From Candidatus Nanohalarchaeota archaeon (lineage in GTDB: Archaea; Nanohalarchaeota; Nanosalinia; Nanosalinales; JAFCCC01), in the NCBI GenBank assembly GCA_017610385.1, contig JAFCCC010000001.1, positions 1-64,000 on the forward strand: a stretch of DNA of 64,000 nt, given 5' to 3'. The position numbers and the translations under genes are program-made. The notes beneath the pieces were generated by a model that had not been told where the DNA came from, searched no databases, and worked only from the letters and a program-made list of their open reading frames with translations. Shown one piece after another: positions 1 through 64,000 of the stretch; position 1 is the stretch's first letter; every line of letters starts with the position of its first letter.

Positions 1-73
1 TGCATACGATATAATCTCCGAGCCTAACAACCCTGTTTATAGAGTAAAAGCACTAAGAGATTTTAGAGATGCT

Positions 74-433
74 ATGGGAATCAAAATACCAACATCTACT
101 TTAGAAAAAATAACAGGTCACTCTTTAAGGAATTCTGAATGGACTTACCCCCACGCACTCGTAGAAATAGACGAAAAATTGGGGGATTTACCAGAATATA
201 AGAAAGTAGAAATAGATCCCACACAGGCACAGCAGGCATATATGAATTGCCTTCCTAAAATAAATGAACATAAGGACGATAACTATTCTCGTTTTTTGGC
301 ATGGCGCGACGTGCTTGGTATTGAACCCTCGGAAGAAGTTTATCGTGCCTTGTTTGATTCATTGAATGAAAGAACTTGGCCATCTGTACCGGACACATTA
401 GATGCATTTAGAAGTGAGGGGGTAGAAGGATGA
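74..433 (+). CDS. hypothetical protein (may start upstream of the window)
   Basis: ORF overlaps the next start (ATGA); no recognised motif. Confidence 0.55.
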   Translation: MGIKIPTSTLEKITGHSLRNSEWTYPHALVEIDEKLGDLPEYKKVEIDPTQAQQAYMNCLPKINEHKDDNYSRFLAWRDVLGIEPSEEVYRALFDSLNERTWPSVPDTLDAFRSEGVEG

Positions 434-1890
434 GATTAAAACAAACACAAAAACAAAATGTTTCGAGGATAAAGAAAAATATACCCGATCAGAGGGAAGT
501 ATTAAAATATGGAAATCTTTTAATAGAAGAAAGATCAGTACCAGAATTTTTGGATCCAGCCCGCACATTCTCTTGGATGGAGGATTACTTTGAAGGGGGT
601 TTTCCATATAACATTGATACAAAATTTCGTTCAGGTAGTTATGCTAAAGAATTAAAAATAAGGCAAGAAAAAGGTTTTAGTAGGTTTCCGCACCCTCGAG
701 AGATAATGAATGTATTGTACGAATATAATGAAAATGAGGGAGCATTAATAGAACATTCTTCAAGAAAATATGATGATCGCGACGCCCTAGACAAATGTGG
801 GCCTCTTGAAGGACTTCTAGATAATTTACCAGATCTAAGTCTTAGTATAGATCCTGATCTTAAAAATTTTGCAACAGATTTCTTCAGAACGCCTTATGGG
901 GAGTGGACTAATTTAGCAATGGAACGTACTCCTGACCGCATCATACTAACTGAAATTCTTCCTTATTATACAGCAGACTCTGTTGGTGTATCTGAAAGGA
1001 AATACAAAGGTCAATTAAAAACAGATCCAAAACAAATTGAATTTAGAATATCTGAAAAAGTATTGCCTTCTGAAACTCCATTATCTTTACGAGATATATC
1101 AGAAATTTTTCATGAACGAGGGACTATCGGCACACATCTTACAACATCACCAGATACGTGGTTAGAGTTTATAAAATTAACTTGGTATTTGTTTGGAAAC
1201 ACGCAGGCGTATGTACGTAGTGAAAATCTTGGAATTTATCTTCCACCAATAGGAATGAAAGGATTTGTCTCTTTTGGAACTGGAAAGTATAAATTGCATT
1301 TAGGAACCTTTCCAGACAAAAGCGGAACACTTTATAACACAAAGGTTGGTCGTGGAGTCAGAACAACAAGAACTGATGAAATATATACTTCTTTGCTAGG
1401 AGGAAAAAAACGGAGAGGAGAAATAACTCTAAAACAATATTCTGGTAATGGCTCTGAGATTCCAGAATCAGTCATTCTTCCAAATTTGAATATTCCTAAA
1501 CAAGAAGGATTAGAAAAATATCCGTTAAGATATGAAAAAGAATCTTGTGGTTGGCAGGGCATAAAGATGTCTTTTAAGGATGGAGAAACTTTTTTAACTG
1601 TAGAAGATTTTGCAGACCTATTAACTGATAGACCTACAGCCGAGATTTGGGAGAAAACTCATGGAAGAAAAAATATCTTTGCAGGAGAATGGGAAAGCCC
1701 ATTACAAGGAATTCGGGGTCCTGGTTTGTTTGGAGTGCGAGAAAGATTAAAGGGATATCCACATTTGGCAGATGTTCTTTCGGTTTGGGATGGTTTAAAC
1801 AGCTTATGCGAATCCTATGACGTACTCAAAAACAAGACTGGAAGACTTAGTCTTATTCCTAAAAAGAATAATCAGGGTGATGAAAAATGA
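430..1890 (+). CDS. hypothetical protein
   Basis: 486-aa ORF, translationally coupled to both neighbours. Confidence 0.75.
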   Translation: MRLKQTQKQNVSRIKKNIPDQREVLKYGNLLIEERSVPEFLDPARTFSWMEDYFEGGFPYNIDTKFRSGSYAKELKIRQEKGFSRFPHPREIMNVLYEYNENEGALIEHSSRKYDDRDALDKCGPLEGLLDNLPDLSLSIDPDLKNFATDFFRTPYGEWTNLAMERTPDRIILTEILPYYTADSVGVSERKYKGQLKTDPKQIEFRISEKVLPSETPLSLRDISEIFHERGTIGTHLTTSPDTWLEFIKLTWYLFGNTQAYVRSENLGIYLPPIGMKGFVSFGTGKYKLHLGTFPDKSGTLYNTKVGRGVRTTRTDEIYTSLLGGKKRRGEITLKQYSGNGSEIPESVILPNLNIPKQEGLEKYPLRYEKESCGWQGIKMSFKDGETFLTVEDFADLLTDRPTAEIWEKTHGRKNIFAGEWESPLQGIRGPGLFGVRERLKGYPHLADVLSVWDGLNSLCESYDVLKNKTGRLSLIPKKNNQGDEK

Positions 1891-2657
1891 ACTTAATTCA
1901 ACGACATCGAGAGAAGAAGATCCTCGGTTATATGGCACAGGAGTTAGAATACGATCTTGATGGCAAAACTTGGGCAACTATTGAAAAATTAACAAATAAA
2001 CATGACTCGGAAGACATAGGATTTATGGTATATATTGGACCTCGACCGAGAGACAAAATCCAGGAACCAGACTACGACTTTGAATACGGCATAGAGGGAG
2101 TCATAATAGAAGGAACTAGGATAAGATTTATGGGGTGTGAGGAAGGACTAATTGATAAAATAGCATATGCAGAATTTATTCGTAGAGTTCCTAGTCGTTG
2201 GGAATTGGAAAACCATCTTAGTAGAGGGGCAAGGAATACCTTAGCACGTGGGGTCATCTATAGCTCTGACATTCGTGCATATCAAGTGGTAAGAGAAGAT
2301 AAGGAGGGTTTTTACTTAGTCTTTGATGAGGAACATGATAAAATTTCAGGAAGAATAGACGCATTAGAAATAGGTTCATACCATGCTTCAACAACAAGAT
2401 TCTCAAATGGAGTAGTATTACAAGGCAATATGCCTCCAATATATGGAGAAAAAGGTATAGAACCTTATGCGGGCGTAGGATATGGTTCAGGAATATATAG
2501 TCCAAAAGATGGTTCTAGAAGTCGTATTTCGCTCAAAAAAAGAGATGAGTTAAAAGACATGTTAAATCAAATAGAGAATAAAAAAGACATCCAGGGATTT
2601 TTAGTTCAAAGGGATTTGCAGGAGATTTTGCGTAGAACAAAAAACCTAGTTGAATAA
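1887..2657 (+). CDS. hypothetical protein
   Basis: 256-aa ORF with GGTGA Shine-Dalgarno and ATGA overlap. Confidence 0.75.
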   Translation: MNLIQRHREKKILGYMAQELEYDLDGKTWATIEKLTNKHDSEDIGFMVYIGPRPRDKIQEPDYDFEYGIEGVIIEGTRIRFMGCEEGLIDKIAYAEFIRRVPSRWELENHLSRGARNTLARGVIYSSDIRAYQVVREDKEGFYLVFDEEHDKISGRIDALEIGSYHASTTRFSNGVVLQGNMPPIYGEKGIEPYAGVGYGSGIYSPKDGSRSRISLKKRDELKDMLNQIENKKDIQGFLVQRDLQEILRRTKNLVE

Positions 2658-2670
2658 AGAGATGTAAAAA

Positions 2671-3816
2671 ATGAGTAAATGGTTTAATTTAAACAATAAG
2701 GAGTTGATAAAATCTTGCAAACCAGCACTTAAAGAGCTCTTTCAAAAAAGTAAGAAAAAATATATTGAACTCTTTTTGCAGGAGAAAGATACTGAAATTA
2801 AAGGAATTAATTTGGATCCTCTTCTTAAAACTGAAATAATTAAAAGAGTTGGAAACAAATTTCGGGCCAATGTTCAGGTTTTCCCTCTTTCAGGAAAATT
2901 TGTATGTACAGACTTCATATTTTCAATTCATAGAATCAAAAACAGTCGATTTATAAGACGAATAAATGATGTTTGGGCAATATTGCCTTATGAATCTGCT
3001 TACATAGCAAAAAAAGCGATAGTAAATGAAAAGGATTTTGTTCTTGATTTGGCTACTGGTTCTGGAATAATTGCAATTTTTTGTGCAGACAAGGCAAAAA
3101 AAGTGATTGCTACAGATATAAATCCCAAAGCAGTAAATTATGCGAAATTTAATGTAATTCTAAATGATTTAGAAGATAAAATTGAAGTTAGGGAAGGGAA
3201 TTTATTTGAACCTGTAAATGATTTAAAGTTTGATTTAATTATCTGGAATGGGCCAACAGTTGCCGTCCCAAAAACACCAGAGAAATATCCAATTTATGCT
3301 TATGGTGGTTTAGATGGTTTGGATTTTACGAGAAAATTTATTAAACAATCTCCAAAACACCTACAGAAAAAGGGTAGAATACAATGGTTAGAATTTGGGA
3401 TAGGAAATGTAAACCGGCCAGAAATTCTTAAAATAATTGAAAAAGAATGGCAAAATCTTAATTTTAAAGTTTTATTTGAGAGAAGAGTAAAACCAGCAGA
3501 TCTTTTTAGAGTTATAAATTATCATGACGAAAGAATGGAAGAAAATCCTTTAAATCGCCCATCTTTTCCTCTGTGGATAAAACCTATTAATAAGGAAGAA
3601 GAACAAAATTGGCACAATTTCCTTAAAAAAAATAATTTTACTCACATTCATAGTGGAGTTATTAAAGTTTATCCTAACACACATTTTGAGATAAAAATAG
3701 CTTCTTTAGAAGAAAAAGAATCATTTAAAAGGATGTTGTATTTTCTGCCAAATGATTGGCATTTTTTGGGTTATAAAAGAATCTTACAAATACTTAAAAT
3801 CTGCGAAAATTATTAA
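2671..3816 (+). CDS. class I SAM-dependent methyltransferase (HemK-like)
   Basis: VLDLATGSG motif I, DINP, FDLIIWNGP (NPPY-like), YGGLDG. Confidence 0.85.
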   Translation: MSKWFNLNNKELIKSCKPALKELFQKSKKKYIELFLQEKDTEIKGINLDPLLKTEIIKRVGNKFRANVQVFPLSGKFVCTDFIFSIHRIKNSRFIRRINDVWAILPYESAYIAKKAIVNEKDFVLDLATGSGIIAIFCADKAKKVIATDINPKAVNYAKFNVILNDLEDKIEVREGNLFEPVNDLKFDLIIWNGPTVAVPKTPEKYPIYAYGGLDGLDFTRKFIKQSPKHLQKKGRIQWLEFGIGNVNRPEILKIIEKEWQNLNFKVLFERRVKPADLFRVINYHDERMEENPLNRPSFPLWIKPINKEEEQNWHNFLKKNNFTHIHSGVIKVYPNTHFEIKIASLEEKESFKRMLYFLPNDWHFLGYKRILQILKICENY

Positions 3817-3824
3817 AAATCAAT

Positions 3825-4064
3825 CTATTTTTTTATAGTCTTTTCATCTAGATTTTCAAGGGTTTTACCGATCCAAATAGTTACAAGTACGGCCAGAATA
3901 GTCACAATAACCGCATAAACCCAAACCCCTCCTGAAGCTAAAAAATGTAATGGCCCTCCAACTGCAAAAAGAGATTTAATTGCTTCGTTCCACGCTAATG
4001 CAGCTACAAGTCCAAATGCGGCAGTAATCAGAGCAGCTAATTTTTCAATCACTTGCTTATTCAT
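3825..4064 (-). CDS. small 2-TM membrane protein (DUF5654-like)
   Basis: LITAAFGLVAALAWNEAI signature. Confidence 0.8.
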   Translation of the reverse strand: MNKQVIEKLAALITAAFGLVAALAWNEAIKSLFAVGGPLHFLASGGVWVYAVIVTILAVLVTIWIGKTLENLDEKTIKK

Positions 4065-4137
4065 AAGATCCCTTCCTAAAAACTAATGGGCTAAAATATA
4101 AATCCGTATGTTTTTTCAAAGAAGCAATATGCTTTTT

Positions 4138-4713
4138 TTAAAGTCCAACTTGGTCAGAAATCTTTTGAATCGCGGAAATAGATAATTCAAAAAATTCAGT
4201 TAGGCTTAATCCTAATTCTTCACATTCTTTAATAACATCCCTATTTATTTTTCTGGCAAAGCTCAGATCCTTAAACTTTTTATTTAGACCTTTAACCTTC
4301 ATTTCATTCATACCACCACGCATAAGTGCATACGCATGAATTAATCCCGTCAAGGTTTCTGCACAAGCCAGTGCATGTTCAATAGGTTTAGTTCTTACCT
4401 GGTCTTTAAGACCAGCACAATCAAATCCATATCCATGGGATTTAATTACTTCAATAAATTCTTCGCCAAATCCATTTTCCTTTAAAATTTGCGGTGCTTT
4501 TGTCAAATGATTTTTCTCATTTTCACGCGTAAGTTCCCAATCAATATCATGTAGTAACCCTAACATGCCCCAAGATTCTTCATTTTTCCCTAGTTTCTTC
4601 GCTAGAGCCTTCATAATCGCCTCGCTCTCAAGATAATGATTAAGACTTGTAGAGTCTTTATTATACTTCTTAACTAATTCCCAAGCAGATTCTCTGGTAA
4701 TTGGTAAATTCAT
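4138..4713 (-). CDS. HD/HDIG-domain hydrolase
   Basis: H...GLLHDID...H motifs. Confidence 0.85.
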   Translation of the reverse strand: MNLPITRESAWELVKKYNKDSTSLNHYLESEAIMKALAKKLGKNEESWGMLGLLHDIDWELTRENEKNHLTKAPQILKENGFGEEFIEVIKSHGYGFDCAGLKDQVRTKPIEHALACAETLTGLIHAYALMRGGMNEMKVKGLNKKFKDLSFARKINRDVIKECEELGLSLTEFFELSISAIQKISDQVGL

Positions 4714-4748
4714 TTTAACCTAAACTAAAATACGTAAAAAATAATAAA

Positions 4749-4994
4749 TTAATTTTCTTTTGGTTTTTCAGTTTCTTCGTTTTCTACTTTTTCAACTGTG
4801 GTTTTTTCCTCAAGGGATTCTTTCTCAATGGGTTTTACGGGTGTTTTAGCAATAGTGGAATACCCGCATTTTCCACAAGTAAGTCTGTTTTTATGATTTG
4901 CTAAAAGACCTCCACAGCGCGGACATCGTTCCCCTTTTAAAGTTCCATCAGAACCATATTTTTCATAAAGCTTAACTTTTGCATGTTTTGGCAT
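4749..4994 (-). CDS. rps27ae: 30S ribosomal protein S27ae with acidic tail
   Basis: CPRCG...H..RLTCGKCGY. Confidence 0.9.
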   Translation of the reverse strand: MPKHAKVKLYEKYGSDGTLKGERCPRCGGLLANHKNRLTCGKCGYSTIAKTPVKPIEKESLEEKTTVEKVENEETEKPKEN

Positions 4995-5474
4995 TTAGAT
5001 CGCCTCTGTATTCTCTTCAGGTTTTTCAGTTTCTTCTACTTTTAATTCTTCTTTTGCAGTTTTCTTTATTTTTTCATTAGAAGGGTTTTCTTTAGCGATA
5101 ACCGCAGTTTTTTCTTCAACAGAAGTTTTTTCTATAGTTTCCACTTTTTCTTCTGCGGGAGTTTCCTTATTTTTTTCTTCGATAGCAGAAGTCTTTTCTT
5201 CTTCTTTTGCAACTTCTACTATTTCTTCTTTTAGTTTCAAACGTTCCTGAGATTCGTCCCAGACCTTAATTATGCCTTTAGAAAATGGAGATCCATAAAT
5301 AGAATGAATAAATTTAACTTCAATTCTATTTAAATCCCAATCTTTTTCAGTAGACAATTTTCTTCTAATAGATTCTTTAGAGGGAGTTGCACCACCTTCA
5401 TGATCAATAATCACTTCTAAATCTAATCTTTTCAATAATGAATTTCTTTCCTCTTTTTGGATTTTAAATTTCAT
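4995..5474 (-). CDS. rps24e: 30S ribosomal protein S24e with long acidic tail
   Basis: NSLLKR...HEGGATPSK; conserved operon context. Confidence 0.85.
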   Translation of the reverse strand: MKFKIQKEERNSLLKRLDLEVIIDHEGGATPSKESIRRKLSTEKDWDLNRIEVKFIHSIYGSPFSKGIIKVWDESQERLKLKEEIVEVAKEEEKTSAIEEKNKETPAEEKVETIEKTSVEEKTAVIAKENPSNEKIKKTAKEELKVEETEKPEENTEAI

Positions 5475-5483
5475 TTAATCACC

Positions 5484-5669
5484 TTATGCTCTTACTCGAA
5501 TTGCATATCTGCCGGGAGAAGTAATTCCTACTTTTTTGGCAATCTCACTCTCAGCATCATAAACAATTAATAAACCACTCCAAGACGCAGTTAAATCTTT
5601 ACTTCTACAAATTGGACATTCATTACCCGTCGTTATAAGTCTTCTACAGTTTTTACAGGCTTTTTCCAT
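5484..5669 (-). CDS. spt4: transcription elongation factor Spt4 (RpoE'')
   Basis: ACKNC...CPIC...WSG...PGRYAI. Confidence 0.95.
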   Translation of the reverse strand: MEKACKNCRRLITTGNECPICRSKDLTASWSGLLIVYDAESEIAKKVGITSPGRYAIRVRA

Positions 5670-6239
5670 TTATTTTTCCGCCTCTAGTTTCTTTTTCTTT
5701 TCTTCTTCTTTTTCAGAAATCCAAGTTATACTTCCTAAACCGGGCTGTCTCATTGTCAAATTTACCTTATTAACTTCCCTTTTATCCAAAGAAACTGCAG
5801 TAACCCTAGTAATAACTTCATCTCCAACCTGCAAACTTCTTTTATTATCTCGCCCAACAAACCTATTTTGTTTATCATCATAACTCACAAAATCATCCAT
5901 AATTTGTGAAACATGACATAAACCATCTAAAGGTCCAATTCTTACAAAAGAACCAAATTCTGTAATCTCAGTAACTTCTCCTTTAATAATTTCATGCAGT
6001 TCTGGCTGAAAAACAACTGCACGGTATTTTGTATCGAAAAATACGCCTGCATCTTCTGGTTCAATAAGGCCGTCTCCTATATCTGAAACATCTAAAATAG
6101 CTAAAAAAACTCCAGCATCTCTGCTTACTTTACCTTCTAATGAATCAGCAAGACTACTAATTATAGCTTCTTTTACGTTTGTGCCTAATTTTTCAGGAGG
6201 CACCCTTATACGATCTTCAATTGTGAGAATTCTGTACAT
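5670..6239 (-). CDS. rpoE1: RNA polymerase subunit E' (Rpo7)
   Basis: IRVPPEKLG and S1 domain FVRIGPLDGLCHVSQI; start moved to ATG at 6239. Confidence 0.95.
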   Translation of the reverse strand: MYRILTIEDRIRVPPEKLGTNVKEAIISSLADSLEGKVSRDAGVFLAILDVSDIGDGLIEPEDAGVFFDTKYRAVVFQPELHEIIKGEVTEITEFGSFVRIGPLDGLCHVSQIMDDFVSYDDKQNRFVGRDNKRSLQVGDEVITRVTAVSLDKREVNKVNLTMRQPGLGSITWISEKEEEKKKKLEAEK

Positions 6240-6359
6240 AACAATCGCTCTCCTACCGAATGTATTAAATATCTTTATAAAGTAATTTCTTCTTGGATGA
6301 AGTTTAAACAATAAAACATTAAAAGATTTCTTTTATATTTCTAAAAATTAAGCAAATAA

Positions 6360-6743
6360 TTATTTAAATCGATCAAATTGTTCTAATTGCAATTTATTCT
6401 TTTGCCGCATGAAAATATGATTAACTCGTTTTTTGTACAAGTGTGATCTTAATTCTTTATCATTAGTCGCAATAATGTACCCTACCGTGCCTAATTCTAA
6501 AAGTAGATCATCTACTGGAATATTTTTTTCGTTCTCTAAGATCGTAATATTATGCAAATCTATAATTTTTTTACACAAAGACACATAGCGCCCATTTTCT
6601 AAATGATAAAGTTCATCAACGCTTCTTTCTAATAAATACAGTTTGAAATTATCTAAAAGTCTGTTAAATTCTGAAAAAATATCTACATGAAACTGAATTG
6701 GAATTAAAATAAAATTAGTATCTAATATAATTTTTTCTAACAT
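6360..6743 (-). CDS. PIN-domain nuclease (Fcf1-like)
   Basis: ILDTNFI, VDD, ATNDKEL; lies downstream of aIF2 gamma. Confidence 0.9.
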   Translation of the reverse strand: MLEKIILDTNFILIPIQFHVDIFSEFNRLLDNFKLYLLERSVDELYHLENGRYVSLCKKIIDLHNITILENEKNIPVDDLLLELGTVGYIIATNDKELRSHLYKKRVNHIFMRQKNKLQLEQFDRFK

Positions 6744-6837
6744 AAATAAAACTTAGAAATCAATATTTAAAAATAAGAGAAAGTATAAAAATAAAAATTC
6801 ATATTGTGTGTAGTAATTAAACTACATCACTACGAGA

Positions 6838-6984
6838 CTACCAATCTTCATCTTCAAAATCTTCATCTAAAGGATCGTCAGCCTCATCTGGGTTTTCATT
6901 TTTTTCCTTTTCTTTTTTATCTGCTTCGTCGTCCCAAAAAGCCCCTTCATCATCATCCATGGTATGAATCCAATTTTTAATCAT
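6838..6984 (-). CDS. small, highly acidic protein (48 aa, not in ORF track)
   Basis: MIKNWIHTMDDDEGAFWDDEAD...DEDFEDEDW*, with GGAGATGA Shine-Dalgarno. Confidence 0.55.
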   Translation of the reverse strand: MIKNWIHTMDDDEGAFWDDEADKKEKEKNENPDEADDPLDEDFEDEDW

Positions 6985-7091
6985 ATTAAATCATCTCCAT
7001 GTATTCTTAATCGAGAAATGTTGTGCACATTTAAATACTTTATTATATTTTTTGCGCTTAGAACAAATATATACTTTTGAAATAATTTAAA

Positions 7092-8312
7092 TTAGTTTTT
7101 AATCATGCCGTATCCAATAAGTCTCCATCGAGATCCAACAATTCTAGAAATAACTACTTTTTGATTTTTTTCTGTACAAACTGGCAGATTTAGTCGAATG
7201 GTTGTAATTTTACCAACATCTAGAATGGTTCCGGAAGTTTTGGCAGTGCCAACACTAAGCAGTATAACTTCTCCTTTTTTTAAAGCACTAATTTTTTCTT
7301 CATCTCCACTACCAAGAACTCTTTCCATTAAAGTAATCTCTAAGTCCAAGGCGTCTTGTGCATCAGGAACTTGACCTATATTTCCAAGAACATTTCCCAC
7401 CAAGGCATCTGCTTTAGTTAGGGAAGGATCTAAATAAGTTTCAATTGCCAATAATCCTCCTGGAGAACCAATATCTAAATCTTCATTTCCTTGTCTAATA
7501 TTCTTTATTTTTGTGAAAACCGGTTTCCAAGAATTTTTTTCTTTAAATCCCGGCCTAATCTCAATTTCATCTCCAATTTTTAAGGATCCGGAAATCAAAC
7601 TACCTCCCAAAACACCTCCATGCAATTTATCAATAGGCGTTGCTGGACGATTAATATCAAAACTTCGTGCAATTAACATTCGTGCATTTGCCTTTATATT
7701 CCTTTTAGGTGTTTTAATCGTATTCTGAATTGTTTCTATTAATAAATCAATATTTACCTTGTGTTGTGCGGATATAGGAATAATTGGTGCGTTTTCTGCA
7801 ATTGTATTCTTAACAAACTTTAAAATTTCTTGATAGCTTTCTTTTGCACGTTCTAAAGAAACGGCATCGATTTTATTTTGAACAATTATAATATTTTTAA
7901 TTCCAACTATATCTAAAACAGCTAAATGCTCTTTGGTTTGTGGTTGAGGGCACGCTTCATCAGCAGAGATTACTAATAAGGCCCCATCCATTATTGCAGC
8001 ACCACTTAACATATTTGCCATAAGCGTCTCGTGTCCGGGAGCATCAACCAAACTAACTGTTCTAAGAATATCTGTCTTTTCATTACAATGACTGCATTTT
8101 TTAGCAGTAGTATATGCTACAGATCCCTGACATTTCTTACATTTTCGTATAGCAATATCCGCATAACCTAATCTAATCGTAATACCTCTTTTAATTTCTT
8201 CAGAATGAGTATCAACCCACAGTCCACTTAGAGCCTGAACTAGAGTTGTCTTTCCAGAATCTACATGACCTACTAATCCAATATTTACTTCGGGAATTAA
8301 TTTATTTGACAT
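7092..8312 (-). CDS. eif2g: translation initiation factor aIF2 gamma
   Basis: GHVDSGKT, RGITIRLGY, DAPGHE, NKID. Confidence 0.97.
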   Translation of the reverse strand: MSNKLIPEVNIGLVGHVDSGKTTLVQALSGLWVDTHSEEIKRGITIRLGYADIAIRKCKKCQGSVAYTTAKKCSHCNEKTDILRTVSLVDAPGHETLMANMLSGAAIMDGALLVISADEACPQPQTKEHLAVLDIVGIKNIIIVQNKIDAVSLERAKESYQEILKFVKNTIAENAPIIPISAQHKVNIDLLIETIQNTIKTPKRNIKANARMLIARSFDINRPATPIDKLHGGVLGGSLISGSLKIGDEIEIRPGFKEKNSWKPVFTKIKNIRQGNEDLDIGSPGGLLAIETYLDPSLTKADALVGNVLGNIGQVPDAQDALDLEITLMERVLGSGDEEKISALKKGEVILLSVGTAKTSGTILDVGKITTIRLNLPVCTEKNQKVVISRIVGSRWRLIGYGMIKN

Positions 8313-8378
8313 ATGGCCTACTTTAACAACGAGCTTTTAATAATTGACTCAAAGATCATAGGAATTTTGTTTCTAATC

Positions 8379-8801
8379 CTATGTGCTTTTAGAATTTTTA
8401 TCTTCTACAGTTTCTATATTATTTAAATTCCAAAGTTCTTCAACAGATTTTTTTCCCTCTTTAATAATCTTAATATTTAATTGAGCAATTTGTTCAGAAA
8501 TAGTATTGCCTCTAATAGATTTTCTACGTCTATATCCATTTCTATTAGCGTTTTTGAAACCGATACCAGGAGTTAAAACAATAGAGACTCTATTTGCTCC
8601 TTCGATATTTCTTTTAGAGGGAAATCCTTCTTTATCGCTGGCACCAGTCACTTGTAAGTTATATCCCATTAAACCCACCAATGATCCATCGAATTCATCT
8701 CCGATTTTTAATCCTACTATATTCTCTATTTGATTTTCTTCAATCTCTTTTTGAAAAGTTTTTCCTGTTTTAGTTCCGATAACCAGTATTATTTTAATCA
8801 C
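8379..8801 (-). CDS. rps6e: 30S ribosomal protein S6e
   Basis: TGASDKEGFP, RRRKSIRGN, QLN. Confidence 0.95.
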   Translation of the reverse strand: MIKIILVIGTKTGKTFQKEIEENQIENIVGLKIGDEFDGSLVGLMGYNLQVTGASDKEGFPSKRNIEGANRVSIVLTPGIGFKNANRNGYRRRKSIRGNTISEQIAQLNIKIIKEGKKSVEELWNLNNIETVEDKNSKST

Positions 8802-8930
8802 TCAATAAACAGTTTTCAAATAAGCTTTTATAGCTTTGTACAATCATGCTGATTTTTGAATAATTTTATTTACGCTCCTAACTCAAACAAACATAATTGA
8901 TTTAAGGCAGTTTCAAGAAAGTATTGTCAT

Positions 8931-10769
8931 ATGGACTTATCTCCTCTCTTGTTAAAATTAGGAATACAGTTAAATTCAGAATTTAGCATATTGTTTACTA
9001 TTGGAATTATCATTATTACTGCAGCATTAATGGGTCTAATCGCTAGAGTATTAAAACAGCCACTAATTTTAGGATATTTATTCGCCGGATTAATTTTGGG
9101 CCCGAATTGTTTAGGATTAGTTACGAGTCATGAAATAATTGCTGCTTTCGCGGAACTTGGTGTAGCATTCTTATTATTTCTAGTAGGATTAGAATTAGAT
9201 TTATCTAAATTAAAGGAATGTGGAAAAGTCGCATTATTAGCAGGCATAATTGAAGTTTTGACGGTTTTTTCATTGGGATTTTTTATAGCCACTTTATTCA
9301 AATTTGGGTTGCTGTCCGCAGTGTATATGGGTATGATTCTATCGTTCAGTTCTACGGCCATTTTAATTCAGTTATTATCAAATAAAAGAAAACTCAGTAC
9401 ATTACATGGCAGAATTATTTTGGGAATTTTATTGGTTCAAGATGTTTTAGCTGTTATAGCATTGTCTATTTTAACTACTATTGGAAATTTTTCAATCGGG
9501 GCACTCGGTTCGTCATTATTAATTGGAGTAGGATTGGTGGCTTTAGCGATATTTCTAAGTCAATATCTTGTGCCAATCATATTCAAAAAAATCCAAAAAT
9601 CACCAGAATTAATGTTTTTAATCTCAATAGCGGTACTTTTCTTGTTTATTGGATTAACCACTAAGGTAGGTTTATCTTCTGCGATTGGCGGATTTATTGC
9701 CGGGATCAGTCTAAGTGCATTTCCATATAATGTAGAAATTATGAGTCGCGCAAAATCATTAAAGGATTTTTTTGTGACTATATTTTTTGTTTCTTTGGGC
9801 TTAATTATAGATCTATCCAATTTTTCTGCGATGATACTTCCTTTTTTAGCATTTTTAGGTGTTGTAATGATATTTAAACCATTTATTGTAACTTTAATAA
9901 TACACTTACAAGGATATAGACGTAGAACCGCATTGCTCTCTGGAATTTCTTTAGGGCAGATAAGCGAATTTTCGCTTGTATTGGCATTAACTGGATTAAG
10001 TTTAGGCCACATTAGCTCTCAAACATTTTCATTGGCGGCGCTGTTACTAATTGTTACGGTGATACTTACATCATACATAATTAAATTTGATAATCAAATA
10101 GCGAATAAACTTTCTTGGCTATTTTATTTTTCAGATAGCAAAAAAACAAGAAAAGAATCAGAAATTGAAAATATTCCAAAACACATTTCTAAACATATTG
10201 TACTGTTTGGAGCTCATGAAAAGGGCAGAAAAACCATAGATTACTTAAAGAAAAAGGGTATGCAGATCATAGCAGTAGATTATGATCCAGAAGTAGTTAG
10301 AAGACTGAAAAAAAGAGGTATTCCTTGTTTATATGGGGATGCAATGCATCCTGAAATTTTAGAAAGATTAAATCTAAAAAAAGCAGAATTGGTAATCTCA
10401 ACACTAATAGATTTTGATGATAATTTATTTTTAGTAAAAACAATTAAAGAATTAAATCCAGATGTTTTGGTATTTGTCTCAGCAGAAGATTTAGATTCTG
10501 CTTTAAGGTTATATGATAAAGGTGCAGATTATGTGTTGTGCCCAAAAACCGTTGCTAGTGAAGCATTATTAAGTGCAGTTGTAAACGCAATACATACAAA
10601 AGATAGATTAGAAAGACTTAAAATTTCTCAAATTCGGGAATTAGAACATAAGAAAGAAGAAGATGTATTAGGTACATTTGGACCAACATTCTTAAAAGAT
10701 ATAAAAAGAAGGATTAGTGAGAAATCTTGGAGAAGTAATAAAAATGAAACTGATCAAAAGCGGCGCTGA
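8931..10769 (+). CDS. Kef-type cation:proton antiporter with TrkA-N domain
   Basis: LFLVGLE, SFSSTAI, LLVQD, YGDA. Confidence 0.92.
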   Translation: MDLSPLLLKLGIQLNSEFSILFTIGIIIITAALMGLIARVLKQPLILGYLFAGLILGPNCLGLVTSHEIIAAFAELGVAFLLFLVGLELDLSKLKECGKVALLAGIIEVLTVFSLGFFIATLFKFGLLSAVYMGMILSFSSTAILIQLLSNKRKLSTLHGRIILGILLVQDVLAVIALSILTTIGNFSIGALGSSLLIGVGLVALAIFLSQYLVPIIFKKIQKSPELMFLISIAVLFLFIGLTTKVGLSSAIGGFIAGISLSAFPYNVEIMSRAKSLKDFFVTIFFVSLGLIIDLSNFSAMILPFLAFLGVVMIFKPFIVTLIIHLQGYRRRTALLSGISLGQISEFSLVLALTGLSLGHISSQTFSLAALLLIVTVILTSYIIKFDNQIANKLSWLFYFSDSKKTRKESEIENIPKHISKHIVLFGAHEKGRKTIDYLKKKGMQIIAVDYDPEVVRRLKKRGIPCLYGDAMHPEILERLNLKKAELVISTLIDFDDNLFLVKTIKELNPDVLVFVSAEDLDSALRLYDKGADYVLCPKTVASEALLSAVVNAIHTKDRLERLKISQIRELEHKKEEDVLGTFGPTFLKDIKRRISEKSWRSNKNETDQKRR

Positions 10770-11334
10770 AGCAGAAATATATCTTAAAAAAAATTCTATA
10801 ATTAAACGGAGAATTAATAAAGGGTATAGACAAGCAGAATTAGATTCAAAACTTATAAATAGTAGAACAAAATCTGAAGTAAAGATCTTAAGTAAATTAG
10901 AGAGGTTGGGTGTTCCTGTTCCAACAATAAAATTTTCTAACAAATCTGAAATAGAAATGGAATACTTAGACGGACCTATTTTAAAAAACATAATAGAAAA
11001 GAATTTAGATTTATGTGAAAAAATAGGAAACAATATCGCACTCTTGCATAAAAATGGGATAATTCATGGAGATTTAACAACATCAAATATGATTTTAAAA
11101 GATTCTAAAGTTTATTTTATTGATTTGGGACTTGGTTTTTTCTCAGATAGAATAGAAGACAAAGCAGTAGATTTACATTTATTATATCAGGTTTTAGAGA
11201 GCACTCATTCTAGCGTAGCGAATGAAGCATTCTCTAAAATTCTAAAAGCGTATCAGAAAAATTATATTAAAGGAAAGGAAGTCATAAATCGCTTAGAAAA
11301 GGTTGAGCTTAGAGGACGATATAAAAAGAATTAA
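10744..11334 (+). CDS. bud32: KEOPS kinase Bud32
   Basis: GAEA, IIHGDLTTSN, IDLGL, EDKAVDL, RGRY. Confidence 0.95.
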   Translation: MKLIKSGAEAEIYLKKNSIIKRRINKGYRQAELDSKLINSRTKSEVKILSKLERLGVPVPTIKFSNKSEIEMEYLDGPILKNIIEKNLDLCEKIGNNIALLHKNGIIHGDLTTSNMILKDSKVYFIDLGLGFFSDRIEDKAVDLHLLYQVLESTHSSVANEAFSKILKAYQKNYIKGKEVINRLEKVELRGRYKKN

Positions 11335-11948
11335 TTTTCTAATAAAGTTTTCATTCCTTTAACGTGCCCGGCACCGACAAAAACCAATATTTTCTCAAAT
11401 TCGGTTTCTAACAACTTTAATTTTTGAACCATAAGTTTATTTCTATCAGAAATTAAAACTTTGTAAAATTGAGGCAAAAATTTCTTAAATTCTTTTAAAA
11501 CCATATCAATTAATTTCTGAGACGGAACTTCTTTTAGATCCAACTGTAAATTTTTTTTACTATTAAATGGAACAAAAATAGATAACAGAGCGAACACGAT
11601 CTTAATTTTTTCTCTCGCTGGAATTCTTTTGAATTTTAGAACAGTAATTCCAATATCTTGATCAATTAACGCCATAGGAATTTTTCTAATTTTTGCTTGA
11701 TTATATGCCTCAAGCATTTCTCTACCAGGAATAATATTTACTTTTTTTCCAAAATATTTTTGTACTCTTTCCATTAAGAAAAAAATAGGGGTTCTGCTCT
11801 TTTTTAATCCTTTTTCGCCTAATAGTGCTTTAAGTCTTAATTCATCTAATTCTATAGCAATCAAATCTGGTTTTTCTTTATCAATTATTGTTTTAATCTG
11901 ATTAACTATCTTCTCGGAAATATGAGATGTGCCATAAATAGAAATCAT
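11331..11948 (-). CDS. TraB/PrgY family protein
   Basis: GTSHIS, IELD..R, DRN, VGAGH. Confidence 0.9.
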   Translation of the reverse strand: MISIYGTSHISEKIVNQIKTIIDKEKPDLIAIELDELRLKALLGEKGLKKSRTPIFFLMERVQKYFGKKVNIIPGREMLEAYNQAKIRKIPMALIDQDIGITVLKFKRIPAREKIKIVFALLSIFVPFNSKKNLQLDLKEVPSQKLIDMVLKEFKKFLPQFYKVLISDRNKLMVQKLKLLETEFEKILVFVGAGHVKGMKTLLEN

Positions 11949-11990
11949 AAAAAGGACATTAAATTAAAGTCTTTAATAGCTTTGTTATTT

Positions 11991-12723
11991 TTATTTGGAA
12001 ATTACCAAATAATTCAAAGCGTCCTGAATTGTTTTTACTTCTTTAATTGAAATTCCTGTTTGTTCTGAAAGATTTATTTTTTTACTGGTCAGTTCTGCAG
12101 CACAAAATTCTGCTTTTCCATAAATTTGACAATAATCCTCTGTCGTAGTCTCAATTAACTCACTTTGAGTGTATGGAACTAAAAATAAGGATTTGCCAAG
12201 TGATTTAGCTGCTTCTGCTTTTTCAGTAAGACCCTTTGCAGGACCAATTGTTCCATCGTGATTAATTGTGCCTGTAATTATTACATCATTATTTAAGGTA
12301 TAATTTAACAAAGCAGAAATGGTTGCTATTGTTAATGCGGCACCTGCAGAAGCACCTTCTATTGCTGGTGCATCAATATCTATGTGATAAACAACATCAT
12401 ACTTGTTTAAATCCTTTTTGGTATATTTAAAAGCATAATATGCGGCGGTTCTAGCAGAATATTCTGTATCTTCGTTGAGTAGAATATTTCCAACATCCGT
12501 TAGTATTAAACCGGTTCCTTTTTTGATTATAACTACAACCCGTCCAGCTATACCTGTTTCATCAGAAGAAATTGCGGGAATACTGATTATTGGAAAGTTC
12601 TCGGAAAAAACCGTGGGAGGTATTAATTCCAAAACCCACAAAGAAAGCTAAAATAACCATAATTAATAGTAAAATAACATAAATGTTAGTAGGAATTACG
12701 TGGTTTTTTGAAGTTTTTTCCAT
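11991..12723 (-). CDS. membrane-anchored Lon-like S16 serine protease, frame-disrupted near the 5' end
   Basis: EGASAGAA (Ser), ITGTI..DGTIGP..GL.EK (Lys); ATG at 12723 plus TM segment lie in another frame. Confidence 0.8.
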
Positions 12724-12758
12724 AGCTATCTTTTCTAAAATTTCATATATAAAATAAT

Positions 12759-13018
12759 GGGAATGCCAGAAAATGGACTTCTTTGAAAATCAGGTTAATC
12801 CATATCTTTTCTCTCCTCCGCGACCCCACAAACATTCAAAATACAGTTTATGGCTGCTCCCGTCAAGGTCTGACCCATTCGCTGCAAGTTAAATCCTGCA
12901 GGACGGAGAATCAACGTCCAGATATGGGCCATCTCCTCGAAGTAGCCTCTTCTCTGACTTCGACTCCGCTATAGAGGGTTTGCGGTAACAAGTTTCCCCT
13001 AAAAACCCAGTCTATCCC
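12759..13018 (-). ncRNA. ffs: archaeal SRP (7S) RNA
   Basis: helix 8 GGUCAGACCU-UGAC-GGGAGCAGCC; helix 6 CUGCAGG/CUUGCAG; paired ends GGGA/UCCC; TATA upstream. Confidence 0.88.
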
Positions 13019-13195
13019 AATGTAAAAATTCATCAGCATTTATATAACCTTTATGCCTGATTTTAGAAACAAATTTAAATCTGAATACAAAGTTATAGAA
13101 TAGGACAATGAAAAGTGATTGCCTTTGTCGGTGCCATTAACGGTCAAATTCTTTTATCAAGTTTAAAAACTAAAAAATCAATTAATTTAAAAAAT

Positions 13196-13266
13196 GCTGG
13201 GATGGCAGATCGGCCATGCGTCCGCCTGCAGAGCGGAATAGAGGGGTTCGACTCCCTTTCCTAGCT
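13196..13266 (+). tRNA. tRNA-Cys(GCA)
   Basis: acceptor GCTGGGA/TCCTAGC; anticodon loop CT-GCA-GA; T-loop TTCGACT; U73. Confidence 0.95.
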
Positions 13267-13290
13267 TTCAAAAATTAGGAGGTAAGAGTT

Positions 13291-13662
13291 ATGATTACAG
13301 AGAAAGAGCAAAAAAGAACCGCAGTAAGACGTGGAGACCGATTAGATGTAGGTTATTCGTATCTTGGCGCAGAAGTAATCCAAATAGAAGAAGAATTAAG
13401 AGATTTGGGTTATTATCCTACCACAGAAAAAGGACACTTAAAAGCAGAAGTAGCTGGAGGATTCGCTTATTTTGGGGAATTTAAAGCGAGAGTTTGTCCA
13501 ACACACCCAACAATAGACTTAGATCCAGATGTGCTAAAGATACTTTATGATTATTACCCACATTCAACGTCGGGTCGGAGGGAACTTTTAAATATTGTTG
13601 TCGGAATATCCTTTGCCAATTATGCATATCTAGGACTTATACTGGAGAAATATCTCTCTTAA
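13291..13662 (+). CDS. hypothetical protein
   Basis: GGAGGT Shine-Dalgarno, 123 aa. Confidence 0.7.
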   Translation: MITEKEQKRTAVRRGDRLDVGYSYLGAEVIQIEEELRDLGYYPTTEKGHLKAEVAGGFAYFGEFKARVCPTHPTIDLDPDVLKILYDYYPHSTSGRRELLNIVVGISFANYAYLGLILEKYLS

Positions 13663-13670
13663 GTATCGCA

Positions 13671-15071
13671 ATGAAAAAAATTTCAGTAGTTTTGTTTAAC
13701 ACCCTCTCACGAGAGAAAGAAGTTTTCAAACCAATTAAAGAGAAAACGGTGGGTCTTTACTCGTGTGGGCCAACCGTCTATCTTCATGCACATATAGGAA
13801 ATATGCGAGCGTATCTTTTTGTGGATTTCCTTCGCAGAACTTTAGAATACAATGGATTTAAAGTGAAACACGTAATGAACATTACAGATGTAGGACACTT
13901 ATTTGGAGACGAAGATGATGGCAAAGACAAAATGGAAGAAAGCGCTAAAAGAGAGAAAAAGAATATTTGGGATGTTGCAAAACATTATACAGATCTTTTT
14001 CTTAAGGACATTGATTCTTTGAATATATTAAGAGCAAATATACTGCCCCGAGCAACAGATCACATAAAAGATCAGATTGAATTGATTAAAACTTTAGAGA
14101 AGAAAGGTTACACTTACAGAATTTCTGATGGGATTTATTTTGATACCTCAAAATTAAAAGAATATGGTAAATTAGCGCGTTTGAATTTGAAAGGACTAAA
14201 GGAAGGTGCTAGAGTTAAAAAAAATATTGAAAAGAAAAATCCAACAGATTTTGCGCTTTGGAAATTCTCTCCAAAAGATAAGAAAAGGCAAATGGAATGG
14301 GATTCTCCATGGGGAATTGGTTTTCCTGGCTGGCACATAGAGTGTTCTACAATGTCTACAAAATACCTGGGGCAACCATTTGACATTCACACAGGAGGAA
14401 TTGACCACATTCCTGTTCATCACGTAAACGAAATTGCGCAAAGCGAAGCAGCATATGATAAACCATTAGCAAATTTTTGGATGCATAATGCATTTTTAAA
14501 CTTAAAAAATGGTAAAATGAGCAAATCAGAAGGTAAAATTTTAGTTTTGGATGATTTAATAAAAATGGGTTTCAGTGCATTAGACTTTAGATATTTAGTT
14601 TTAACGTCTCATTATCGTTCAGAGTTGAAATTTTCTAAAGAATCAATGATTGCTGCGCATAATACGTTTAATAGATTGAAAGAATATGTAATAGAACTTA
14701 AAAAAACTGCAAAAAATAAAATAAACAATGAAAATATTGAAAAATTCAAAGAGATGTTCTTAAAAGCAATTAATACTGATCTAAATACACCCGAAGCCTT
14801 AAGCGTTCTTTGGAAGGTTATTCGTTCGAATTTGAACACAGAAGAAAAATTAATTTTGATTGAAGATTTTGATCAGGTGTTAGGTTTGGGTTTGAAAGAT
14901 CTTAAAAACGAGTCAAAAATACCAAAAGAAATAGAAAAAGTAGTAAAAAAACGAGAAATTGCTCGCAAAGGAAAAAAATGGGCGGAAGCAGACAAACTAA
15001 GAAATTTAATTCTAGAAAAAGGATTTATTGTAGAAGACAGAAAAAGTGGACCAATGATAAAAAAGGCTTAA
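13671..15071 (+). CDS. cysS: cysteine--tRNA ligase
   Basis: CGPTVY, HIGN, GFPGWHIECS, KMSKS. Confidence 0.98.
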   Translation: MKKISVVLFNTLSREKEVFKPIKEKTVGLYSCGPTVYLHAHIGNMRAYLFVDFLRRTLEYNGFKVKHVMNITDVGHLFGDEDDGKDKMEESAKREKKNIWDVAKHYTDLFLKDIDSLNILRANILPRATDHIKDQIELIKTLEKKGYTYRISDGIYFDTSKLKEYGKLARLNLKGLKEGARVKKNIEKKNPTDFALWKFSPKDKKRQMEWDSPWGIGFPGWHIECSTMSTKYLGQPFDIHTGGIDHIPVHHVNEIAQSEAAYDKPLANFWMHNAFLNLKNGKMSKSEGKILVLDDLIKMGFSALDFRYLVLTSHYRSELKFSKESMIAAHNTFNRLKEYVIELKKTAKNKINNENIEKFKEMFLKAINTDLNTPEALSVLWKVIRSNLNTEEKLILIEDFDQVLGLGLKDLKNESKIPKEIEKVVKKREIARKGKKWAEADKLRNLILEKGFIVEDRKSGPMIKKA

Positions 15072-15111
15072 TTTTTATAAAGTGAAGAATTCAATTTATA
15101 CTTGATAAATT

Positions 15112-15363
15112 ATGGAAGATCTTCCCGAAGGCAAATTAATAGTATTTTGGATTGCGGGTTCTTTAGCAATCGTTTTTGGTGCATGGATTGCGGGTCATGT
15201 AGAAACAACCTTGGGTGTCACCACAGGAAGTTATGCATTAGCAATTATAATTGCAACACTATTGATAATGTTCGGAGGACTTTCTTGGATTGCGGTAGCA
15301 GTTACTGTAGCGCAGGAAAAGGAATTAGAAATAGAACGCGCAAAAAAACACAGAAAACATTAA
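15112..15363 (+). CDS. small 2-TM membrane protein
   Basis: two hydrophobic helices; TATA upstream. Confidence 0.75.
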   Translation: MEDLPEGKLIVFWIAGSLAIVFGAWIAGHVETTLGVTTGSYALAIIIATLLIMFGGLSWIAVAVTVAQEKELEIERAKKHRKH

Positions 15364-15527
15364 TTTTTATTTCTATAAAGATCTCTTTTTACCATTTCTG
15401 CAATATTCGTACCTAAAAATCCTTTAATAAAATTTACCTGTTTTGCTTTTTCTTCTTCTGTTGGGGACATATTCATAATTTTTACAGATTCCTATAAAAA
15501 TGTTCGTGTTATAGATAAATGTAATAT

Positions 15528-15763
15528 AGCCCGGTAGTGTAGTGGCCAAATAATCTTTTGATTAGGCTAGGCATAGGGGGTTTTGGGCGAACTTCCGTTC
15601 AAAACAGTGAGCACAGTTGTGCGGTGATCGGAAAAATCCCTCTGACTCAGGTTCGAATTCGAACTGCTGTCAGTTCGATCAATAAAGGCGACATTCATTT
15701 AGTGAAGTCTCCTTACCATACTTTTAATGACTGACACATTCAACGAAAATCCTGGCCGGGCTA
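15528..15763 (+). tRNA. tRNA-Gln(UUG) with three introns: 15550-15570 (21/22), 15587-15636 (37/38), 15658-15749 (59/60)
   Basis: spliced sequence AGCCCGGTAGTGTAGTGGCCAA|GCATAGGGGGTTTTGG|TCCCTCTGACTCAGGTTCGAA|TCCTGGCCGGGCTA folds as a cloverleaf; each junction forms a BHB. Confidence 0.92.
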
Positions 15764-15786
15764 TTCTTTTATTTTTAATACTTAGA

Positions 15787-15804
15787 ACTCCGAGCGCTCG
15801 GAGT
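15787..15804. repeat. perfect 18-bp palindrome (REP-like); related copy at about 58103-58122
   Basis: ACTCCGAGCGCTCGGAGT. Confidence 0.8.
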
Positions 15805-15843
15805 ACGAGTAACTGAATTACTCTATAGTGTTTACCTATAGAC

Positions 15844-15876
15844 CTCTCTGATTTGCGCGGTAAAAGGATGTGGGGG
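15844..15876 (+). repeat. intergenic motif, copy R1
   Basis: CTCTCTGATTTGCGCGGTAAAAGGATGTGGGGG. Confidence 0.65.
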
Positions 15877-15953
15877 AATCTGGTTTCGGAGTTTGAGGGG
15901 AAGCGTATGGATTCATTACAAAAGATTAAAAACCTTTAGAACAATGCTAAAGT

Positions 15954-16402
15954 ATGAGCCTTAACTATGACACTCTAAGGCGAACCGCATCTGGTATCTG
16001 GGAAAAATTAAAGTTCCATGTTATTTTCTTGCAGGAGCATCCCTGGCGGCTATCTTAGCAGGACTATCTGATTTAGATAAGACATATCGAGAGGAAATAA
16101 ATCAGAATTTAGTTAGAATGAGACTACTTGCAGATTCTGTAATTTCAACAACAATAAACTTAAATGGAAATCCAAATGATCTTACTTGGGAAGAACAAAG
16201 GGCTTTGCTATCCGGAATAAAATTTGAAGGGTTACAAATAGAAGGAACACCTATAGAAGTATTGCCTTGGTATTCTAAAGATGTTAAGGGATTTCAAACT
16301 CCAGAATATGGTCTGATGGTTGTGTACGGGAACAATAGACAAATTATATCCCCTGAAGTTGCTGAAGCATATCTTCAAGAAAATAATTCTTCTTCCAAAT
16401 AA
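15954..16402 (+). pseudogene. hypothetical membrane-anchored protein, frameshifted at an A-tract near 16002-16007
   Basis: MSLNYDTLRRTASGIWEK joins IKVPCYFLAGASLAAILAG...MRLLADS in the -1 frame. Confidence 0.55.
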
Positions 16403-16452
16403 CCTCCACACCTTCTATCGGGGGTTTTTCCTTTGGGAGGGAATGCAATCGG

Positions 16453-16485
16453 CTCTGAGAGTTACACGGTGGAAGTATATAGGAG
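16453..16485 (+). repeat. intergenic motif, copy R2
   Basis: CTCTGAGAGTTACACGGTGGAAGTATATAGGAG. Confidence 0.8.
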
Positions 16486-16513
16486 ATTTAAAATAAGAAA
16501 ACAAATAAGTGGT

Positions 16514-17263
16514 ATGGCATATCAGGAACTAAAAAAGAAGGATTTTTTAAATGACTTCGAAATGACAGAAGATCTAATTCCAGACTTCCTCGTAGTTGAA
16601 GGATTATATGATTTCAACAATCAGCTAAAAAAACGACAGAAATTTTTTGATAAGATAATTTTTGAAAGTAAGAGCAATTTCTTTTTTATTGGGGAGAAAA
16701 AAGGATTAAAAATTGGGTACTGTTGTGCTTATGGTCCAACACTTTCAGGTGAACTTGTTCATCAATTTGCTGTATTCGGTTCAAAAATTATACAAATTGG
16801 TTGTTATGGAGGACTCCAAAAAAAGAGCAATATCGGAGATTTCTTAATTGCCTCAGAAGTTAAGGCATTGGATGGGGTGTCTAAGTTTTATCAAAATAAT
16901 ACAGAAAAGATACTGCCGTCACAAAAGCTTTTGACAGTTATTGAAAAAGAAATTAAAACTCAAAGATTGCCATATTATAAAGAAAAACTTATTTCTTCGC
17001 CGACAATGTTGGGAGAATCTATAAAAATAATAAAAAGTTGGTCTAACGCAGGATTTTTTGGTGTAGATATGGAAACGGCATCGACACTTGCAATTGCCAA
17101 CCATTTCAACGTAGCTTCAGCATCAATATTGTATCTATTTGATTTAGTTATCCACGGACAAACAGTTCTTGATAAAAACACAGAAGACCAGAAAATTCGA
17201 AAGTTAAGAGATGAACAGATGATGTCTATAGTCTTTAATGTAATTAAAAATTACCGGGAATAG
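16514..17263 (+). CDS. nucleoside phosphorylase family protein (PNP/UDP)
   Basis: IQIGCYGG, DGVS..Y, GVDMETAS. Confidence 0.85.
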   Translation: MAYQELKKKDFLNDFEMTEDLIPDFLVVEGLYDFNNQLKKRQKFFDKIIFESKSNFFFIGEKKGLKIGYCCAYGPTLSGELVHQFAVFGSKIIQIGCYGGLQKKSNIGDFLIASEVKALDGVSKFYQNNTEKILPSQKLLTVIEKEIKTQRLPYYKEKLISSPTMLGESIKIIKSWSNAGFFGVDMETASTLAIANHFNVASASILYLFDLVIHGQTVLDKNTEDQKIRKLRDEQMMSIVFNVIKNYRE

Positions 17264-17305
17264 TATTTTAATTTCAATAATCCCTCACTTTCTGTCAGAA
17301 ACCGT

Positions 17306-17338
17306 CTCTATGATTTACATGGTAAAAGTAGATAAGAA
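17306..17338 (+). repeat. intergenic motif, copy R3
   Basis: CTCTATGATTTACATGGTAAAAGTAGATAAGAA. Confidence 0.75.
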
Positions 17339-17430
17339 GTTCGGAGTATGGTAAGTTTTTGTAGTTCGAGACGGGAATACGATACAAAAACAATACACTC
17401 CTTTTTAAAAAGTGAGCCGAACAGTTAATC

Positions 17431-17832
17431 ATGGCTGAAAAGCCGACAAAATACAAAGAGCCAACTGCAGAAGGTATTGCATATCTTGAAGCACGAGGTT
17501 TTGAACTTAGAGAATGGGATAAAAAGTTATCTCCTGCACAAAGACCTATTCCTAGATTAGAATTGACTCGTGGAGCATTTTATAAGAACGTGCCGTCTGG
17601 GGGCGTTCTAGGTACAAGCGGTGCAACACCATGGAATCCCACAAACGGTGAAACAGAGGCCTTGGTTAACGCACTCGCGTATATGATTTCAGAAACAAGA
17701 GACGATGGAAATCTAACTAGACATACTGAGCCAGGCGAACCAATACCTATTTTTATTAAACAGGATACGTATCCTTCTTGGAGAGACGCTATCGAAGCAT
17801 TGATTGAAAGATTCCCACCCACTTCCCAATAA
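17431..17832 (+). CDS. hypothetical protein
   Basis: 133-aa ORF with TATA about 25 nt upstream. Confidence 0.7.
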   Translation: MAEKPTKYKEPTAEGIAYLEARGFELREWDKKLSPAQRPIPRLELTRGAFYKNVPSGGVLGTSGATPWNPTNGETEALVNALAYMISETRDDGNLTRHTEPGEPIPIFIKQDTYPSWRDAIEALIERFPPTSQ

Positions 17833-17864
17833 CCTAATGACTATTTCTTCCTGAATAAAACCTG

Positions 17865-17897
17865 CTCTGAGAGTTACACGGTAAAAGCATATAGGAA
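17865..17897 (+). repeat. intergenic motif, copy R4
   Basis: CTCTGAGAGTTACACGGTAAAAGCATATAGGAA; first 18 nt identical to R2. Confidence 0.8.
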
Positions 17898-17969
17898 AGT
17901 AGATCTATGAGAACATTCTGGAATTTAAGCAATACATAATTTTAAATTTCTTGTAGATACTTTCAAGAT

Positions 17970-18299
17970 ATGGAAACCACAAAACCCCACACACTTCTAA
18001 GTTTTACAGGATATATTCATCATCCAGTTAAATATACTAGAACTTATCAAATCCAAGAAAATGGATTAAATAGATCGCTTATTGGAGAAACTCCAAGTAC
18101 TTTAGAGAACACTTACGGAATAACCCCGTTAAGAATTGGTCCAAGAACTCGCTGTAGGCATAATAGTGCGCACCAAAAAATTATACATGGGACAAAAATA
18201 GAAATCTGCGCAGGAGAAGAAACATTGCGTGATTTCGAAGAGGCAGTGGGTTTAGCTTCAGAAGAAGATCTTAATTTTGAACCAGAAGACACATATTGA
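17970..18299 (+). CDS. hypothetical protein
   Basis: 109-aa ORF with TATA upstream. Confidence 0.65.
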   Translation: METTKPHTLLSFTGYIHHPVKYTRTYQIQENGLNRSLIGETPSTLENTYGITPLRIGPRTRCRHNSAHQKIIHGTKIEICAGEETLRDFEEAVGLASEEDLNFEPEDTY

Positions 18300-18358
18300 G
18301 CGATTTAGCAAAATATTTAGAGGAGAGTAGTTTAGAATCCGTTAGAATCTGAAATGAG

Positions 18359-18378
18359 GTGGGTTGCTTGCACCTCGC
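18359..18378. repeat. 20-bp dispersed hairpin-forming repeat; second copy at 47563-47582
   Basis: GTGGGTTGCTTGCACCTCGC vs GTGGGTTGCTTGCAACTCGC. Confidence 0.7.
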
Positions 18379-18454
18379 TGTGCTTGTGAATTTTGTTCAC
18401 AAGTTAGGAAAACTCGTAAGAGTTTTACGTGGTGATCAAACTTCTTGAAGTTTG

Positions 18455-19012
18455 TTATAGAACTTCTGTTTTTCTAACTTCTAGAACTCTTAAAGGATAA
18501 ATTGTTTTAACAGACCTAAGAATTTTCTTTTGTAATGAATTCAAGAAAATTTCAGTCATAAAGCCGTTAAAATCTTTTTCTGCGGCGGCATTTACAACCA
18601 TCTCAGAAATCTTTGCTCTTAAATCATGTTTTGTCGCACTCTCTGTTCTTTTTAAAGTTATGGCTACTAATTTAACTCTTATTTTACTGCCGTCTTTGGT
18701 TTTAACATCTTGAATGATGTCTAATTTTGTGCTTCCTTTTCTTGCTAATCTAAATATATAAGAACGAGTGCAATCATGACCTTTTAAAACAGTTAAGGCT
18801 TTTTCTCCTTCAATAGATTTAACTTGTAAAAAAACATAAACATAATGTTTATCACTATTTTGCATTACTTTTTTTAATCCTATTTTCATTAGTCTATTCT
18901 TTAATTTCTTTGGGTCATCTGTCAAAGTCTCAGAAACCTCAACATCATTAAAAATATTTGGGGCAATGATTTTATACCAGGATTTTTTTGGTGTTTTAGT
19001 TTTTCTTGCCAT
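18455..19012 (-). CDS. rps3ae: 30S ribosomal protein S3Ae
   Basis: KSWYKIIAP..F, TKDG, IYPLR..EVRK. Confidence 0.95.
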   Translation of the reverse strand: MARKTKTPKKSWYKIIAPNIFNDVEVSETLTDDPKKLKNRLMKIGLKKVMQNSDKHYVYVFLQVKSIEGEKALTVLKGHDCTRSYIFRLARKGSTKLDIIQDVKTKDGSKIRVKLVAITLKRTESATKHDLRAKISEMVVNAAAEKDFNGFMTEIFLNSLQKKILRSVKTIYPLRVLEVRKTEVL

Positions 19013-20372
19013 TTTTTTCCTCTAAATTAAATCTCTTGACAACTTCATTTAAAAGGTTTATAAACTTTTCCTCATTTTCTTGGGGAATTCTTCCGCCGGC
19101 AGCTAATTTATGCCCACCTGCTTTTCCACCACAATCAGAACAAATTTCTGATAATATACTATTTATACAAAAGTTTTTATTTAATGCTTCTTGAGAAGAT
19201 CTGCCAGAAATTTTGATAGAATCATTTTCTGCATAAGCAGTACCAATTAGTACAGAGCACTTTAAAGTATTTGATCGATGCAAAATGGAGGTGATTGTTC
19301 CAATCATATTCGCATGAACTTTATTCTTTGCAATAATTACCTTTACCCAGTCCATCTGTCGAATAACTTCTGGATTTTGTATATTTTGCTCAACGTAATT
19401 TAAATATCTTGCAATTTTTCTTCCGTATTCTTTTGAAAGTTTATTTGCAATTTCCATATTATTAGTTAAACAGAGTTCTAACCCAACATCTGCTTTTTCT
19501 AAACGACCACAGGCATTCAACATAGACGAAAACTCAGAAATTTCCCAACCATTATCTAAAATCAAAATTTCACCTAGAAGTTCCTCTGCAGGGTAACCTC
19601 TAATTAACAATCCATTGATGATTTTTTTTTCTTCATCTAAATCTAAATCCTGAAAAGTCCTCCATTTTCCGTTTACCTTTAAGGGAATTCCTAATTCAGA
19701 AATAAATTGAACTGCACCGGATTCATTATATGTTATCCCTGGCAAATATGGTTCAGTTGTATAAGTTAATGCTTGGGGAATCGGTTTTCTTCCTCGACCA
19801 TAAATTTTTAAACCTTTTTTAGTTTTTAAAAGACCTAGTCGTTTAGCATCTTCTAAAAAACCTCTATTTAATCCTAAAAAACCATTTTCATCATTTTGAA
19901 TATCTCCTGTAGCACCAATCAAAGCAAAAGGAAGTAAATCTATGTTTTTGGAGTCAATCATTTTCATTAATAAATAAGTAATACCCGCACCAGAGATATC
20001 TTTTCCACCATCTATTCCAACTAGGTGTGGATTTAATTGAATCAACTTTGTTTCTTTCTCTGGCTGATGATGATCTGAAATAATTATTTTTTTAGTCTTT
20101 GCAATTTCTTCTAAGTTTGAAATTTGGCCAGAACCAATATCTGTAAATAAAATCAAAGGTTCTTCAAAGGTTTTAATTAATTCAACTTCTTTATCACCAA
20201 TTTCTTTTACAAAAGTGAATTTAACAGGAATATTTTCTCGTTTTAGGGCTTTATAAACTATGGCGGCGCTAGCGATACCGTCACAATCGTAATGAGAAAC
20301 ACAGTGAACACTTTTACTGGTTTTAAATTCATTAGATACTTTTTGTGCTAATTCAATCAGTTCTTTATTCAT
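18996..20372 (-). CDS. RecJ-like DHH phosphoesterase
   Basis: HYDCDG, DIGSG, DHH, GGH..AAG; sits between S15 and S3Ae. Confidence 0.92.
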   Translation of the reverse strand: MNKELIELAQKVSNEFKTSKSVHCVSHYDCDGIASAAIVYKALKRENIPVKFTFVKEIGDKEVELIKTFEEPLILFTDIGSGQISNLEEIAKTKKIIISDHHQPEKETKLIQLNPHLVGIDGGKDISGAGITYLLMKMIDSKNIDLLPFALIGATGDIQNDENGFLGLNRGFLEDAKRLGLLKTKKGLKIYGRGRKPIPQALTYTTEPYLPGITYNESGAVQFISELGIPLKVNGKWRTFQDLDLDEEKKIINGLLIRGYPAEELLGEILILDNGWEISEFSSMLNACGRLEKADVGLELCLTNNMEIANKLSKEYGRKIARYLNYVEQNIQNPEVIRQMDWVKVIIAKNKVHANMIGTITSILHRSNTLKCSVLIGTAYAENDSIKISGRSSQEALNKNFCINSILSEICSDCGGKAGGHKLAAGGRIPQENEEKFINLLNEVVKRFNLEEKNGKKN

Positions 20373-20387
20373 TCACATCACAAGAAT

Positions 20388-20801
20388 TTATTTGTTTGAA
20401 ACGTTCAAACCTTTTTTGGTGTAATATTTAACTAATCTTCTAATTTTCGCTTTGGTTAATCCCAAATATCTCTTGGCGTTCATATCTTTCTTATTTTTTT
20501 CTAAATGACCACCAATACTTTTTGCTTTATTTTTTAGATTAGATAAATCCTCTGGTTCTTTGTAAAGGTTTTCTTTCTTGAGTACAGAAGTAATACTTTC
20601 TCCTAAAATGGATTTTACATCGGGAATGCCATATTTATCCCTTAAAATTAAGCCAATCTTGGCGGCAGGAATATTTTTCTTCCTAAAATTAATAATCAAT
20701 TCTCTAATTTCTTCTTTTTTATATTTCACAAAATCAAGAGATTGTCCCCTTGGCTTTTTTGAGCCAGATTTTCCTTTTTTTCGCGAGTGCATTCTTGCCA
20801 T
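20388..20801 (-). CDS. rps15: 30S ribosomal protein S15/S13e
   Basis: MARMHSRKKGKSGS, IGLILRD, KIRRLVKYY. Confidence 0.96.
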   Translation of the reverse strand: MARMHSRKKGKSGSKKPRGQSLDFVKYKKEEIRELIINFRKKNIPAAKIGLILRDKYGIPDVKSILGESITSVLKKENLYKEPEDLSNLKNKAKSIGGHLEKNKKDMNAKRYLGLTKAKIRRLVKYYTKKGLNVSNK

Positions 20802-20885
20802 TTTTACTAAGTTTACTTTATGCATAAAGTTTTTAAACGTTTGCTGACCGAAAAGCTTTTTTAAAGAGATATACAAAAATAAAAT

Positions 20886-21497
20886 ATGATCTCAAAAGCA
20901 ACTCAAAAAAAGAGACTTCATCAAAATAAAATCATAATTATCTCAATTCTATTAGTCCTTGGAGGGGTAATAAGCATATATCTTTATCAATTTTCGGAAA
21001 TTTGGTGTGACTTGTGTATAGACCCACCTTCTGTTGAATATATAGCTCATACGTGTAACAGCACATGCAATATACTTTCCCAGCAAGAAGTAGATAGTGC
21101 AGAATATTTAGATACCGTTTGGGAATATTGCTATACGTGGGTAGGTGAGGCTGCGGGAGACTATCCTACACAATTAAGAAAAATGGATGATGGAAATTAT
21201 TTCTGTAAAGACGGAGTTCATTGCTTTAATCTACTAGAAAATTACTGCGAAGTAGAGGGCCAAATCATTACTCCAGAATATTGTAAAGATATTGCGTGTA
21301 GAATACTAAAAAATTCAGGAAAAACAGAGAAGGAATCCGAGAGGATTATTAAGAATAGGATAAATGAAGGTAGTTGTAGTTTAACAAAAGGTCATACACT
21401 TTGGGCCGGACTTAAAAAAAAGAAAATTACAGAAGAAACTTGGTGGGAATTATACTTTGAAAATCCGGATTGTTCTGCAGTTTTCAACAGTTCTTAA
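20886..21497 (+). CDS. Cys-rich membrane-anchored extracellular protein
   Basis: N-terminal TM followed by many Cys. Confidence 0.7.
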   Translation: MISKATQKKRLHQNKIIIISILLVLGGVISIYLYQFSEIWCDLCIDPPSVEYIAHTCNSTCNILSQQEVDSAEYLDTVWEYCYTWVGEAAGDYPTQLRKMDDGNYFCKDGVHCFNLLENYCEVEGQIITPEYCKDIACRILKNSGKTEKESERIIKNRINEGSCSLTKGHTLWAGLKKKKITEETWWELYFENPDCSAVFNSS

Positions 21498-21528
21498 CTT
21501 TTTATTCCAAAGGCAATAAATAGGTTTT

Positions 21529-21900
21529 ATGAATCTTGATTTAATTTTAAAATCAATAAAAGAAAAATCATTTTCTTTGGAGTTTCACTTATTTTAGTAA
21601 TTTACGTAGCAACAATGTTTTCAATTCCGCACCAAACTTTTGGTACAGGTTTGATGTTGCCAGTTTGGGCGAAGGTCATTTTGGCACCCTTATTACCCTT
21701 TTTAATTTTAGGGGGGTTTTAGTTCTATAGTTATGCTCTTTTTGATTTTACAAATTGTATATCTTTATCTTCTATGTGCAGTTATGATAACATTTGGGAA
21801 CAATAAAAAAGTCAGGCAGTGATAAAATTGTTTATGATCTTTTATTTTATCGCGTCGATCTTACCTTTCGTCATACTCTTTTTATTCATACAATAACAAG
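21529..21900 (+). pseudogene. frameshifted membrane-protein remnant (approximate ends)
   Basis: hydrophobic segments continue across two frameshifts, one at GGGGGGTTTT. Confidence 0.4.
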
Positions 21901-21908
21901 ATATCTGT

Positions 21909-22370
21909 ATGCAAAATTTTGAAATGGAATTGGTTAACTCTTTTAATAAATTCTTTGAAGAGAAAAAAATAAAGGCCATTGCATATAGAAGAAAACAAGC
22001 TAAATTCGCTGATCAATTCTGTGACGTTTTAGTAGATTCTGGTCATTCTGAATTTTATTTGGCAATTGAAAATAAATCAGTTAATTTAAATTCAACTAAA
22101 AAACTGTATTTTAGCCAACATTTCCATTGCAACGAACGAGATCAATTAGAAAGAATTACTGATTTCTTAGAAAAATCAGGAAGGAAGGGTTTTTTAGCTT
22201 TAGAGATCCGGGAAGGTCGCGGAAAACTAAAGCGCGCATTTCTAATTGATTGGGAAGTCATTTGGGAAAAATATCAGAATGGGGAAAAAGGATTAGATCT
22301 AACACAAATCAAAAAGCTGAAAGGTATAAAAGAATTGAAACGACAGTCTAAATATTACTTGATGGGGTGA
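21909..22370 (+). CDS. PD-(D/E)xK nuclease, Holliday-junction-resolvase-like
   Basis: FE...DVLVDS...AIENKS. Confidence 0.7.
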   Translation: MQNFEMELVNSFNKFFEEKKIKAIAYRRKQAKFADQFCDVLVDSGHSEFYLAIENKSVNLNSTKKLYFSQHFHCNERDQLERITDFLEKSGRKGFLALEIREGRGKLKRAFLIDWEVIWEKYQNGEKGLDLTQIKKLKGIKELKRQSKYYLMG

Positions 22371-22966
22371 AATTAATGAGGTGGTTCATATACACCAAAC
22401 GAGAGGTTGGTGATTTAATAATTTCTTGTTTAATTATGGGATTTTCATTCATGGTTCTCTTATTTGAACGTAGCATTGTTGGATATTTTTTGGCACTAGG
22501 TTTGTCTATTCTCTGTTTTATGCCTAAAGAATTATTGCAAAGAGGGTATGCAAGAAAACTTTCTATGTACTCTCAATATAAGATTTGGATTCCTGGATTA
22601 ATTATGGCCATAATTTCTCCATTCATGGGGTTTGCATTTGTTACGCCGGGTCACGTAGATTTTTCTTCAAAATATTATGAAAGATATGGAAGAAAGCAAA
22701 TTTCAATTTCAATGAAACAAATTGGAATAATTATAAATGCAGGATTTTGGTTTAGTATGGGTTTTGGGATATTTTCAATGATCTTGGGCATTAGTGGATT
22801 AACTATTTTTTCAACAATAGCTAAAATGAACTTCTATATTGCATTTTTCAATATGTGGCCTCTTGCAAATTTAGATGGAGTTAAAATTATCAGGTGGAAA
22901 CCATCTTTATGGGTTTTTTATATAATTCTGAGTTTAGGTTTTCTAATCGGCTCATATTTTGTATAG
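22367..22966 (+). CDS. M50 (site-2 protease) family membrane protein, probably inactive
   Basis: FNMWPLANLDG retained; HExxH replaced by KELLQ. Confidence 0.75.
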   Translation: MKLMRWFIYTKREVGDLIISCLIMGFSFMVLLFERSIVGYFLALGLSILCFMPKELLQRGYARKLSMYSQYKIWIPGLIMAIISPFMGFAFVTPGHVDFSSKYYERYGRKQISISMKQIGIIINAGFWFSMGFGIFSMILGISGLTIFSTIAKMNFYIAFFNMWPLANLDGVKIIRWKPSLWVFYIILSLGFLIGSYFV

Positions 22967-23014
22967 ATTAATCAACTTTTTTATTTAAGCGAAAATAATA
23001 TAGTATTGACTATT

Positions 23015-24307
23015 ATGCCAAAGATTACTATTGGACGAAGTAGAGGAGATTTACAAAAATTTGGACCGGATTTAGGAACAGCCTATTTAGGAAGAAGCCT
23101 GGTTGGAGAAAAGCGTGAATCCCATGCTGCAAATATGTTGCGCATGGATATTGCTAGACCGCATGTAATTGGCGTCTTTGGTAAAAGAGGCTCTGGAAAG
23201 TCTTATACTTTGGCTGTAATAGCAGAAGAATTAATGAATGCTCCTCCAGAGATCAAAGAAAATATTTCAGTCATAATTGTGGATACAATGGGTATTTATT
23301 GGTCTATGAAATATCCCAATGATCGAGAAGCAGTTTTACTAGAAAAATGGCATTTAAAACCAACTGCAATTGGCATGGAACATTATATTCCAGAGGGACA
23401 AGTAAAAACATTTCAAAAAAACAACATCCCATTTGACAAGACATTTATGTTAAATCCAGGCGATTTAGATTCTTCTGATTGGGCTATGTCATTTAATATT
23501 GACCCAAATGAACCGATGGGAATTTTATTAGATCGAGCCATTAGAAACGTAAGAGAAACTATCGGAGATGTTTTTTCTATTGAAGAAATTATTGAAAGTG
23601 TTCGTACTATTCAGGGATTCGAAAAAAAAGAACAAGAAGCATTAATAAATAGATTTTATAATGCGATGGAGTGGGGGGTTTTTTCAAAAAATTACACAAA
23701 CCTAAGTGATTTAATGTTAAGAGGAAAAGTTTCTGTTTTAGATGTGAGTTTATTTGGAGAAATAACCGGTGGTTGGTCTGTTAGATCATTAGTCGTAGGT
23801 TTACTTGCCAAAAAAATACTGAGAGACAGAATGGAAGCTAGAAGAGTTGAAGAACTTGAAGAAATGGAAGGTGCTGCTACGATGAATATGCCAATTGTTT
23901 GGATGATTTTAGATGAAGCACATACTTTTGCACCAAGAAAAGAAAAGACACCCGCGTCCGTACCTTTACAACAATGGGTTAAATTGGGAAGGCAACCAGG
24001 GGTCTCATTAGTTGTGGCCACACAAATGCCTAATAAACTTCATGAAGACATTATTGCACAAATGGATTTAGTAATAAGTCATAGATTAACCGCGAGCTCT
24101 GATTTGAATTCTCTAAAAGAAATCATGCAAACCTACATGAGATACGATCTTTCAACATATATAGATAATCTTCCTCGAAAGGCGGGTGCTGCGATTTGTT
24201 TGGATGATAATTCTGAAAGATTATACGCTTTGCAGGTAAGACCCAGATTGTCTTGGCATGGAGGAGATACCCCAATAGCAATCAAAAGAAGCAAGAAAAT
24301 AATATAA
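23015..24307 (+). CDS. HerA/DUF87-family P-loop ATPase
   Basis: GKRGSGKS, ILDEAH, GRQPG, ATQ. Confidence 0.88.
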   Translation: MPKITIGRSRGDLQKFGPDLGTAYLGRSLVGEKRESHAANMLRMDIARPHVIGVFGKRGSGKSYTLAVIAEELMNAPPEIKENISVIIVDTMGIYWSMKYPNDREAVLLEKWHLKPTAIGMEHYIPEGQVKTFQKNNIPFDKTFMLNPGDLDSSDWAMSFNIDPNEPMGILLDRAIRNVRETIGDVFSIEEIIESVRTIQGFEKKEQEALINRFYNAMEWGVFSKNYTNLSDLMLRGKVSVLDVSLFGEITGGWSVRSLVVGLLAKKILRDRMEARRVEELEEMEGAATMNMPIVWMILDEAHTFAPRKEKTPASVPLQQWVKLGRQPGVSLVVATQMPNKLHEDIIAQMDLVISHRLTASSDLNSLKEIMQTYMRYDLSTYIDNLPRKAGAAICLDDNSERLYALQVRPRLSWHGGDTPIAIKRSKKII

Positions 24308-24344
24308 ATACAACTATTTCAAGTTCACATTCTAAAAAAGAATT

Positions 24345-26537
24345 ATGCCTTTTATAGAACATCCTCTTCTCAAAAAAAATCAGATTGAACAGAGACTTTA
24401 TCAAGAAATAATGGTTGCACAAGCAATCAAAAACAATTTAATGTGTGTAATACCTACCGGATTAGGAAAAACTGCGATTGCATTAGTACTCGCGGCATAT
24501 AGATTACAAAAATTTACAAGCTCTAAAATAATTATGATGGCACCCACTAAACCCCTAGTAGAACAACACAAGAATTATTTTCAAAATTTGTTTGAACTTC
24601 CAGAAAAAGATTTTATAACACTTACTGGAAAAACACAACCTGCAGAACGGAAAGAACTATGGAAAACTGGGAAATTATTTTTTGCTACACCACAGGTTGT
24701 TGAGAATGATATTATTACTGGAATTCTAAATTTAGAAAACTTTTCATTAATTATTTTTGATGAATGTCACAGAGCAGTACGTGATTATCCGTATTCTTAC
24801 ATTGCAAATAAATATATGCAAAGCAGTAAATTCCCAAGAATATTGGCTCTAACTGCCTCTCCAGGCGGAACTAAATCTAAAATCGAATCTGTTGCACAAA
24901 ATTTATTTATTGAGGCCTATGAAATAAGAACTGATGAAGATCTTGATGTAAGACCATATATACAGAAAAAGAACATTGAATGGATTCGAGTTCCACTTTC
25001 AAGAAATTTTGAAAGAGTTAAAGTCAACTTAGATAGAGTCTATCGCAATATTTTAAAACAATTAAAAGAACTGGGCATAATTACTTCTATTTTAGGTATA
25101 AAAAAAAGTGGTTTATTAAAAATTAGGGGTTCTTTATCCTCGCGACTTTCTCAGGAAAACGATCCGAAAATTTACAAAGCCATTTCCTTAATTGCAGCAG
25201 CCATTAAACTACAATACGCGCTTGAACTATTACAAACTCAAGGAATATTTCCAGTATATAAATATTTAGAAAAATTGAAAAAAGATCATTCGAAAGCGGC
25301 TCAAAAATTATTAAATGATCCGCTAATTCAAAATGTTTACGCAATTGTAGAATGGATGTATAATAATCAAGAAGAACATCCAAAACTCATAAAATTAGAA
25401 GAGTTGCTTAAGAACTTTAAGGGAAAATGTATTGTTTTTACACAATATAGAAATACTGTAGATTTAATTTTTGAAAGATTGAAAAATAATAAAAATCTCT
25501 CGCCAGTAAAGTTTAAAGGCCAAAAAGAGGGATTTACTCAGAAAAAACAAATAGAGATTCTAGATAAATTTAGAAGTGGTAAATTTAATACATTAATATC
25601 TACCTCAGTAGGAGAAGAAGGATTAGATATACCGAATGTAGATTTAGTAGTTTTTTATGAACCCATTCCTTCAGAGATAAGATCCATACAAAGAAGAGGA
25701 CGAACTGCGAGACAGAAGGAAGGTAAAATTTGTGTATTAATCACCAAAGATACATTGGATGAAGCATATTACTGGAGTTCATTTCATAAAGAAAGAGAAA
25801 TGAAAAATACTTTAAAAATGTTGAGGGGTGATTCTGTAAATATGATAACAAAAAGAGAGAGACCGTTAGATTCATTTATACAATCCAAAAAGGAAGAAAA
25901 AGTTATAATATATTGCGATGATCGAGAAAGAAAATTAATCAAAGAATTAAGTAATTCAGACATAATAATTAGATCAGTTAGACTTCCAATCGCAGATTTT
26001 GTTATTTCAGAAAGAGTAGGCGTTGAAAGAAAAACTTCAAGCGATTTTGTTAATTCAATAATAGATCAGAGATTATTTATTCAATTAAAAGAACTTAAGA
26101 AAGAGTTTGAACTTCCAATTTTACTAATTGAAGGGAACTCTTTTTTTGAAAGGGGAGTACATCCGAATGCAATTTTTGGTGCGCTTTCGTCTATTGCATT
26201 AGATTTTCAGATCCCAATTTTATGGTCTTCTAATTTAAAAGAAACTAAAGGAATTTTGATTTCTTTAGCCAAGCGCGAACAATGTGAATCTAAAAAAAGT
26301 TTTAGCATCCGTGGGGCAAGAAAAATGAAAAATGCATTTGAATTGCAAAAATTCATTGTGAGTGGTCTCCCAAACATCAACAATTTGTTAGCAGAGAGGT
26401 TGTTGTCTCATTTCAAATCTATAAAAAAGATTTTTAGTGCATCTGAGAGCGAGCTTAAAGAAATTGAAGGTATTGGAAAAGAGAAATCAAAAAGGATTTT
26501 TGATATAATAAATTATCAACATAACAACAAAGATTAG
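24345..26537 (+). CDS. hef: Hef helicase-nuclease (FANCM/XPF-like)
   Basis: PTGLGKT, DECH, TASP, QRRGRTAR, ERCC4 ERKT, HhH. Confidence 0.95.
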   Translation: MPFIEHPLLKKNQIEQRLYQEIMVAQAIKNNLMCVIPTGLGKTAIALVLAAYRLQKFTSSKIIMMAPTKPLVEQHKNYFQNLFELPEKDFITLTGKTQPAERKELWKTGKLFFATPQVVENDIITGILNLENFSLIIFDECHRAVRDYPYSYIANKYMQSSKFPRILALTASPGGTKSKIESVAQNLFIEAYEIRTDEDLDVRPYIQKKNIEWIRVPLSRNFERVKVNLDRVYRNILKQLKELGIITSILGIKKSGLLKIRGSLSSRLSQENDPKIYKAISLIAAAIKLQYALELLQTQGIFPVYKYLEKLKKDHSKAAQKLLNDPLIQNVYAIVEWMYNNQEEHPKLIKLEELLKNFKGKCIVFTQYRNTVDLIFERLKNNKNLSPVKFKGQKEGFTQKKQIEILDKFRSGKFNTLISTSVGEEGLDIPNVDLVVFYEPIPSEIRSIQRRGRTARQKEGKICVLITKDTLDEAYYWSSFHKEREMKNTLKMLRGDSVNMITKRERPLDSFIQSKKEEKVIIYCDDRERKLIKELSNSDIIIRSVRLPIADFVISERVGVERKTSSDFVNSIIDQRLFIQLKELKKEFELPILLIEGNSFFERGVHPNAIFGALSSIALDFQIPILWSSNLKETKGILISLAKREQCESKKSFSIRGARKMKNAFELQKFIVSGLPNINNLLAERLLSHFKSIKKIFSASESELKEIEGIGKEKSKRIFDIINYQHNNKD

Positions 26538-27008
26538 CGCGTTAATGAATATTTTTTAATTCAGAATCGCTTTCTTTGGAATTTATAAATTTTTGTGAGA
26601 TTTTATTTTAATCTATAATCTTGAAAGTACCATAAAAAGTGTATAAAACGTTTAGAGAGCATATAAAGAACACTGGAGGGCGCATACAGATAAAAAAATT
26701 TTATAAAATTGTATAAAATAATTAGAGATAGAATCATAGGTTAATTTAATAAAGAACTGATTTTAAATTTCTGATTTATTAAAAGAAAATTATACAGCAG
26801 TCTTAAGTAATAATACGTTCTATCTGATTATAATAGTGCTCTGTTGATTTTCTGCAGGAGTTATAAAATTTATAGAGTGAAATAACCAAAAGAACAGATT
26901 AGTTTTCTAAAACGATGTCTATGCTATACGTTTTAAAGCAATAAAAAGGACACGGGGATTATGACTTCAAGTTAATAATATACAATAATCTAATTAATAT
27001 ACAAAGAA

Positions 27009-27587
27009 ATGAGGAATATTTATTTTTTTCAGAAACTCAGAAGATATTTTCAAAAATTAGAAAAGAGAATCACAAAGAAGTTTAATAATACTCAAATGCA
27101 ACTTTGGAATATTTTTATTTTCTTAATGATTTTTGCAAGTTCTGCTTTAATTTTACATCTTTTAATTTGGATAAATTGGAATCCTGTCATGCTTCAAAAG
27201 ATAGATGCATGGCTGGTTTCAAAGATATTAAATTTAATAGGAATAAATACTATCTGGATAGGAACTTACATTAAAATAAGTGGTTTTGGTCTCATAGAAA
27301 TTATTAAAGATTGTCTTGGTTGGAAATCTTTTATTGCATTAACTAGTTTGATTGTGGCAAGCAATTTTGTTTCATGGAAAAATAAACTTTTAGGAATCTT
27401 TTTTGGAATGATATTCGTTTTTATTATAAATATTATTAGATTAGTCACTACATTTTATTTGGCAACTAAACAAATTATTAGCTTTGAAGTAATTCATTCT
27501 ATTTTATGGCGATGGGGCTTAACTTTGTTTATACTTTTATTTTGGTATATTTGGATTAAAATTTATGATAATCACAAAAAGGTGTAA
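27009..27587 (+). CDS. archaeosortase/exosortase family protein
   Basis: multi-TM; IIKDCLG (Cys), NIIR (Arg), His. Confidence 0.8.
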   Translation: MRNIYFFQKLRRYFQKLEKRITKKFNNTQMQLWNIFIFLMIFASSALILHLLIWINWNPVMLQKIDAWLVSKILNLIGINTIWIGTYIKISGFGLIEIIKDCLGWKSFIALTSLIVASNFVSWKNKLLGIFFGMIFVFIINIIRLVTTFYLATKQIISFEVIHSILWRWGLTLFILLFWYIWIKIYDNHKKV

Positions 27588-27705
27588 TGATGAAAGAATT
27601 TGTAATAATAAAAGCAGAAAACAATGTAATGTTCTTTTTTTAGGGGGTTATTTTTAAAAGATTTGGTTTTATAAAGGATATTAAGCTTCTTATGAGGGGG
27701 TCAAT

Positions 27706-28278
27706 ATGGAAACTAAAAACATGAAAAATAATCAAAATGAAATAAAGATTGAAAATGTTGTTGCTTCTTGTGATTTAGAAACAAAACTGCCTTTAGATAA
27801 AATCGCAATGCAGATAGATAACACAGAATATGAACCAGAGCAATTTCCTGGTTTAGTATATAGAATAAAGGATCCCAAAGCAGCGGCTTTGTTATTTGGA
27901 TCAGGAAAAGTTGTTTGTACCGGTACAAAATCACCAGAACAAGCAAAGATTGCAGTACAAAAAATAATAGAAGAATTAAATCAATCAAACATCCCTGTAA
28001 AAAGTAATCCTATAATCCATGTACAAAATATTGTAGCGTCAGCATCCTTACACGAAAAATTAAACTTGAACAAAATCGCTTTTGACTTGGAAGGTACAGA
28101 ATATGAACCAGAGCAATTTCCTGGTTTAGTATATAGATTAAAAGTACCGAAAGTTGCATTTTTGTTGTTCAGCTCCGGAAAGATTGTCTGTACGGGGGGA
28201 AAGAAGTATGAAGATGTTGAGATTGGAATAGAGAAAATGAAAGACAATTTGAGAGAAATCAACGCCTTAAAAGGTTAA
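27706..28278 (+). CDS. tbp: TATA-box binding protein
   Basis: two NV/IVAS...YEPEQFPGLVYR repeats. Confidence 0.98.
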   Translation: METKNMKNNQNEIKIENVVASCDLETKLPLDKIAMQIDNTEYEPEQFPGLVYRIKDPKAAALLFGSGKVVCTGTKSPEQAKIAVQKIIEELNQSNIPVKSNPIIHVQNIVASASLHEKLNLNKIAFDLEGTEYEPEQFPGLVYRLKVPKVAFLLFSSGKIVCTGGKKYEDVEIGIEKMKDNLREINALKG

Positions 28279-28279
28279 A

Positions 28280-30304
28280 ATGGAACTAAAAACATCCCAG
28301 AAATTAAATTTTCAAGATAAAATTGATCAGTTTGAAGAGTTCTTTAGAGATCAGTATAGTTCAGAAATAGCTATAATTTTGAGTGAAGGAATAACTCATC
28401 TAAAAATAGATTATCAAATTCTACAAAAATTCAATACACAATTAGCAGATATACTATTAGAGGATCCAGAAGAATGCCTTCAGTCGGCGCAAAAAGCATT
28501 AGAAAACATAAATGTGTTAGAAGGGATCTCGGTAGTTCCGCGCTTCTTTAATCTTAATAAAGAAGATTGTATACGAATTCGGGATCTAAGAAGCATTCAT
28601 ATCGGTAAATTAATTACAATTGAAGGCATGATTAAAAGAGCATCAGAAGTACGTCCAGAAGTTATTTCTGCTGTTTTTGAATGTTCAAATTGTGGTCAAA
28701 CGTATGAAAAAGAACAGAAATCTACAGAATTGAGATCTCCCTATGAATGTAGCAATTGTGGTCAAAGAAAATTTGAAATTGTTCAAAAGAAAATGATAGA
28801 TGTACAAGTAATAACTATTGAAGAAAGTCCAGAAGACATTGAAGGCACAGAACAACCAAGCAGAATATCCGGATATTTAAGAGGGGATTTAGTAGATCCA
28901 GAATTCAGAAAAAAGGTTGTTCCAGGAAACAAAGTTTCGCTTACTGGTGTTCTAAAGGAGTCTCCAATGAAATCAACATCTAAAAGATATGATCTTTTCA
29001 TGGAGGTTGGTTATTTAGAACCTAAAGAAATGGAATTTGAAGAGTTGGCGATTTTACCGAAAGAAGAAAAAGAGATTTTAAAATTATCTAAGGATCCTAT
29101 GATTTTAGAAAAAATAGTGGATTCTATGGCTCCATCAATTTATGGTTTCAGAGAAGTCAAAAAGTCAATAGCACTACAGTTATTTTCAGGAGTTAGAAAA
29201 GAAAGACTTGATGGGACAGTAACGAGAGGAGACATGCATATCTTACTTATTGGAGAACCAGGAACTGGTAAATCAATGATTTTAAAATTCGTTGGAAAAT
29301 TAGCGCCTAAAGGGAGATATATTGTGGGAAAATCTAGTACGGCGGCAGGAATTACTGCATCCGTAGTCAAAGATGAATTAACAGAGGGTTATGCCCTTGA
29401 AGCTGGTGCATTGGTCTTAGCAAATAAGGGTATTGCGTGTATAGATGAAATAGATAAGATGAGATCCGAGGATCGCAGTGCACTACATGAAGCAATGGAA
29501 CAACAAACAATCACAGTTAGTAAAGCAAATATTCATGCCACCTTACAATCTAGAACATCCGTTTTAGCTGCTGGTAATCCAAAATTTGGTAGATTTGATC
29601 CTTTTAAACCCGTAGCAGAGCAAATTAACATTTCAGATAGTTTATTATCCCGTTTTGATTTAATATTCCCCATAAGAGATATACCAAACAAAGAAAATGA
29701 TCTCAAATTAGTTAATCATATTTTGAGTATGCATAGAGAACCAAACAAAAAACGAGCAGTAATTGATCAAAAATTATTAAGAAAATATATTGCTTATGCT
29801 AAAAGAAATATTCATCCTAACCTTACTAATGACGCGGAAGACGAAATTAAAAAATTTTATATAGGCATAAGAACTAAAAAGGGTGCTAGAGAAGAAGGAG
29901 ATTTATCTATACCAATTTCAGCTAGACAACTAGAAGCTTTAATTAGATTATCAGAAGCAGCAGCAAAATCTAGGTTAAGTGAAGTTGTAGAAGTAAAAGA
30001 TACAAAAGTGGCAATAGATTCTCTAACTTTTTGTTTAAAAGAAGTTGGCATAGATCCTGAAACAGGTGAATTTGACATAGATAGAATAGAATCTGGCATT
30101 ACTACATCTCAAAGAAGCAGAATTAAGATTATCATGGATATAATACAAAATTTGAGTAACGAATTAGGAGAAGCGGTTCCAATAGAAGACGTAATTGCAG
30201 AATCTGAAGAACAAGGAATTACTGGCGTAGACGATATTATTAAAAAATTAAAGCAAGAAGGAGAAATATTTGAACCAAAATCCGGACACATACAAAAAAT
30301 TTAG
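28280..30304 (+). CDS. mcm: MCM replicative helicase
   Basis: Zn finger, GEPGTGKS, IDEIDKM, SRFD; no intein. Confidence 0.98.
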   Translation: MELKTSQKLNFQDKIDQFEEFFRDQYSSEIAIILSEGITHLKIDYQILQKFNTQLADILLEDPEECLQSAQKALENINVLEGISVVPRFFNLNKEDCIRIRDLRSIHIGKLITIEGMIKRASEVRPEVISAVFECSNCGQTYEKEQKSTELRSPYECSNCGQRKFEIVQKKMIDVQVITIEESPEDIEGTEQPSRISGYLRGDLVDPEFRKKVVPGNKVSLTGVLKESPMKSTSKRYDLFMEVGYLEPKEMEFEELAILPKEEKEILKLSKDPMILEKIVDSMAPSIYGFREVKKSIALQLFSGVRKERLDGTVTRGDMHILLIGEPGTGKSMILKFVGKLAPKGRYIVGKSSTAAGITASVVKDELTEGYALEAGALVLANKGIACIDEIDKMRSEDRSALHEAMEQQTITVSKANIHATLQSRTSVLAAGNPKFGRFDPFKPVAEQINISDSLLSRFDLIFPIRDIPNKENDLKLVNHILSMHREPNKKRAVIDQKLLRKYIAYAKRNIHPNLTNDAEDEIKKFYIGIRTKKGAREEGDLSIPISARQLEALIRLSEAAAKSRLSEVVEVKDTKVAIDSLTFCLKEVGIDPETGEFDIDRIESGITTSQRSRIKIIMDIIQNLSNELGEAVPIEDVIAESEEQGITGVDDIIKKLKQEGEIFEPKSGHIQKI

Positions 30305-30313
30305 GGGAATAAT

Positions 30314-31129
30314 GTGATAAGAAAAAGACAAATTGCGAGAAAAGCAGTAATAAAGGAAATAACTGCGGCAAAATATTTTAAAAAAGAAGGTTTTGAGCCA
30401 AATTATATAATAACACGGACTGGCCGAAAAATTTCAAGGGTTTCTTTTATTGCAACAATAGTAGATACTTATAAAAACGACGCAGGAACATACGGTGCAA
30501 TAACTTTTGATGATGGAACAGATACAATAAGAGCCAAATATTTTAAGGATTTAACAGACATGGAAGCTGCTTCAAAGGGAGAAATAGTGGAAGTGATAGG
30601 TAAAGTGAAAGAATATGGTGAAGAAGTGTACATAATTACAGAACACATGTTCCCGCGCGATGCATCCTTTGAATTATTAAGAAAAGTTGAACACAAACAA
30701 ATTATTTCTAAGTGGTTGCCTTTGGTTGATAAATTACGAGAAAAAATTAAGTCCAATGCATCACTTGAAGAGATTCTTATGGAATTTAATGGAAAACTAA
30801 CTGAGGAAGAAATTCAGGGGTTGTCTGAATTTTACTCTATAGAATCTGAATTTGGGGTTAAAAAAGAATCTGAGACGGTGGAATCACGGGCTTTAGAAGA
30901 AAAAGTAAGGGGAAATGCTTCCGAATCCAAAGAAAGTGAAAAGGTTTTAAGTAATGAAAAACTAATTTTGAAAATTGTAGACGAAGTAGATGATGGGTTA
31001 GGAGCAGAATATTCTCAAATAATACAAAAAGCCGACTTAAGTTCAGAGCAAGTTGAATCAACAATAAATAATTTATTAAGTGATGGTACGTGTTATGAAC
31101 CGCGACCAGGAAAAATAAAGAGGTTGTAA
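30314..31129 (+). CDS. RPA32-like OB-fold/wHTH protein
   Basis: DDGTDTI, C-terminal YEPRPG; follows mcm. Confidence 0.8.
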   Translation: MIRKRQIARKAVIKEITAAKYFKKEGFEPNYIITRTGRKISRVSFIATIVDTYKNDAGTYGAITFDDGTDTIRAKYFKDLTDMEAASKGEIVEVIGKVKEYGEEVYIITEHMFPRDASFELLRKVEHKQIISKWLPLVDKLREKIKSNASLEEILMEFNGKLTEEEIQGLSEFYSIESEFGVKKESETVESRALEEKVRGNASESKESEKVLSNEKLILKIVDEVDDGLGAEYSQIIQKADLSSEQVESTINNLLSDGTCYEPRPGKIKRL

Positions 31130-31131
31130 AT

Positions 31132-31521
31132 ATGAATTATGAAGAAATGTTAAATAGAGGAAGAAGCAGTATGCCAAAAGAAACAGGAGATAATCATAGA
31201 TTTGAAATTCCAAAACTAAAAGCCAGATTAGTGGGTAATAAAACCCTTATTCAGAATTTTAAAGAATTGTCTTTTACACTAAATCGAAGTGAGAATTTGC
31301 TTTCCAAACAATTATTAAAAGAAATTGGCACTTATGGAACTATTGAAAAACAAGGTTTATTGCTTAATGGAAAATTTTCACTAGTATTTTTAAATCAAAA
31401 ATTAAAAGACTATTGTAAAAAATACATTTTGTGTGAAAAATGTAATAGACCAGATACGAAGATTATCAAAAATGGAACTTTTCTAAAATGTGAGGCCTGT
31501 GGATTTACTAAACCGTTATAA
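31132..31521 (+). CDS. eif2b: translation initiation factor aIF2 beta
   Basis: RFEIP, C..C.RPDT, CEACG. Confidence 0.93.
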   Translation: MNYEEMLNRGRSSMPKETGDNHRFEIPKLKARLVGNKTLIQNFKELSFTLNRSENLLSKQLLKEIGTYGTIEKQGLLLNGKFSLVFLNQKLKDYCKKYILCEKCNRPDTKIIKNGTFLKCEACGFTKPL

Positions 31522-31608
31522 CTCTGATCTTGCATTCAAAATTCATGAAAATCTAAATTCTATGTGCAAGTAGTCAAGGTTTAAAAAGAATCCTTTCAAT
31601 GGTTATGC

Positions 31609-31944
31609 ATGGTTAGAAAAAATAGCAAGAAGACTCAACAGAATCCAGAAGAAATAATTACTAGAGCAAGACTTCCTAAATCTGGAGAAGTACTGGGAGT
31701 AGTGCTTTCAAAAATGGGTGGACGGCATTTTAGAGTATTTTGCTCAGACAAAAAAGAAAGACTTTGTAGAATTCCTGGTGGAAAAAAACGAGGAATGTGG
31801 ATTGATATTGATTCTTTTGTACTTGTTAAAATATGGGAAATTCAAGGAGACGAACGAGGAGATATTATTTGGAAATATAGAAAAGCGCAGATTAGATGGT
31901 TAGAAAAGAATGGTCATTTAAAAGATATGAAAGAGTTTCTATAA
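31609..31944 (+). CDS. eif1a: translation initiation factor aIF1A
   Basis: RLP, RLCRIPG, RGDIIWKY. Confidence 0.95.
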   Translation: MVRKNSKKTQQNPEEIITRARLPKSGEVLGVVLSKMGGRHFRVFCSDKKERLCRIPGGKKRGMWIDIDSFVLVKIWEIQGDERGDIIWKYRKAQIRWLEKNGHLKDMKEFL

Positions 31945-32008
31945 ACTAACACATAACTGGTGTTTTATAGTAGAATAATATTTATATATTCGTATATAGT
32001 ATAATAAT

Positions 32009-32515
32009 ATGCAGCTAATACTGATTCCGGAAAAAAGGGCATCTATACTCCTTAAAAATAGAAAAAAGAACGTTGAGAAGATTGAGAATTTACTTCATGC
32101 GAAGATTAAGGCCACAAAAACCGGTGAAGTAGAAGTCTCATGCACAGATGCTATTGAAGAACTAATTACTTGCGATATCATCAAAGCTATCGGCAGGGGA
32201 TTTTCAGTAGAAGACTCGTTAAAATTGTTAGAAGATAATTCCGGATTTCAAGTCATATCCATAACAGATTTTGTAAACACAAAGGCTGCGGAAATACGAC
32301 TAAAGGGGCGTATAATTGGAAGGGAAGGAAAAATCAAATCCTTTCTTGAAAAAGAATTAGATATAAATATGTGCATTTACGGAAAAACAGTATCAGTTAT
32401 TGGCAACTACAATAATATTGAAGTTGCAAAACAAATTATTGAACTTCTTTTGAAGGGCGGATCTTACGCGTCAATGCGTAAAATAATCCAAAAGAATTCA
32501 GAAAATATTCGGTGA
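32009..32515 (+). CDS. KH-domain rRNA-processing protein (Dim2/Pno1)
   Basis: AIGRGF, GRIIGREG, IYGKTV. Confidence 0.9.
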   Translation: MQLILIPEKRASILLKNRKKNVEKIENLLHAKIKATKTGEVEVSCTDAIEELITCDIIKAIGRGFSVEDSLKLLEDNSGFQVISITDFVNTKAAEIRLKGRIIGREGKIKSFLEKELDINMCIYGKTVSVIGNYNNIEVAKQIIELLLKGGSYASMRKIIQKNSENIR

Positions 32516-34149
32516 AATTAATGGACGAGCATAGAGAGATTAGCATTGCAGAGTTTTTTGAAAAAAATAGACATCTATTAGGATTTAGCAATTTCCAAAA
32601 AGCAATAGTTACTTGTGTAAAAGAAGCAGTTGATAATTCATTAGATGCAGCAGAAGAGGAGGACATACTTCCTGAAGTGCACGTAATAATAGAAGATTTA
32701 GGAAAAGATAGATTAAGACTAACTTTTAAAGATAATGCGTCGGGTATTGCTAAAAAACATATTCCAAAAGTCTTTGGAAAATTATTGTATGGAAGTAAAT
32801 TTCATAAATTGATGCAGAGCAGAGGACAGCAAGGCATAGGAATTTCTGCTGCCGCATTATACGCACAACTAACTACAGGAAATCCAATACAGATTATTTC
32901 AAAATTAAAAGGATCTACAAAAGTTCATGCGTTTACTTTACATTTGGATACTAGAAAAAACGAACCAGAAATTATTAAAGAAGAACTACTAGACACATAT
33001 GAATTCCCTCATGGAACATCTATTCAAATGGATATAGAAGCAAAATATACTCGAGGGACTCATTCTGTATTTCAGTATTTAAAAAGTGTAGCAATTGTAA
33101 ATCCGTCAGCAAAGCTCATACTACAAGAACCTGACGGAAAAATTTATGAATTCCCAAGAGTAACTAAAGACTTGCCGAAAAAAGCTAAAGAAATTAAACC
33201 ACACCCATATGGAGTCGAGCTCGGAATTTTAATGAGAATGCTAAAAGAAACTAAAGCTAGAACTATAGGTTCATTCTTGATGTCGGAATTTACTCGAGTT
33301 GGCAAGACCACTGCACAACAAATCTGTAAAGCTGCTGAGATTGATGTTGTAAATGGCATACGGTTTGTTACGGGATGGGAAAGACGCCCGAATACACTTT
33401 CTAAAGACGATATTGAAAGAATTTTAAGAGCAATGCAAACGACTAACATTCAGAATCCTCCAACAGATTGCCTAGCACCAATCGGAGAAGAATTACTGAA
33501 TAAAGGACTAATAAAAGAACTCAATCCAGAATTCTCCGCAGTAGTTACCAGAAATCCCTCTGTATATAGAGGAATGCCATTTCAGATAGAAACTGCAATA
33601 GCATATGGTGGTGGGATTACTGAAGGACGTTTGATGAGATTTGCCAATAAAGTTCCATTACTATATCAACAAAGTGCAGGAGTAACTATGAAAGCTTTAA
33701 AAAGCACGGATTGGCCAAGATATGGTTTAAAACAATCTGGAGATCTTCCACAGGGTCCTGTACTAGTATTAATGCATATGTGTTCTGTGTGGGTTCCATT
33801 TACATCTGAGGGTAAACAAGCAATTGCAGATTACCCAGAAATACTAAAAGAAATGAAACTTGCTCTTCAAGAAGTTGGAAGAAAACTGAGAACATATATA
33901 AGTAAAAAAAGAAAAGGCCAAATAGAAGAGAAAAAGTTTAAAACGCTTACCGCATATGCTAAAGAAATGGTTGAACCACTTGCTTATTTGGTGGAAACAA
34001 CAACAAAAGAAGACATATCTATGTATTTTGAAGCACTTTTAAAGTCTAAATATACGATGATTGGTGGTGTCGCAATAGATAATGAAACATTAAAAGAATT
34101 GCAAAAAGAGGTATCACAACAGGAGGAAGAAAATGCCAGCACTGAGTGA
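32512..34149 (+). CDS. top6B: DNA topoisomerase VI subunit B
   Basis: EAVDNSLDA, SRGQQGIG, RFANKVPL. Confidence 0.97.
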   Translation: MKLMDEHREISIAEFFEKNRHLLGFSNFQKAIVTCVKEAVDNSLDAAEEEDILPEVHVIIEDLGKDRLRLTFKDNASGIAKKHIPKVFGKLLYGSKFHKLMQSRGQQGIGISAAALYAQLTTGNPIQIISKLKGSTKVHAFTLHLDTRKNEPEIIKEELLDTYEFPHGTSIQMDIEAKYTRGTHSVFQYLKSVAIVNPSAKLILQEPDGKIYEFPRVTKDLPKKAKEIKPHPYGVELGILMRMLKETKARTIGSFLMSEFTRVGKTTAQQICKAAEIDVVNGIRFVTGWERRPNTLSKDDIERILRAMQTTNIQNPPTDCLAPIGEELLNKGLIKELNPEFSAVVTRNPSVYRGMPFQIETAIAYGGGITEGRLMRFANKVPLLYQQSAGVTMKALKSTDWPRYGLKQSGDLPQGPVLVLMHMCSVWVPFTSEGKQAIADYPEILKEMKLALQEVGRKLRTYISKKRKGQIEEKKFKTLTAYAKEMVEPLAYLVETTTKEDISMYFEALLKSKYTMIGGVAIDNETLKELQKEVSQQEEENASTE

Positions 34150-35254
34150 AGATAAAAATACAATTGAAAAATTAACGAATCTGGGTAAAAAATTACTTAG
34201 TGAATTAAAACAAAAGGAAAGTCCTTATTTTGATCGGCCAGTTAGGTCTCTTTCTAATGTCATATTTGATGAGAAGGCAGGAACCTTAAAATTAGGAGAT
34301 AGAACATCTAGAAGAACTTTTTTGAATATCGGACACGCACGAACTTTTATGCAATCGGTTATGATTGCGGCAAAATGTAAAGAATTAGTCAAAAATGAAA
34401 GATCTGCATCTATCAGAGAATTATATTATCAATTAAAACATACTATTCCGGGCCTTACTGACAATACTTTGGAAGGACAAGAAGAAAGCAATCCAGTAAT
34501 CGTAGATTTAGAAACTGCATTAGATGCATTAAGAGAATATTTACACTTAACAGCAGATCGAAGTGGTCAATTATTTGGACCATTAACAATAGAAGATCAG
34601 GGAGATAAAATAGATTGTTTGAGGTTAGGAAAATCAGGATTATCTATTCCATCCATTGTTGATGATTATAAATTCTTAGATCATGATGCTGAGTTTATTT
34701 TAGTCGTTGAAACAGGCGCTATGGGAGATAGATTAGTTGAAGAAAAATTTCATATAAAAAACAAAGCTATATTAGTATCAAGCGGGGGTCAGCCTTCTAG
34801 AGGAGTTAGGAGATTAACTCATTTACTGCATCAAAAGTTAGAATTACCAGTATACGTATTTACAGATGGGGATCCGTGGGGATTCTATATATATTCTGTT
34901 CTGAAAACAGGTTCAATGAACTTAGCTTTTGAATCTAAAAGATTAGCGACACCGTCTTCTAAATTCATTGGAATGACCATTGAAGATATTGAAAAATATG
35001 GTTTGAAAAAAGTTACAGAAAAATTAAAGGGCATTCCAGCCAAAAAAGCAGGAGGTCCTACAGAAGATTATAAAAGAGCTATTGAATTGAAAAATTATGC
35101 GTGGTTCAAACACGAACTATGGCAAAAAGAATTAGATAAAATGTTAGCAACGGGTATGAGAATAGAGCAACAGGCTTTGGCATCTAAAAAATTAGAGTTC
35201 GTGTCTGATACGTATCTTCCTGAAAAAATCAAAAATCACGAATTCCTCCCATAA
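34133..35254 (+). CDS. top6A: DNA topoisomerase VI subunit A
   Basis: RELYY, TDGDPWG, EQQAL. Confidence 0.97.
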   Translation: MPALSEDKNTIEKLTNLGKKLLSELKQKESPYFDRPVRSLSNVIFDEKAGTLKLGDRTSRRTFLNIGHARTFMQSVMIAAKCKELVKNERSASIRELYYQLKHTIPGLTDNTLEGQEESNPVIVDLETALDALREYLHLTADRSGQLFGPLTIEDQGDKIDCLRLGKSGLSIPSIVDDYKFLDHDAEFILVVETGAMGDRLVEEKFHIKNKAILVSSGGQPSRGVRRLTHLLHQKLELPVYVFTDGDPWGFYIYSVLKTGSMNLAFESKRLATPSSKFIGMTIEDIEKYGLKKVTEKLKGIPAKKAGGPTEDYKRAIELKNYAWFKHELWQKELDKMLATGMRIEQQALASKKLEFVSDTYLPEKIKNHEFLP

Positions 35255-35298
35255 GTTGGTTCAGCTTTTTATTTGTTTCCACAGAATACTTTATAGAC

Positions 35299-35372
35299 GG
35301 GACAATAGCTCAGCCTGGGAGAGCGCTCGGCTGAAGACCGAGGTGTCGTGGGTTCAAATCCCACTTGTCCCA
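35299..35372 (+). tRNA. tRNA-Phe(GAA)
   Basis: acceptor GGGACAA/TTGTCCC; arm CTCGG-CTGAAGA-CCGAG. Confidence 0.97.
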
Positions 35373-35479
35373 CACATAAATAATATATTACATACTCAAG
35401 TTCTGAATAATATTTGTAGTTAATTAACAAATTGATTTTACTATATATTTTTATATTAGCACACAATAAATGCTTAATT

Positions 35480-36226
35480 ATGCGCGCACTTAAAGGAACC
35501 TTTCATATTTATGGCCGGCAACCAGTAGTAGAAGCATTAAAATCTAATTATCTAGTCGAACAAGTTTGGCTTGCTAAAGACATTCAAGAAAAAATAATCG
35601 ATGAAGTAAGATATCTCGCAGGAAAAAAAGGTGTTCCTATAAAATTTGTAGATAAAAATGAAATTCAAAAAATAAGTGGTGCGGTTGTACATCAAGGAAT
35701 TGCTGCGGTCATGGATCACATTAAAATACAGTCTTTTGATAATCTAGGATCATTTTTAAAAAGGAAAAAAAATCCATTTTTAATAATTTTAGATCAGGTT
35801 CAGGATCCACATAATGTGGGAGCTATTCTAAGGACTGCCGAAAGCTGTGGAGCAGATGGAATTATCATCCCAGAAAAAGGCTCTGCACCATTAAATGATA
35901 CTGTTGCTAAAACAAGTGTTGGTGCGATATTTCATCTGAATATATTTAAAGTAAATAAATTAGAAAAAGTAATTGAATTTTTAAATGATCAACAAATAAA
36001 AACATGTGCACTCATGCCAAATTCTGAAACATCTATGTATAAAATTAATTTAAAATCTGGGGTGGCAATTCTTGTGGGTAGCGAAGGAGCAGGTGTACGT
36101 AAAAACATAAGGAAATTATGCTCAAATAAAATCACAATTCCTCAATTCGGTAAAATTGATTCGTTAAATGCGTCTGTAGCAACCGCAGTTGTTTTGTATG
36201 AAGTAGTACGTCAGAGACATTCTTAA
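35480..36226 (+). CDS. rlmB: 23S rRNA Gm2251 methyltransferase RlmB-like (SpoU)
   Basis: IYGR.PV.EAL, HQGI, DPHNVGAILRTA, GSEG.G, SLNASVA. Confidence 0.88.
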   Translation: MRALKGTFHIYGRQPVVEALKSNYLVEQVWLAKDIQEKIIDEVRYLAGKKGVPIKFVDKNEIQKISGAVVHQGIAAVMDHIKIQSFDNLGSFLKRKKNPFLIILDQVQDPHNVGAILRTAESCGADGIIIPEKGSAPLNDTVAKTSVGAIFHLNIFKVNKLEKVIEFLNDQQIKTCALMPNSETSMYKINLKSGVAILVGSEGAGVRKNIRKLCSNKITIPQFGKIDSLNASVATAVVLYEVVRQRHS

Positions 36227-36371
36227 AACGAGTTAAAACACATTAATTCTTTGATTTGAGATAAAAAGTAATTATGAAAATTCAAACTATTTCGATTTGA
36301 AATAAAAAAGAAAAGAAATTTGGAAGAGTATTTAGCTCTTCACGAATTTAACTTGACTATTCATCCAACAA

Positions 36372-39011
36372 TTAACTTGGATATTCTGCGCTTGTCAAAG
36401 TAATTTCACTTACACCTGTTGCTGCTTTGTCGCTAAATGGTGCTACATCATATGTAGCAACTGCTTTGCTTGCAGATCTGGTATCGTCGGCGCTGTGACC
36501 AGCTACGACTAATGCTACTTTTCCTGAGACAAATGCGTCTTCAACCAAGACAACTTGAGCCATACCATCGTGTGCTCCATCTCTCCAGGTATCTAAATCC
36601 CAGACAGTAGAACCTTCTTGTGCAGATAAATCAGCTACCAAAGTATTGATTGCTGGTCCACCTATCAAGATTAAGTTGTTATCGCTCTTAATTGATGGTG
36701 TTACTTCAGTGTCTAACCATGCAGCGTTAGCTAATAAGTCACCTTGTGTGCTTTCTGTGTAGGTAACATCAGTTGAACCGCCACCAATAGTTATAACTGG
36801 TTCTTCTCCTACTGCAACAGCTGCAATGGATTGCTCATCTGGATAATAGATGGTAATTGTTCCTTGTTCGTATGTGTACTGTTTTACGAAAGCACCATAT
36901 CGATCAACTGTTTTGTAGGTGTATGTGTCACCAATCATATTGTCTTTGTAGTTTGTTGCAGGTGCAGATGCATCTGTATAAACTACAGTTGAACTCCATC
37001 CCATTTTCATAGGCGCTGTTCCAGACGTTCCACCAATTGCAATGATTGCATCTCTTACTTCAGATCCACCACTATTCTTGCCTTTTTCTTCTAATAACAA
37101 GACCATTGGATGTAACAAAGGAAGGACTCCACCGATTGTAGTTATATTGGAGGTAGACATACCATTTGTCAAGGCGTATGTAATTCTTCCTGCACTAACA
37201 GACGTTGTTGCATTGGTAATCCCGACAATAGTTGTTCCTGCACTGCCACCGGGTACTTCATAATACGTTGTAGTGAGATTGCCATTAGCCAATCCTTGTG
37301 TTGAAACGTTGTTTAGGAAAGTTAGAAACTCTCCATTTGCTCCCTTGATTAAGGGGAATAGAGTGGTTATATTTCCTGTACTACCGAAGGTTGCTGTGTC
37401 AGTTGAATCTGCGTTCCAGGTAAATTTAGCTACAGCAGATGTTGCGTTGACAAAGTATGTCAATCCATCAATATATGCGGTTGCATTTGTATATCCTGGT
37501 GCTTCCAGATAGATTGTCGTTTTGTCGCCAGACATCATATCTGTTAACTCAACTTGTGGTGTTCCAGATGAATCTCCTACATCATCAATGTTTGATACTT
37601 GGAAGATGTGTGAGAAGTCTCCTTGAGATAGCAACACATATTCGTATTCAGGTACTGCTTCTCCTTCTATTACATGATACACCCTTGCGCTTGTATCTGT
37701 TAGGGTAGGAGTAACTGTTCCTGTGACTGTGTCGTTATCATAACCAATTGACAAAGTCTTTTCATATCCTCTGTAATCAGTGAACTTTAAGGTTTGTGCG
37801 TTATCCCCAGAGGTAGCTAAGTAGGTTTGTGATCTGCCAGCGTCTTCTAAGTCAGGACTTACACCACCGAAAGCCACTTTGAAAGATCCAAAAACTGGGT
37901 CTACAAATGAATTTCCTTTTGCGATGTAATCTCCGGTTGCGTCTGGTGCTGCAACAGCAACTTCTAATTTAGAGATACCAGAATACTGTGTACCTGTATT
38001 AGTTGTATAAGTTCCATCAACAGAAGTTAAACTTGTTCCGGTTTTTACTTTATTTGCATTGTCTAAGCTAATTTTTTCAGAACCTAAGCTCAACGTTGCG
38101 TAGTTCTGTGTTAGGTCTGTACTACTTGCGTAAAATACGCTTTTAATGTAGATATTTAGACCTTCCAAGGTTGTACTTTCTCCTTGTGCGTAAGTTGAAC
38201 CGTCACTTACTCCATTAACTGTAAATGCAACATTGGAACTCGTGTCTACGACAGCCTTAACTACATAGTCTGTTCCACCAACAGTAACTGTTTGTTCTAC
38301 TCCGTGTGTAAATTGATCAGTTACACCATATCCATAAAGAATTAGTGTATTGTAATCTGATCCACTACCAATAGTGTAATCTTTGTTGAACAAAGTTAAT
38401 GTCTTACCTTGTACTCTGGAATTAGATATATTCAATAATTTATTGAACACAACTCTTGCAGTATATAATGGTGCTGCAACATTAGTTCCACCAGTACCTG
38501 AATCTACATACATTACGGGATCTATACTTTCGCCAGATTTTCCAAACGTAACTGTTCGGCTTCCCATGACCAAGTATTGATCATAGGTGTAATCTACACC
38601 TGAAACACTAAGGGTACCAGATGCAAGAAGATTTGGTAATTCGTTTTTAGTTATTGTCGTTTTCGCGCTGTTTATGGCGTCGCCTAAATATAGTTTTGTA
38701 TTTGCAGTGTCTAAGGATTCACCACCTGTTACTGAAACAGATGCTGAGCCTGTTGCTGCAGTTGCGGTTTTTTCTTCGCTTGTTATAGCCAAGTTACCTA
38801 ATCGCTCTGCGATCTGGATACCACCAACTACGTCGGCAGTCATAGCCCCACTCCCAACTACAATTTGTGATGCAATATTTCCATTGCTCACAAAAGGACT
38901 TGGAAAGTCAGCTAGATCAAATGCGGAAACCATACCTAATGTGGCCCCCATCATTAATGCTCCAGATGCTAGTGCGCCAATCTTTCTGATCGTCGCTTTT
39001 AAATTTTGCAT
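36372..39011 (-). CDS. S-layer protein
   Basis: signal IRKIGALASGALMMGATL, FPSPFV, IVVG..A...DV; C-terminal NLILIGGPAIN...LVVAG...DT. Confidence 0.9.
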   Translation of the reverse strand: MQNLKATIRKIGALASGALMMGATLGMVSAFDLADFPSPFVSNGNIASQIVVGSGAMTADVVGGIQIAERLGNLAITSEEKTATAATGSASVSVTGGESLDTANTKLYLGDAINSAKTTITKNELPNLLASGTLSVSGVDYTYDQYLVMGSRTVTFGKSGESIDPVMYVDSGTGGTNVAAPLYTARVVFNKLLNISNSRVQGKTLTLFNKDYTIGSGSDYNTLILYGYGVTDQFTHGVEQTVTVGGTDYVVKAVVDTSSNVAFTVNGVSDGSTYAQGESTTLEGLNIYIKSVFYASSTDLTQNYATLSLGSEKISLDNANKVKTGTSLTSVDGTYTTNTGTQYSGISKLEVAVAAPDATGDYIAKGNSFVDPVFGSFKVAFGGVSPDLEDAGRSQTYLATSGDNAQTLKFTDYRGYEKTLSIGYDNDTVTGTVTPTLTDTSARVYHVIEGEAVPEYEYVLLSQGDFSHIFQVSNIDDVGDSSGTPQVELTDMMSGDKTTIYLEAPGYTNATAYIDGLTYFVNATSAVAKFTWNADSTDTATFGSTGNITTLFPLIKGANGEFLTFLNNVSTQGLANGNLTTTYYEVPGGSAGTTIVGITNATTSVSAGRITYALTNGMSTSNITTIGGVLPLLHPMVLLLEEKGKNSGGSEVRDAIIAIGGTSGTAPMKMGWSSTVVYTDASAPATNYKDNMIGDTYTYKTVDRYGAFVKQYTYEQGTITIYYPDEQSIAAVAVGEEPVITIGGGSTDVTYTESTQGDLLANAAWLDTEVTPSIKSDNNLILIGGPAINTLVADLSAQEGSTVWDLDTWRDGAHDGMAQVVLVEDAFVSGKVALVVAGHSADDTRSASKAVATYDVAPFSDKAATGVSEITLTSAEYPS

Positions 39012-39589
39012 TATTTTTTCACCTTTCTCAAATCAATTTTTGTTTTTCTCATTTTTCTCTGAACTAAGATTATCATCTATAAAACAATAGAGATAATTGT
39101 AAGTATCAAAGATGTTCTAAGAAGTATATTCTATAGATTCACATATATAACTGACTTGAAACCTTTGTGAAACCATTTTTAATCTGAATAAACATGCGCT
39201 TTATATGTTATTCTAGTATCACTTACTCCGTTCAATTGTTCCAATAGGCCCAAAAGACGGTAAAACTTGAAAGTAAGAGTATATAGCAGTTTTCGAATAT
39301 GTGAGTTTATTTTATTAATCTATTCTTTTAAATCCCTTCATATCCCTAAAAAGAAGTTATTATAACTTAAAGAACCTTATCGACAGCTTATCTATAAATA
39401 AGCTATGAGAAATAGTGATTTTTTGCATACAATCTAAAAAGTTATGATATTTTTAATAATTTTTCTTCATATTATTGTCGGTTTTGTTTGTTTTAGAAAT
39501 GTTTTAGAAGTATACTCTTAATAATTTTGTGACAATATATTAAAGTATTAATAACTGTTGAATAAACATATTACAAGTTATTCAAATTT

Positions 39590-39675
39590 GCCTTGGTAGC
39601 TTAGCTGGTAGAGCGCGTGGCTGTTAAAATTTTGCAGTAACCACGAGGTCGCAGGTTCAAGTCCTGCCCAAGGCG
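39590..39675 (+). tRNA. tRNA-Asn(GUU) with 13-nt intron 39627-39639 (37/38)
   Basis: cloverleaf; BHB CTGT/GCAG with TA|A bulges. Confidence 0.95.
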
Positions 39676-39732
39676 CACTGTTCTTAAAAATAAAACTATT
39701 ACATTTTTATCTCATTGATTTCAATTAGATGT

Positions 39733-40074
39733 ATGGAAATTAAACAAGTTATTCTTCTAAGAACGGATTTAAAAATGAGTATAGGAAAGAGTGTAGCTCA
39801 GGCATGTCATGCGTCTTTAGAATCATATAAATTAGCAGATAAAAAATCAGTGAAGTCGTGGGAAAGGCAAGGCATGAAAAAGGTTATACTTAAAGTAGAT
39901 CAAGAAACAATATTAGACACATACAAAAAAGTGAAAGGGGAAAAGCTGCCTTGTTATCTCGTAAAAGATGCTGGTAGAACAGAATTAGCTTCGGGAACTA
40001 TAACTGCTTTGGGTATTGGACCCACAGAAGAAGACAAAATAAATAAATTTACAAAAGATCTAAAACTATTATGA
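39733..40074 (+). CDS. pth2: peptidyl-tRNA hydrolase Pth2
   Basis: GKSVAQACHA, DAGRTE, GIGP. Confidence 0.96.
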   Translation: MEIKQVILLRTDLKMSIGKSVAQACHASLESYKLADKKSVKSWERQGMKKVILKVDQETILDTYKKVKGEKLPCYLVKDAGRTELASGTITALGIGPTEEDKINKFTKDLKLL

Positions 40075-40081
40075 GGTAAAA

Positions 40082-41227
40082 ATGAGTGAAAATTTTAATT
40101 GGGGTTATTATTCAAGGACCTCCGGGGTACGTGGAACAATTAAAGAACAAATAGACGATTTTATAGTTAGAGAAAGAGCTACACACGATTTAGAAAAAGG
40201 AAATCATCTTATTCTCAAAATGACTAAATATAATTTAACTACTTTGGAAGCATTAAGAGAACTTTCAAATATTCTTCATGTGCCACTGGAAATTTTTGGA
40301 TATGCAGGAAATAAAGATAAAAGAGCGATAACAACACAACACATCTCTGCAAAAAACATGGACAGGGAACAATTTAAGAGGGTTTTTATTCCAAATATAG
40401 AATTAGAACCTTTGGGCTATGGTAAACATATTTCTTTGGGTCAGTTAGAAAGCAATAGTTTTGATATAACCATTAGAAAGATTAATGTAGATAGTGAAGA
40501 TATAATTGCAAGACTAAATGAAATCTGGAAGGAACTTAACGGAAGAATACCAAATTATTTTGGAGATCAACGATTTGGCACTGTTAGACCCATAACGCAC
40601 ATTATTGGTAAACACATTCTACAAGGAGATTATGATGCAGCAGTTTGGACATATATTGGAAAATCAGTTGAGACAGAACCAGAAAGAATTAGAAAAGTAA
40701 GAAAAGAGCTTTGGGAATCTCGAGACGCATCCAGGGCCGCAGAAAAATTCCCGAAACAGTTTGTTTATGAGAAAGTTTTATTATACTACCTTGCAAAAAG
40801 ACCCAAGGATTCTGTAGGTGCTATAAAACAATTGCCGTTAGGTTTACAAAAGTTATTTGTCCACGGATATCAATCGTATTTATTTAATATTGTTCTTTCA
40901 GAACTAATCAAAAAAGGCTTTGATAAAGAGTATGAGTTACCTTTGGTGGGATATAAAACTACATTTAAAAATTCAGAACCAGATCAGAAACTCAAAGAAC
41001 TATTAGAAAAAGAAAAAATGGATATAAGTTCTTTCAAGTTGTATGATCTTCCGTATTTAAAATTAGAAGGTTCTTATAGATCGTGTTTTGCCAAAGTAAA
41101 AAATTTCCGTATCATAAAAGCAGGAGAAGATGAATTAAATATGGGCAAAAACAAAGCAAAAATTAGTTTCGAACTAGGAAAAGGCTGTTATGCTACATCT
41201 GTTCTTAGAGAATTTATGAAGAAATAA
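40082..41227 (+). CDS. truD: tRNA pseudouridine(13) synthase TruD
   Basis: DFIV.E, GNKDKRAITTQ, NYFGDQRFG, YAT..LRE. Confidence 0.96.
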   Translation: MSENFNWGYYSRTSGVRGTIKEQIDDFIVRERATHDLEKGNHLILKMTKYNLTTLEALRELSNILHVPLEIFGYAGNKDKRAITTQHISAKNMDREQFKRVFIPNIELEPLGYGKHISLGQLESNSFDITIRKINVDSEDIIARLNEIWKELNGRIPNYFGDQRFGTVRPITHIIGKHILQGDYDAAVWTYIGKSVETEPERIRKVRKELWESRDASRAAEKFPKQFVYEKVLLYYLAKRPKDSVGAIKQLPLGLQKLFVHGYQSYLFNIVLSELIKKGFDKEYELPLVGYKTTFKNSEPDQKLKELLEKEKMDISSFKLYDLPYLKLEGSYRSCFAKVKNFRIIKAGEDELNMGKNKAKISFELGKGCYATSVLREFMKK

Positions 41228-41253
41228 AAACCTTGACTATCCTATAATACTGT

Positions 41254-42501
41254 ATGGCATTTTCACCAATAGACGGAATATATCTTACATATTCAACAAT
41301 CGGGATATTTATTTTTAGTGTGTTTGTTTTATTACATCTTCAAAATAAATCTAAATTTTATGATCAACCTAAACTAAAATACACGCCATTAGTAAGCATC
41401 ATTGTTCCTGCATGGAATGAAGAAAACGTTTTATCCGGTACTTTGGATTCTATAAATAAATTGAATTGGCCTAGAGACAAACTAGAAGTTATTGTAGTAA
41501 ATGATGGAAGTACAGATAAGACTTCAGAAGTAGCTAAAAGGTATGGTTGGGTAAAATTAATTGAAAAAGAAAATGGAGGAAAAGCTAGTGCATTGAATGC
41601 GGGTATAAAAAAAGCTCAGGGGGGCTTTATTGCATGCATAGATTCTGATTCTTATCCAGAACCAGATGCATTAAAATATCTAATGCCTCATTTTGAGGAA
41701 GATGGGGTTGGTGCGGTAGTTGCAACCATATTGCCAAAATCTCCCAAAACGTTTATTCAAAAATTGCAAGCCATAGAATATACTGTTATAGCATGGAATA
41801 GAAAACTCCTGCAATTTATTGATGCGATTTATGTTACACCCGGTGCCTTGGCAATTTATAGAAAAGACGCTCTTGAAAAAATCGGTAATTTTGATGAAAA
41901 ATGCATCACAGAAGACATTGAAATAACCTGGAGACTTCAAAGAGCTAGATACAAGGTACGAGCAAGTTTAAATGCAAGAGTATATACAGATGTGCCAAAA
42001 ACACTACGAGTGTGGTGGAAACAAAGACTAAGATGGCATCTTGGAGGCGAACAAACTATTCTAAAACATAGAGGCGCATTTTTTGACAAAAATAAAAATA
42101 AAGTAAAAACATTTATTGCACCCTATCAAATTTCATCGTATATAGTAAGCATTTTAGGGATAAGTACTGGATTTTACATCTTCGCTCGTTTGATGTATAG
42201 ATTGATCTTGTTTGGCTCATTAGCCAGTAAAGTTGGGCTTACATTCAAAGAACAGACTAAGCTATTTGCACCAGTTTTTCTACCAAATATTTTCCTGATT
42301 TTTGGACTTTTAATTTTCACAACATCTATTATATTTACAAAGTTAGCAACCAGTAGCGTTAAATACGAGCAGGTAAGTACATTCTCCAGCATAAAATATG
42401 CAATTAGACTGCTAATCTATGTATCTTTATATGTTATGATATTCCCATTTGTACTTATACACTCCTTATGGAGGTTAGCAATTAGGAGGATTGATTGGTA
42501 A
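41254..42501 (+). CDS. GT2 processive glycosyltransferase
   Basis: DGSTD, GKASALN, DSD, TED, QRLRW. Confidence 0.92.
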   Translation: MAFSPIDGIYLTYSTIGIFIFSVFVLLHLQNKSKFYDQPKLKYTPLVSIIVPAWNEENVLSGTLDSINKLNWPRDKLEVIVVNDGSTDKTSEVAKRYGWVKLIEKENGGKASALNAGIKKAQGGFIACIDSDSYPEPDALKYLMPHFEEDGVGAVVATILPKSPKTFIQKLQAIEYTVIAWNRKLLQFIDAIYVTPGALAIYRKDALEKIGNFDEKCITEDIEITWRLQRARYKVRASLNARVYTDVPKTLRVWWKQRLRWHLGGEQTILKHRGAFFDKNKNKVKTFIAPYQISSYIVSILGISTGFYIFARLMYRLILFGSLASKVGLTFKEQTKLFAPVFLPNIFLIFGLLIFTTSIIFTKLATSSVKYEQVSTFSSIKYAIRLLIYVSLYVMIFPFVLIHSLWRLAIRRIDW

Positions 42502-42502
42502 A

Positions 42503-43174
42503 ATGAAAAAATTGATTTTAACTGCGGCCACAATAACTGCAACGGTTGTTCTTTTGGGTCTATTGATGGGTTATTGGATGGAAAATCGCAGGGTCTCTTC
42601 TATCAGTAAAGAAATCGAAGATCTAAGTATTCAAAACAATGATGCACTTCTTCAAATGGCTTATTTTGAAACGTTTCAGACTAAAGAAAATTTCTGCGAA
42701 TCTGTGGTACCAACAACAATAGACTTGCTGCGAAACGCCATTGATAAAGGAATGAAATTGGAAAGATATGAAACAATTAATCGGCTTGCACCGGGGTATA
42801 TTTTAGAAAAGAAAAAATATGCCACTATCTTGTTAAGATTGTGGTTTAATGTAATCCAATTAAGAGAAATTTGTGACGAAAACTATTCTACGATTATTTA
42901 TTTGTACAATCATGATCCAATTAATGGAGCAGAAAAAACAAGACAGGATATTCAAAGTAGAGCATTATTAGAATTAGAGCACGTATGTGGAAAAGAAAAA
43001 ATACTGTTGTTTGCATTACCTTCAGATTTAGAACTCACTACGATAACACTACTCAAAAAACAATATAATATCACTCAAGTACCAAGCATAATCATTAATG
43101 AAAAATACGTTTTTAAAGGTATAACAAATTATAATGAAATAATTCCGTATACGAATTGTGATTTAAATGGCTGA
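42503..43174 (+). CDS. membrane-anchored protein with C-terminal thioredoxin-like fold
   Basis: N-terminal TM; YNITQVPSIIIN. Confidence 0.65.
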   Translation: MKKLILTAATITATVVLLGLLMGYWMENRRVSSISKEIEDLSIQNNDALLQMAYFETFQTKENFCESVVPTTIDLLRNAIDKGMKLERYETINRLAPGYILEKKKYATILLRLWFNVIQLREICDENYSTIIYLYNHDPINGAEKTRQDIQSRALLELEHVCGKEKILLFALPSDLELTTITLLKKQYNITQVPSIIINEKYVFKGITNYNEIIPYTNCDLNG

Positions 43175-43499
43175 AAAAAAATCAACTAAAGAAATGTCTT
43201 TTAGATCAAAAATCTATTTCTTGATTCTGTTAGCCGTAATTATTTTTGCGGTAATTTTACTTTATAAATATTTTGATAATCAGGCAGTATTACGAGAATG
43301 TGCAGAAATAGAACAAGAAATTTTAATGAATCCAGAACTTCAAAAATTGAATTCAACATGCATTTGTCAGCCAGGACGATTATATAAAAATAAAATTAAC
43401 TATAGTGCGGAACTCGATAGCAAAGCAGAACTAAGATATATGGTAATTTGCCAGTCAAATAATCAAACAAGGCTTTATCCTATTTGGAAGTCTAAGTAA
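43167..43499 (+). CDS. hypothetical membrane-anchored protein
   Basis: single TM; overlaps the upstream gene. Confidence 0.7.
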   Translation: MAEKKSTKEMSFRSKIYFLILLAVIIFAVILLYKYFDNQAVLRECAEIEQEILMNPELQKLNSTCICQPGRLYKNKINYSAELDSKAELRYMVICQSNNQTRLYPIWKSK

Positions 43500-43536
43500 A
43501 AATTAAGAGGCGTTATTGTCTAAGTAAAAATTAAGA
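43490..43536. repeat. 19-bp direct repeat at a convergent gene junction
   Basis: GTCTAAGTAAAAATTAAGA at 43490 and 43518. Confidence 0.85.
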
Positions 43537-44475
43537 TGTGCTGTCTAATTTACCAATTTCTCGTTCAATCACAATCAAATTTGTTCTTCCGCGTTTTGTT
43601 TTTTTGATCAAATCTCTTTTTTCTAGATTATGAATCAGTCTAGATGCCTTTGCCTTTGATAGATTTAATTCTCGCACAATATTTCGTTGAGTGCTTTTCT
43701 TATCTTTTTTGATTAGAAATTCAAGAATCTGTTTTTCATCATCTGTTAAAGCAGGCATTAGGGACGCAATACTACCTGAGTTTTTCCTTAAAGTTCTTTT
43801 ATTATTAATTATAAAGAATACAATGACAATTGCAAAAATCACCCCAAGAGGTATAAAAACAAATATGGGGAAGTTACCGAAAAAGCCGATTTTTTCATAA
43901 TATGCTCTAAAATGCAAAGTTGTGCCTAAAACTACTTTGGCATCTGTCCAATCTATAGTTATCTGACGTCCAGTACTACCGATAATTCCTGTTGGTGGAT
44001 CTATTGGAATTACAGAACTATCATTTTCTTTAAAAATAACATATCCTTCAGGAAGAATCAATTTAACCGCATATAATTTAGTAGGATCTACAATACTGTG
44101 TTGATATTCAAATCGCTCTATTTTATCTTTTTGTGATACTAAATCTTTTGTCTGAAATGATAATTTAACACTATAATTCTCTTTAAATGTGGGAATACAA
44201 ATAAACTCTGTACCAATATTTAGGATTCTTATTTCACAATTAAGTCTTCCAAATGAATCGGAAGCAATAAATTTTTGAACATTATATGGAACCAAATACG
44301 AAAGCTTATCTGATGTTAGTTCTCGGTAGAATAACGTAATATCTACCGATGTAGACTTCCCCAGAGAAATACTTACTTCTTCGCGCGATATTTCTGTTCC
44401 GTGCACCACAAACACCAAAAACTGGGCTAATACCAATAATGAAACTATTTGGAACAGTCTACGAAGGATTCTCAT
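43531..44475 (-). CDS. membrane protein with C-terminal winged-HTH domain
   Basis: signal peptide, TM, LTDDE...TQ...LSKAKASR...GRTN. Confidence 0.85.
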   Translation of the reverse strand: MRILRRLFQIVSLLVLAQFLVFVVHGTEISREEVSISLGKSTSVDITLFYRELTSDKLSYLVPYNVQKFIASDSFGRLNCEIRILNIGTEFICIPTFKENYSVKLSFQTKDLVSQKDKIERFEYQHSIVDPTKLYAVKLILPEGYVIFKENDSSVIPIDPPTGIIGSTGRQITIDWTDAKVVLGTTLHFRAYYEKIGFFGNFPIFVFIPLGVIFAIVIVFFIINNKRTLRKNSGSIASLMPALTDDEKQILEFLIKKDKKSTQRNIVRELNLSKAKASRLIHNLEKRDLIKKTKRGRTNLIVIEREIGKLDSTS

Positions 44476-44580
44476 AATGAAAATTTGGTGTAATGATAAT
44501 ATAAAACTATGTAAAATTTCCCAAAAACAGACTAATCTTTAAAAAGCGCCAAAGATATATACTGTAATAGGTGAAATTAA

Positions 44581-44784
44581 ATGACTGAACTACCAAAAGC
44601 ACCAGTTAAAAGAATACTTGCTAATGCGGGAGCCAGAAGGGTTTCAAATAATGCTGTAGATGCGTTTGTTAAGGCATTAGAAAAATTTACTGCTGAACTT
44701 ACAAAAGACGCAGTAAAAATGGCAAAAAGAACTGGTCGCAAAACAATCCAAAAGAAAGATGTTCTTGCAGCAAGAAGAGCATAG
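44581..44784 (+). CDS. archaeal histone
   Basis: ELPKAPVKRI...GARRVS...GRKTI..KD. Confidence 0.95.
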   Translation: MTELPKAPVKRILANAGARRVSNNAVDAFVKALEKFTAELTKDAVKMAKRTGRKTIQKKDVLAARRA

Positions 44785-44826
44785 AAAAATGGGGACTTTT
44801 TAATTTATTTTTACTCCCTTTTATTT

Positions 44827-45255
44827 TTATTCTCGATCTAAAATAACTAAGCCACCAAGACCAGATTCTAAGAATTTGTGCATCATTCCGGCAACAGAAT
44901 TAACACCATCTTGAAGTTCCCCTAGATTAATTTCGATCTTTTTCGGTTCTAGAATTTCAATCATTGTAGGTCCATAATTTAAAGTAATATTAATTAAACT
45001 AGAAAAGCCATTAACAACGAATTCAATTTCACAAATTTGAGAATAACCTTTTTCTACTTTGGGGTGTGGTTTATCTATCTCCTGAACTTCTTCAAATGTT
45101 TCTTTGGTAAAACTAACTGTTTTCTCGTCTTTCAAGGATTTAATATGGTCTTTTAATGATTTTTCAGCTAGGGTTTTATCTGTAGCTAAAATTTCAAACA
45201 AGGCCCACACCATAATCTGCCCCTTTTTAAGTTCCATAAAATCAAATTTGAACAA
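44827..45255 (-). CDS. conserved hypothetical protein
   Basis: FEILA...YGPTMIEILEP pattern. Confidence 0.75.
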   Translation of the reverse strand: MFKFDFMELKKGQIMVWALFEILATDKTLAEKSLKDHIKSLKDEKTVSFTKETFEEVQEIDKPHPKVEKGYSQICEIEFVVNGFSSLINITLNYGPTMIEILEPKKIEINLGELQDGVNSVAGMMHKFLESGLGGLVILDRE

Positions 45256-45370
45256 ACTCTTAAGTAAGTTACGATTTTATTACCAAATATAAATCTTTAC
45301 ATTCACAGTTTGCATAAGTAGTAGATAAGCTTTTCAAATAAAAGCGAATAAACTGACGGGCATTTTAGCT

Positions 45371-45508
45371 GCCACAGTGGCTCAATTGGCAGAGCAGCTG
45401 CTTCGTATTGTAATGAGGAGGACACTTATTCCGATAAAATATGAGGACGTGAACACCCCCCGAACAAGAATCAGCAGCAGGTTGTGGGTTCAACTCCCAT
45501 CTGTGGCT
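45371..45508 (+). tRNA. tRNA-Thr(CGU) with 65-nt intron 45408-45472 (37/38)
   Basis: acceptor GCCACAG/CTGTGGC; GCTGC-TTCGTA|A-GCAGC; U73; BHB with one mismatch. Confidence 0.93.
45413..45463 (+). ncRNA. box C/D sRNA inside the tRNA-Thr intron
   Basis: ATGAGGA-11nt-CCGA-6nt-ATGAGGA-12nt-CCGA. Confidence 0.8.
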
Positions 45509-45792
45509 ATAGTAAATAAAATAACAATAGAAAAATACATCAAAACATTTTGAAAATAGAAAGTGTATCATAATACGTTTTGAGGTGAGATTAACTGATT
45601 TTAACTATAAAGTATACGGGATATTGGTATTAAACAATAGAAAAATGCAACAAAAGAATTAACAGGATGATAACCTTGATTTGAAGTATCATTTAAATTT
45701 AATGCAAAAGATAGGGAAAATGTTTCACACAAAGGAAGAATTAGAAAATAGAGGCATAGTTATTTTAGGTATAAGAAACAAATATAGGTATA

Positions 45793-46098
45793 ATGATAAT
45801 AGAGAAAAAAACATGGCCTGAACTTTTTCAGGATATATCTGATGGGAAGAAAAAATTCGATGTCAGAATGGCTGACTTTAAATGTCGGGTAGGGGATACA
45901 CTAATTCTAAAAGAATGGCTTCCAGATAAAGAAGATTATACGGGAAGAGAATTAGAAAAAGAAGTAAGTTATGTTTTAAAAACGAAATATCATCCCTTTT
46001 GGAGTAAAGATCAATCGAGCAAATATGGATTCCAAATAATAGGATTTAAACAAGAGGAAGAGAAAAAACCAGAAGAAATTATTAAAAGTGAAAACTAA
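45793..46098 (+). CDS. ASCH/DUF3850 domain protein
   Basis: KTWPELF...GKKKFDVR...GD.L.L.EW...YTGR. Confidence 0.85.
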   Translation: MIIEKKTWPELFQDISDGKKKFDVRMADFKCRVGDTLILKEWLPDKEDYTGRELEKEVSYVLKTKYHPFWSKDQSSKYGFQIIGFKQEEEKKPEEIIKSEN

Positions 46099-47093
46099 GA
46101 TTTTCCATTAAGAATTTCCTCATAAACGTGAATGTATTTGTTTGCAGTTTTATCTAAAGAGCGTGCTTTAGCTGCATTTCTTCCGTTTTTGATAAACCTT
46201 TCCCTAATTTTTGGATGTTCTATTAGTTTAGATAATTTTTCTTTAAGATCTAATGTGTCTTGGCATAAAAAACAATTTTTTCTATCTTTCAATAATCCAT
46301 GATATGCAGGAATATCGCGCGCAACAATAGCGGTGCCACAACCCAATGCCTCCAAAACAACTAAACCCTCTGTTTCAAATTTAGAACATTGTAAAAATAC
46401 TTTAGCGGAATTATACGCACCAATCATCTCAGTTTGAGATAAATAACCCAAAAAATTAAAGTTTGGTGGAGCTTTAATGTGATTAAATAGCCGTTTAGCA
46501 AAAGACGTTGGGAAGATAGGTAAAATCTCTCCGGCATGCGCAAACTCGTATTCAGTTTCGCTAGCTATCTTTATTGCTGTTTTTAAATCTTTTCTTGGAT
46601 CATTTATTCTTCCAATTACAAAAACAAAGTCTTTTAATCCGAAATTATCTTCAAAGTGCTTTTTTAAGTCATTATTTCGACGCATAGTTCTTAAATCAAT
46701 TCCATTAGAAATTGTAATTACTTTTTCGAAATTTTGCGTTCTCATTGCAGATTCAACATGTTTTGTAGGTGTAATTAGTAAATCGAACTTAGAATAGAAT
46801 TTTTTGTAAAAATCCCAACTTAATTTGTTCACAAACTCAAACGGCACATATGCATTTTTGAAATCATTTGGATTCGCGTGAATCGTTCCAACAAATTTCT
46901 TATCAGGATACTTATTCAATACATAATGCGCAATATGCAATGGAGAGTGAGCATGAATTATATCTGCATCTTTAAATCCATTATTCCTATAAACTGTGAT
47001 TCCTTTTTCTTCTAACCTTTGTATAATACGATTAACAGCATATGTTCTTCCATAACCAATCGTTTCAAATTCCGAAATAAAGGAAACTTTCAT
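46095..47093 (-). CDS. GT4 glycosyltransferase
   Basis: ISNGID, ETEGLVVLEA. Confidence 0.9.
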   Translation of the reverse strand: MKVSFISEFETIGYGRTYAVNRIIQRLEEKGITVYRNNGFKDADIIHAHSPLHIAHYVLNKYPDKKFVGTIHANPNDFKNAYVPFEFVNKLSWDFYKKFYSKFDLLITPTKHVESAMRTQNFEKVITISNGIDLRTMRRNNDLKKHFEDNFGLKDFVFVIGRINDPRKDLKTAIKIASETEYEFAHAGEILPIFPTSFAKRLFNHIKAPPNFNFLGYLSQTEMIGAYNSAKVFLQCSKFETEGLVVLEALGCGTAIVARDIPAYHGLLKDRKNCFLCQDTLDLKEKLSKLIEHPKIRERFIKNGRNAAKARSLDKTANKYIHVYEEILNGKS

Positions 47094-47148
47094 CTTTTAT
47101 TTAATTAATCTTGGCAAAGTTTTTAATATTCTTTTCGCACATAATAAA

Positions 47149-47514
47149 GTGATAAATATGGAAGAACTACAAAAAAAAGCGGATTCTATTTTTGTAAAGG
47201 TTGATGGATACAGAATTATTCTTCAAGATTTAGAAGGTACAAAACAGATTATTGAGAATTTGAAGGAAGCAATCTCTGTGTTAAATCGGGTTACAGAAGT
47301 AAAAGAAAAAAGTGTGTCTGCGGTTATAGATAACATTGCCAGATTAAATGAAAAACTAATTTCAATTTCTTCACAATTACCCGATGTAAGAGAACCAATT
47401 TTAAATCCAATAATGTCTCAGCAAATGCCGTCGCAAGGAATCATTAAAGATACGGTAAATGATCTCAGAGGAGAACTTGAAACACTAAAGAATGATCTCT
47501 CTAAAATCAGATAA
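47149..47514 (+). CDS. hypothetical coiled-coil protein
   Basis: IFVKVDGY followed by heptad pattern. Confidence 0.7.
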   Translation: MINMEELQKKADSIFVKVDGYRIILQDLEGTKQIIENLKEAISVLNRVTEVKEKSVSAVIDNIARLNEKLISISSQLPDVREPILNPIMSQQMPSQGIIKDTVNDLRGELETLKNDLSKIR

Positions 47515-47607
47515 TTTTGTCTTTAGACAGATATTTAAATTTGTTCTCAGAATGAAAGGGTAGTGGGTTGCTTGCAACTCGCAGGTGTGTTAACTGGCAT
47601 TTCAGTT

Positions 47608-47721
47608 GCGGGGGTAGCCAAGTGGTCAACGGCGATAGGCTCAAGTACTGAATTTGAGATCTGATTTAATGAAGAAACCTATTCCCATAGGGGTTCGTCG
47701 GTTCGAATCCGGCCTCCCGCA
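47608..47721 (+). tRNA. tRNA-Leu(CAA) with 31-nt intron 47646-47676 (37/38)
   Basis: acceptor GCGGGGG/CTCCCGC; long variable arm; ATAGG-CTCAAG|A-CCTAT. Confidence 0.93.
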
Positions 47722-47847
47722 CAATCCCAAAATCTTGATTTAATTCTAATTGGCGCCGAAAAAGTGAACGAACTATCAAATAGATTAAGAAAAGATGGCT
47801 TTAGTGTTATTCAAAAAGAAATACTGGGATGGCTTGTGAATTTATTC

Positions 47848-48180
47848 TCATTTCTTTGGTTCTAATATTTGAAATTCAAATCCGTTTGTCAATTTTGCAT
47901 TTCTGTTGCAGATTGGACAGCGAGCATTACTCATTCCTTTATGTGTAATTCCTTCTCCTTCATAACCACATTCGCATTTAATCAGAGAGCGGGTTGTTAC
48001 AATATCTAATGTGGTATGAGTCAGTTGTGTATTTTTGGTCATTAAATCAAAAATCATTCTAAACGTGGTGGGGTCCGCTAGAACAGAACCTAATCTCAAT
48101 ACAATTGATCCATTATATTTTCTATTTAGAACCTCTAAAATAGTATTCATTACCAAATCTGCTTCCTTCATTTTCTTCAC
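47848..48180 (-). CDS. HypA-like Zn-finger protein
   Basis: LRLG...F..MTKNT, CECG...CPIC...G.EF; MHE motif reads MKE. Confidence 0.7.
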   Translation of the reverse strand: MKKMKEADLVMNTILEVLNRKYNGSIVLRLGSVLADPTTFRMIFDLMTKNTQLTHTTLDIVTTRSLIKCECGYEGEGITHKGMSNARCPICNRNAKLTNGFEFQILEPKK

Positions 48181-48602
48181 TTAATTTTTTGAATCTGTGA
48201 ACAGTAGGTGTATATTTCGTATTCGTCTTTATATTTCTGAAATTTTCCTTCAACACTCACACGATCTCCTATAGTTAGATCGCTTTTACCTTTATAGGCA
48301 CTACAAAAAATCAGAATTTCATTTGATCCATCAGAAACCTTAAGTCGTTGATAAACGTAACCTTTTTTAGAAGTATAATCCTTCAAAACAGCAGAAATAT
48401 TGCCTGCTACTTTAATATTTTGATCTAAAGGACGCTTAGACAACAACTGGGTTATTGTATATGTTCCACTATTCTTGGTTGAATCAAATTGTGTTGAATT
48501 GGACATAGAAGAAGCTGTTGTATCAGAAAATATTAAAGAAATCAAAACAGTTCCAATAATTAAAATTGTGACGTAAATGAATCTTTTTAACTCTTTATCC
48601 AT
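48177..48602 (-). CDS. membrane-anchored OB-fold protein
   Basis: TM followed by VSDGS...GDRVSVEG..Y...EI. Confidence 0.75.
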   Translation of the reverse strand: MDKELKRFIYVTILIIGTVLISLIFSDTTASSMSNSTQFDSTKNSGTYTITQLLSKRPLDQNIKVAGNISAVLKDYTSKKGYVYQRLKVSDGSNEILIFCSAYKGKSDLTIGDRVSVEGKFQKYKDEYEIYTYCSQIQKIK

Positions 48603-49015
48603 ACAATCAACCTCTGATGATATTTCCATAAAACAAAAATTAAAAGTGAAAATAAAATAATCATTAAGTTTCCTAGTAGACTACTAGAATAAACTAAATT
48701 TAAAGAGTAGTATTTTTCATACGGAAAAAGCCACATAATTCCCATAGGCGTTAATGAATCTAAAAATAAATGAGTTAAAAAACCAATGGCAAAAGCCAAA
48801 GTCGAACTTTTATTTTGGGTTATTAAATAGAACAGAGTCGTTAGAACAATTAGCGCAATAGGCGTGTGCAGAATTCCTCTATGTACTAAAGGAAAAGCGA
48901 AGGTAAAGGTTAAATCCAAATCAGGGAGAATAGAGCTAATTATTCCTGCGACAATAGGCAATCTTAGAATATAAATTAGTGAAAATGCGAAAATCACATG
49001 AGTTAATCCGATCAT
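48587..49015 (-). CDS. YdjM-like inner-membrane metal-dependent hydrolase
   Basis: TH, LPDLD, HRGILH, HLFLD..T..G. Confidence 0.88.
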   Translation of the reverse strand: MIGLTHVIFAFSLIYILRLPIVAGIISSILPDLDLTFTFAFPLVHRGILHTPIALIVLTTLFYLITQNKSSTLAFAIGFLTHLFLDSLTPMGIMWLFPYEKYYSLNLVYSSSLLGNLMIILFSLLIFVLWKYHQRLIVWIKS

Positions 49016-49112
49016 TGAATTATAATTAAATTCTTGGCCATAAATTTATAACGGAACAAGAGGAATGGCGCTTAAAGCGAGTTTAAACGTGCTTAAGACA
49101 AATAAAAAGAAA

Positions 49113-49218
49113 TAGCGAGAGATGGATTTGAATTCGACAGATTTGGCCATGACCAATAATCTTCCATCGACCTTCGGGTTATGAGCCCGACGAGCACTCC
49201 TGACTGCTCCATCTCGCT
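49113..49218 (-). tRNA. initiator tRNA-Met(CAU) with 31-nt intron 49133-49163 (53/54)
   Basis: A1-U72; GGG/CCC anticodon stem; BHB CGAT/GTCG with GG|A and AA|T bulges and AGATT/AATCT stem. Confidence 0.93.
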
Positions 49219-49268
49219 ATATAATCTACATTAATTTTATACATAAACCTTATAAACGTGATGCCACC

Positions 49269-49970
49269 ATGTTCAAAACTTCGCCTGCTGTTTTAAATTT
49301 AAGTCCTAATCTTTCACGCTGTGTGGGGTTGTGGTTAGCGGAAGGAGATAATAAAACTAAATCAGAAATAACATTTACTAATTCTTGTGCCGATTTAGTT
49401 GACTTTTTTGCTGAGACAATTATTCAGGAATTTGCGTTCAAAGGAAATCCAAGAATATACTGTTATTCTCATGAAAATCTTATGAAACTAAAGAAAATTG
49501 GAATCGCCGATTTGCATCCTCTAAAGAAAATTGCATTCGAACGAATGGTTGAAACTTACAAAGAAATTCATTATCCTGCCCATTTTTTGAAAAATAGAAT
49601 TTGGAAAGATCTTAAAGTACCTCATACATCTCAACAACTTTCGAAAAAATCTGATCGTTCTATTGCGAGAATACAAGATATAGTGATACAGCTTAAGAAA
49701 GATGGTAAAATTAAAGATTTTAGAGTGGAAAGTACAAACTATTGGATTCGGAGTGATCAGAATATGATAATCATCTCCAACACAAAAAAGAAATATCTGG
49801 ATCTATTGGGAGCTGAAGCTCTGTCAATAAAAAAAATATCTTCTCATTTCGAAGTGAGACTGCGTTCTTCGTACAAAATTCTTAAGAGATTAGAACAATT
49901 GAGATTAATTAAAAAAGATAATCATAAATGGAGAAAAGTTCATACAAATAAGAAGGTGATTGTTTTGTGA
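49269..49970 (+). CDS. LAGLIDADG-like protein with C-terminal HTH repeats
   Basis: GLWLAEGD...ITFTNS; two wHTH-like segments. Confidence 0.6.
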   Translation: MFKTSPAVLNLSPNLSRCVGLWLAEGDNKTKSEITFTNSCADLVDFFAETIIQEFAFKGNPRIYCYSHENLMKLKKIGIADLHPLKKIAFERMVETYKEIHYPAHFLKNRIWKDLKVPHTSQQLSKKSDRSIARIQDIVIQLKKDGKIKDFRVESTNYWIRSDQNMIIISNTKKKYLDLLGAEALSIKKISSHFEVRLRSSYKILKRLEQLRLIKKDNHKWRKVHTNKKVIVL

Positions 49971-50674
49971 AAGAAATTAAACTAATATTAGGCATCGATG
50001 AGGCGGGCAGATCTTGAAAGTCTCTTGGTTTTCAGGGGCCCAAAGGGCCTGTAATCGGTAGCATGTTCGTAGCAGGGGCAGTCATAGAAGAAAACCGAGA
50101 ATCTGAATTAAAAAAACTGGGAGTAAAAGACTCTAAAATGCTCAAAGAAAAAGATAGAGAAAGAATGGCTGCGGAATTACCCGGAATTCTTAATAAATAC
50201 GCAGTTAAAGAAGTTACAGCTATGCAAATCGATGAATTAATGAAAACAATTAATTTGAATGTTATTGAAATGCAAATGTTCGCTAAAATAATTCAAGAAT
50301 TAAAGCCAGATAAAGTAATAATAGACCTTCCGGAAAATAATGCTGAAAAATTCATCTTGAAAGTAAAAAAATTCATGGATCCAAAACAGTATAAAAATCT
50401 TGAGTTTGTTGCAGAACACAAAGCAGATGAAAATTATCCGATTGTAAGTGCAGCTTCAATTTTAGCGAAGAGTGCAAGAGAAAAACATGTAAAAGATCTT
50501 TATGGGGAATATGGTTATTTCCGAACAGGTTATCCTCATGATGAAGACACAATAAATATGCTTGAAAGGTATGTTAAAGCAAACAAAAAGCTTCCAGAAA
50601 TAGCCAGACATTCATGGAGTACATCTAAACGAATTTTAAAGAAGTTCGCCCAGAAAAAATTAGGGCAATTTTGA
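49967..50674 (+). CDS. rnhB: ribonuclease HII, spliced: join(49967..50010,50044..50674)
   Basis: AGGTGA Shine-Dalgarno plus GTG; splicing restores ILGIDEAGRGPVIGSM; DSK, KAD, VSAASILAK, GYP. Confidence 0.92.
50011..50043 (+). other. 33-nt BHB mRNA intron in rnhB
   Basis: GGGC AG|A TCTTGAAAG...TTTTCAGGG GCCC AA|A; contains in-frame TGA. Confidence 0.88.
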
Positions 50675-50708
50675 AATTTATTTATATAATCTAAACCTTA
50701 TTAAAACT

Positions 50709-50849
50709 ATGCTTGGTCATATAAAAAAATTAAGTAAAAAGCAATTAATTTCTACATTTGCGATTGTTCTACTTATTTTGGTGTTTGGTATATTGATATT
50801 CAATGGAACAATAACAGGAAGCGTAATTAGAAATGCACTTTTAAGATAA
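50709..50849 (+). CDS. small single-TM protein (46 aa, not in ORF track)
   Basis: MLGHIKK...AIVLLILVFGILIFNGTITGSVIRNALLR*; TATA upstream. Confidence 0.55.
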   Translation: MLGHIKKLSKKQLISTFAIVLLILVFGILIFNGTITGSVIRNALLR

Positions 50850-50903
50850 TTCATCTCGCAAAGAATAAAAAGATTTTAAAAGAACTTATTGAAAAGAGTT
50901 ATT

Positions 50904-52214
50904 ATGAACTTAAAAGATCGAATCACAATTTCTGAGGCATTAAAAACAAAAGAAGGATCTAAAGTAAGTGTTGCTGGTTGGCTAGAAAATCTAAATGTTT
51001 TGGGCAAGATTGCCTTTCTGAAACTAAGAGATGGAACAAGCATAATGCAACTGGTTGTTTCTAACAAAAAATTATTAGAAGAATTAAAATTAATCCACCC
51101 AGAAACAGTTGTTTTAGTCGAAGGACTTATACAAAAAGGCCAACAAAAGTCAGGTGATAGGGAATTAGTCGCTGAAAAATTTGAATATTTGGGCTTTGCT
51201 GAGGCACCATTACCTATTGATTTTTCTGGAAAGATTGCAACGTCTATGGATAAAAAATTGGATTGGAGGTGCTTAAGCTTAAGAAATAAGAAAGATCACT
51301 CAATTTTCAAAGTTCAAGCCAAATTAATAGAAGGAATTCAGGAATGGCTAAATAAAAATGGATTTTATCAAGTATTTACTCCTTGTATTATGGGTACGCC
51401 GTCAGAATCTGGAAGTGAAGTTTTTGAAATTAAGTATTACAATAAAAAAGCATTTTTGAGACAAGATCCGCAGTTGCATAGACAATTAACAATTGCAGGA
51501 GGACTAACAAAAATTTATGACATTGGGCCTAGTTGGAGAGCTGAAAAGAGTCATACAAGTAGACATTTATGTGAGCATAGAACTTGTGCAGTTGAAATTG
51601 GATTTATTAAATCAGAACAAGATACTATGCGAATTGAAGAACAAGTTATTATTTCAGCATTTAGAAAAGTTAATGAATCCTGCCAAGCAGAATTAAAAGA
51701 ATTACAAATTAAATTAAAAATCCCAAAAGCACCATTTCTAGAACTGAAATTTCCAGAAGTATATTCTATCTTAGAAAAAATGAATAAAAAGAAGCAAATT
51801 GGGGATACATTAGATACAGAAGATGATAAATTATTGTGGGAATACATTCAAAAAGAATATCCTGCATGCGAATTTTACTTTATTAATGGGTTTCCCTTTG
51901 CTCATAAACCATTTTACGTGATGAATAATGAGAATTCAAAATACGCCAGAAGCGTTGATTTATATTATAAAGGAATAGAAATGTCTTCTGGAGGACAAAG
52001 AGAACACAGATACAATAAACTTATAGATGCAATTAAAGAAAAGAAATTGAATCCAAAATCTGTGGAGTGGTTTACAAAATTTTTCAAATATGGGGTTCCA
52101 CCACACGGAGGTTTTGCTTTAGGTATTGAAAGAATCACAATGGCCTTATTGGATTTAGATAACATTCGAAAGGCGGTTTTATTTCCTCGGGATTCAGAAA
52201 GATTCTCACCATAG
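50904..52214 (+). CDS. aspS: aspartate--tRNA ligase (archaeal type)
   Basis: FLKLRD, RAEKSHTSRHL.E, SGGQREH, PPHGGFALGIER, FPRD. Confidence 0.93.
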   Translation: MNLKDRITISEALKTKEGSKVSVAGWLENLNVLGKIAFLKLRDGTSIMQLVVSNKKLLEELKLIHPETVVLVEGLIQKGQQKSGDRELVAEKFEYLGFAEAPLPIDFSGKIATSMDKKLDWRCLSLRNKKDHSIFKVQAKLIEGIQEWLNKNGFYQVFTPCIMGTPSESGSEVFEIKYYNKKAFLRQDPQLHRQLTIAGGLTKIYDIGPSWRAEKSHTSRHLCEHRTCAVEIGFIKSEQDTMRIEEQVIISAFRKVNESCQAELKELQIKLKIPKAPFLELKFPEVYSILEKMNKKKQIGDTLDTEDDKLLWEYIQKEYPACEFYFINGFPFAHKPFYVMNNENSKYARSVDLYYKGIEMSSGGQREHRYNKLIDAIKEKKLNPKSVEWFTKFFKYGVPPHGGFALGIERITMALLDLDNIRKAVLFPRDSERFSP

Positions 52215-52261
52215 TCTTTTCGAGAAAATATTTATAACCTTCTCGAATAAATAAGAAAGAT

Positions 52262-54805
52262 ATGGCAAGGATTAATAAACTTACAATGGAAGGTTTCAAG
52301 TCGTTCCAACGGAAAACCGCCATACCATTCTTTCCCGGTTTAACTGCGATTGTTGGAGAAAATGGCGCAGGTAAAACCAACATTTTAGATGCGTTATTCT
52401 TTGTTATGGGTAATCGTACATCAAAGTTAAGAACAGATAAAATGACTCATCTAATTTTTAATGGTGGAAAAAATCATAAACCAGCGGAATATGCTATGGT
52501 TACCTTGCATATTAATAATAAAGACAAGTTATTTGACGAATATCTGGGTGGTGCTCATGCAGAAGAAATTACAATTGCTAGAAAAGTGACTCGGGCGTCC
52601 TCAACATATAAATTCATGGGGAAAAATTGCCAAAGAAATATTGTTGATGAAATTCTTTCTAAATTAGCGCTAGACTCTTTTGAAAATAGCTTCATAAAAC
52701 AAAATGAAATTACTAGAATAGTAAAAAAGAATGCTCTTGAACGAAGAAAAATTGTGGATGAACTTTCAGGTGTGGCCGCCTTTGAAGAAAAAAAACAAAA
52801 AGCGATGAAAGAGTTAGAAAAAGTTGAATTAAACCTAAGAGAAAAAGATATTATTTTAGAGGAAAGAAAAACATTATTATTAAAATTAAAGTATGAAAAA
52901 GACAGCGCCTTGAAATACAAGAACCTTGACGAGTTGAAAAATAAATTAGAATTTGCAATTCTCATGTTACGAAAGAAAGTACTAATGGCTCAGGTAGAAA
53001 AAAACATTGAAAAAATCAAAGAATTAAAAATCAGAGAAAGTGAATTTACCACAGATTTAAGTGAATTAGATGTATCTTTGGATTCTACGGAAGAAGAAAT
53101 GGGTAGTTTGGATGAAGGAATTGAAAAAAACCAAGAACTATCTATTTTTAGAGAAATAGAGCATTTGAAAAACCAGGTTTTCAGGAGACAAGGCGAAATT
53201 AAAAGTAAATTATCTGAAATACGAACAATAGAACAATCTATTGAAGAAATTAACAATCTACGAAACAGATATCAAGGACGAGGTGAAAACAAGGCAGTTC
53301 GGTCAATTCTTGAATTAAATTGGATGGGGGTACATGGAACTGTAAGAGAATTAATTAGTGTGCCAGAGAGATATTCTATTGCATTAGAAACCGCTGCAGG
53401 AGGACATCTATCCGATTTGGTGGTAAATACTCGAGAAATTTCAATTAAGTGTATAAACTACCTGAAAAAAGAAAATCTAGGGCGAGTTAGGATTTTGCCA
53501 TTAGAAAAACTATCAAATCATGCTAAAAATCCAAGAACCGAGAGAGCATTACAAAATCCGGGAGTTATAGATTATGCAATTAATTTGATAAGTTTTGAAC
53601 CAAATTTCGGAAAAGCAGTAAGATATGTTTTGCAAGATACTTTGGTGGCAGAAAATTTGGAAGCAGTTAAAAATGTCGAAGGAGTACGTGTAGTTACTTT
53701 AGAAGGGGACTCTCTAAGTGCGGGTGGTGCAATGGTTGGCGGGTCAAAAATTCAATCAAGGAAAACAGAAACCAAATCTTTTGATGTATCACACAAAATA
53801 AAACGCGTTGAACTTCTAAAAAAAGAAATTGAAGATTTAAAAAGAGAGATTGGAGATTTAAATGGTGTTTTAGATCAAAAGAGATCTTTAGAAGAAAAAG
53901 AGAGTACAGATTCTAGAAGTCTAATTGATAAAAGGAAAGATATTACCAAAAGATTAGATGATTTAAGAAAATCAAGAGAGAATAGTTATTCTGAGCTATC
54001 TAATACGAAAATGACTTTGAATAAATTAGAAGGAAGTAATTTGCATTTTGAAAATGAATTAACAGAAATTGAACAAATGAGAAAAGAAATTAAAGAGTAT
54101 AAAGACAAAGAAATTGAAGAATTCATGACGTCTACTGTAGAGACTTTAAAATATAAAAGAACCTCTGCGATTAAAAAGCTCAATAACATAGGTATTGTTA
54201 ATTTTAAATCAATAGACGAGTATGACCAGTTCAAAGAAGAATATGACAAGTATAAAAACAAGGTAGAAGGCATACGAATAGAAAAAGAAGAAATTGAACA
54301 GATAATTAAAGAGGCAGAAAATAGAAAGAAAGAAAAATTTATGATTTCTTTCAAAAAACTGACAAATGATTTTGACAAGGTTTTCAAAAAAATATTTGAT
54401 GGAGGAGAAGCTTTTCTGGAGTTGGAAGATTCAGAAAATATTGAAAGTGGATTGATTATCAAAGCGCATCCACCACACAAGAAACCACATGTTATAGATT
54501 CTTTAAGTGGGGGAGAACAGACTTTAACAGCCATAGCGTTTATTTTTGCTGTTCAAGAACAAAAAAAGAGTCCTTTTTACATTTTAGACGAAATTGATGC
54601 TTCATTAGATGCAAGTAATTCTAAAAAAGTGGCGAAACTATTAAAGAAATACGCGGAAAATTTACAATTGATTATGGTTTCACATAACCAAGAAACAGTA
54701 AGATTTGCTGACCGTGTTTATGGGGTTTCCATGGAATCTGGAGTTTCCAAAATAAGATCTATTGATTTAAGTAATATTATGGATACCAAAGAATCAAATA
54801 ATTAA
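52262..54805 (+). CDS. smc: chromosome segregation protein SMC (short, 847 aa)
   Basis: GFKSF, GENGAGKT, hinge, LSGGE, ILDEID. Confidence 0.93.
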   Translation: MARINKLTMEGFKSFQRKTAIPFFPGLTAIVGENGAGKTNILDALFFVMGNRTSKLRTDKMTHLIFNGGKNHKPAEYAMVTLHINNKDKLFDEYLGGAHAEEITIARKVTRASSTYKFMGKNCQRNIVDEILSKLALDSFENSFIKQNEITRIVKKNALERRKIVDELSGVAAFEEKKQKAMKELEKVELNLREKDIILEERKTLLLKLKYEKDSALKYKNLDELKNKLEFAILMLRKKVLMAQVEKNIEKIKELKIRESEFTTDLSELDVSLDSTEEEMGSLDEGIEKNQELSIFREIEHLKNQVFRRQGEIKSKLSEIRTIEQSIEEINNLRNRYQGRGENKAVRSILELNWMGVHGTVRELISVPERYSIALETAAGGHLSDLVVNTREISIKCINYLKKENLGRVRILPLEKLSNHAKNPRTERALQNPGVIDYAINLISFEPNFGKAVRYVLQDTLVAENLEAVKNVEGVRVVTLEGDSLSAGGAMVGGSKIQSRKTETKSFDVSHKIKRVELLKKEIEDLKREIGDLNGVLDQKRSLEEKESTDSRSLIDKRKDITKRLDDLRKSRENSYSELSNTKMTLNKLEGSNLHFENELTEIEQMRKEIKEYKDKEIEEFMTSTVETLKYKRTSAIKKLNNIGIVNFKSIDEYDQFKEEYDKYKNKVEGIRIEKEEIEQIIKEAENRKKEKFMISFKKLTNDFDKVFKKIFDGGEAFLELEDSENIESGLIIKAHPPHKKPHVIDSLSGGEQTLTAIAFIFAVQEQKKSPFYILDEIDASLDASNSKKVAKLLKKYAENLQLIMVSHNQETVRFADRVYGVSMESGVSKIRSIDLSNIMDTKESNN

Positions 54806-54883
54806 TATTAAACAAATGAAAGAAAGCTTTTAATACTATAGAGAGGTATATGTTTGAAAAGGGGGGCGGGCAAAGGAATTTAT

Positions 54884-55618
54884 ATGCTCGACTTAGAACT
54901 GCCAGAAACAGAGATTGCAAAGGAAGAACTTAGTATGGAGTTTATTCTAAAAAATAACTGGAATTTGGTATTAGATACACTTTCTAGAGGTCTGGATCCA
55001 TGGAATGTGGATATAACTAAACTTGCATCAAGATACAAAAAATACATTCAATCGATGGAAGATTATAACCTTAAAGTACCTGCAAGATTTATTCTTGTTT
55101 GTTCGATTCTTCTACGAATGAAAGCAGATATTTTATTTGGAAAGCGGGTTATCCATTCTGAATTACCAATAGAAGAATTTAATGAAGATTTCTTTGATAA
55201 CGACCCGCAAAAAGAGCAGTATATCCCAAATATAAGTTTTCCTGTAAGGCGTGCTCCAGTAAGAAGAGTAACTTTGGAGGACTTGAAATCTGAACTCGCA
55301 AAGGCGATGAATATTGAATACTCCCGTAAAAAAAGATGGTCTGAAAGAAAAACAGATTTTGGAATTCATTTGAAAAAATCAAATATAGAAGAAAAACTCA
55401 ATGGAATGATGGAAATACTAAGAAACGTTTTAGTAGGTCATAAAACAATTTCATTTGAAGAATTATTACAGGATAAAAATAAAAAAGAAGTGGTGGAAAA
55501 ATTCGTAAATATTTTACGATTGGAAAATAAAGATCAAATAAAATGTAGCCAAAAAGAATTTTTAGGAAAGATTCTAATAAAATTAAAAAAAGAAATGCAG
55601 GCAAGAGAAAATGAATGA
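54884..55618 (+). CDS. scpA: kleisin ScpA
   Basis: LDPWNVDI..LA, LLRMK, VTLEDL, F..IL.L. Confidence 0.9.
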   Translation: MLDLELPETEIAKEELSMEFILKNNWNLVLDTLSRGLDPWNVDITKLASRYKKYIQSMEDYNLKVPARFILVCSILLRMKADILFGKRVIHSELPIEEFNEDFFDNDPQKEQYIPNISFPVRRAPVRRVTLEDLKSELAKAMNIEYSRKKRWSERKTDFGIHLKKSNIEEKLNGMMEILRNVLVGHKTISFEELLQDKNKKEVVEKFVNILRLENKDQIKCSQKEFLGKILIKLKKEMQARENE

Positions 55619-56108
55619 TAAATTGGCATTGTTAGAAGCTGCGTTGTTTTTGTCAGCGAAAGCACTTAGTGTTAATAACCTTGCAGATATTTTGGGTTTT
55701 GGTTCTCCAGGATATGTACAAAAAATAATAGATGAATTGAAAGAAGAACTAAAAAAAGATTATAGAGGCATTGAATTAATTGAAAGTAATGGAAAATATG
55801 AATTAAAGGTTAAATCGAGTTTAATTAATAAAGTTGCATATCTTGCTCCAGATCAAGATATTTCCTCGGGAACTCTTAGAACACTATCTCTAATAGCCTA
55901 TGAAACACCAGTTCAACAAAGCAAAATAATTGAAATTAGGGGAAATCGAGGATATTATCAAATTCAAGAATTAAAGGAAAGGGGTTTTGTAACTTCTGAA
56001 AGAAAGGGAAGGACCAATGTTTTAAGTATCACCAAAAGCTTCTTGGATTATTTTGGATTAGAAACTCCCGAAGAATTTAGAATGAATTTTTCAGCTGATT
56101 CTCAGTAA
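55611..56108 (+). CDS. scpB: ScpB
   Basis: LEAALF, TLSLIAY..P, IRG, FLDYFG. Confidence 0.93.
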   Translation: MNDKLALLEAALFLSAKALSVNNLADILGFGSPGYVQKIIDELKEELKKDYRGIELIESNGKYELKVKSSLINKVAYLAPDQDISSGTLRTLSLIAYETPVQQSKIIEIRGNRGYYQIQELKERGFVTSERKGRTNVLSITKSFLDYFGLETPEEFRMNFSADSQ

Positions 56109-56153
56109 ACGCAATAGTACAGAATTATAAACTTTCAAATAGTAGAGTTTCTT

Positions 56154-58124
56154 ATGGTTTATGAAATTTCATCTATTGATTTATTGGCATTGCTTCCTGA
56201 GTTGCAACAATTAGAAGGAAGTAGAATAAGTAAAATTTATCAAAGAGATAATGAAATAATCTTGGATGTGTATAAAAGTGGGGATAAAAAATATTCCTTG
56301 TTCTTGGCTGCCGGAAAGGCATTTCTAACAAATTATAAAAGAAAAGTTCCAGAGATTCCTCCAAATTTTTGCATGTTTCTTAGGAAATATTTGTTAGGAA
56401 AATATATTACAAAAATAAAACAAAGGAGTTTTGATAGGATTTTAGAAATTCAGATAGAACATTATATTTTAATTTGTGAGGTATTCGGTTCAGGCAACTT
56501 CATTCTAGTGAGTCATGAAAAAATTTTGGCGGCTATGCATCCAAAAAAATGGAAAGACCGTTCTATTTTTAGAGGTGAGTTATACAAAGCCCCGCCTTCG
56601 TCTTTAGACCCCCGACTAATAAAACCAGAATCATTTGCAAATATAAGAAATTTTGACAAACCAATTGTTTCTGCACTTTCTACTATATTTGGAATTGGTG
56701 GGAATTACGCAGAAGAGGTATTATACAGAACTGGGGTAGATAAGAATACCTCATGTAAAACTCTAGAAATAAAACAACTAAACCTGATCTTACACACACT
56801 AATAAAACTAATTTTAGGAGTAAATACTCTTTTTAAACCGAATATTGTGTATAAGGATGGTGAACCTTTGCTAGTTCTTCCAATAGACTTTTTTAAATAC
56901 AAAAATTTTGAAAAAACATATTTTGAAACTTTTTCCAGAGCATTAGACGAATATTATACCTCCCTTGAAAAAAAAGAATCTATAGAAGAATTTATTGCGC
57001 CACAACAGAATAAAGTAGAGGAATTAGAAAGAATTAAAAAACAACAAATTGAAACACTTTCTAAATTGGAAAATGAGCATGAAAAAAGTAAGGAAAAAGC
57101 AGATTTGATATATCGTAATTATTCTCTAGTCGAAACAATTATCAGTGCTCTAAATTCTGCAAGAGGAAAATATGATCAAAAAGAAATAGAAGAAAAACTA
57201 TCACAAGAAAAAGCGCGGGGCGGTATTGAAGCAGGAGCAGTTATTTCAATTAATTTTGCAACCAAGATGGTTCTATTGGATTTGGAACAAGAAATTGAAG
57301 TTGATTTTTCGTTGGGTGTAGAAAAAAATGCTGAGCGATATTATGAACAATCGAAACAAGCCAATAGAAAAATGGGTGGCCTAAGAAAGGCCTTAGAAGA
57401 AACCAAATTAAAATTGAATAAACTTGAGAGTAAGGAAATTCCAATACAATCTGAATCATTTCGACCAATTTATAGTAATCGAAAAAAATATTGGTATGAG
57501 ACATTTCGATGGTATTTTACTAAAGAAAATATCTTGGTCATTGGTGGAAAAGATGCTATGACCAATGAAATTTTAATTAAAAAATACACAGAAAGCACAG
57601 ATATTGTAATGCACGCCGAGCTACCTGGTGCACCGTTTGTAGTAATTAAATCAAACGGAGGCAATATTTCTGAAGAAGTACTCAAAGAAGCTGCGATATT
57701 TGGTATATCTTATTCTTCTTCATGGAGCAAAGGAATAGGAAATGCAGATATTTATTATATTAAACCAGAACAGGTTGTTAAAGTTCCTGGGTTATCAAAG
57801 GGAGCGTTTCAAATACAAGGTAAGCGAAATTATATCTATCATGCACCACTAGAACTGGCTATAGGCCTTCTTGAAAAAGATTCGGATCTTCGAATCATGG
57901 GTGGCCCAATAAACTCTGTAAAAGACGTATGTAAAACATACGTGATAATTAAATATGGCGTGGATAAAAAATCAGATATTGCAAAGAAAATCAAATTCTA
58001 TTTCGAAAAAAACATTAAAGAAAAAATAGACTTAGATGAAATAATTCGAGCATTGCCTCCTGGAAATTGTAAAATTGAGAGATATTCTGAACAAATAAAT
58101 AGAACTACGAGCACTCGTAGTTAA
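56154..58124 (+). CDS. ribosome quality-control protein Rqc2/NFACT
   Basis: FCMFLRK, FDRI, WYETFRW, GGKDA..NE. Confidence 0.93.
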   Translation: MVYEISSIDLLALLPELQQLEGSRISKIYQRDNEIILDVYKSGDKKYSLFLAAGKAFLTNYKRKVPEIPPNFCMFLRKYLLGKYITKIKQRSFDRILEIQIEHYILICEVFGSGNFILVSHEKILAAMHPKKWKDRSIFRGELYKAPPSSLDPRLIKPESFANIRNFDKPIVSALSTIFGIGGNYAEEVLYRTGVDKNTSCKTLEIKQLNLILHTLIKLILGVNTLFKPNIVYKDGEPLLVLPIDFFKYKNFEKTYFETFSRALDEYYTSLEKKESIEEFIAPQQNKVEELERIKKQQIETLSKLENEHEKSKEKADLIYRNYSLVETIISALNSARGKYDQKEIEEKLSQEKARGGIEAGAVISINFATKMVLLDLEQEIEVDFSLGVEKNAERYYEQSKQANRKMGGLRKALEETKLKLNKLESKEIPIQSESFRPIYSNRKKYWYETFRWYFTKENILVIGGKDAMTNEILIKKYTESTDIVMHAELPGAPFVVIKSNGGNISEEVLKEAAIFGISYSSSWSKGIGNADIYYIKPEQVVKVPGLSKGAFQIQGKRNYIYHAPLELAIGLLEKDSDLRIMGGPINSVKDVCKTYVIIKYGVDKKSDIAKKIKFYFEKNIKEKIDLDEIIRALPPGNCKIERYSEQINRTTSTRS

Positions 58125-58275
58125 ACCTTTTTTAGTGGAATACTGGAACGCAGGTAACTACTAAGTTATGTAAAATCTTTAATAAATAAAGATAGTGTCT
58201 TAAAAAGCTTATGTGAATTAAAAATTCAGTAATAAAACGCATTTGAATTTAAGATGCAACTGGTCTGTGTTAGAA

Positions 58276-60540
58276 ATGAAAATCGAATCCTTATTAGGTA
58301 TGAATTTACCAAAATACGTTATTGATAACTTAAAGAAAAACAACATAGTTGAATTAAATCCACCACAAGAAAAAGCAATATCTTTGGGTGTGTTAACTGG
58401 TCAAAGCTTAATTGTGTCCACTCCAACCGCGTCAGGAAAAACTTTAATTGCGACTTTGGCTATTTCAAAACTCTTTACTGATTCTAAAGGAAAAGCCATT
58501 TACATAGTTCCATTAAAAGCCCTGGCTAATGAAAAATATAACTACTTCAAAGAGTTTTTTAACTCTCAAAAGATAAATGTTGGAATTTCAACAGGAGATT
58601 TTGATTCAAAAAGCCCACAGTTAGCAGATAAAGACCTAATTATTGCTACTGTAGAACGTGTTGATTCTTTGTTAAGACATAATGTTCCTTGGTTGTCTCA
58701 GGTCAAACTAGTAATAGCTGATGAGATACACCTTTTAAATGACCGTTCCCGAGGCCCAACATTAGAAGTTGCTTTAACCCGTTTAAAAGAAATTATAGAT
58801 TTTCAATTTTTAGGATTAAGCGCCACCATTAAAAATTCAGAGGAGCTTGCCGCTTGGCTAAATTGCAAAGTAATTAACAGCGAATATCGTCCAGTGGAAT
58901 TAGAAGAAGGTATTTTATATAATAATGAAATAGAGTTTTATTCTACTAAAAAAGATAAATCAGAATTTCAAAGAGGTAGTAATTTTTTGAAAGAGGGATG
59001 TAGGTCACAAAAAATCATCAAAGAATTTAACAGCGGCTTATTTGACTTAATAAAAGATACTTTAAAAAAAGATAAACAGGCATTGGTTTTTGTAAGAAGT
59101 AGAAGAAGTGGGGAAAGTACTGCTAAGAAATCAACTAAGATTTCACAATCGTTTTTGAATAAAAAGGAATCTGAAAAACTAATGCAAATGTCACTCAAAG
59201 CAGAAAATGTGCTTTCTACCCCTACTGCTCAGTGTAAAAATTTATCATACTGTTTAAAATCTGGTGTGGCATTTCATCATGCGGGTTTATTAAACGAACA
59301 AAAAAGAATAATTGAGACTGCGTTTAGAGAAGGATTAATTAAAATAATTTTTGCGACTCCGACACTTGCAATGGGTGTTTCTTTACCAGCTTATCGCGTA
59401 ATAATACAGGATTTACGTCGATATAGCAATTATGGCTTGAATTTTATCCCTGTTTTAGAATATAAACAATTTGCGGGGCGAGCGGGGCGACCAGAGCACC
59501 ATATGACAGGAGAATCGATTTGTATTGCAAAAGATCTTAAAATGAAAGAAGAAATTAAAAAAAGATATATTTTTGGCGATGTTGAAAATATTTATTCTAA
59601 ATTGGCTGTGGAACCAATTCTCAGAACGCATATTCTAAGTCTAATTGCTACGCATTCTGTTTCAAGTCAAGCAGAATTGCTGGATTTTTTTTCTAAAACC
59701 TTTTACGCATATCAGTATCGCAATTTAAGCAAAATAGAGACTCATTTAGAAAATATTATCAATAACCTAACAGAATATGGATTTATAAAACAAGGGAAAG
59801 AATTAGAAGCAGATTTTTTAGGTAAACGTGTCTCTGAATTATATATAGATCCATACACTGCCCAGTACCTCTTGAGTAATTTAGAGCCACATAAAGACCA
59901 TCAAATTCATGAAATTGGTCTTTTAAAGCTCCTTTGTGATTCAATAGAAATGAAACCGCTCTTATCCCTAAAAAAAGCAGATTACGCATACTTAGAAGGA
60001 TTATTAGAAGGAAGTGAACAAGTCCTGCTGGGAACCATTCCAAAAGAATGGGATTATAATTATGAGCAGTTTTTAAGATCATTCAAAACCGCATTGGCAA
60101 TACATGAATGGATAAATGAACAAGGAGAGGATAAATTAATGCAAACTTACGGAGTATCTCCCGGCAGCCTAAGAGTTAAATCAGAAATACTAAATTGGCT
60201 ATTATACGCGTGTAAGGAATTTTGTTCTATTAAAAAGTGGAATAATCTCTATTCACAAATTGAGTTATTAAGAATAAGATTAAAATACGGTGTAAAAGCA
60301 GAATTGCTTCCATTATTGAAATTTAGAGGGATTGGACGAGTGCGGGCGCGAAAATTATTTGATAAAAACATTAAAAACTCTCAGGATTTACTCAATTGCT
60401 CATTTGAGCGTTTAAAAACAATTGTTGGTAAACAGACTGCAATAAATATTAAAAACGAACTTGGTCAACGTCATTTTGATAGAGAAAATGTATTAGATTA
60501 CTTTAAAAATACTTCGGTGGACGATAAAATGCCGCTCTAA
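58276..60540 (+). CDS. hel308: Ski2-like helicase Hel308
   Basis: PTASGKT, DEIH, LSAT, FHHAGL, GRAGRP, GIGRVRAR. Confidence 0.95.
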   Translation: MKIESLLGMNLPKYVIDNLKKNNIVELNPPQEKAISLGVLTGQSLIVSTPTASGKTLIATLAISKLFTDSKGKAIYIVPLKALANEKYNYFKEFFNSQKINVGISTGDFDSKSPQLADKDLIIATVERVDSLLRHNVPWLSQVKLVIADEIHLLNDRSRGPTLEVALTRLKEIIDFQFLGLSATIKNSEELAAWLNCKVINSEYRPVELEEGILYNNEIEFYSTKKDKSEFQRGSNFLKEGCRSQKIIKEFNSGLFDLIKDTLKKDKQALVFVRSRRSGESTAKKSTKISQSFLNKKESEKLMQMSLKAENVLSTPTAQCKNLSYCLKSGVAFHHAGLLNEQKRIIETAFREGLIKIIFATPTLAMGVSLPAYRVIIQDLRRYSNYGLNFIPVLEYKQFAGRAGRPEHHMTGESICIAKDLKMKEEIKKRYIFGDVENIYSKLAVEPILRTHILSLIATHSVSSQAELLDFFSKTFYAYQYRNLSKIETHLENIINNLTEYGFIKQGKELEADFLGKRVSELYIDPYTAQYLLSNLEPHKDHQIHEIGLLKLLCDSIEMKPLLSLKKADYAYLEGLLEGSEQVLLGTIPKEWDYNYEQFLRSFKTALAIHEWINEQGEDKLMQTYGVSPGSLRVKSEILNWLLYACKEFCSIKKWNNLYSQIELLRIRLKYGVKAELLPLLKFRGIGRVRARKLFDKNIKNSQDLLNCSFERLKTIVGKQTAINIKNELGQRHFDRENVLDYFKNTSVDDKMPL

Positions 60541-61261
60541 TTCTATTTTTAAGTGATTTTTCTTTTGGTTCTACACCTAAAAGCCTATATGCAGTATTCA
60601 TAAATTGTCGAGAAACTTTGGATTTAGGAGAATAAGTAACAACAGGTATTCTTAATGCAATTGCTTCTCTAACACGTTTATGATCTGTTATTTCTCCTAA
60701 AAGTCGCTGATTTAATGTCTCTTCAATGTTCTGTGCAGTTAATTGACTTTTTTCATTTCTTTTCTTATTAATTACTACACCCGAAATTGGGCGGTTATAT
60801 TTTTCAGCAAGTTTGATAATTCCAATCGCGTTAGTTATAGAAGGCATTTCTGGCTCAGTAACTATAATTATCTCGTCAGATGCCTGAATGACGCCTTCTG
60901 CTACTTTTCCAGATCCAGAAGGACCGTCTATTAAAATTACATCTCGATCTCCTGTAAAATCTAATAGAATATTTTTTAATCTTGTAATATCCTCACTATA
61001 ATCCAAAATAGATGCGGGAATAATTGCTACGCCGTTAATTTTATAAAAAGCTTCTGTAATAAATGCGCGACCGGCCATAACGTCATTTAACGTAGTCAGA
61101 GGCTCTATTCCAAAATGTTGAATCAAATTTGCACCACTTAAATCCGCATCAACAATTAAAACACTTTTACTAAGGTTAGAAAGTGCTGAACCCAGGTTTG
61201 CAACTAAAGTCGTTTTACCAACGCCTCCTTTTCCAGAAAGAACACCAATAGTTCTAGTCAT
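60503..61261 (-). CDS. minD: MinD/ParA family ATPase
   Basis: SGKGGVGKT, DADL. Confidence 0.88.
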   Translation of the reverse strand: MTRTIGVLSGKGGVGKTTLVANLGSALSNLSKSVLIVDADLSGANLIQHFGIEPLTTLNDVMAGRAFITEAFYKINGVAIIPASILDYSEDITRLKNILLDFTGDRDVILIDGPSGSGKVAEGVIQASDEIIIVTEPEMPSITNAIGIIKLAEKYNRPISGVVINKKRNEKSQLTAQNIEETLNQRLLGEITDHKRVREAIALRIPVVTYSPKSKVSRQFMNTAYRLLGVEPKEKSLKNRIRAAFYRPPKYF

Positions 61262-61351
61262 ACTTACCTTTTGTTAAATTTCCTTAATAAATGTAGTTGA
61301 AATTAAAAAACAGATATAAAGTTATGTTCTTGCAATAACTAACAGATAAAA

Positions 61352-61897
61352 ATGTCAATTACAGGGACGCTCGCACAAAATAAAGTTAGAGTTACAAAAG
61401 AAATAGATCAGATTCACTCAGAAAAATATTATGGAAAAATAATTTCTGATTCTGGAAAAGATGTATTAGAATTATCTCTAACAGAAACGATGCATCTAGT
61501 CAATAAAGGAGAATTAACATTAAAGGACGGTAGAAAAAAATTAAATAATGAAGTAGTTTACGAGCGATTCTGCGAAATCGATGCAGAATTTCCACAGAAA
61601 TACACAGTTTATGCGGATTTGCGGGAACGAGGATATATTGTAAAAAGTGGTTTCAAATTTGGTACACACTTTAGAGTTTATTCCAGAGGAGTAAACCCTT
61701 ACAAAGAAGGCCAAAAAGAACAAAAAGAACATACTAAATGGGTTGTACATGCAGTTCCTGAAAATTATACATTATCTTATCAAGAAATGTCAAGATCTGT
61801 CCGTTTGGCTCAAAACATTAGAACTAAAATGCTTTGGGCGGTTGTAGATTCGGAAAATGAAGTCACGTACTATGAGATATATCGTTTAAGACCATAG
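61352..61897 (+). CDS. endA: tRNA-intron (BHB) splicing endonuclease, catalytic subunit
   Basis: VYADLRERGY, GFKFG.HFRVY, EH, VRLAQNIRTK. Confidence 0.95.
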   Translation: MSITGTLAQNKVRVTKEIDQIHSEKYYGKIISDSGKDVLELSLTETMHLVNKGELTLKDGRKKLNNEVVYERFCEIDAEFPQKYTVYADLRERGYIVKSGFKFGTHFRVYSRGVNPYKEGQKEQKEHTKWVVHAVPENYTLSYQEMSRSVRLAQNIRTKMLWAVVDSENEVTYYEIYRLRP

Positions 61898-62042
61898 AAC
61901 TATGAAAGAAATCTTTACTGGCATCGATCTAAATAAAGTAGAATTAAGCACAATTAGAAGATTCTAATATAATTCTCATAATGGTTCTAAGATACTACTG
62001 ATAATAGCTAACTTGAAATAAAGAGATTCATAAATATATGGT

Positions 62043-62774
62043 ATGCAAAAGAAAGGGCAAAGTGTGGGGATTGATTTTAGTGTGGGCCTCTTTGTAATGT
62101 TACTAATTATTGGAATTTCAATAAATTATATCTCAAACTCAGTTTCTACAAAAAGTTCTTTTTCCGAACCAATTAAAAATGCAGCGTATTCTACAATAAA
62201 TAAATTAACGCGGAACTTACAATGGATTGTTTATCAAATGCCAATTTTAGTAGAAACAAATCACAGTTTAACAAATCAAAAATTAGGATTTTATTTTAAT
62301 TTTTCTAAAGTTGATGTTAATTCAGTTATATTGCTTCAAAATGGAGAAATGATTCCTTACTTACGAATAGACAATTCAGTATTATTTGAAGCGAATTTAA
62401 GTTCTGGAAAAAATCTAATTCAACTTACCTACACGAAAGACACAAATTTGGATTATATTAGTCCTATTTCATCTTTTAATAGCTCACAGCCAGAAAGCTT
62501 CTTTACATATCCTCTTAAAATTCTTTCAGAAACAGAAATAGTTGGACTATCTGAAGAGAAAATACAAGAGTATTTTCTAAAAACAAATGATCAGATCGGC
62601 GAGATTTTAAATCTTGGATCTTTTGAATTTAATATAACAATTCCAGGAGAAATAAGTGTGGGGGGAGTTTTGCCTGAATCCCAAGAAACTTATGTGCTTT
62701 CTACACCAAGGCACATTCTATATCGATTTGGAAATCAAAGCACAAAAAGAATGGAGGTAGCAATATGGGCTTAG
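62043..62774 (+). CDS. pilin-like protein (class III signal peptide)
   Basis: KKGQ followed by a hydrophobic stretch. Confidence 0.75.
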   Translation: MQKKGQSVGIDFSVGLFVMLLIIGISINYISNSVSTKSSFSEPIKNAAYSTINKLTRNLQWIVYQMPILVETNHSLTNQKLGFYFNFSKVDVNSVILLQNGEMIPYLRIDNSVLFEANLSSGKNLIQLTYTKDTNLDYISPISSFNSSQPESFFTYPLKILSETEIVGLSEEKIQEYFLKTNDQIGEILNLGSFEFNITIPGEISVGGVLPESQETYVLSTPRHILYRFGNQSTKRMEVAIWA

Positions 62775-63406
62775 AGTCTAAGGGATTTATTAAGTCTTTA
62801 GAAGCAGTTATGTCCGCTTCATTAATTTTAATTTTCGTTATTGGAATTTTTCCAACCATGCAGTCACATTCTGAAATCAAAAACAATGTTTTTAATCTTT
62901 TATCTTTCGTAAAAAATGCAGACGATCCAGAATTTAGAATTGCGATAATAAATAAGGATAATAATAGTATTTCAGAAAAATTAAAACAAGAATTCCCAAC
63001 AAAACAGATTAACGTGGGTTTTTTAGATTTGCGTTCTACAAAAGAAACACTTACAAAGGCCAATACCCTTGTGTTTTCACTCGAAAAAGCTAAGTCCACC
63101 AAAGAAATTCTTTATATTTTTCTAGTCAATCTTGAAAATATAACCATTAAATTAAATAATGAGGAAATTTATTCTAAAAATCAATTAGAAGATAAGTTAA
63201 GCTTAGAATTTGATTTAACGAATAAAACAAATGAGGGCAATAACCAATTAGATTTATTAGGTACGTTTGAAAAATTAGATTATATTTTGGATTTTTATTA
63301 TTATGAAATTAATGCCCCAGATAAAGATACAGTTGAAAGCATCAGTTACTTTATATCTGGAAACCAAACAATATTACAACCGAGCACATTGGTGCTAATG
63401 AGGTAA
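62765..63406 (+). CDS. pilin-like protein
   Basis: KG|FIKSLEA followed by a hydrophobic stretch. Confidence 0.72.
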   Translation: MGLESKGFIKSLEAVMSASLILIFVIGIFPTMQSHSEIKNNVFNLLSFVKNADDPEFRIAIINKDNNSISEKLKQEFPTKQINVGFLDLRSTKETLTKANTLVFSLEKAKSTKEILYIFLVNLENITIKLNNEEIYSKNQLEDKLSLEFDLTNKTNEGNNQLDLLGTFEKLDYILDFYYYEINAPDKDTVESISYFISGNQTILQPSTLVLMR

Positions 63407-63407
63407 A

Positions 63408-63905
63408 ATGAAAAAAGGAATTTCTCCATTAATATCCTTTGTACTTTATACGGCAATAGCTATAATGGCTATTTCAATGATAATTAGCGTTGGTTTTCCA
63501 TATTTAGAAAAAATTAGAGATTCTGTTGCAATTAAACAAGCCCAGGATTTTTTAGGTGTATTTGATTCTGTTGTTTCAGAAGTGGCGTTTTCTGGGCAAA
63601 ATTCAAAGGTTCCAATAACCTTAAGATTTGAAAGAGGTAAATATATTTTCTCAGACGATCAAAATGAATTGAGATTTAAAATAGAAACTGACTCAAATAT
63701 AGTTTCGCCAGGTGCCTCTGCGAGACTTGGTCCATTGAGTTTGGAAGCAGACGAAAATGCAACATATGTAATTTTAAAATATAATACAACAGAACTCATT
63801 TTAGCAGGATATAATAAAACACTATTTTCAGGAACACATAAACTTATTGTTCGGAACCTGGGCGTAGAAAATAATCAACTTATTATTGAGGTAAACTCCC
63901 AATGA
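63408..63905 (+). CDS. pilin-like protein
   Basis: MKKG|ISPLIS class III signal. Confidence 0.8.
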   Translation: MKKGISPLISFVLYTAIAIMAISMIISVGFPYLEKIRDSVAIKQAQDFLGVFDSVVSEVAFSGQNSKVPITLRFERGKYIFSDDQNELRFKIETDSNIVSPGASARLGPLSLEADENATYVILKYNTTELILAGYNKTLFSGTHKLIVRNLGVENNQLIIEVNSQ

Positions 63906-64000
63906 GAAAGGGACAATATTTTTTAATTAGTACAATAATGTTCATTGGCATTTTAACAGCGTTAACGTTCTCGCGCGGTCACTATGTTGTATCTAATTTG
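63902..64000 (+). CDS. pilin-like protein (partial, runs off the window)
   Basis: MRKG|QYFLISTIMFIGIL. Confidence 0.7.
   Translation, partial: MRKGQYFLISTIMFIGILTALTFSRGHYVVSNL

Follow-up and report, generated by a model that had tools for sequence, protein, structure and literature searches.

A predicted bulge-helix-bulge mini-intron in the catalytic motif of a nanohaloarchaeal RNase HII gene, with inserts at the same site in several archaeal phyla

Work by Watanabe in 2002 and Yoshinari in 2006 reportedly described an intron in the pre-mRNA of the cbf5 gene of Crenarchaeota. In its accessible text, Yokobori 2009 (PMC2738675) gives this cbf5 intron as EndA-type, 16-44 bp long and located in a protein-coding ORF. 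Schwarz 2020 (PMC7714728) cites a single intron-bearing mRNA, that of crenarchaeal cbf5, and contributes one mRNA substrate of its own, and two later papers (PMC12397907 and PMC13149111) contain no additional mRNA case. A literature search outside supplements and subscription journals found no published report that connects rnhB or RNase HII with a bulge-helix-bulge (BHB) intron. The BHB introns of archaeal tRNA and rRNA have two bulges across a 4-bp helix with flanking helices and are cut 2 nt 3' of the central-helix strands, with EndA and RtcB as the proteins involved. A different kind of known system is the "collaborative homing" of phages, for which the accessible parts of the sources describe the psbA group I intron of cyanophage S-PM2 with the adjacent free-standing F-CphI (PMC6083498) and mobE with I-TevIII in phage T4 (PMC2790892).

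At the locus considered here, 33 nt that interrupt rnhB are very probably a BHB-type mini-intron in the rnhB pre-mRNA, as judged from sequence comparison. The window, meaning the whole 64,000-nucleotide stretch of DNA that was analyzed, holds the following genes and gene parts.

49269 to 49970, plus strand: 233-aa ORF, by homologue alignment the remains, after an internal deletion, of a free-standing gene like those for double-LAGLIDADG homing endonucleases
49955 to 49959, plus strand: Shine-Dalgarno-like GGTGA, 7 nt before the GTG and complementary to the genome's 16S 3' end ...GGATCACCTCC
49967 to 50010, plus strand: rnhB exon 1, from GTG to the AG of an Arg codon, encoding (M)KEIKLILGIDEAG + AG
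50011 to 50043, plus strand: predicted BHB-type mini-intron of 33 nt with an in-frame TGA at 50015-17; 61 of 69 Nanohaloarchaeota rnhB genes lack the intron
50044 to 50674, plus strand: rnhB exon 2, beginning with the last A of AGA and continuing as GPVIGSMF... up to the TGA stop
61352 to 61897, plus strand: endA, 181 aa, an alpha-type subunit with N-terminal and catalytic domain, the only tRNA-splicing endonuclease gene found

The sequence-only reading had proposed that the N-terminal DEAGRG motif is encoded upstream of the annotated ORF, from the GTG at 49967 with a Shine-Dalgarno, and that 33 nt with an in-frame TGA separate DEAGR from GPVIG. Each of its sequence statements was checked, and the whole observation at rnhB was confirmed. 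The GTG is the first start codon past an in-frame TAA (49949-51) and shares bases, as GTGA, with the TGA that ends the upstream ORF; the GGTGA before it presumably works as a Shine-Dalgarno. From the GTG the frame translates as VKEIKLILGIDEAGRS*KSLGFQGPKGPVIGSMF..., and the 33-nt insert, which follows the DEAGR codons, keeps the frame. When the read-through with X at the stop was compared with the Pfam profile RNase_HII (PF01351), the match (E=3.4e-38) ran over positions 1-198 of the 199 in the profile, which places the upstream piece within the domain. The catalytic motif becomes contiguous only once the 33 nt are taken out, and the resulting DEAGRGPVIG is the consensus of relatives. Since 50011 and 50044 are both A, the borders of the insert are ambiguous and 50012-50044 is equally possible. 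An alignment of rnhB across relatives, one of the checks proposed beforehand, bears out the restored motif, with an uninterrupted DEAGRG in 28 of the 29 loci inspected, continued by GPVxG in 25 and by GSVFG, GAVLG or GPAIG in three, and with GIDEAGRGPV(I/V)G in the two closest proteins (73-74% identical). At one locus, L007, there is no match to the regular expression DEAG.G, yet the rnhB alignment runs stop-free from residue 7. No RNase HI was found in the genome and rnhB was matched once, and rnhB thus appears to be its sole RNase H gene.

The minimum free energy (MFE) fold around the insert is bulge-helix-bulge-like, at -25.7 kcal/mol, and has these elements.

50001 to 50004, plus strand: exon-1 strand of the outer helix, AGGC, pairing with GCCT (GCCU) at 50047-50050
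50005 to 50008, plus strand: 5' strand of the central helix, exon GGGC, 4 bp with 50038-50041, pair probability 0.95
50009 to 50011, plus strand: 5' bulge AGA, 3 nt, predicted cut after 50010
50012 to 50037, plus strand: inner hairpin with a 4-nt loop, its 11 bp formed by 50012-22 and 50027-37
50038 to 50041, plus strand: 3' strand of the central helix, intron GCCC, pairing with 50005-50008
50042 to 50046, plus strand: 3' bulge AAAGG, 5 nt in the MFE fold, predicted cut after 50043

Exon 1, through its D-E-A-G codons, and exon 2, through its G-P-V codons, form the outer helix, beyond which 49992-99 and 50054-62 make one more helix; the four exon-1 bases that immediately precede AGA and the GCCC of the intron make up the 4-bp central helix, and the remainder of the intron is the inner hairpin. 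The junctions as originally described stand as far as the GGGC/GCCC helix, the AGA bulge and the inner stem (9 bp, to which 2 more can be added) are concerned, and fall short at the AAA bulge, which the MFE fold replaces by the 5-nt AAAGG. With 5 nt in the window and 4 nt in most family members, against a canonical 3, the 3' bulge makes this a relaxed and not a strict motif. A competing hairpin over the 3' splice site had also been suggested. The GGCCC/GGGCC complementarity does exist, a trivial consequence of two adjacent Gly codons, and the hairpin is predicted at a pair probability of 0.011-0.015 against 0.95 for the central helix, its forcing costing 3.8 kcal/mol. The idea that such a hairpin gates RNase HII in a regulated way found no support, as the competing fold amounts to about 1% and is due to the neighboring Gly codons.

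By itself the fold is not significant, since loose BHB-like motifs are common by chance in this AT-rich genome (7,780 matches). What is beyond chance, on the comparative reading of the sequences, is how exactly it lines up with the insert borders that homology defines, together with the data from other archaea. A covariance model built from 38 sequences, none of them from the window or the five Nanohaloarchaeota genome loci, matches the window solely at 49991-50060 (43.9 bits, E=6.7e-10), and blastn-short found no copy of 50005-50050 elsewhere in the genome, only chance words of at most 12 nt.

Inserts of 25-38 nt occupy the same site in five further Nanohaloarchaeota genomes of 70 and in 122 more stretches from Asgard, Hadarchaeota, DPANN and other archaea. 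The order-level and phylum-level rnhB searches gave the identical 70 genomes; among the 69 with an rnhB match, six from four families carry the insert and 61 are intron-less. A metagenome search with the 203-aa protein confirmed no relative; the DNA-pattern scans, whose patterns were exon codons plus insert length with no requirement for structure, did find carriers, in that 66 of 73 metagenome matches and 56 of 61 species-genome matches were same-site inserts. The genome matches are labelled Promethearchaeota/-ia (21), Hadarchaeota (8), Nanohaloarchaea and kin (5), Methanosarcinales (4), Woesearchaeota (4), Hodarchaeota (2), Bathyarchaeia (2), and Thorarchaeota, Micrarchaeota, Aenigmatarchaeota and Norongarragalinales (1 each), with 6 unlabelled. 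The putative rnhB intron is not specific to one lineage but widespread across archaeal phyla, and the predicted family occupies exactly one rnhB site in many of them.

Pairing across this family was counted from fixed anchors, without alignment fitting, in 104 unique sequences, which include L072, a same-site insert of 30 nt that is GC-rich, in-frame and non-hairpin and was left out of alignments A1 and A2. The four central-helix positions are paired in 102, 103, 96 and 92 of the 104, with at least five pair types at positions 1 and 4, and inner-helix positions 1-9 in 75-97%, while covariation with the intron extends to the wobble positions of exon codons for Gly and Ala. The seed alignment is 91.8% paired, a value reached by 0 of 500 shuffles. 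In the model alignment (101 matches; the covariance-model search set was without L090 and L095), which was fitted to the structure of the model, 93.7% of cells are paired against 34-49% in slid controls, with 93.3% for the outer and 93.2% for the inner helix; double-change cells number 388 against 114 +/- 8 in shuffles, a statistic inflated by related sequences, and changes on both sides occur across the family at 9 of 9 modelled inner pairs. The frequent G:U pairs point to selection on the RNA of this strand.

The comparison also bears on where the cuts would fall. Cuts at AG|A and AA|A give AGA-GGG-CCT, or R-G-P, and the rule that cleavage follows the second bulge nucleotide, by which the AGA codon had been said to be rebuilt, is upheld by four of the 56 genome loci, where the 5' bulge is AGT and the conserved Arg is kept solely with an AG|N cut. 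The third 3'-bulge base in the free-base metagenome set is A, and once G (AGG = Arg), with a C in L072 as the sole exception. Taken together, the same-site inserts, the covariation and the AGT-bulge cases give strong support to the core of the sequence-only reading, an EndA-type intron in the catalytic motif of rnhB. In such an intron the single EndA (61352-61897) would cut two bases 3' of each central-helix strand, at AG|A and AA|A, and RtcB (contig C9:33031-34329) would join the exons, whereupon the AGA codon and DEAGRGPVIG would be rebuilt and the 33-nt intron freed, probably as a circle; on the unspliced mRNA, translation would end at the TGA at 50015 and an active RNase HII would be impossible.

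Two points on the enzyme count against the intron reading. Methanosarcinales are said to have the strict alpha'2 type of EndA, and four matches are labelled Methanosarcinales; in the genome of the window just one alpha-type EndA gene was found, set against a relaxed 3' bulge. According to the accessible text of Kaneta 2018 (PMC5829648), the alpha4 EndA was classically thought to be limited to strict BHB motifs, and broad-range, loop-bearing EndAs occur in DPANN, Hadesarchaea and Asgard. Most insert matches come from these groups, which speaks for the intron reading.

The ORF upstream of rnhB belongs to a family whose full-length homologues have 335-384 aa and C-terminal winged-helix domains. 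The window copy keeps motif 1 (CVGLWLAEGD) and is without alignment columns of about 107-226, including motif 2 (GFFAGEG); in the phylum search it corresponds to residues 3-41 and 164-335 of a 335-aa homologue, with 42-163 missing. It thus lacks the nuclease core and is a remnant, not an intact enzyme, in which Pfam finds a TrmB wHTH. The LAGLIDADG assignment rests on Pfam and a fold search. LAGLIDADG_3 was matched in three of four full-length homologues (26.9-32.9 bits against a cut-off of 22.5), and the predicted model of a full-length homologue (pLDDT 92.7) found I-DmoI, I-Tsp061I, E-DreI, bI3 maturase and WhiA as its best folds in Foldseek (E 8.6e-6 to 7e-5; target-normalized TM up to 0.61). 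A sequence search of the PDB with the endonuclease-family profile returned winged-helix regulators only. Two LAGLIDADG motifs are shared with I-DmoI, I-Tsp061I and WhiA, and the bacterial regulator WhiA also combines the LAGLIDADG fold with a C-terminal HTH, as this family does; unlike I-DmoI and I-Tsp061I, the family is free-standing, not intron-encoded, and has two extra winged-helix domains. The acidic residues of both motifs are conserved (E15 invariant, E121 at least 90%) and presumably map onto the catalytic residues of I-DmoI, a conservation that argues for a nuclease over a WhiA-like regulator.

Of the 70 genomes of the phylum, five have a strong match to the endonuclease family, in each case immediately 5' of an rnhB with the intron, and the gene is absent from 61 of 61 intron-less Nanohaloarchaeota genomes; one of the six intron-bearing Nanohaloarchaeota genomes, G026, has the intron without the endonuclease gene. 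Over all unique intron loci with at least 1 kb upstream, the endonuclease gene is present in just 12 of 70 (13 with L133), and in the 30-nt intron class it lies upstream in 0 of 34.

This neighbor matters to the best surviving alternative, an improbable one, in which the insert is never removed, rnhB is a pseudogene or yields an inactive protein from the ATG at 50063, and a selfish element, one that destroys the endonuclease target site, has left the hairpin as its footprint in the DNA. The adjacent endonuclease gene does show that a selfish element is involved, it is decaying both here and in G057 (where it has one TAG), and the gene caller's product at the locus is a 203-aa ORF without DEAGRG. 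In 54 of 56 species genomes, however, exon 2 is conserved and still open, with a frame of 190-279 aa, and no second RNase H was detected in the genome. A dead insert, moreover, need not maintain its structure through compensatory changes, some of them to G:U pairs or at exon wobble positions, nor keep an Arg codon across the junction as the AGT-bulge loci do.

More doubtful still is a ribosome that copes with the insert, whether the TGA is decoded as an amino acid or the hairpin is bypassed in the manner of phage T4 gene 60. The window insert, in frame with one TGA and a stable hairpin 3' of that stop, would suit this; across the family, 49 of 104 unique inserts are not a multiple of 3 and shift the frame, and that of G055 contains two TAG. 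TGA is a stop in this genome, ending both the upstream ORF and rnhB, and translation through the insert was rejected on these grounds. Read-through would moreover place 11 residues within DEAGR|GP that are absent from 28 intron-less relatives' loci and from the two closest proteins, a hop from AGA (50009-11) to AGG (50044-46) would continue out of frame, and bypassing gives no role to the conserved exon-intron central helix. Least probable of all is an assembly or binning artefact in which the organism's DNA lacks the 33 nt, for although the assembly is metagenome-type (18 contigs, 93.5% complete), the exact 203-aa product is recorded from four contigs, the longest of which, at 232,170 nt, exceeds this contig's 158,959 nt and so comes from another assembly, and same-site inserts of differing sequence occur in more than 100 independent assemblies.

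With a spliced mini-intron as the preferred reading, the fact that some family members follow immediately on a free-standing gene for a double-LAGLIDADG endonuclease invites comparison with the phage cases. As described in the accessible parts of those sources, the likenesses are an endonuclease gene beside, not inside, the intron-bearing gene, an intron located in strongly conserved coding sequence, which is what enzymes of this type target, and endonuclease and intron that are co-present or co-absent, as holds for rnhB within Nanohaloarchaeota except for the intron alone in G026. The differences are a BHB intron that would be protein-spliced in place of a self-splicing one, a cellular archaeal host, a LAGLIDADG cleavage of intron-less rnhB that is putative, and a window copy that has lost its nuclease core. 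It is suggested tentatively, as a possibility of somewhat less than even standing, that the rnhB mini-intron and the adjacent LAGLIDADG gene are one mobile unit, an archaeal form of "collaborative homing". The endonuclease would cut intron-less rnhB within the near-invariant stretch coding for DEAGRGP, repair would copy the endonuclease gene along with the tiny protein-spliced intron, and the intron would then shield its carrier from the carrier's own enzyme. Since the window endonuclease lost its nuclease core by an in-frame deletion, the window intron has most likely been left behind as a passenger that its host is obliged to go on splicing.

Set beside cbf5, as far as the accessible text on that gene allows, the predicted rnhB intron is alike in being short and EndA-type, in a codon of a catalytic residue, with an "unconventional" BHB and predicted cuts between the second and third bulge bases, too short for a nuclease gene and patchy, with gains and losses. 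By the same text, the cbf5 intron is found in two crenarchaeal orders and its splicing was shown by cDNA and EndA assays, while rnhB inserts carry Asgard, DPANN, Hadarchaeota and other labels and their splicing is inferred from sequence; some members of the rnhB family, unlike cbf5, have a free-standing LAGLIDADG gene as their neighbor. Relative to tRNA and rRNA introns, whose EndA and RtcB are both encoded in this genome and whose tRNA form is abundant in it as interrupted tRNA genes, the rnhB case differs in its mRNA host, in a 3' bulge of 4-5 nt and in that codons form the exon halves of the motif, so that coding and pairing constrain the same bases. The cbf5 gene of this genome is uninterrupted. 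The expectation that the lineage hides more intron-split genes found no backing when the proposed genome-wide BHB scan for rejoined frames was run: the loose scan, in which rnhB could not appear because a minimum of 40 upstream codons was demanded, gave 188 candidates against 182-190 at wrong offsets, and the strict scan (95 motifs) gave seven, including rnhB, against 7-9, so that neither exceeded its controls.

If the mobile-unit proposal were true, it would offer a mechanism by which BHB introns with no room for a gene of their own invade protein-coding genes, and it would explain why catalytic motifs, that of cbf5 included, are where they land; the window would represent a late stage of the life cycle, the endonuclease having decayed and left the intron stranded, and the endonuclease-free 30-nt class, to which most Asgard-labelled matches belong, would be the end state. 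The link with a free-standing LAGLIDADG gene is in any case a testable route for the spread of mini-introns. Gene callers would systematically mis-annotate such rnhB genes as N-terminally truncated, and several "RNase HII" entries of 202-206 aa on record, three of which were read as sequences, start at MFIGG or MIGSMF. More broadly, the splicing of protein genes by the tRNA machinery would be more widespread than the searchable literature indicates, and the Asgard archaea, the closest prokaryotic relatives of eukaryotes, would gain an instance of an interrupted protein gene.

The RNase HII gene (rnhB) of the genome under study, G000 (Candidatus Nanohalarchaeota archaeon; 0.79 Mb, 32% G+C, 18 contigs, with the window at C13:1-64000), is called as an open frame at 50063-50674 (203 aa) that lacks the N-terminal DEAGRG motif; RNase HII relatives of the window protein bear Nanohaloarchaeota names. 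As the sequence-only reading had it, the motif is encoded upstream from a GTG at 49967, in the frame of the called ORF, which there reads VKEIKLILGIDEAGRS*KSLGFQGPKGPVIGSMF... with a TGA at 50015-50017, and the read-through matches the Pfam model RNase_HII from profile position 1 to 198 of 199 (E=3.4e-38). The proposed start with its putative Shine-Dalgarno sequence also holds: behind an in-frame TAA (49949-49951) the GTG is the earliest codon that could serve as a start, it is preceded by GGTGA (49955-49959), complementary to the 3' end of the G000 16S, and its bases overlap those of the TGA that ends the upstream ORF (GTGA). Taking out the 33 nt at 50011-50043 (equally 50012-50044), said to cut DEAGR-GPVIG, gives DEAGRGPVIGSMF and restores the motif. 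The alignment with relatives that had been proposed as a check agrees, with a contiguous DEAGRG in 28 of 29 loci inspected, where DEAGR(G) continues as GPVxG in 25 and as GSVFG, GAVLG and GPAIG in three; the DEAGRG pattern missed one locus (L007), yet its rnhB alignment is free of stops. The motif is likewise contiguous in the two closest proteins (73-74% identity). Public 'RNase HII' entries of 202-206 aa, P0009, P0022 and P0043 among them, start at MFIGG or MIGSMF, just past the motif, and probably result from wrong gene calls at intron-bearing loci.

The order and phylum sets used for comparison are the identical 70 genomes, of which 69 have an rnhB match, aligned without stops from residue 8 or earlier in 61 and cut or partial in G050 and G051. 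In six genomes, spread over four families, an insert breaks the gene at one identical position, right behind the first two bases (AG) of the Arg codon:

Inserts in rnhB of six Nanohaloarchaeota genomes
G000: 33 nt, one TGA
G055: 33 nt, two TAG
G057: 32 nt
G067: 32 nt
G026: 30 nt
G019: 29 nt

Congeners of these carriers lack the insert (carriers are one of four genomes in genus g9 and one of five in g13), and all six inserts have the same fold with a hairpin sequence that differs in each. Within Nanohaloarchaeota the wobble base of the Pro/Ala codon, paired in the outer helix, is C or T in 6/6 carriers versus 12/28 non-carriers (one-sided Fisher p=0.014, for lineages that are not independent). 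In a 61%-complete relative, the rnhB match falls into two adjacent pieces (G001:C107:951-1609, minus strand; query 7-151 and 150-224), which suggests a frameshift or sequencing error.

The minimum free energy fold of 49991-50062 (-25.7 kcal/mol; z=-1.96, a modest value) is predicted to share its topology with a bulge-helix-bulge (BHB) substrate of the tRNA-splicing endonuclease EndA:

Predicted elements of the fold
50001-50004 with 50047-50050: outer helix, AGGC/GCCU, continued by a helix of 49992-49999 with 50054-50062
50005-50008 with 50038-50041: central helix, GGGC/GCCC, 4 bp
50009-50011: 5' bulge, AGA, 3 nt
50012-50022 with 50027-50037: inner hairpin, 11 bp
50042-50046: 3' bulge, AAAGG, 5 nt

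One strand of the central helix comes from exon 1 and the other from the 3' end of the intron, and cuts two bases 3' of each strand (AG|A and AA|A) rebuild AGA. The GGGC/GCCC helix and AGA bulge of the BHB described earlier are retained, whereas the 5-nt 3' bulge departs from the canonical motif and the inner stem has 11 bp rather than nine. The competing hairpin GGCCC-AAA-GGGCC is a true complementarity, present because the codons on either side of the Arg are both Gly, but it pairs with a probability of 0.011-0.015, compared with 0.95 in the central helix, and a fold constrained to contain it is 3.8 kcal/mol less favourable; nothing supports the suggested regulation of rnhB splicing. The fold alone proves nothing, because a loose motif (4-bp helix, inner helix of at least 5 bp, outer helix of at least 3 bp) occurs 7,780 times in G000, and the strength of the case is its register with homology-fixed borders together with the comparison with other genomes.

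Beyond the phylum, a DNA pattern that fixed the D-E-A-G-R and G-P/A-V codons around an insert of 24-40 nt, without demanding structure, matched 73 metagenome stretches, 66 of which passed an rnhB filter. When the third base of the bulge was left open, the pattern matched 61 stretches in species-representative genomes, 56 of them rnhB; one further stretch (L119) was masked.

Labels of the 56 rnhB loci from species-representative genomes
Promethearchaeota/-ia: 21
Hadarchaeota/-ia: 8
Nanohaloarchaea and kin: 5
Uncultured Methanosarcinales: 4
Woesearchaeota: 4
Hodarchaeota/-aceae: 2
Bathyarchaeia: 2
Thorarchaeota: 1
Micrarchaeota: 1
Aenigmatarchaeota: 1
Norongarragalinales: 1
Unlabelled archaea: 6

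The exon-2 frame runs to 190-279 aa in 54 of these loci (103 and 166 aa in the remaining two), and the inserts, of 25-38 nt, are not multiples of three in 49 of 104 unique sequences. When pairing was counted on these 104 from fixed anchors (the bulges) with no alignment fitting, the central-helix positions were paired in 102, 103, 96 and 92, positions 1 and 4 being wobble bases of exon Gly and Ala codons with at least five pair types, and inner-helix positions 1-9 were 75-97% paired. A gap-poor seed alignment of 38 sequences of the 30-nt class, the window not among them, is 91.8% paired, a level reached in none of 500 shuffles, with double changes at 10 pairs. The covariance model from this seed finds 100 rnhB sites plus a single additional one, and the window (49991-50060) scores 43.9 bits (E=6.7e-10). 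In the model alignment, which is fitted to the model and whose shuffle tests are inflated by related sequences, 93.7% of 1,962 cells are paired (34-49% in slid controls) and 388 show double changes versus 114 +/- 8 in shuffles. The additional match is partial (L169:1512-1552, plus strand; 23 bits, E=0.0017, model positions 13-54) and may mark a second BHB hairpin; on its contig, labelled Woesearchaeota, it is some 4.3 kb upstream of rnhB.

That a cut after the second bulge base rebuilds the Arg codon is borne out at four of the 56 genome loci (L128, L157, L165 and L171), where the 5' bulge is AGT: a junction after the third base gives Ser, and only one after the second gives AG+A, Arg. The last insert base, free in the metagenome pattern set, is A, once G (AGG, Arg), with one exception, a C at L072. 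That rnhB-like gene (L072:1094-1160, minus strand) carries at this site 30 extra nt, GC-rich and in frame, that contain neither stop nor hairpin, and the sequence downstream is unusual (GAVFGHEDIPRL...); the 30 nt are perhaps an insertion that is translated, or an intron in decay. The same rule was applied to the intron of cbf5, the known crenarchaeal mRNA case (PMC2738675). Most family members have a 3' bulge of 4 nt, made up of two intron bases, the A and exon 2's first G, after which come the exon-exon pairs GGC/GCC and GACG/CGTC; the outer helix is built from codons (D-E-A and G-P-V) that come close to being self-complementary.

The 33-nt element is very probably a mini-intron spliced by EndA and the ligase RtcB, which is the best explanation. 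G000 encodes RtcB and one EndA gene (181 aa, both domains), and neither Pfam model detected a second EndA subunit there. In this 93.5% complete genome rnhB is a single match and no RNase HI was found. Among 31 tRNA matches in G000, 16 are longer than 90 nt and probably interrupted; ARAGORN gives 27 tRNAs, many with doubtful 'introns'. At 13 nt, the introns in tRNA-Asn and tRNA-Arg are too short to form an inner helix, and the implied substrate of the G000 EndA is a bulge-helix-loop.

tRNA genes in the window
39590-39675: tRNA gene with a 13-nt mini-intron
45371-45508: long tRNA gene, 138 nt
47608-47721: long tRNA gene, 114 nt
49113-49218, minus strand: tRNA match of 106 nt (Rfam 41.5 bits) that probably contains an intron and lies immediately upstream of the endonuclease remnant

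This remnant, an ORF at 49269-49970 (233 aa), has 335-384-aa homologues that sit, in the same orientation, immediately upstream of rnhB genes carrying the intron. Two LAGLIDADG motifs (CVGLWLAEGD and GFFAGEG) and C-terminal winged-helix domains characterise the family; three of four full-length members exceed the Pfam LAGLIDADG_3 cut-off, and a structure model of one member (pLDDT 92.7) matches WhiA, bI3 maturase, E-DreI, I-DmoI and I-Tsp061I. In the window copy motif 1 and the winged helices remain, but a stretch that includes motif 2 is missing, and a second decaying copy, beside the interrupted rnhB of G057 (G057:C67:10275-11282, that is L163:2275-3282, minus strand), has one internal TAG. 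Strong matches among the 70 phylum genomes are confined to G019, G055, G067, G057 and G000, all directly upstream of an interrupted rnhB, with none in the 61 uninterrupted genomes; G026 has the intron and no endonuclease gene. The association (one-sided Fisher p ~5e-7, with all 63 other rnhB-bearing genomes taken as non-carriers) is overstated, since kin are not independent. Between one carrier and one non-carrier locus of g13 the gene is an indel of ~1 kb, and homology picks up again at the very start of exon 2. The association does not extend to all carriers: of 70 unique carrier loci with 1 kb or more of sequence upstream, 12 have the gene (13 if L133 is included, where the ORF overlaps the start of rnhB and was dropped by the distance filter), and it is present at none of 34 loci whose intron is of the 30-nt class, to which most Asgard-labelled hits belong. 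Weak matches to the LAGLIDADG region (E ~1e-4) at G064:C54:15395-15682, G067:C2:32433-32717 and G055:C1:35368-35661 sit within very long open frames (1184-2348 aa) and may be inteins in large proteins.

The expectation that this lineage hides more such genes found no support in G000, where genome scans yielded no indication of additional mRNA introns and the cbf5 frame is uninterrupted over 341 aa. No paper combining rnhB or RNase HII with BHB introns was found in a literature search of open-access main texts. In the passages matched, the BHB motif is known in 'one mRNA' (Schwarz 2020, PMC7714728), the cbf5 work is the sole mRNA-intron citation of a 2025 EndA structure paper (PMC12397907), and an archaeal mRNA intron is mentioned neither in a 2026 review of non-canonical splicing (PMC13149111) nor in a 2026 Asgard tRNA-intron preprint.

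According to the matched passages of Kaneta 2018 (PMC5829648), alpha4 EndAs with an extra loop (DPANN, Hadesarchaea) and the loop-bearing (alpha-beta)2 EndAs of Asgard archaea go with heavily disrupted tRNA genes, and the carriers of the rnhB insert belong mostly to these same groups. Because an endonuclease gene is linked to the intron, a homing-type origin is suggested, if tentatively: the rnhB intron and the LAGLIDADG gene, whose cleavage specificity is putative, may be analogous to the 'collaborative homing' of phages, as outlined in the matched parts of PMC6083498 and PMC2790892.
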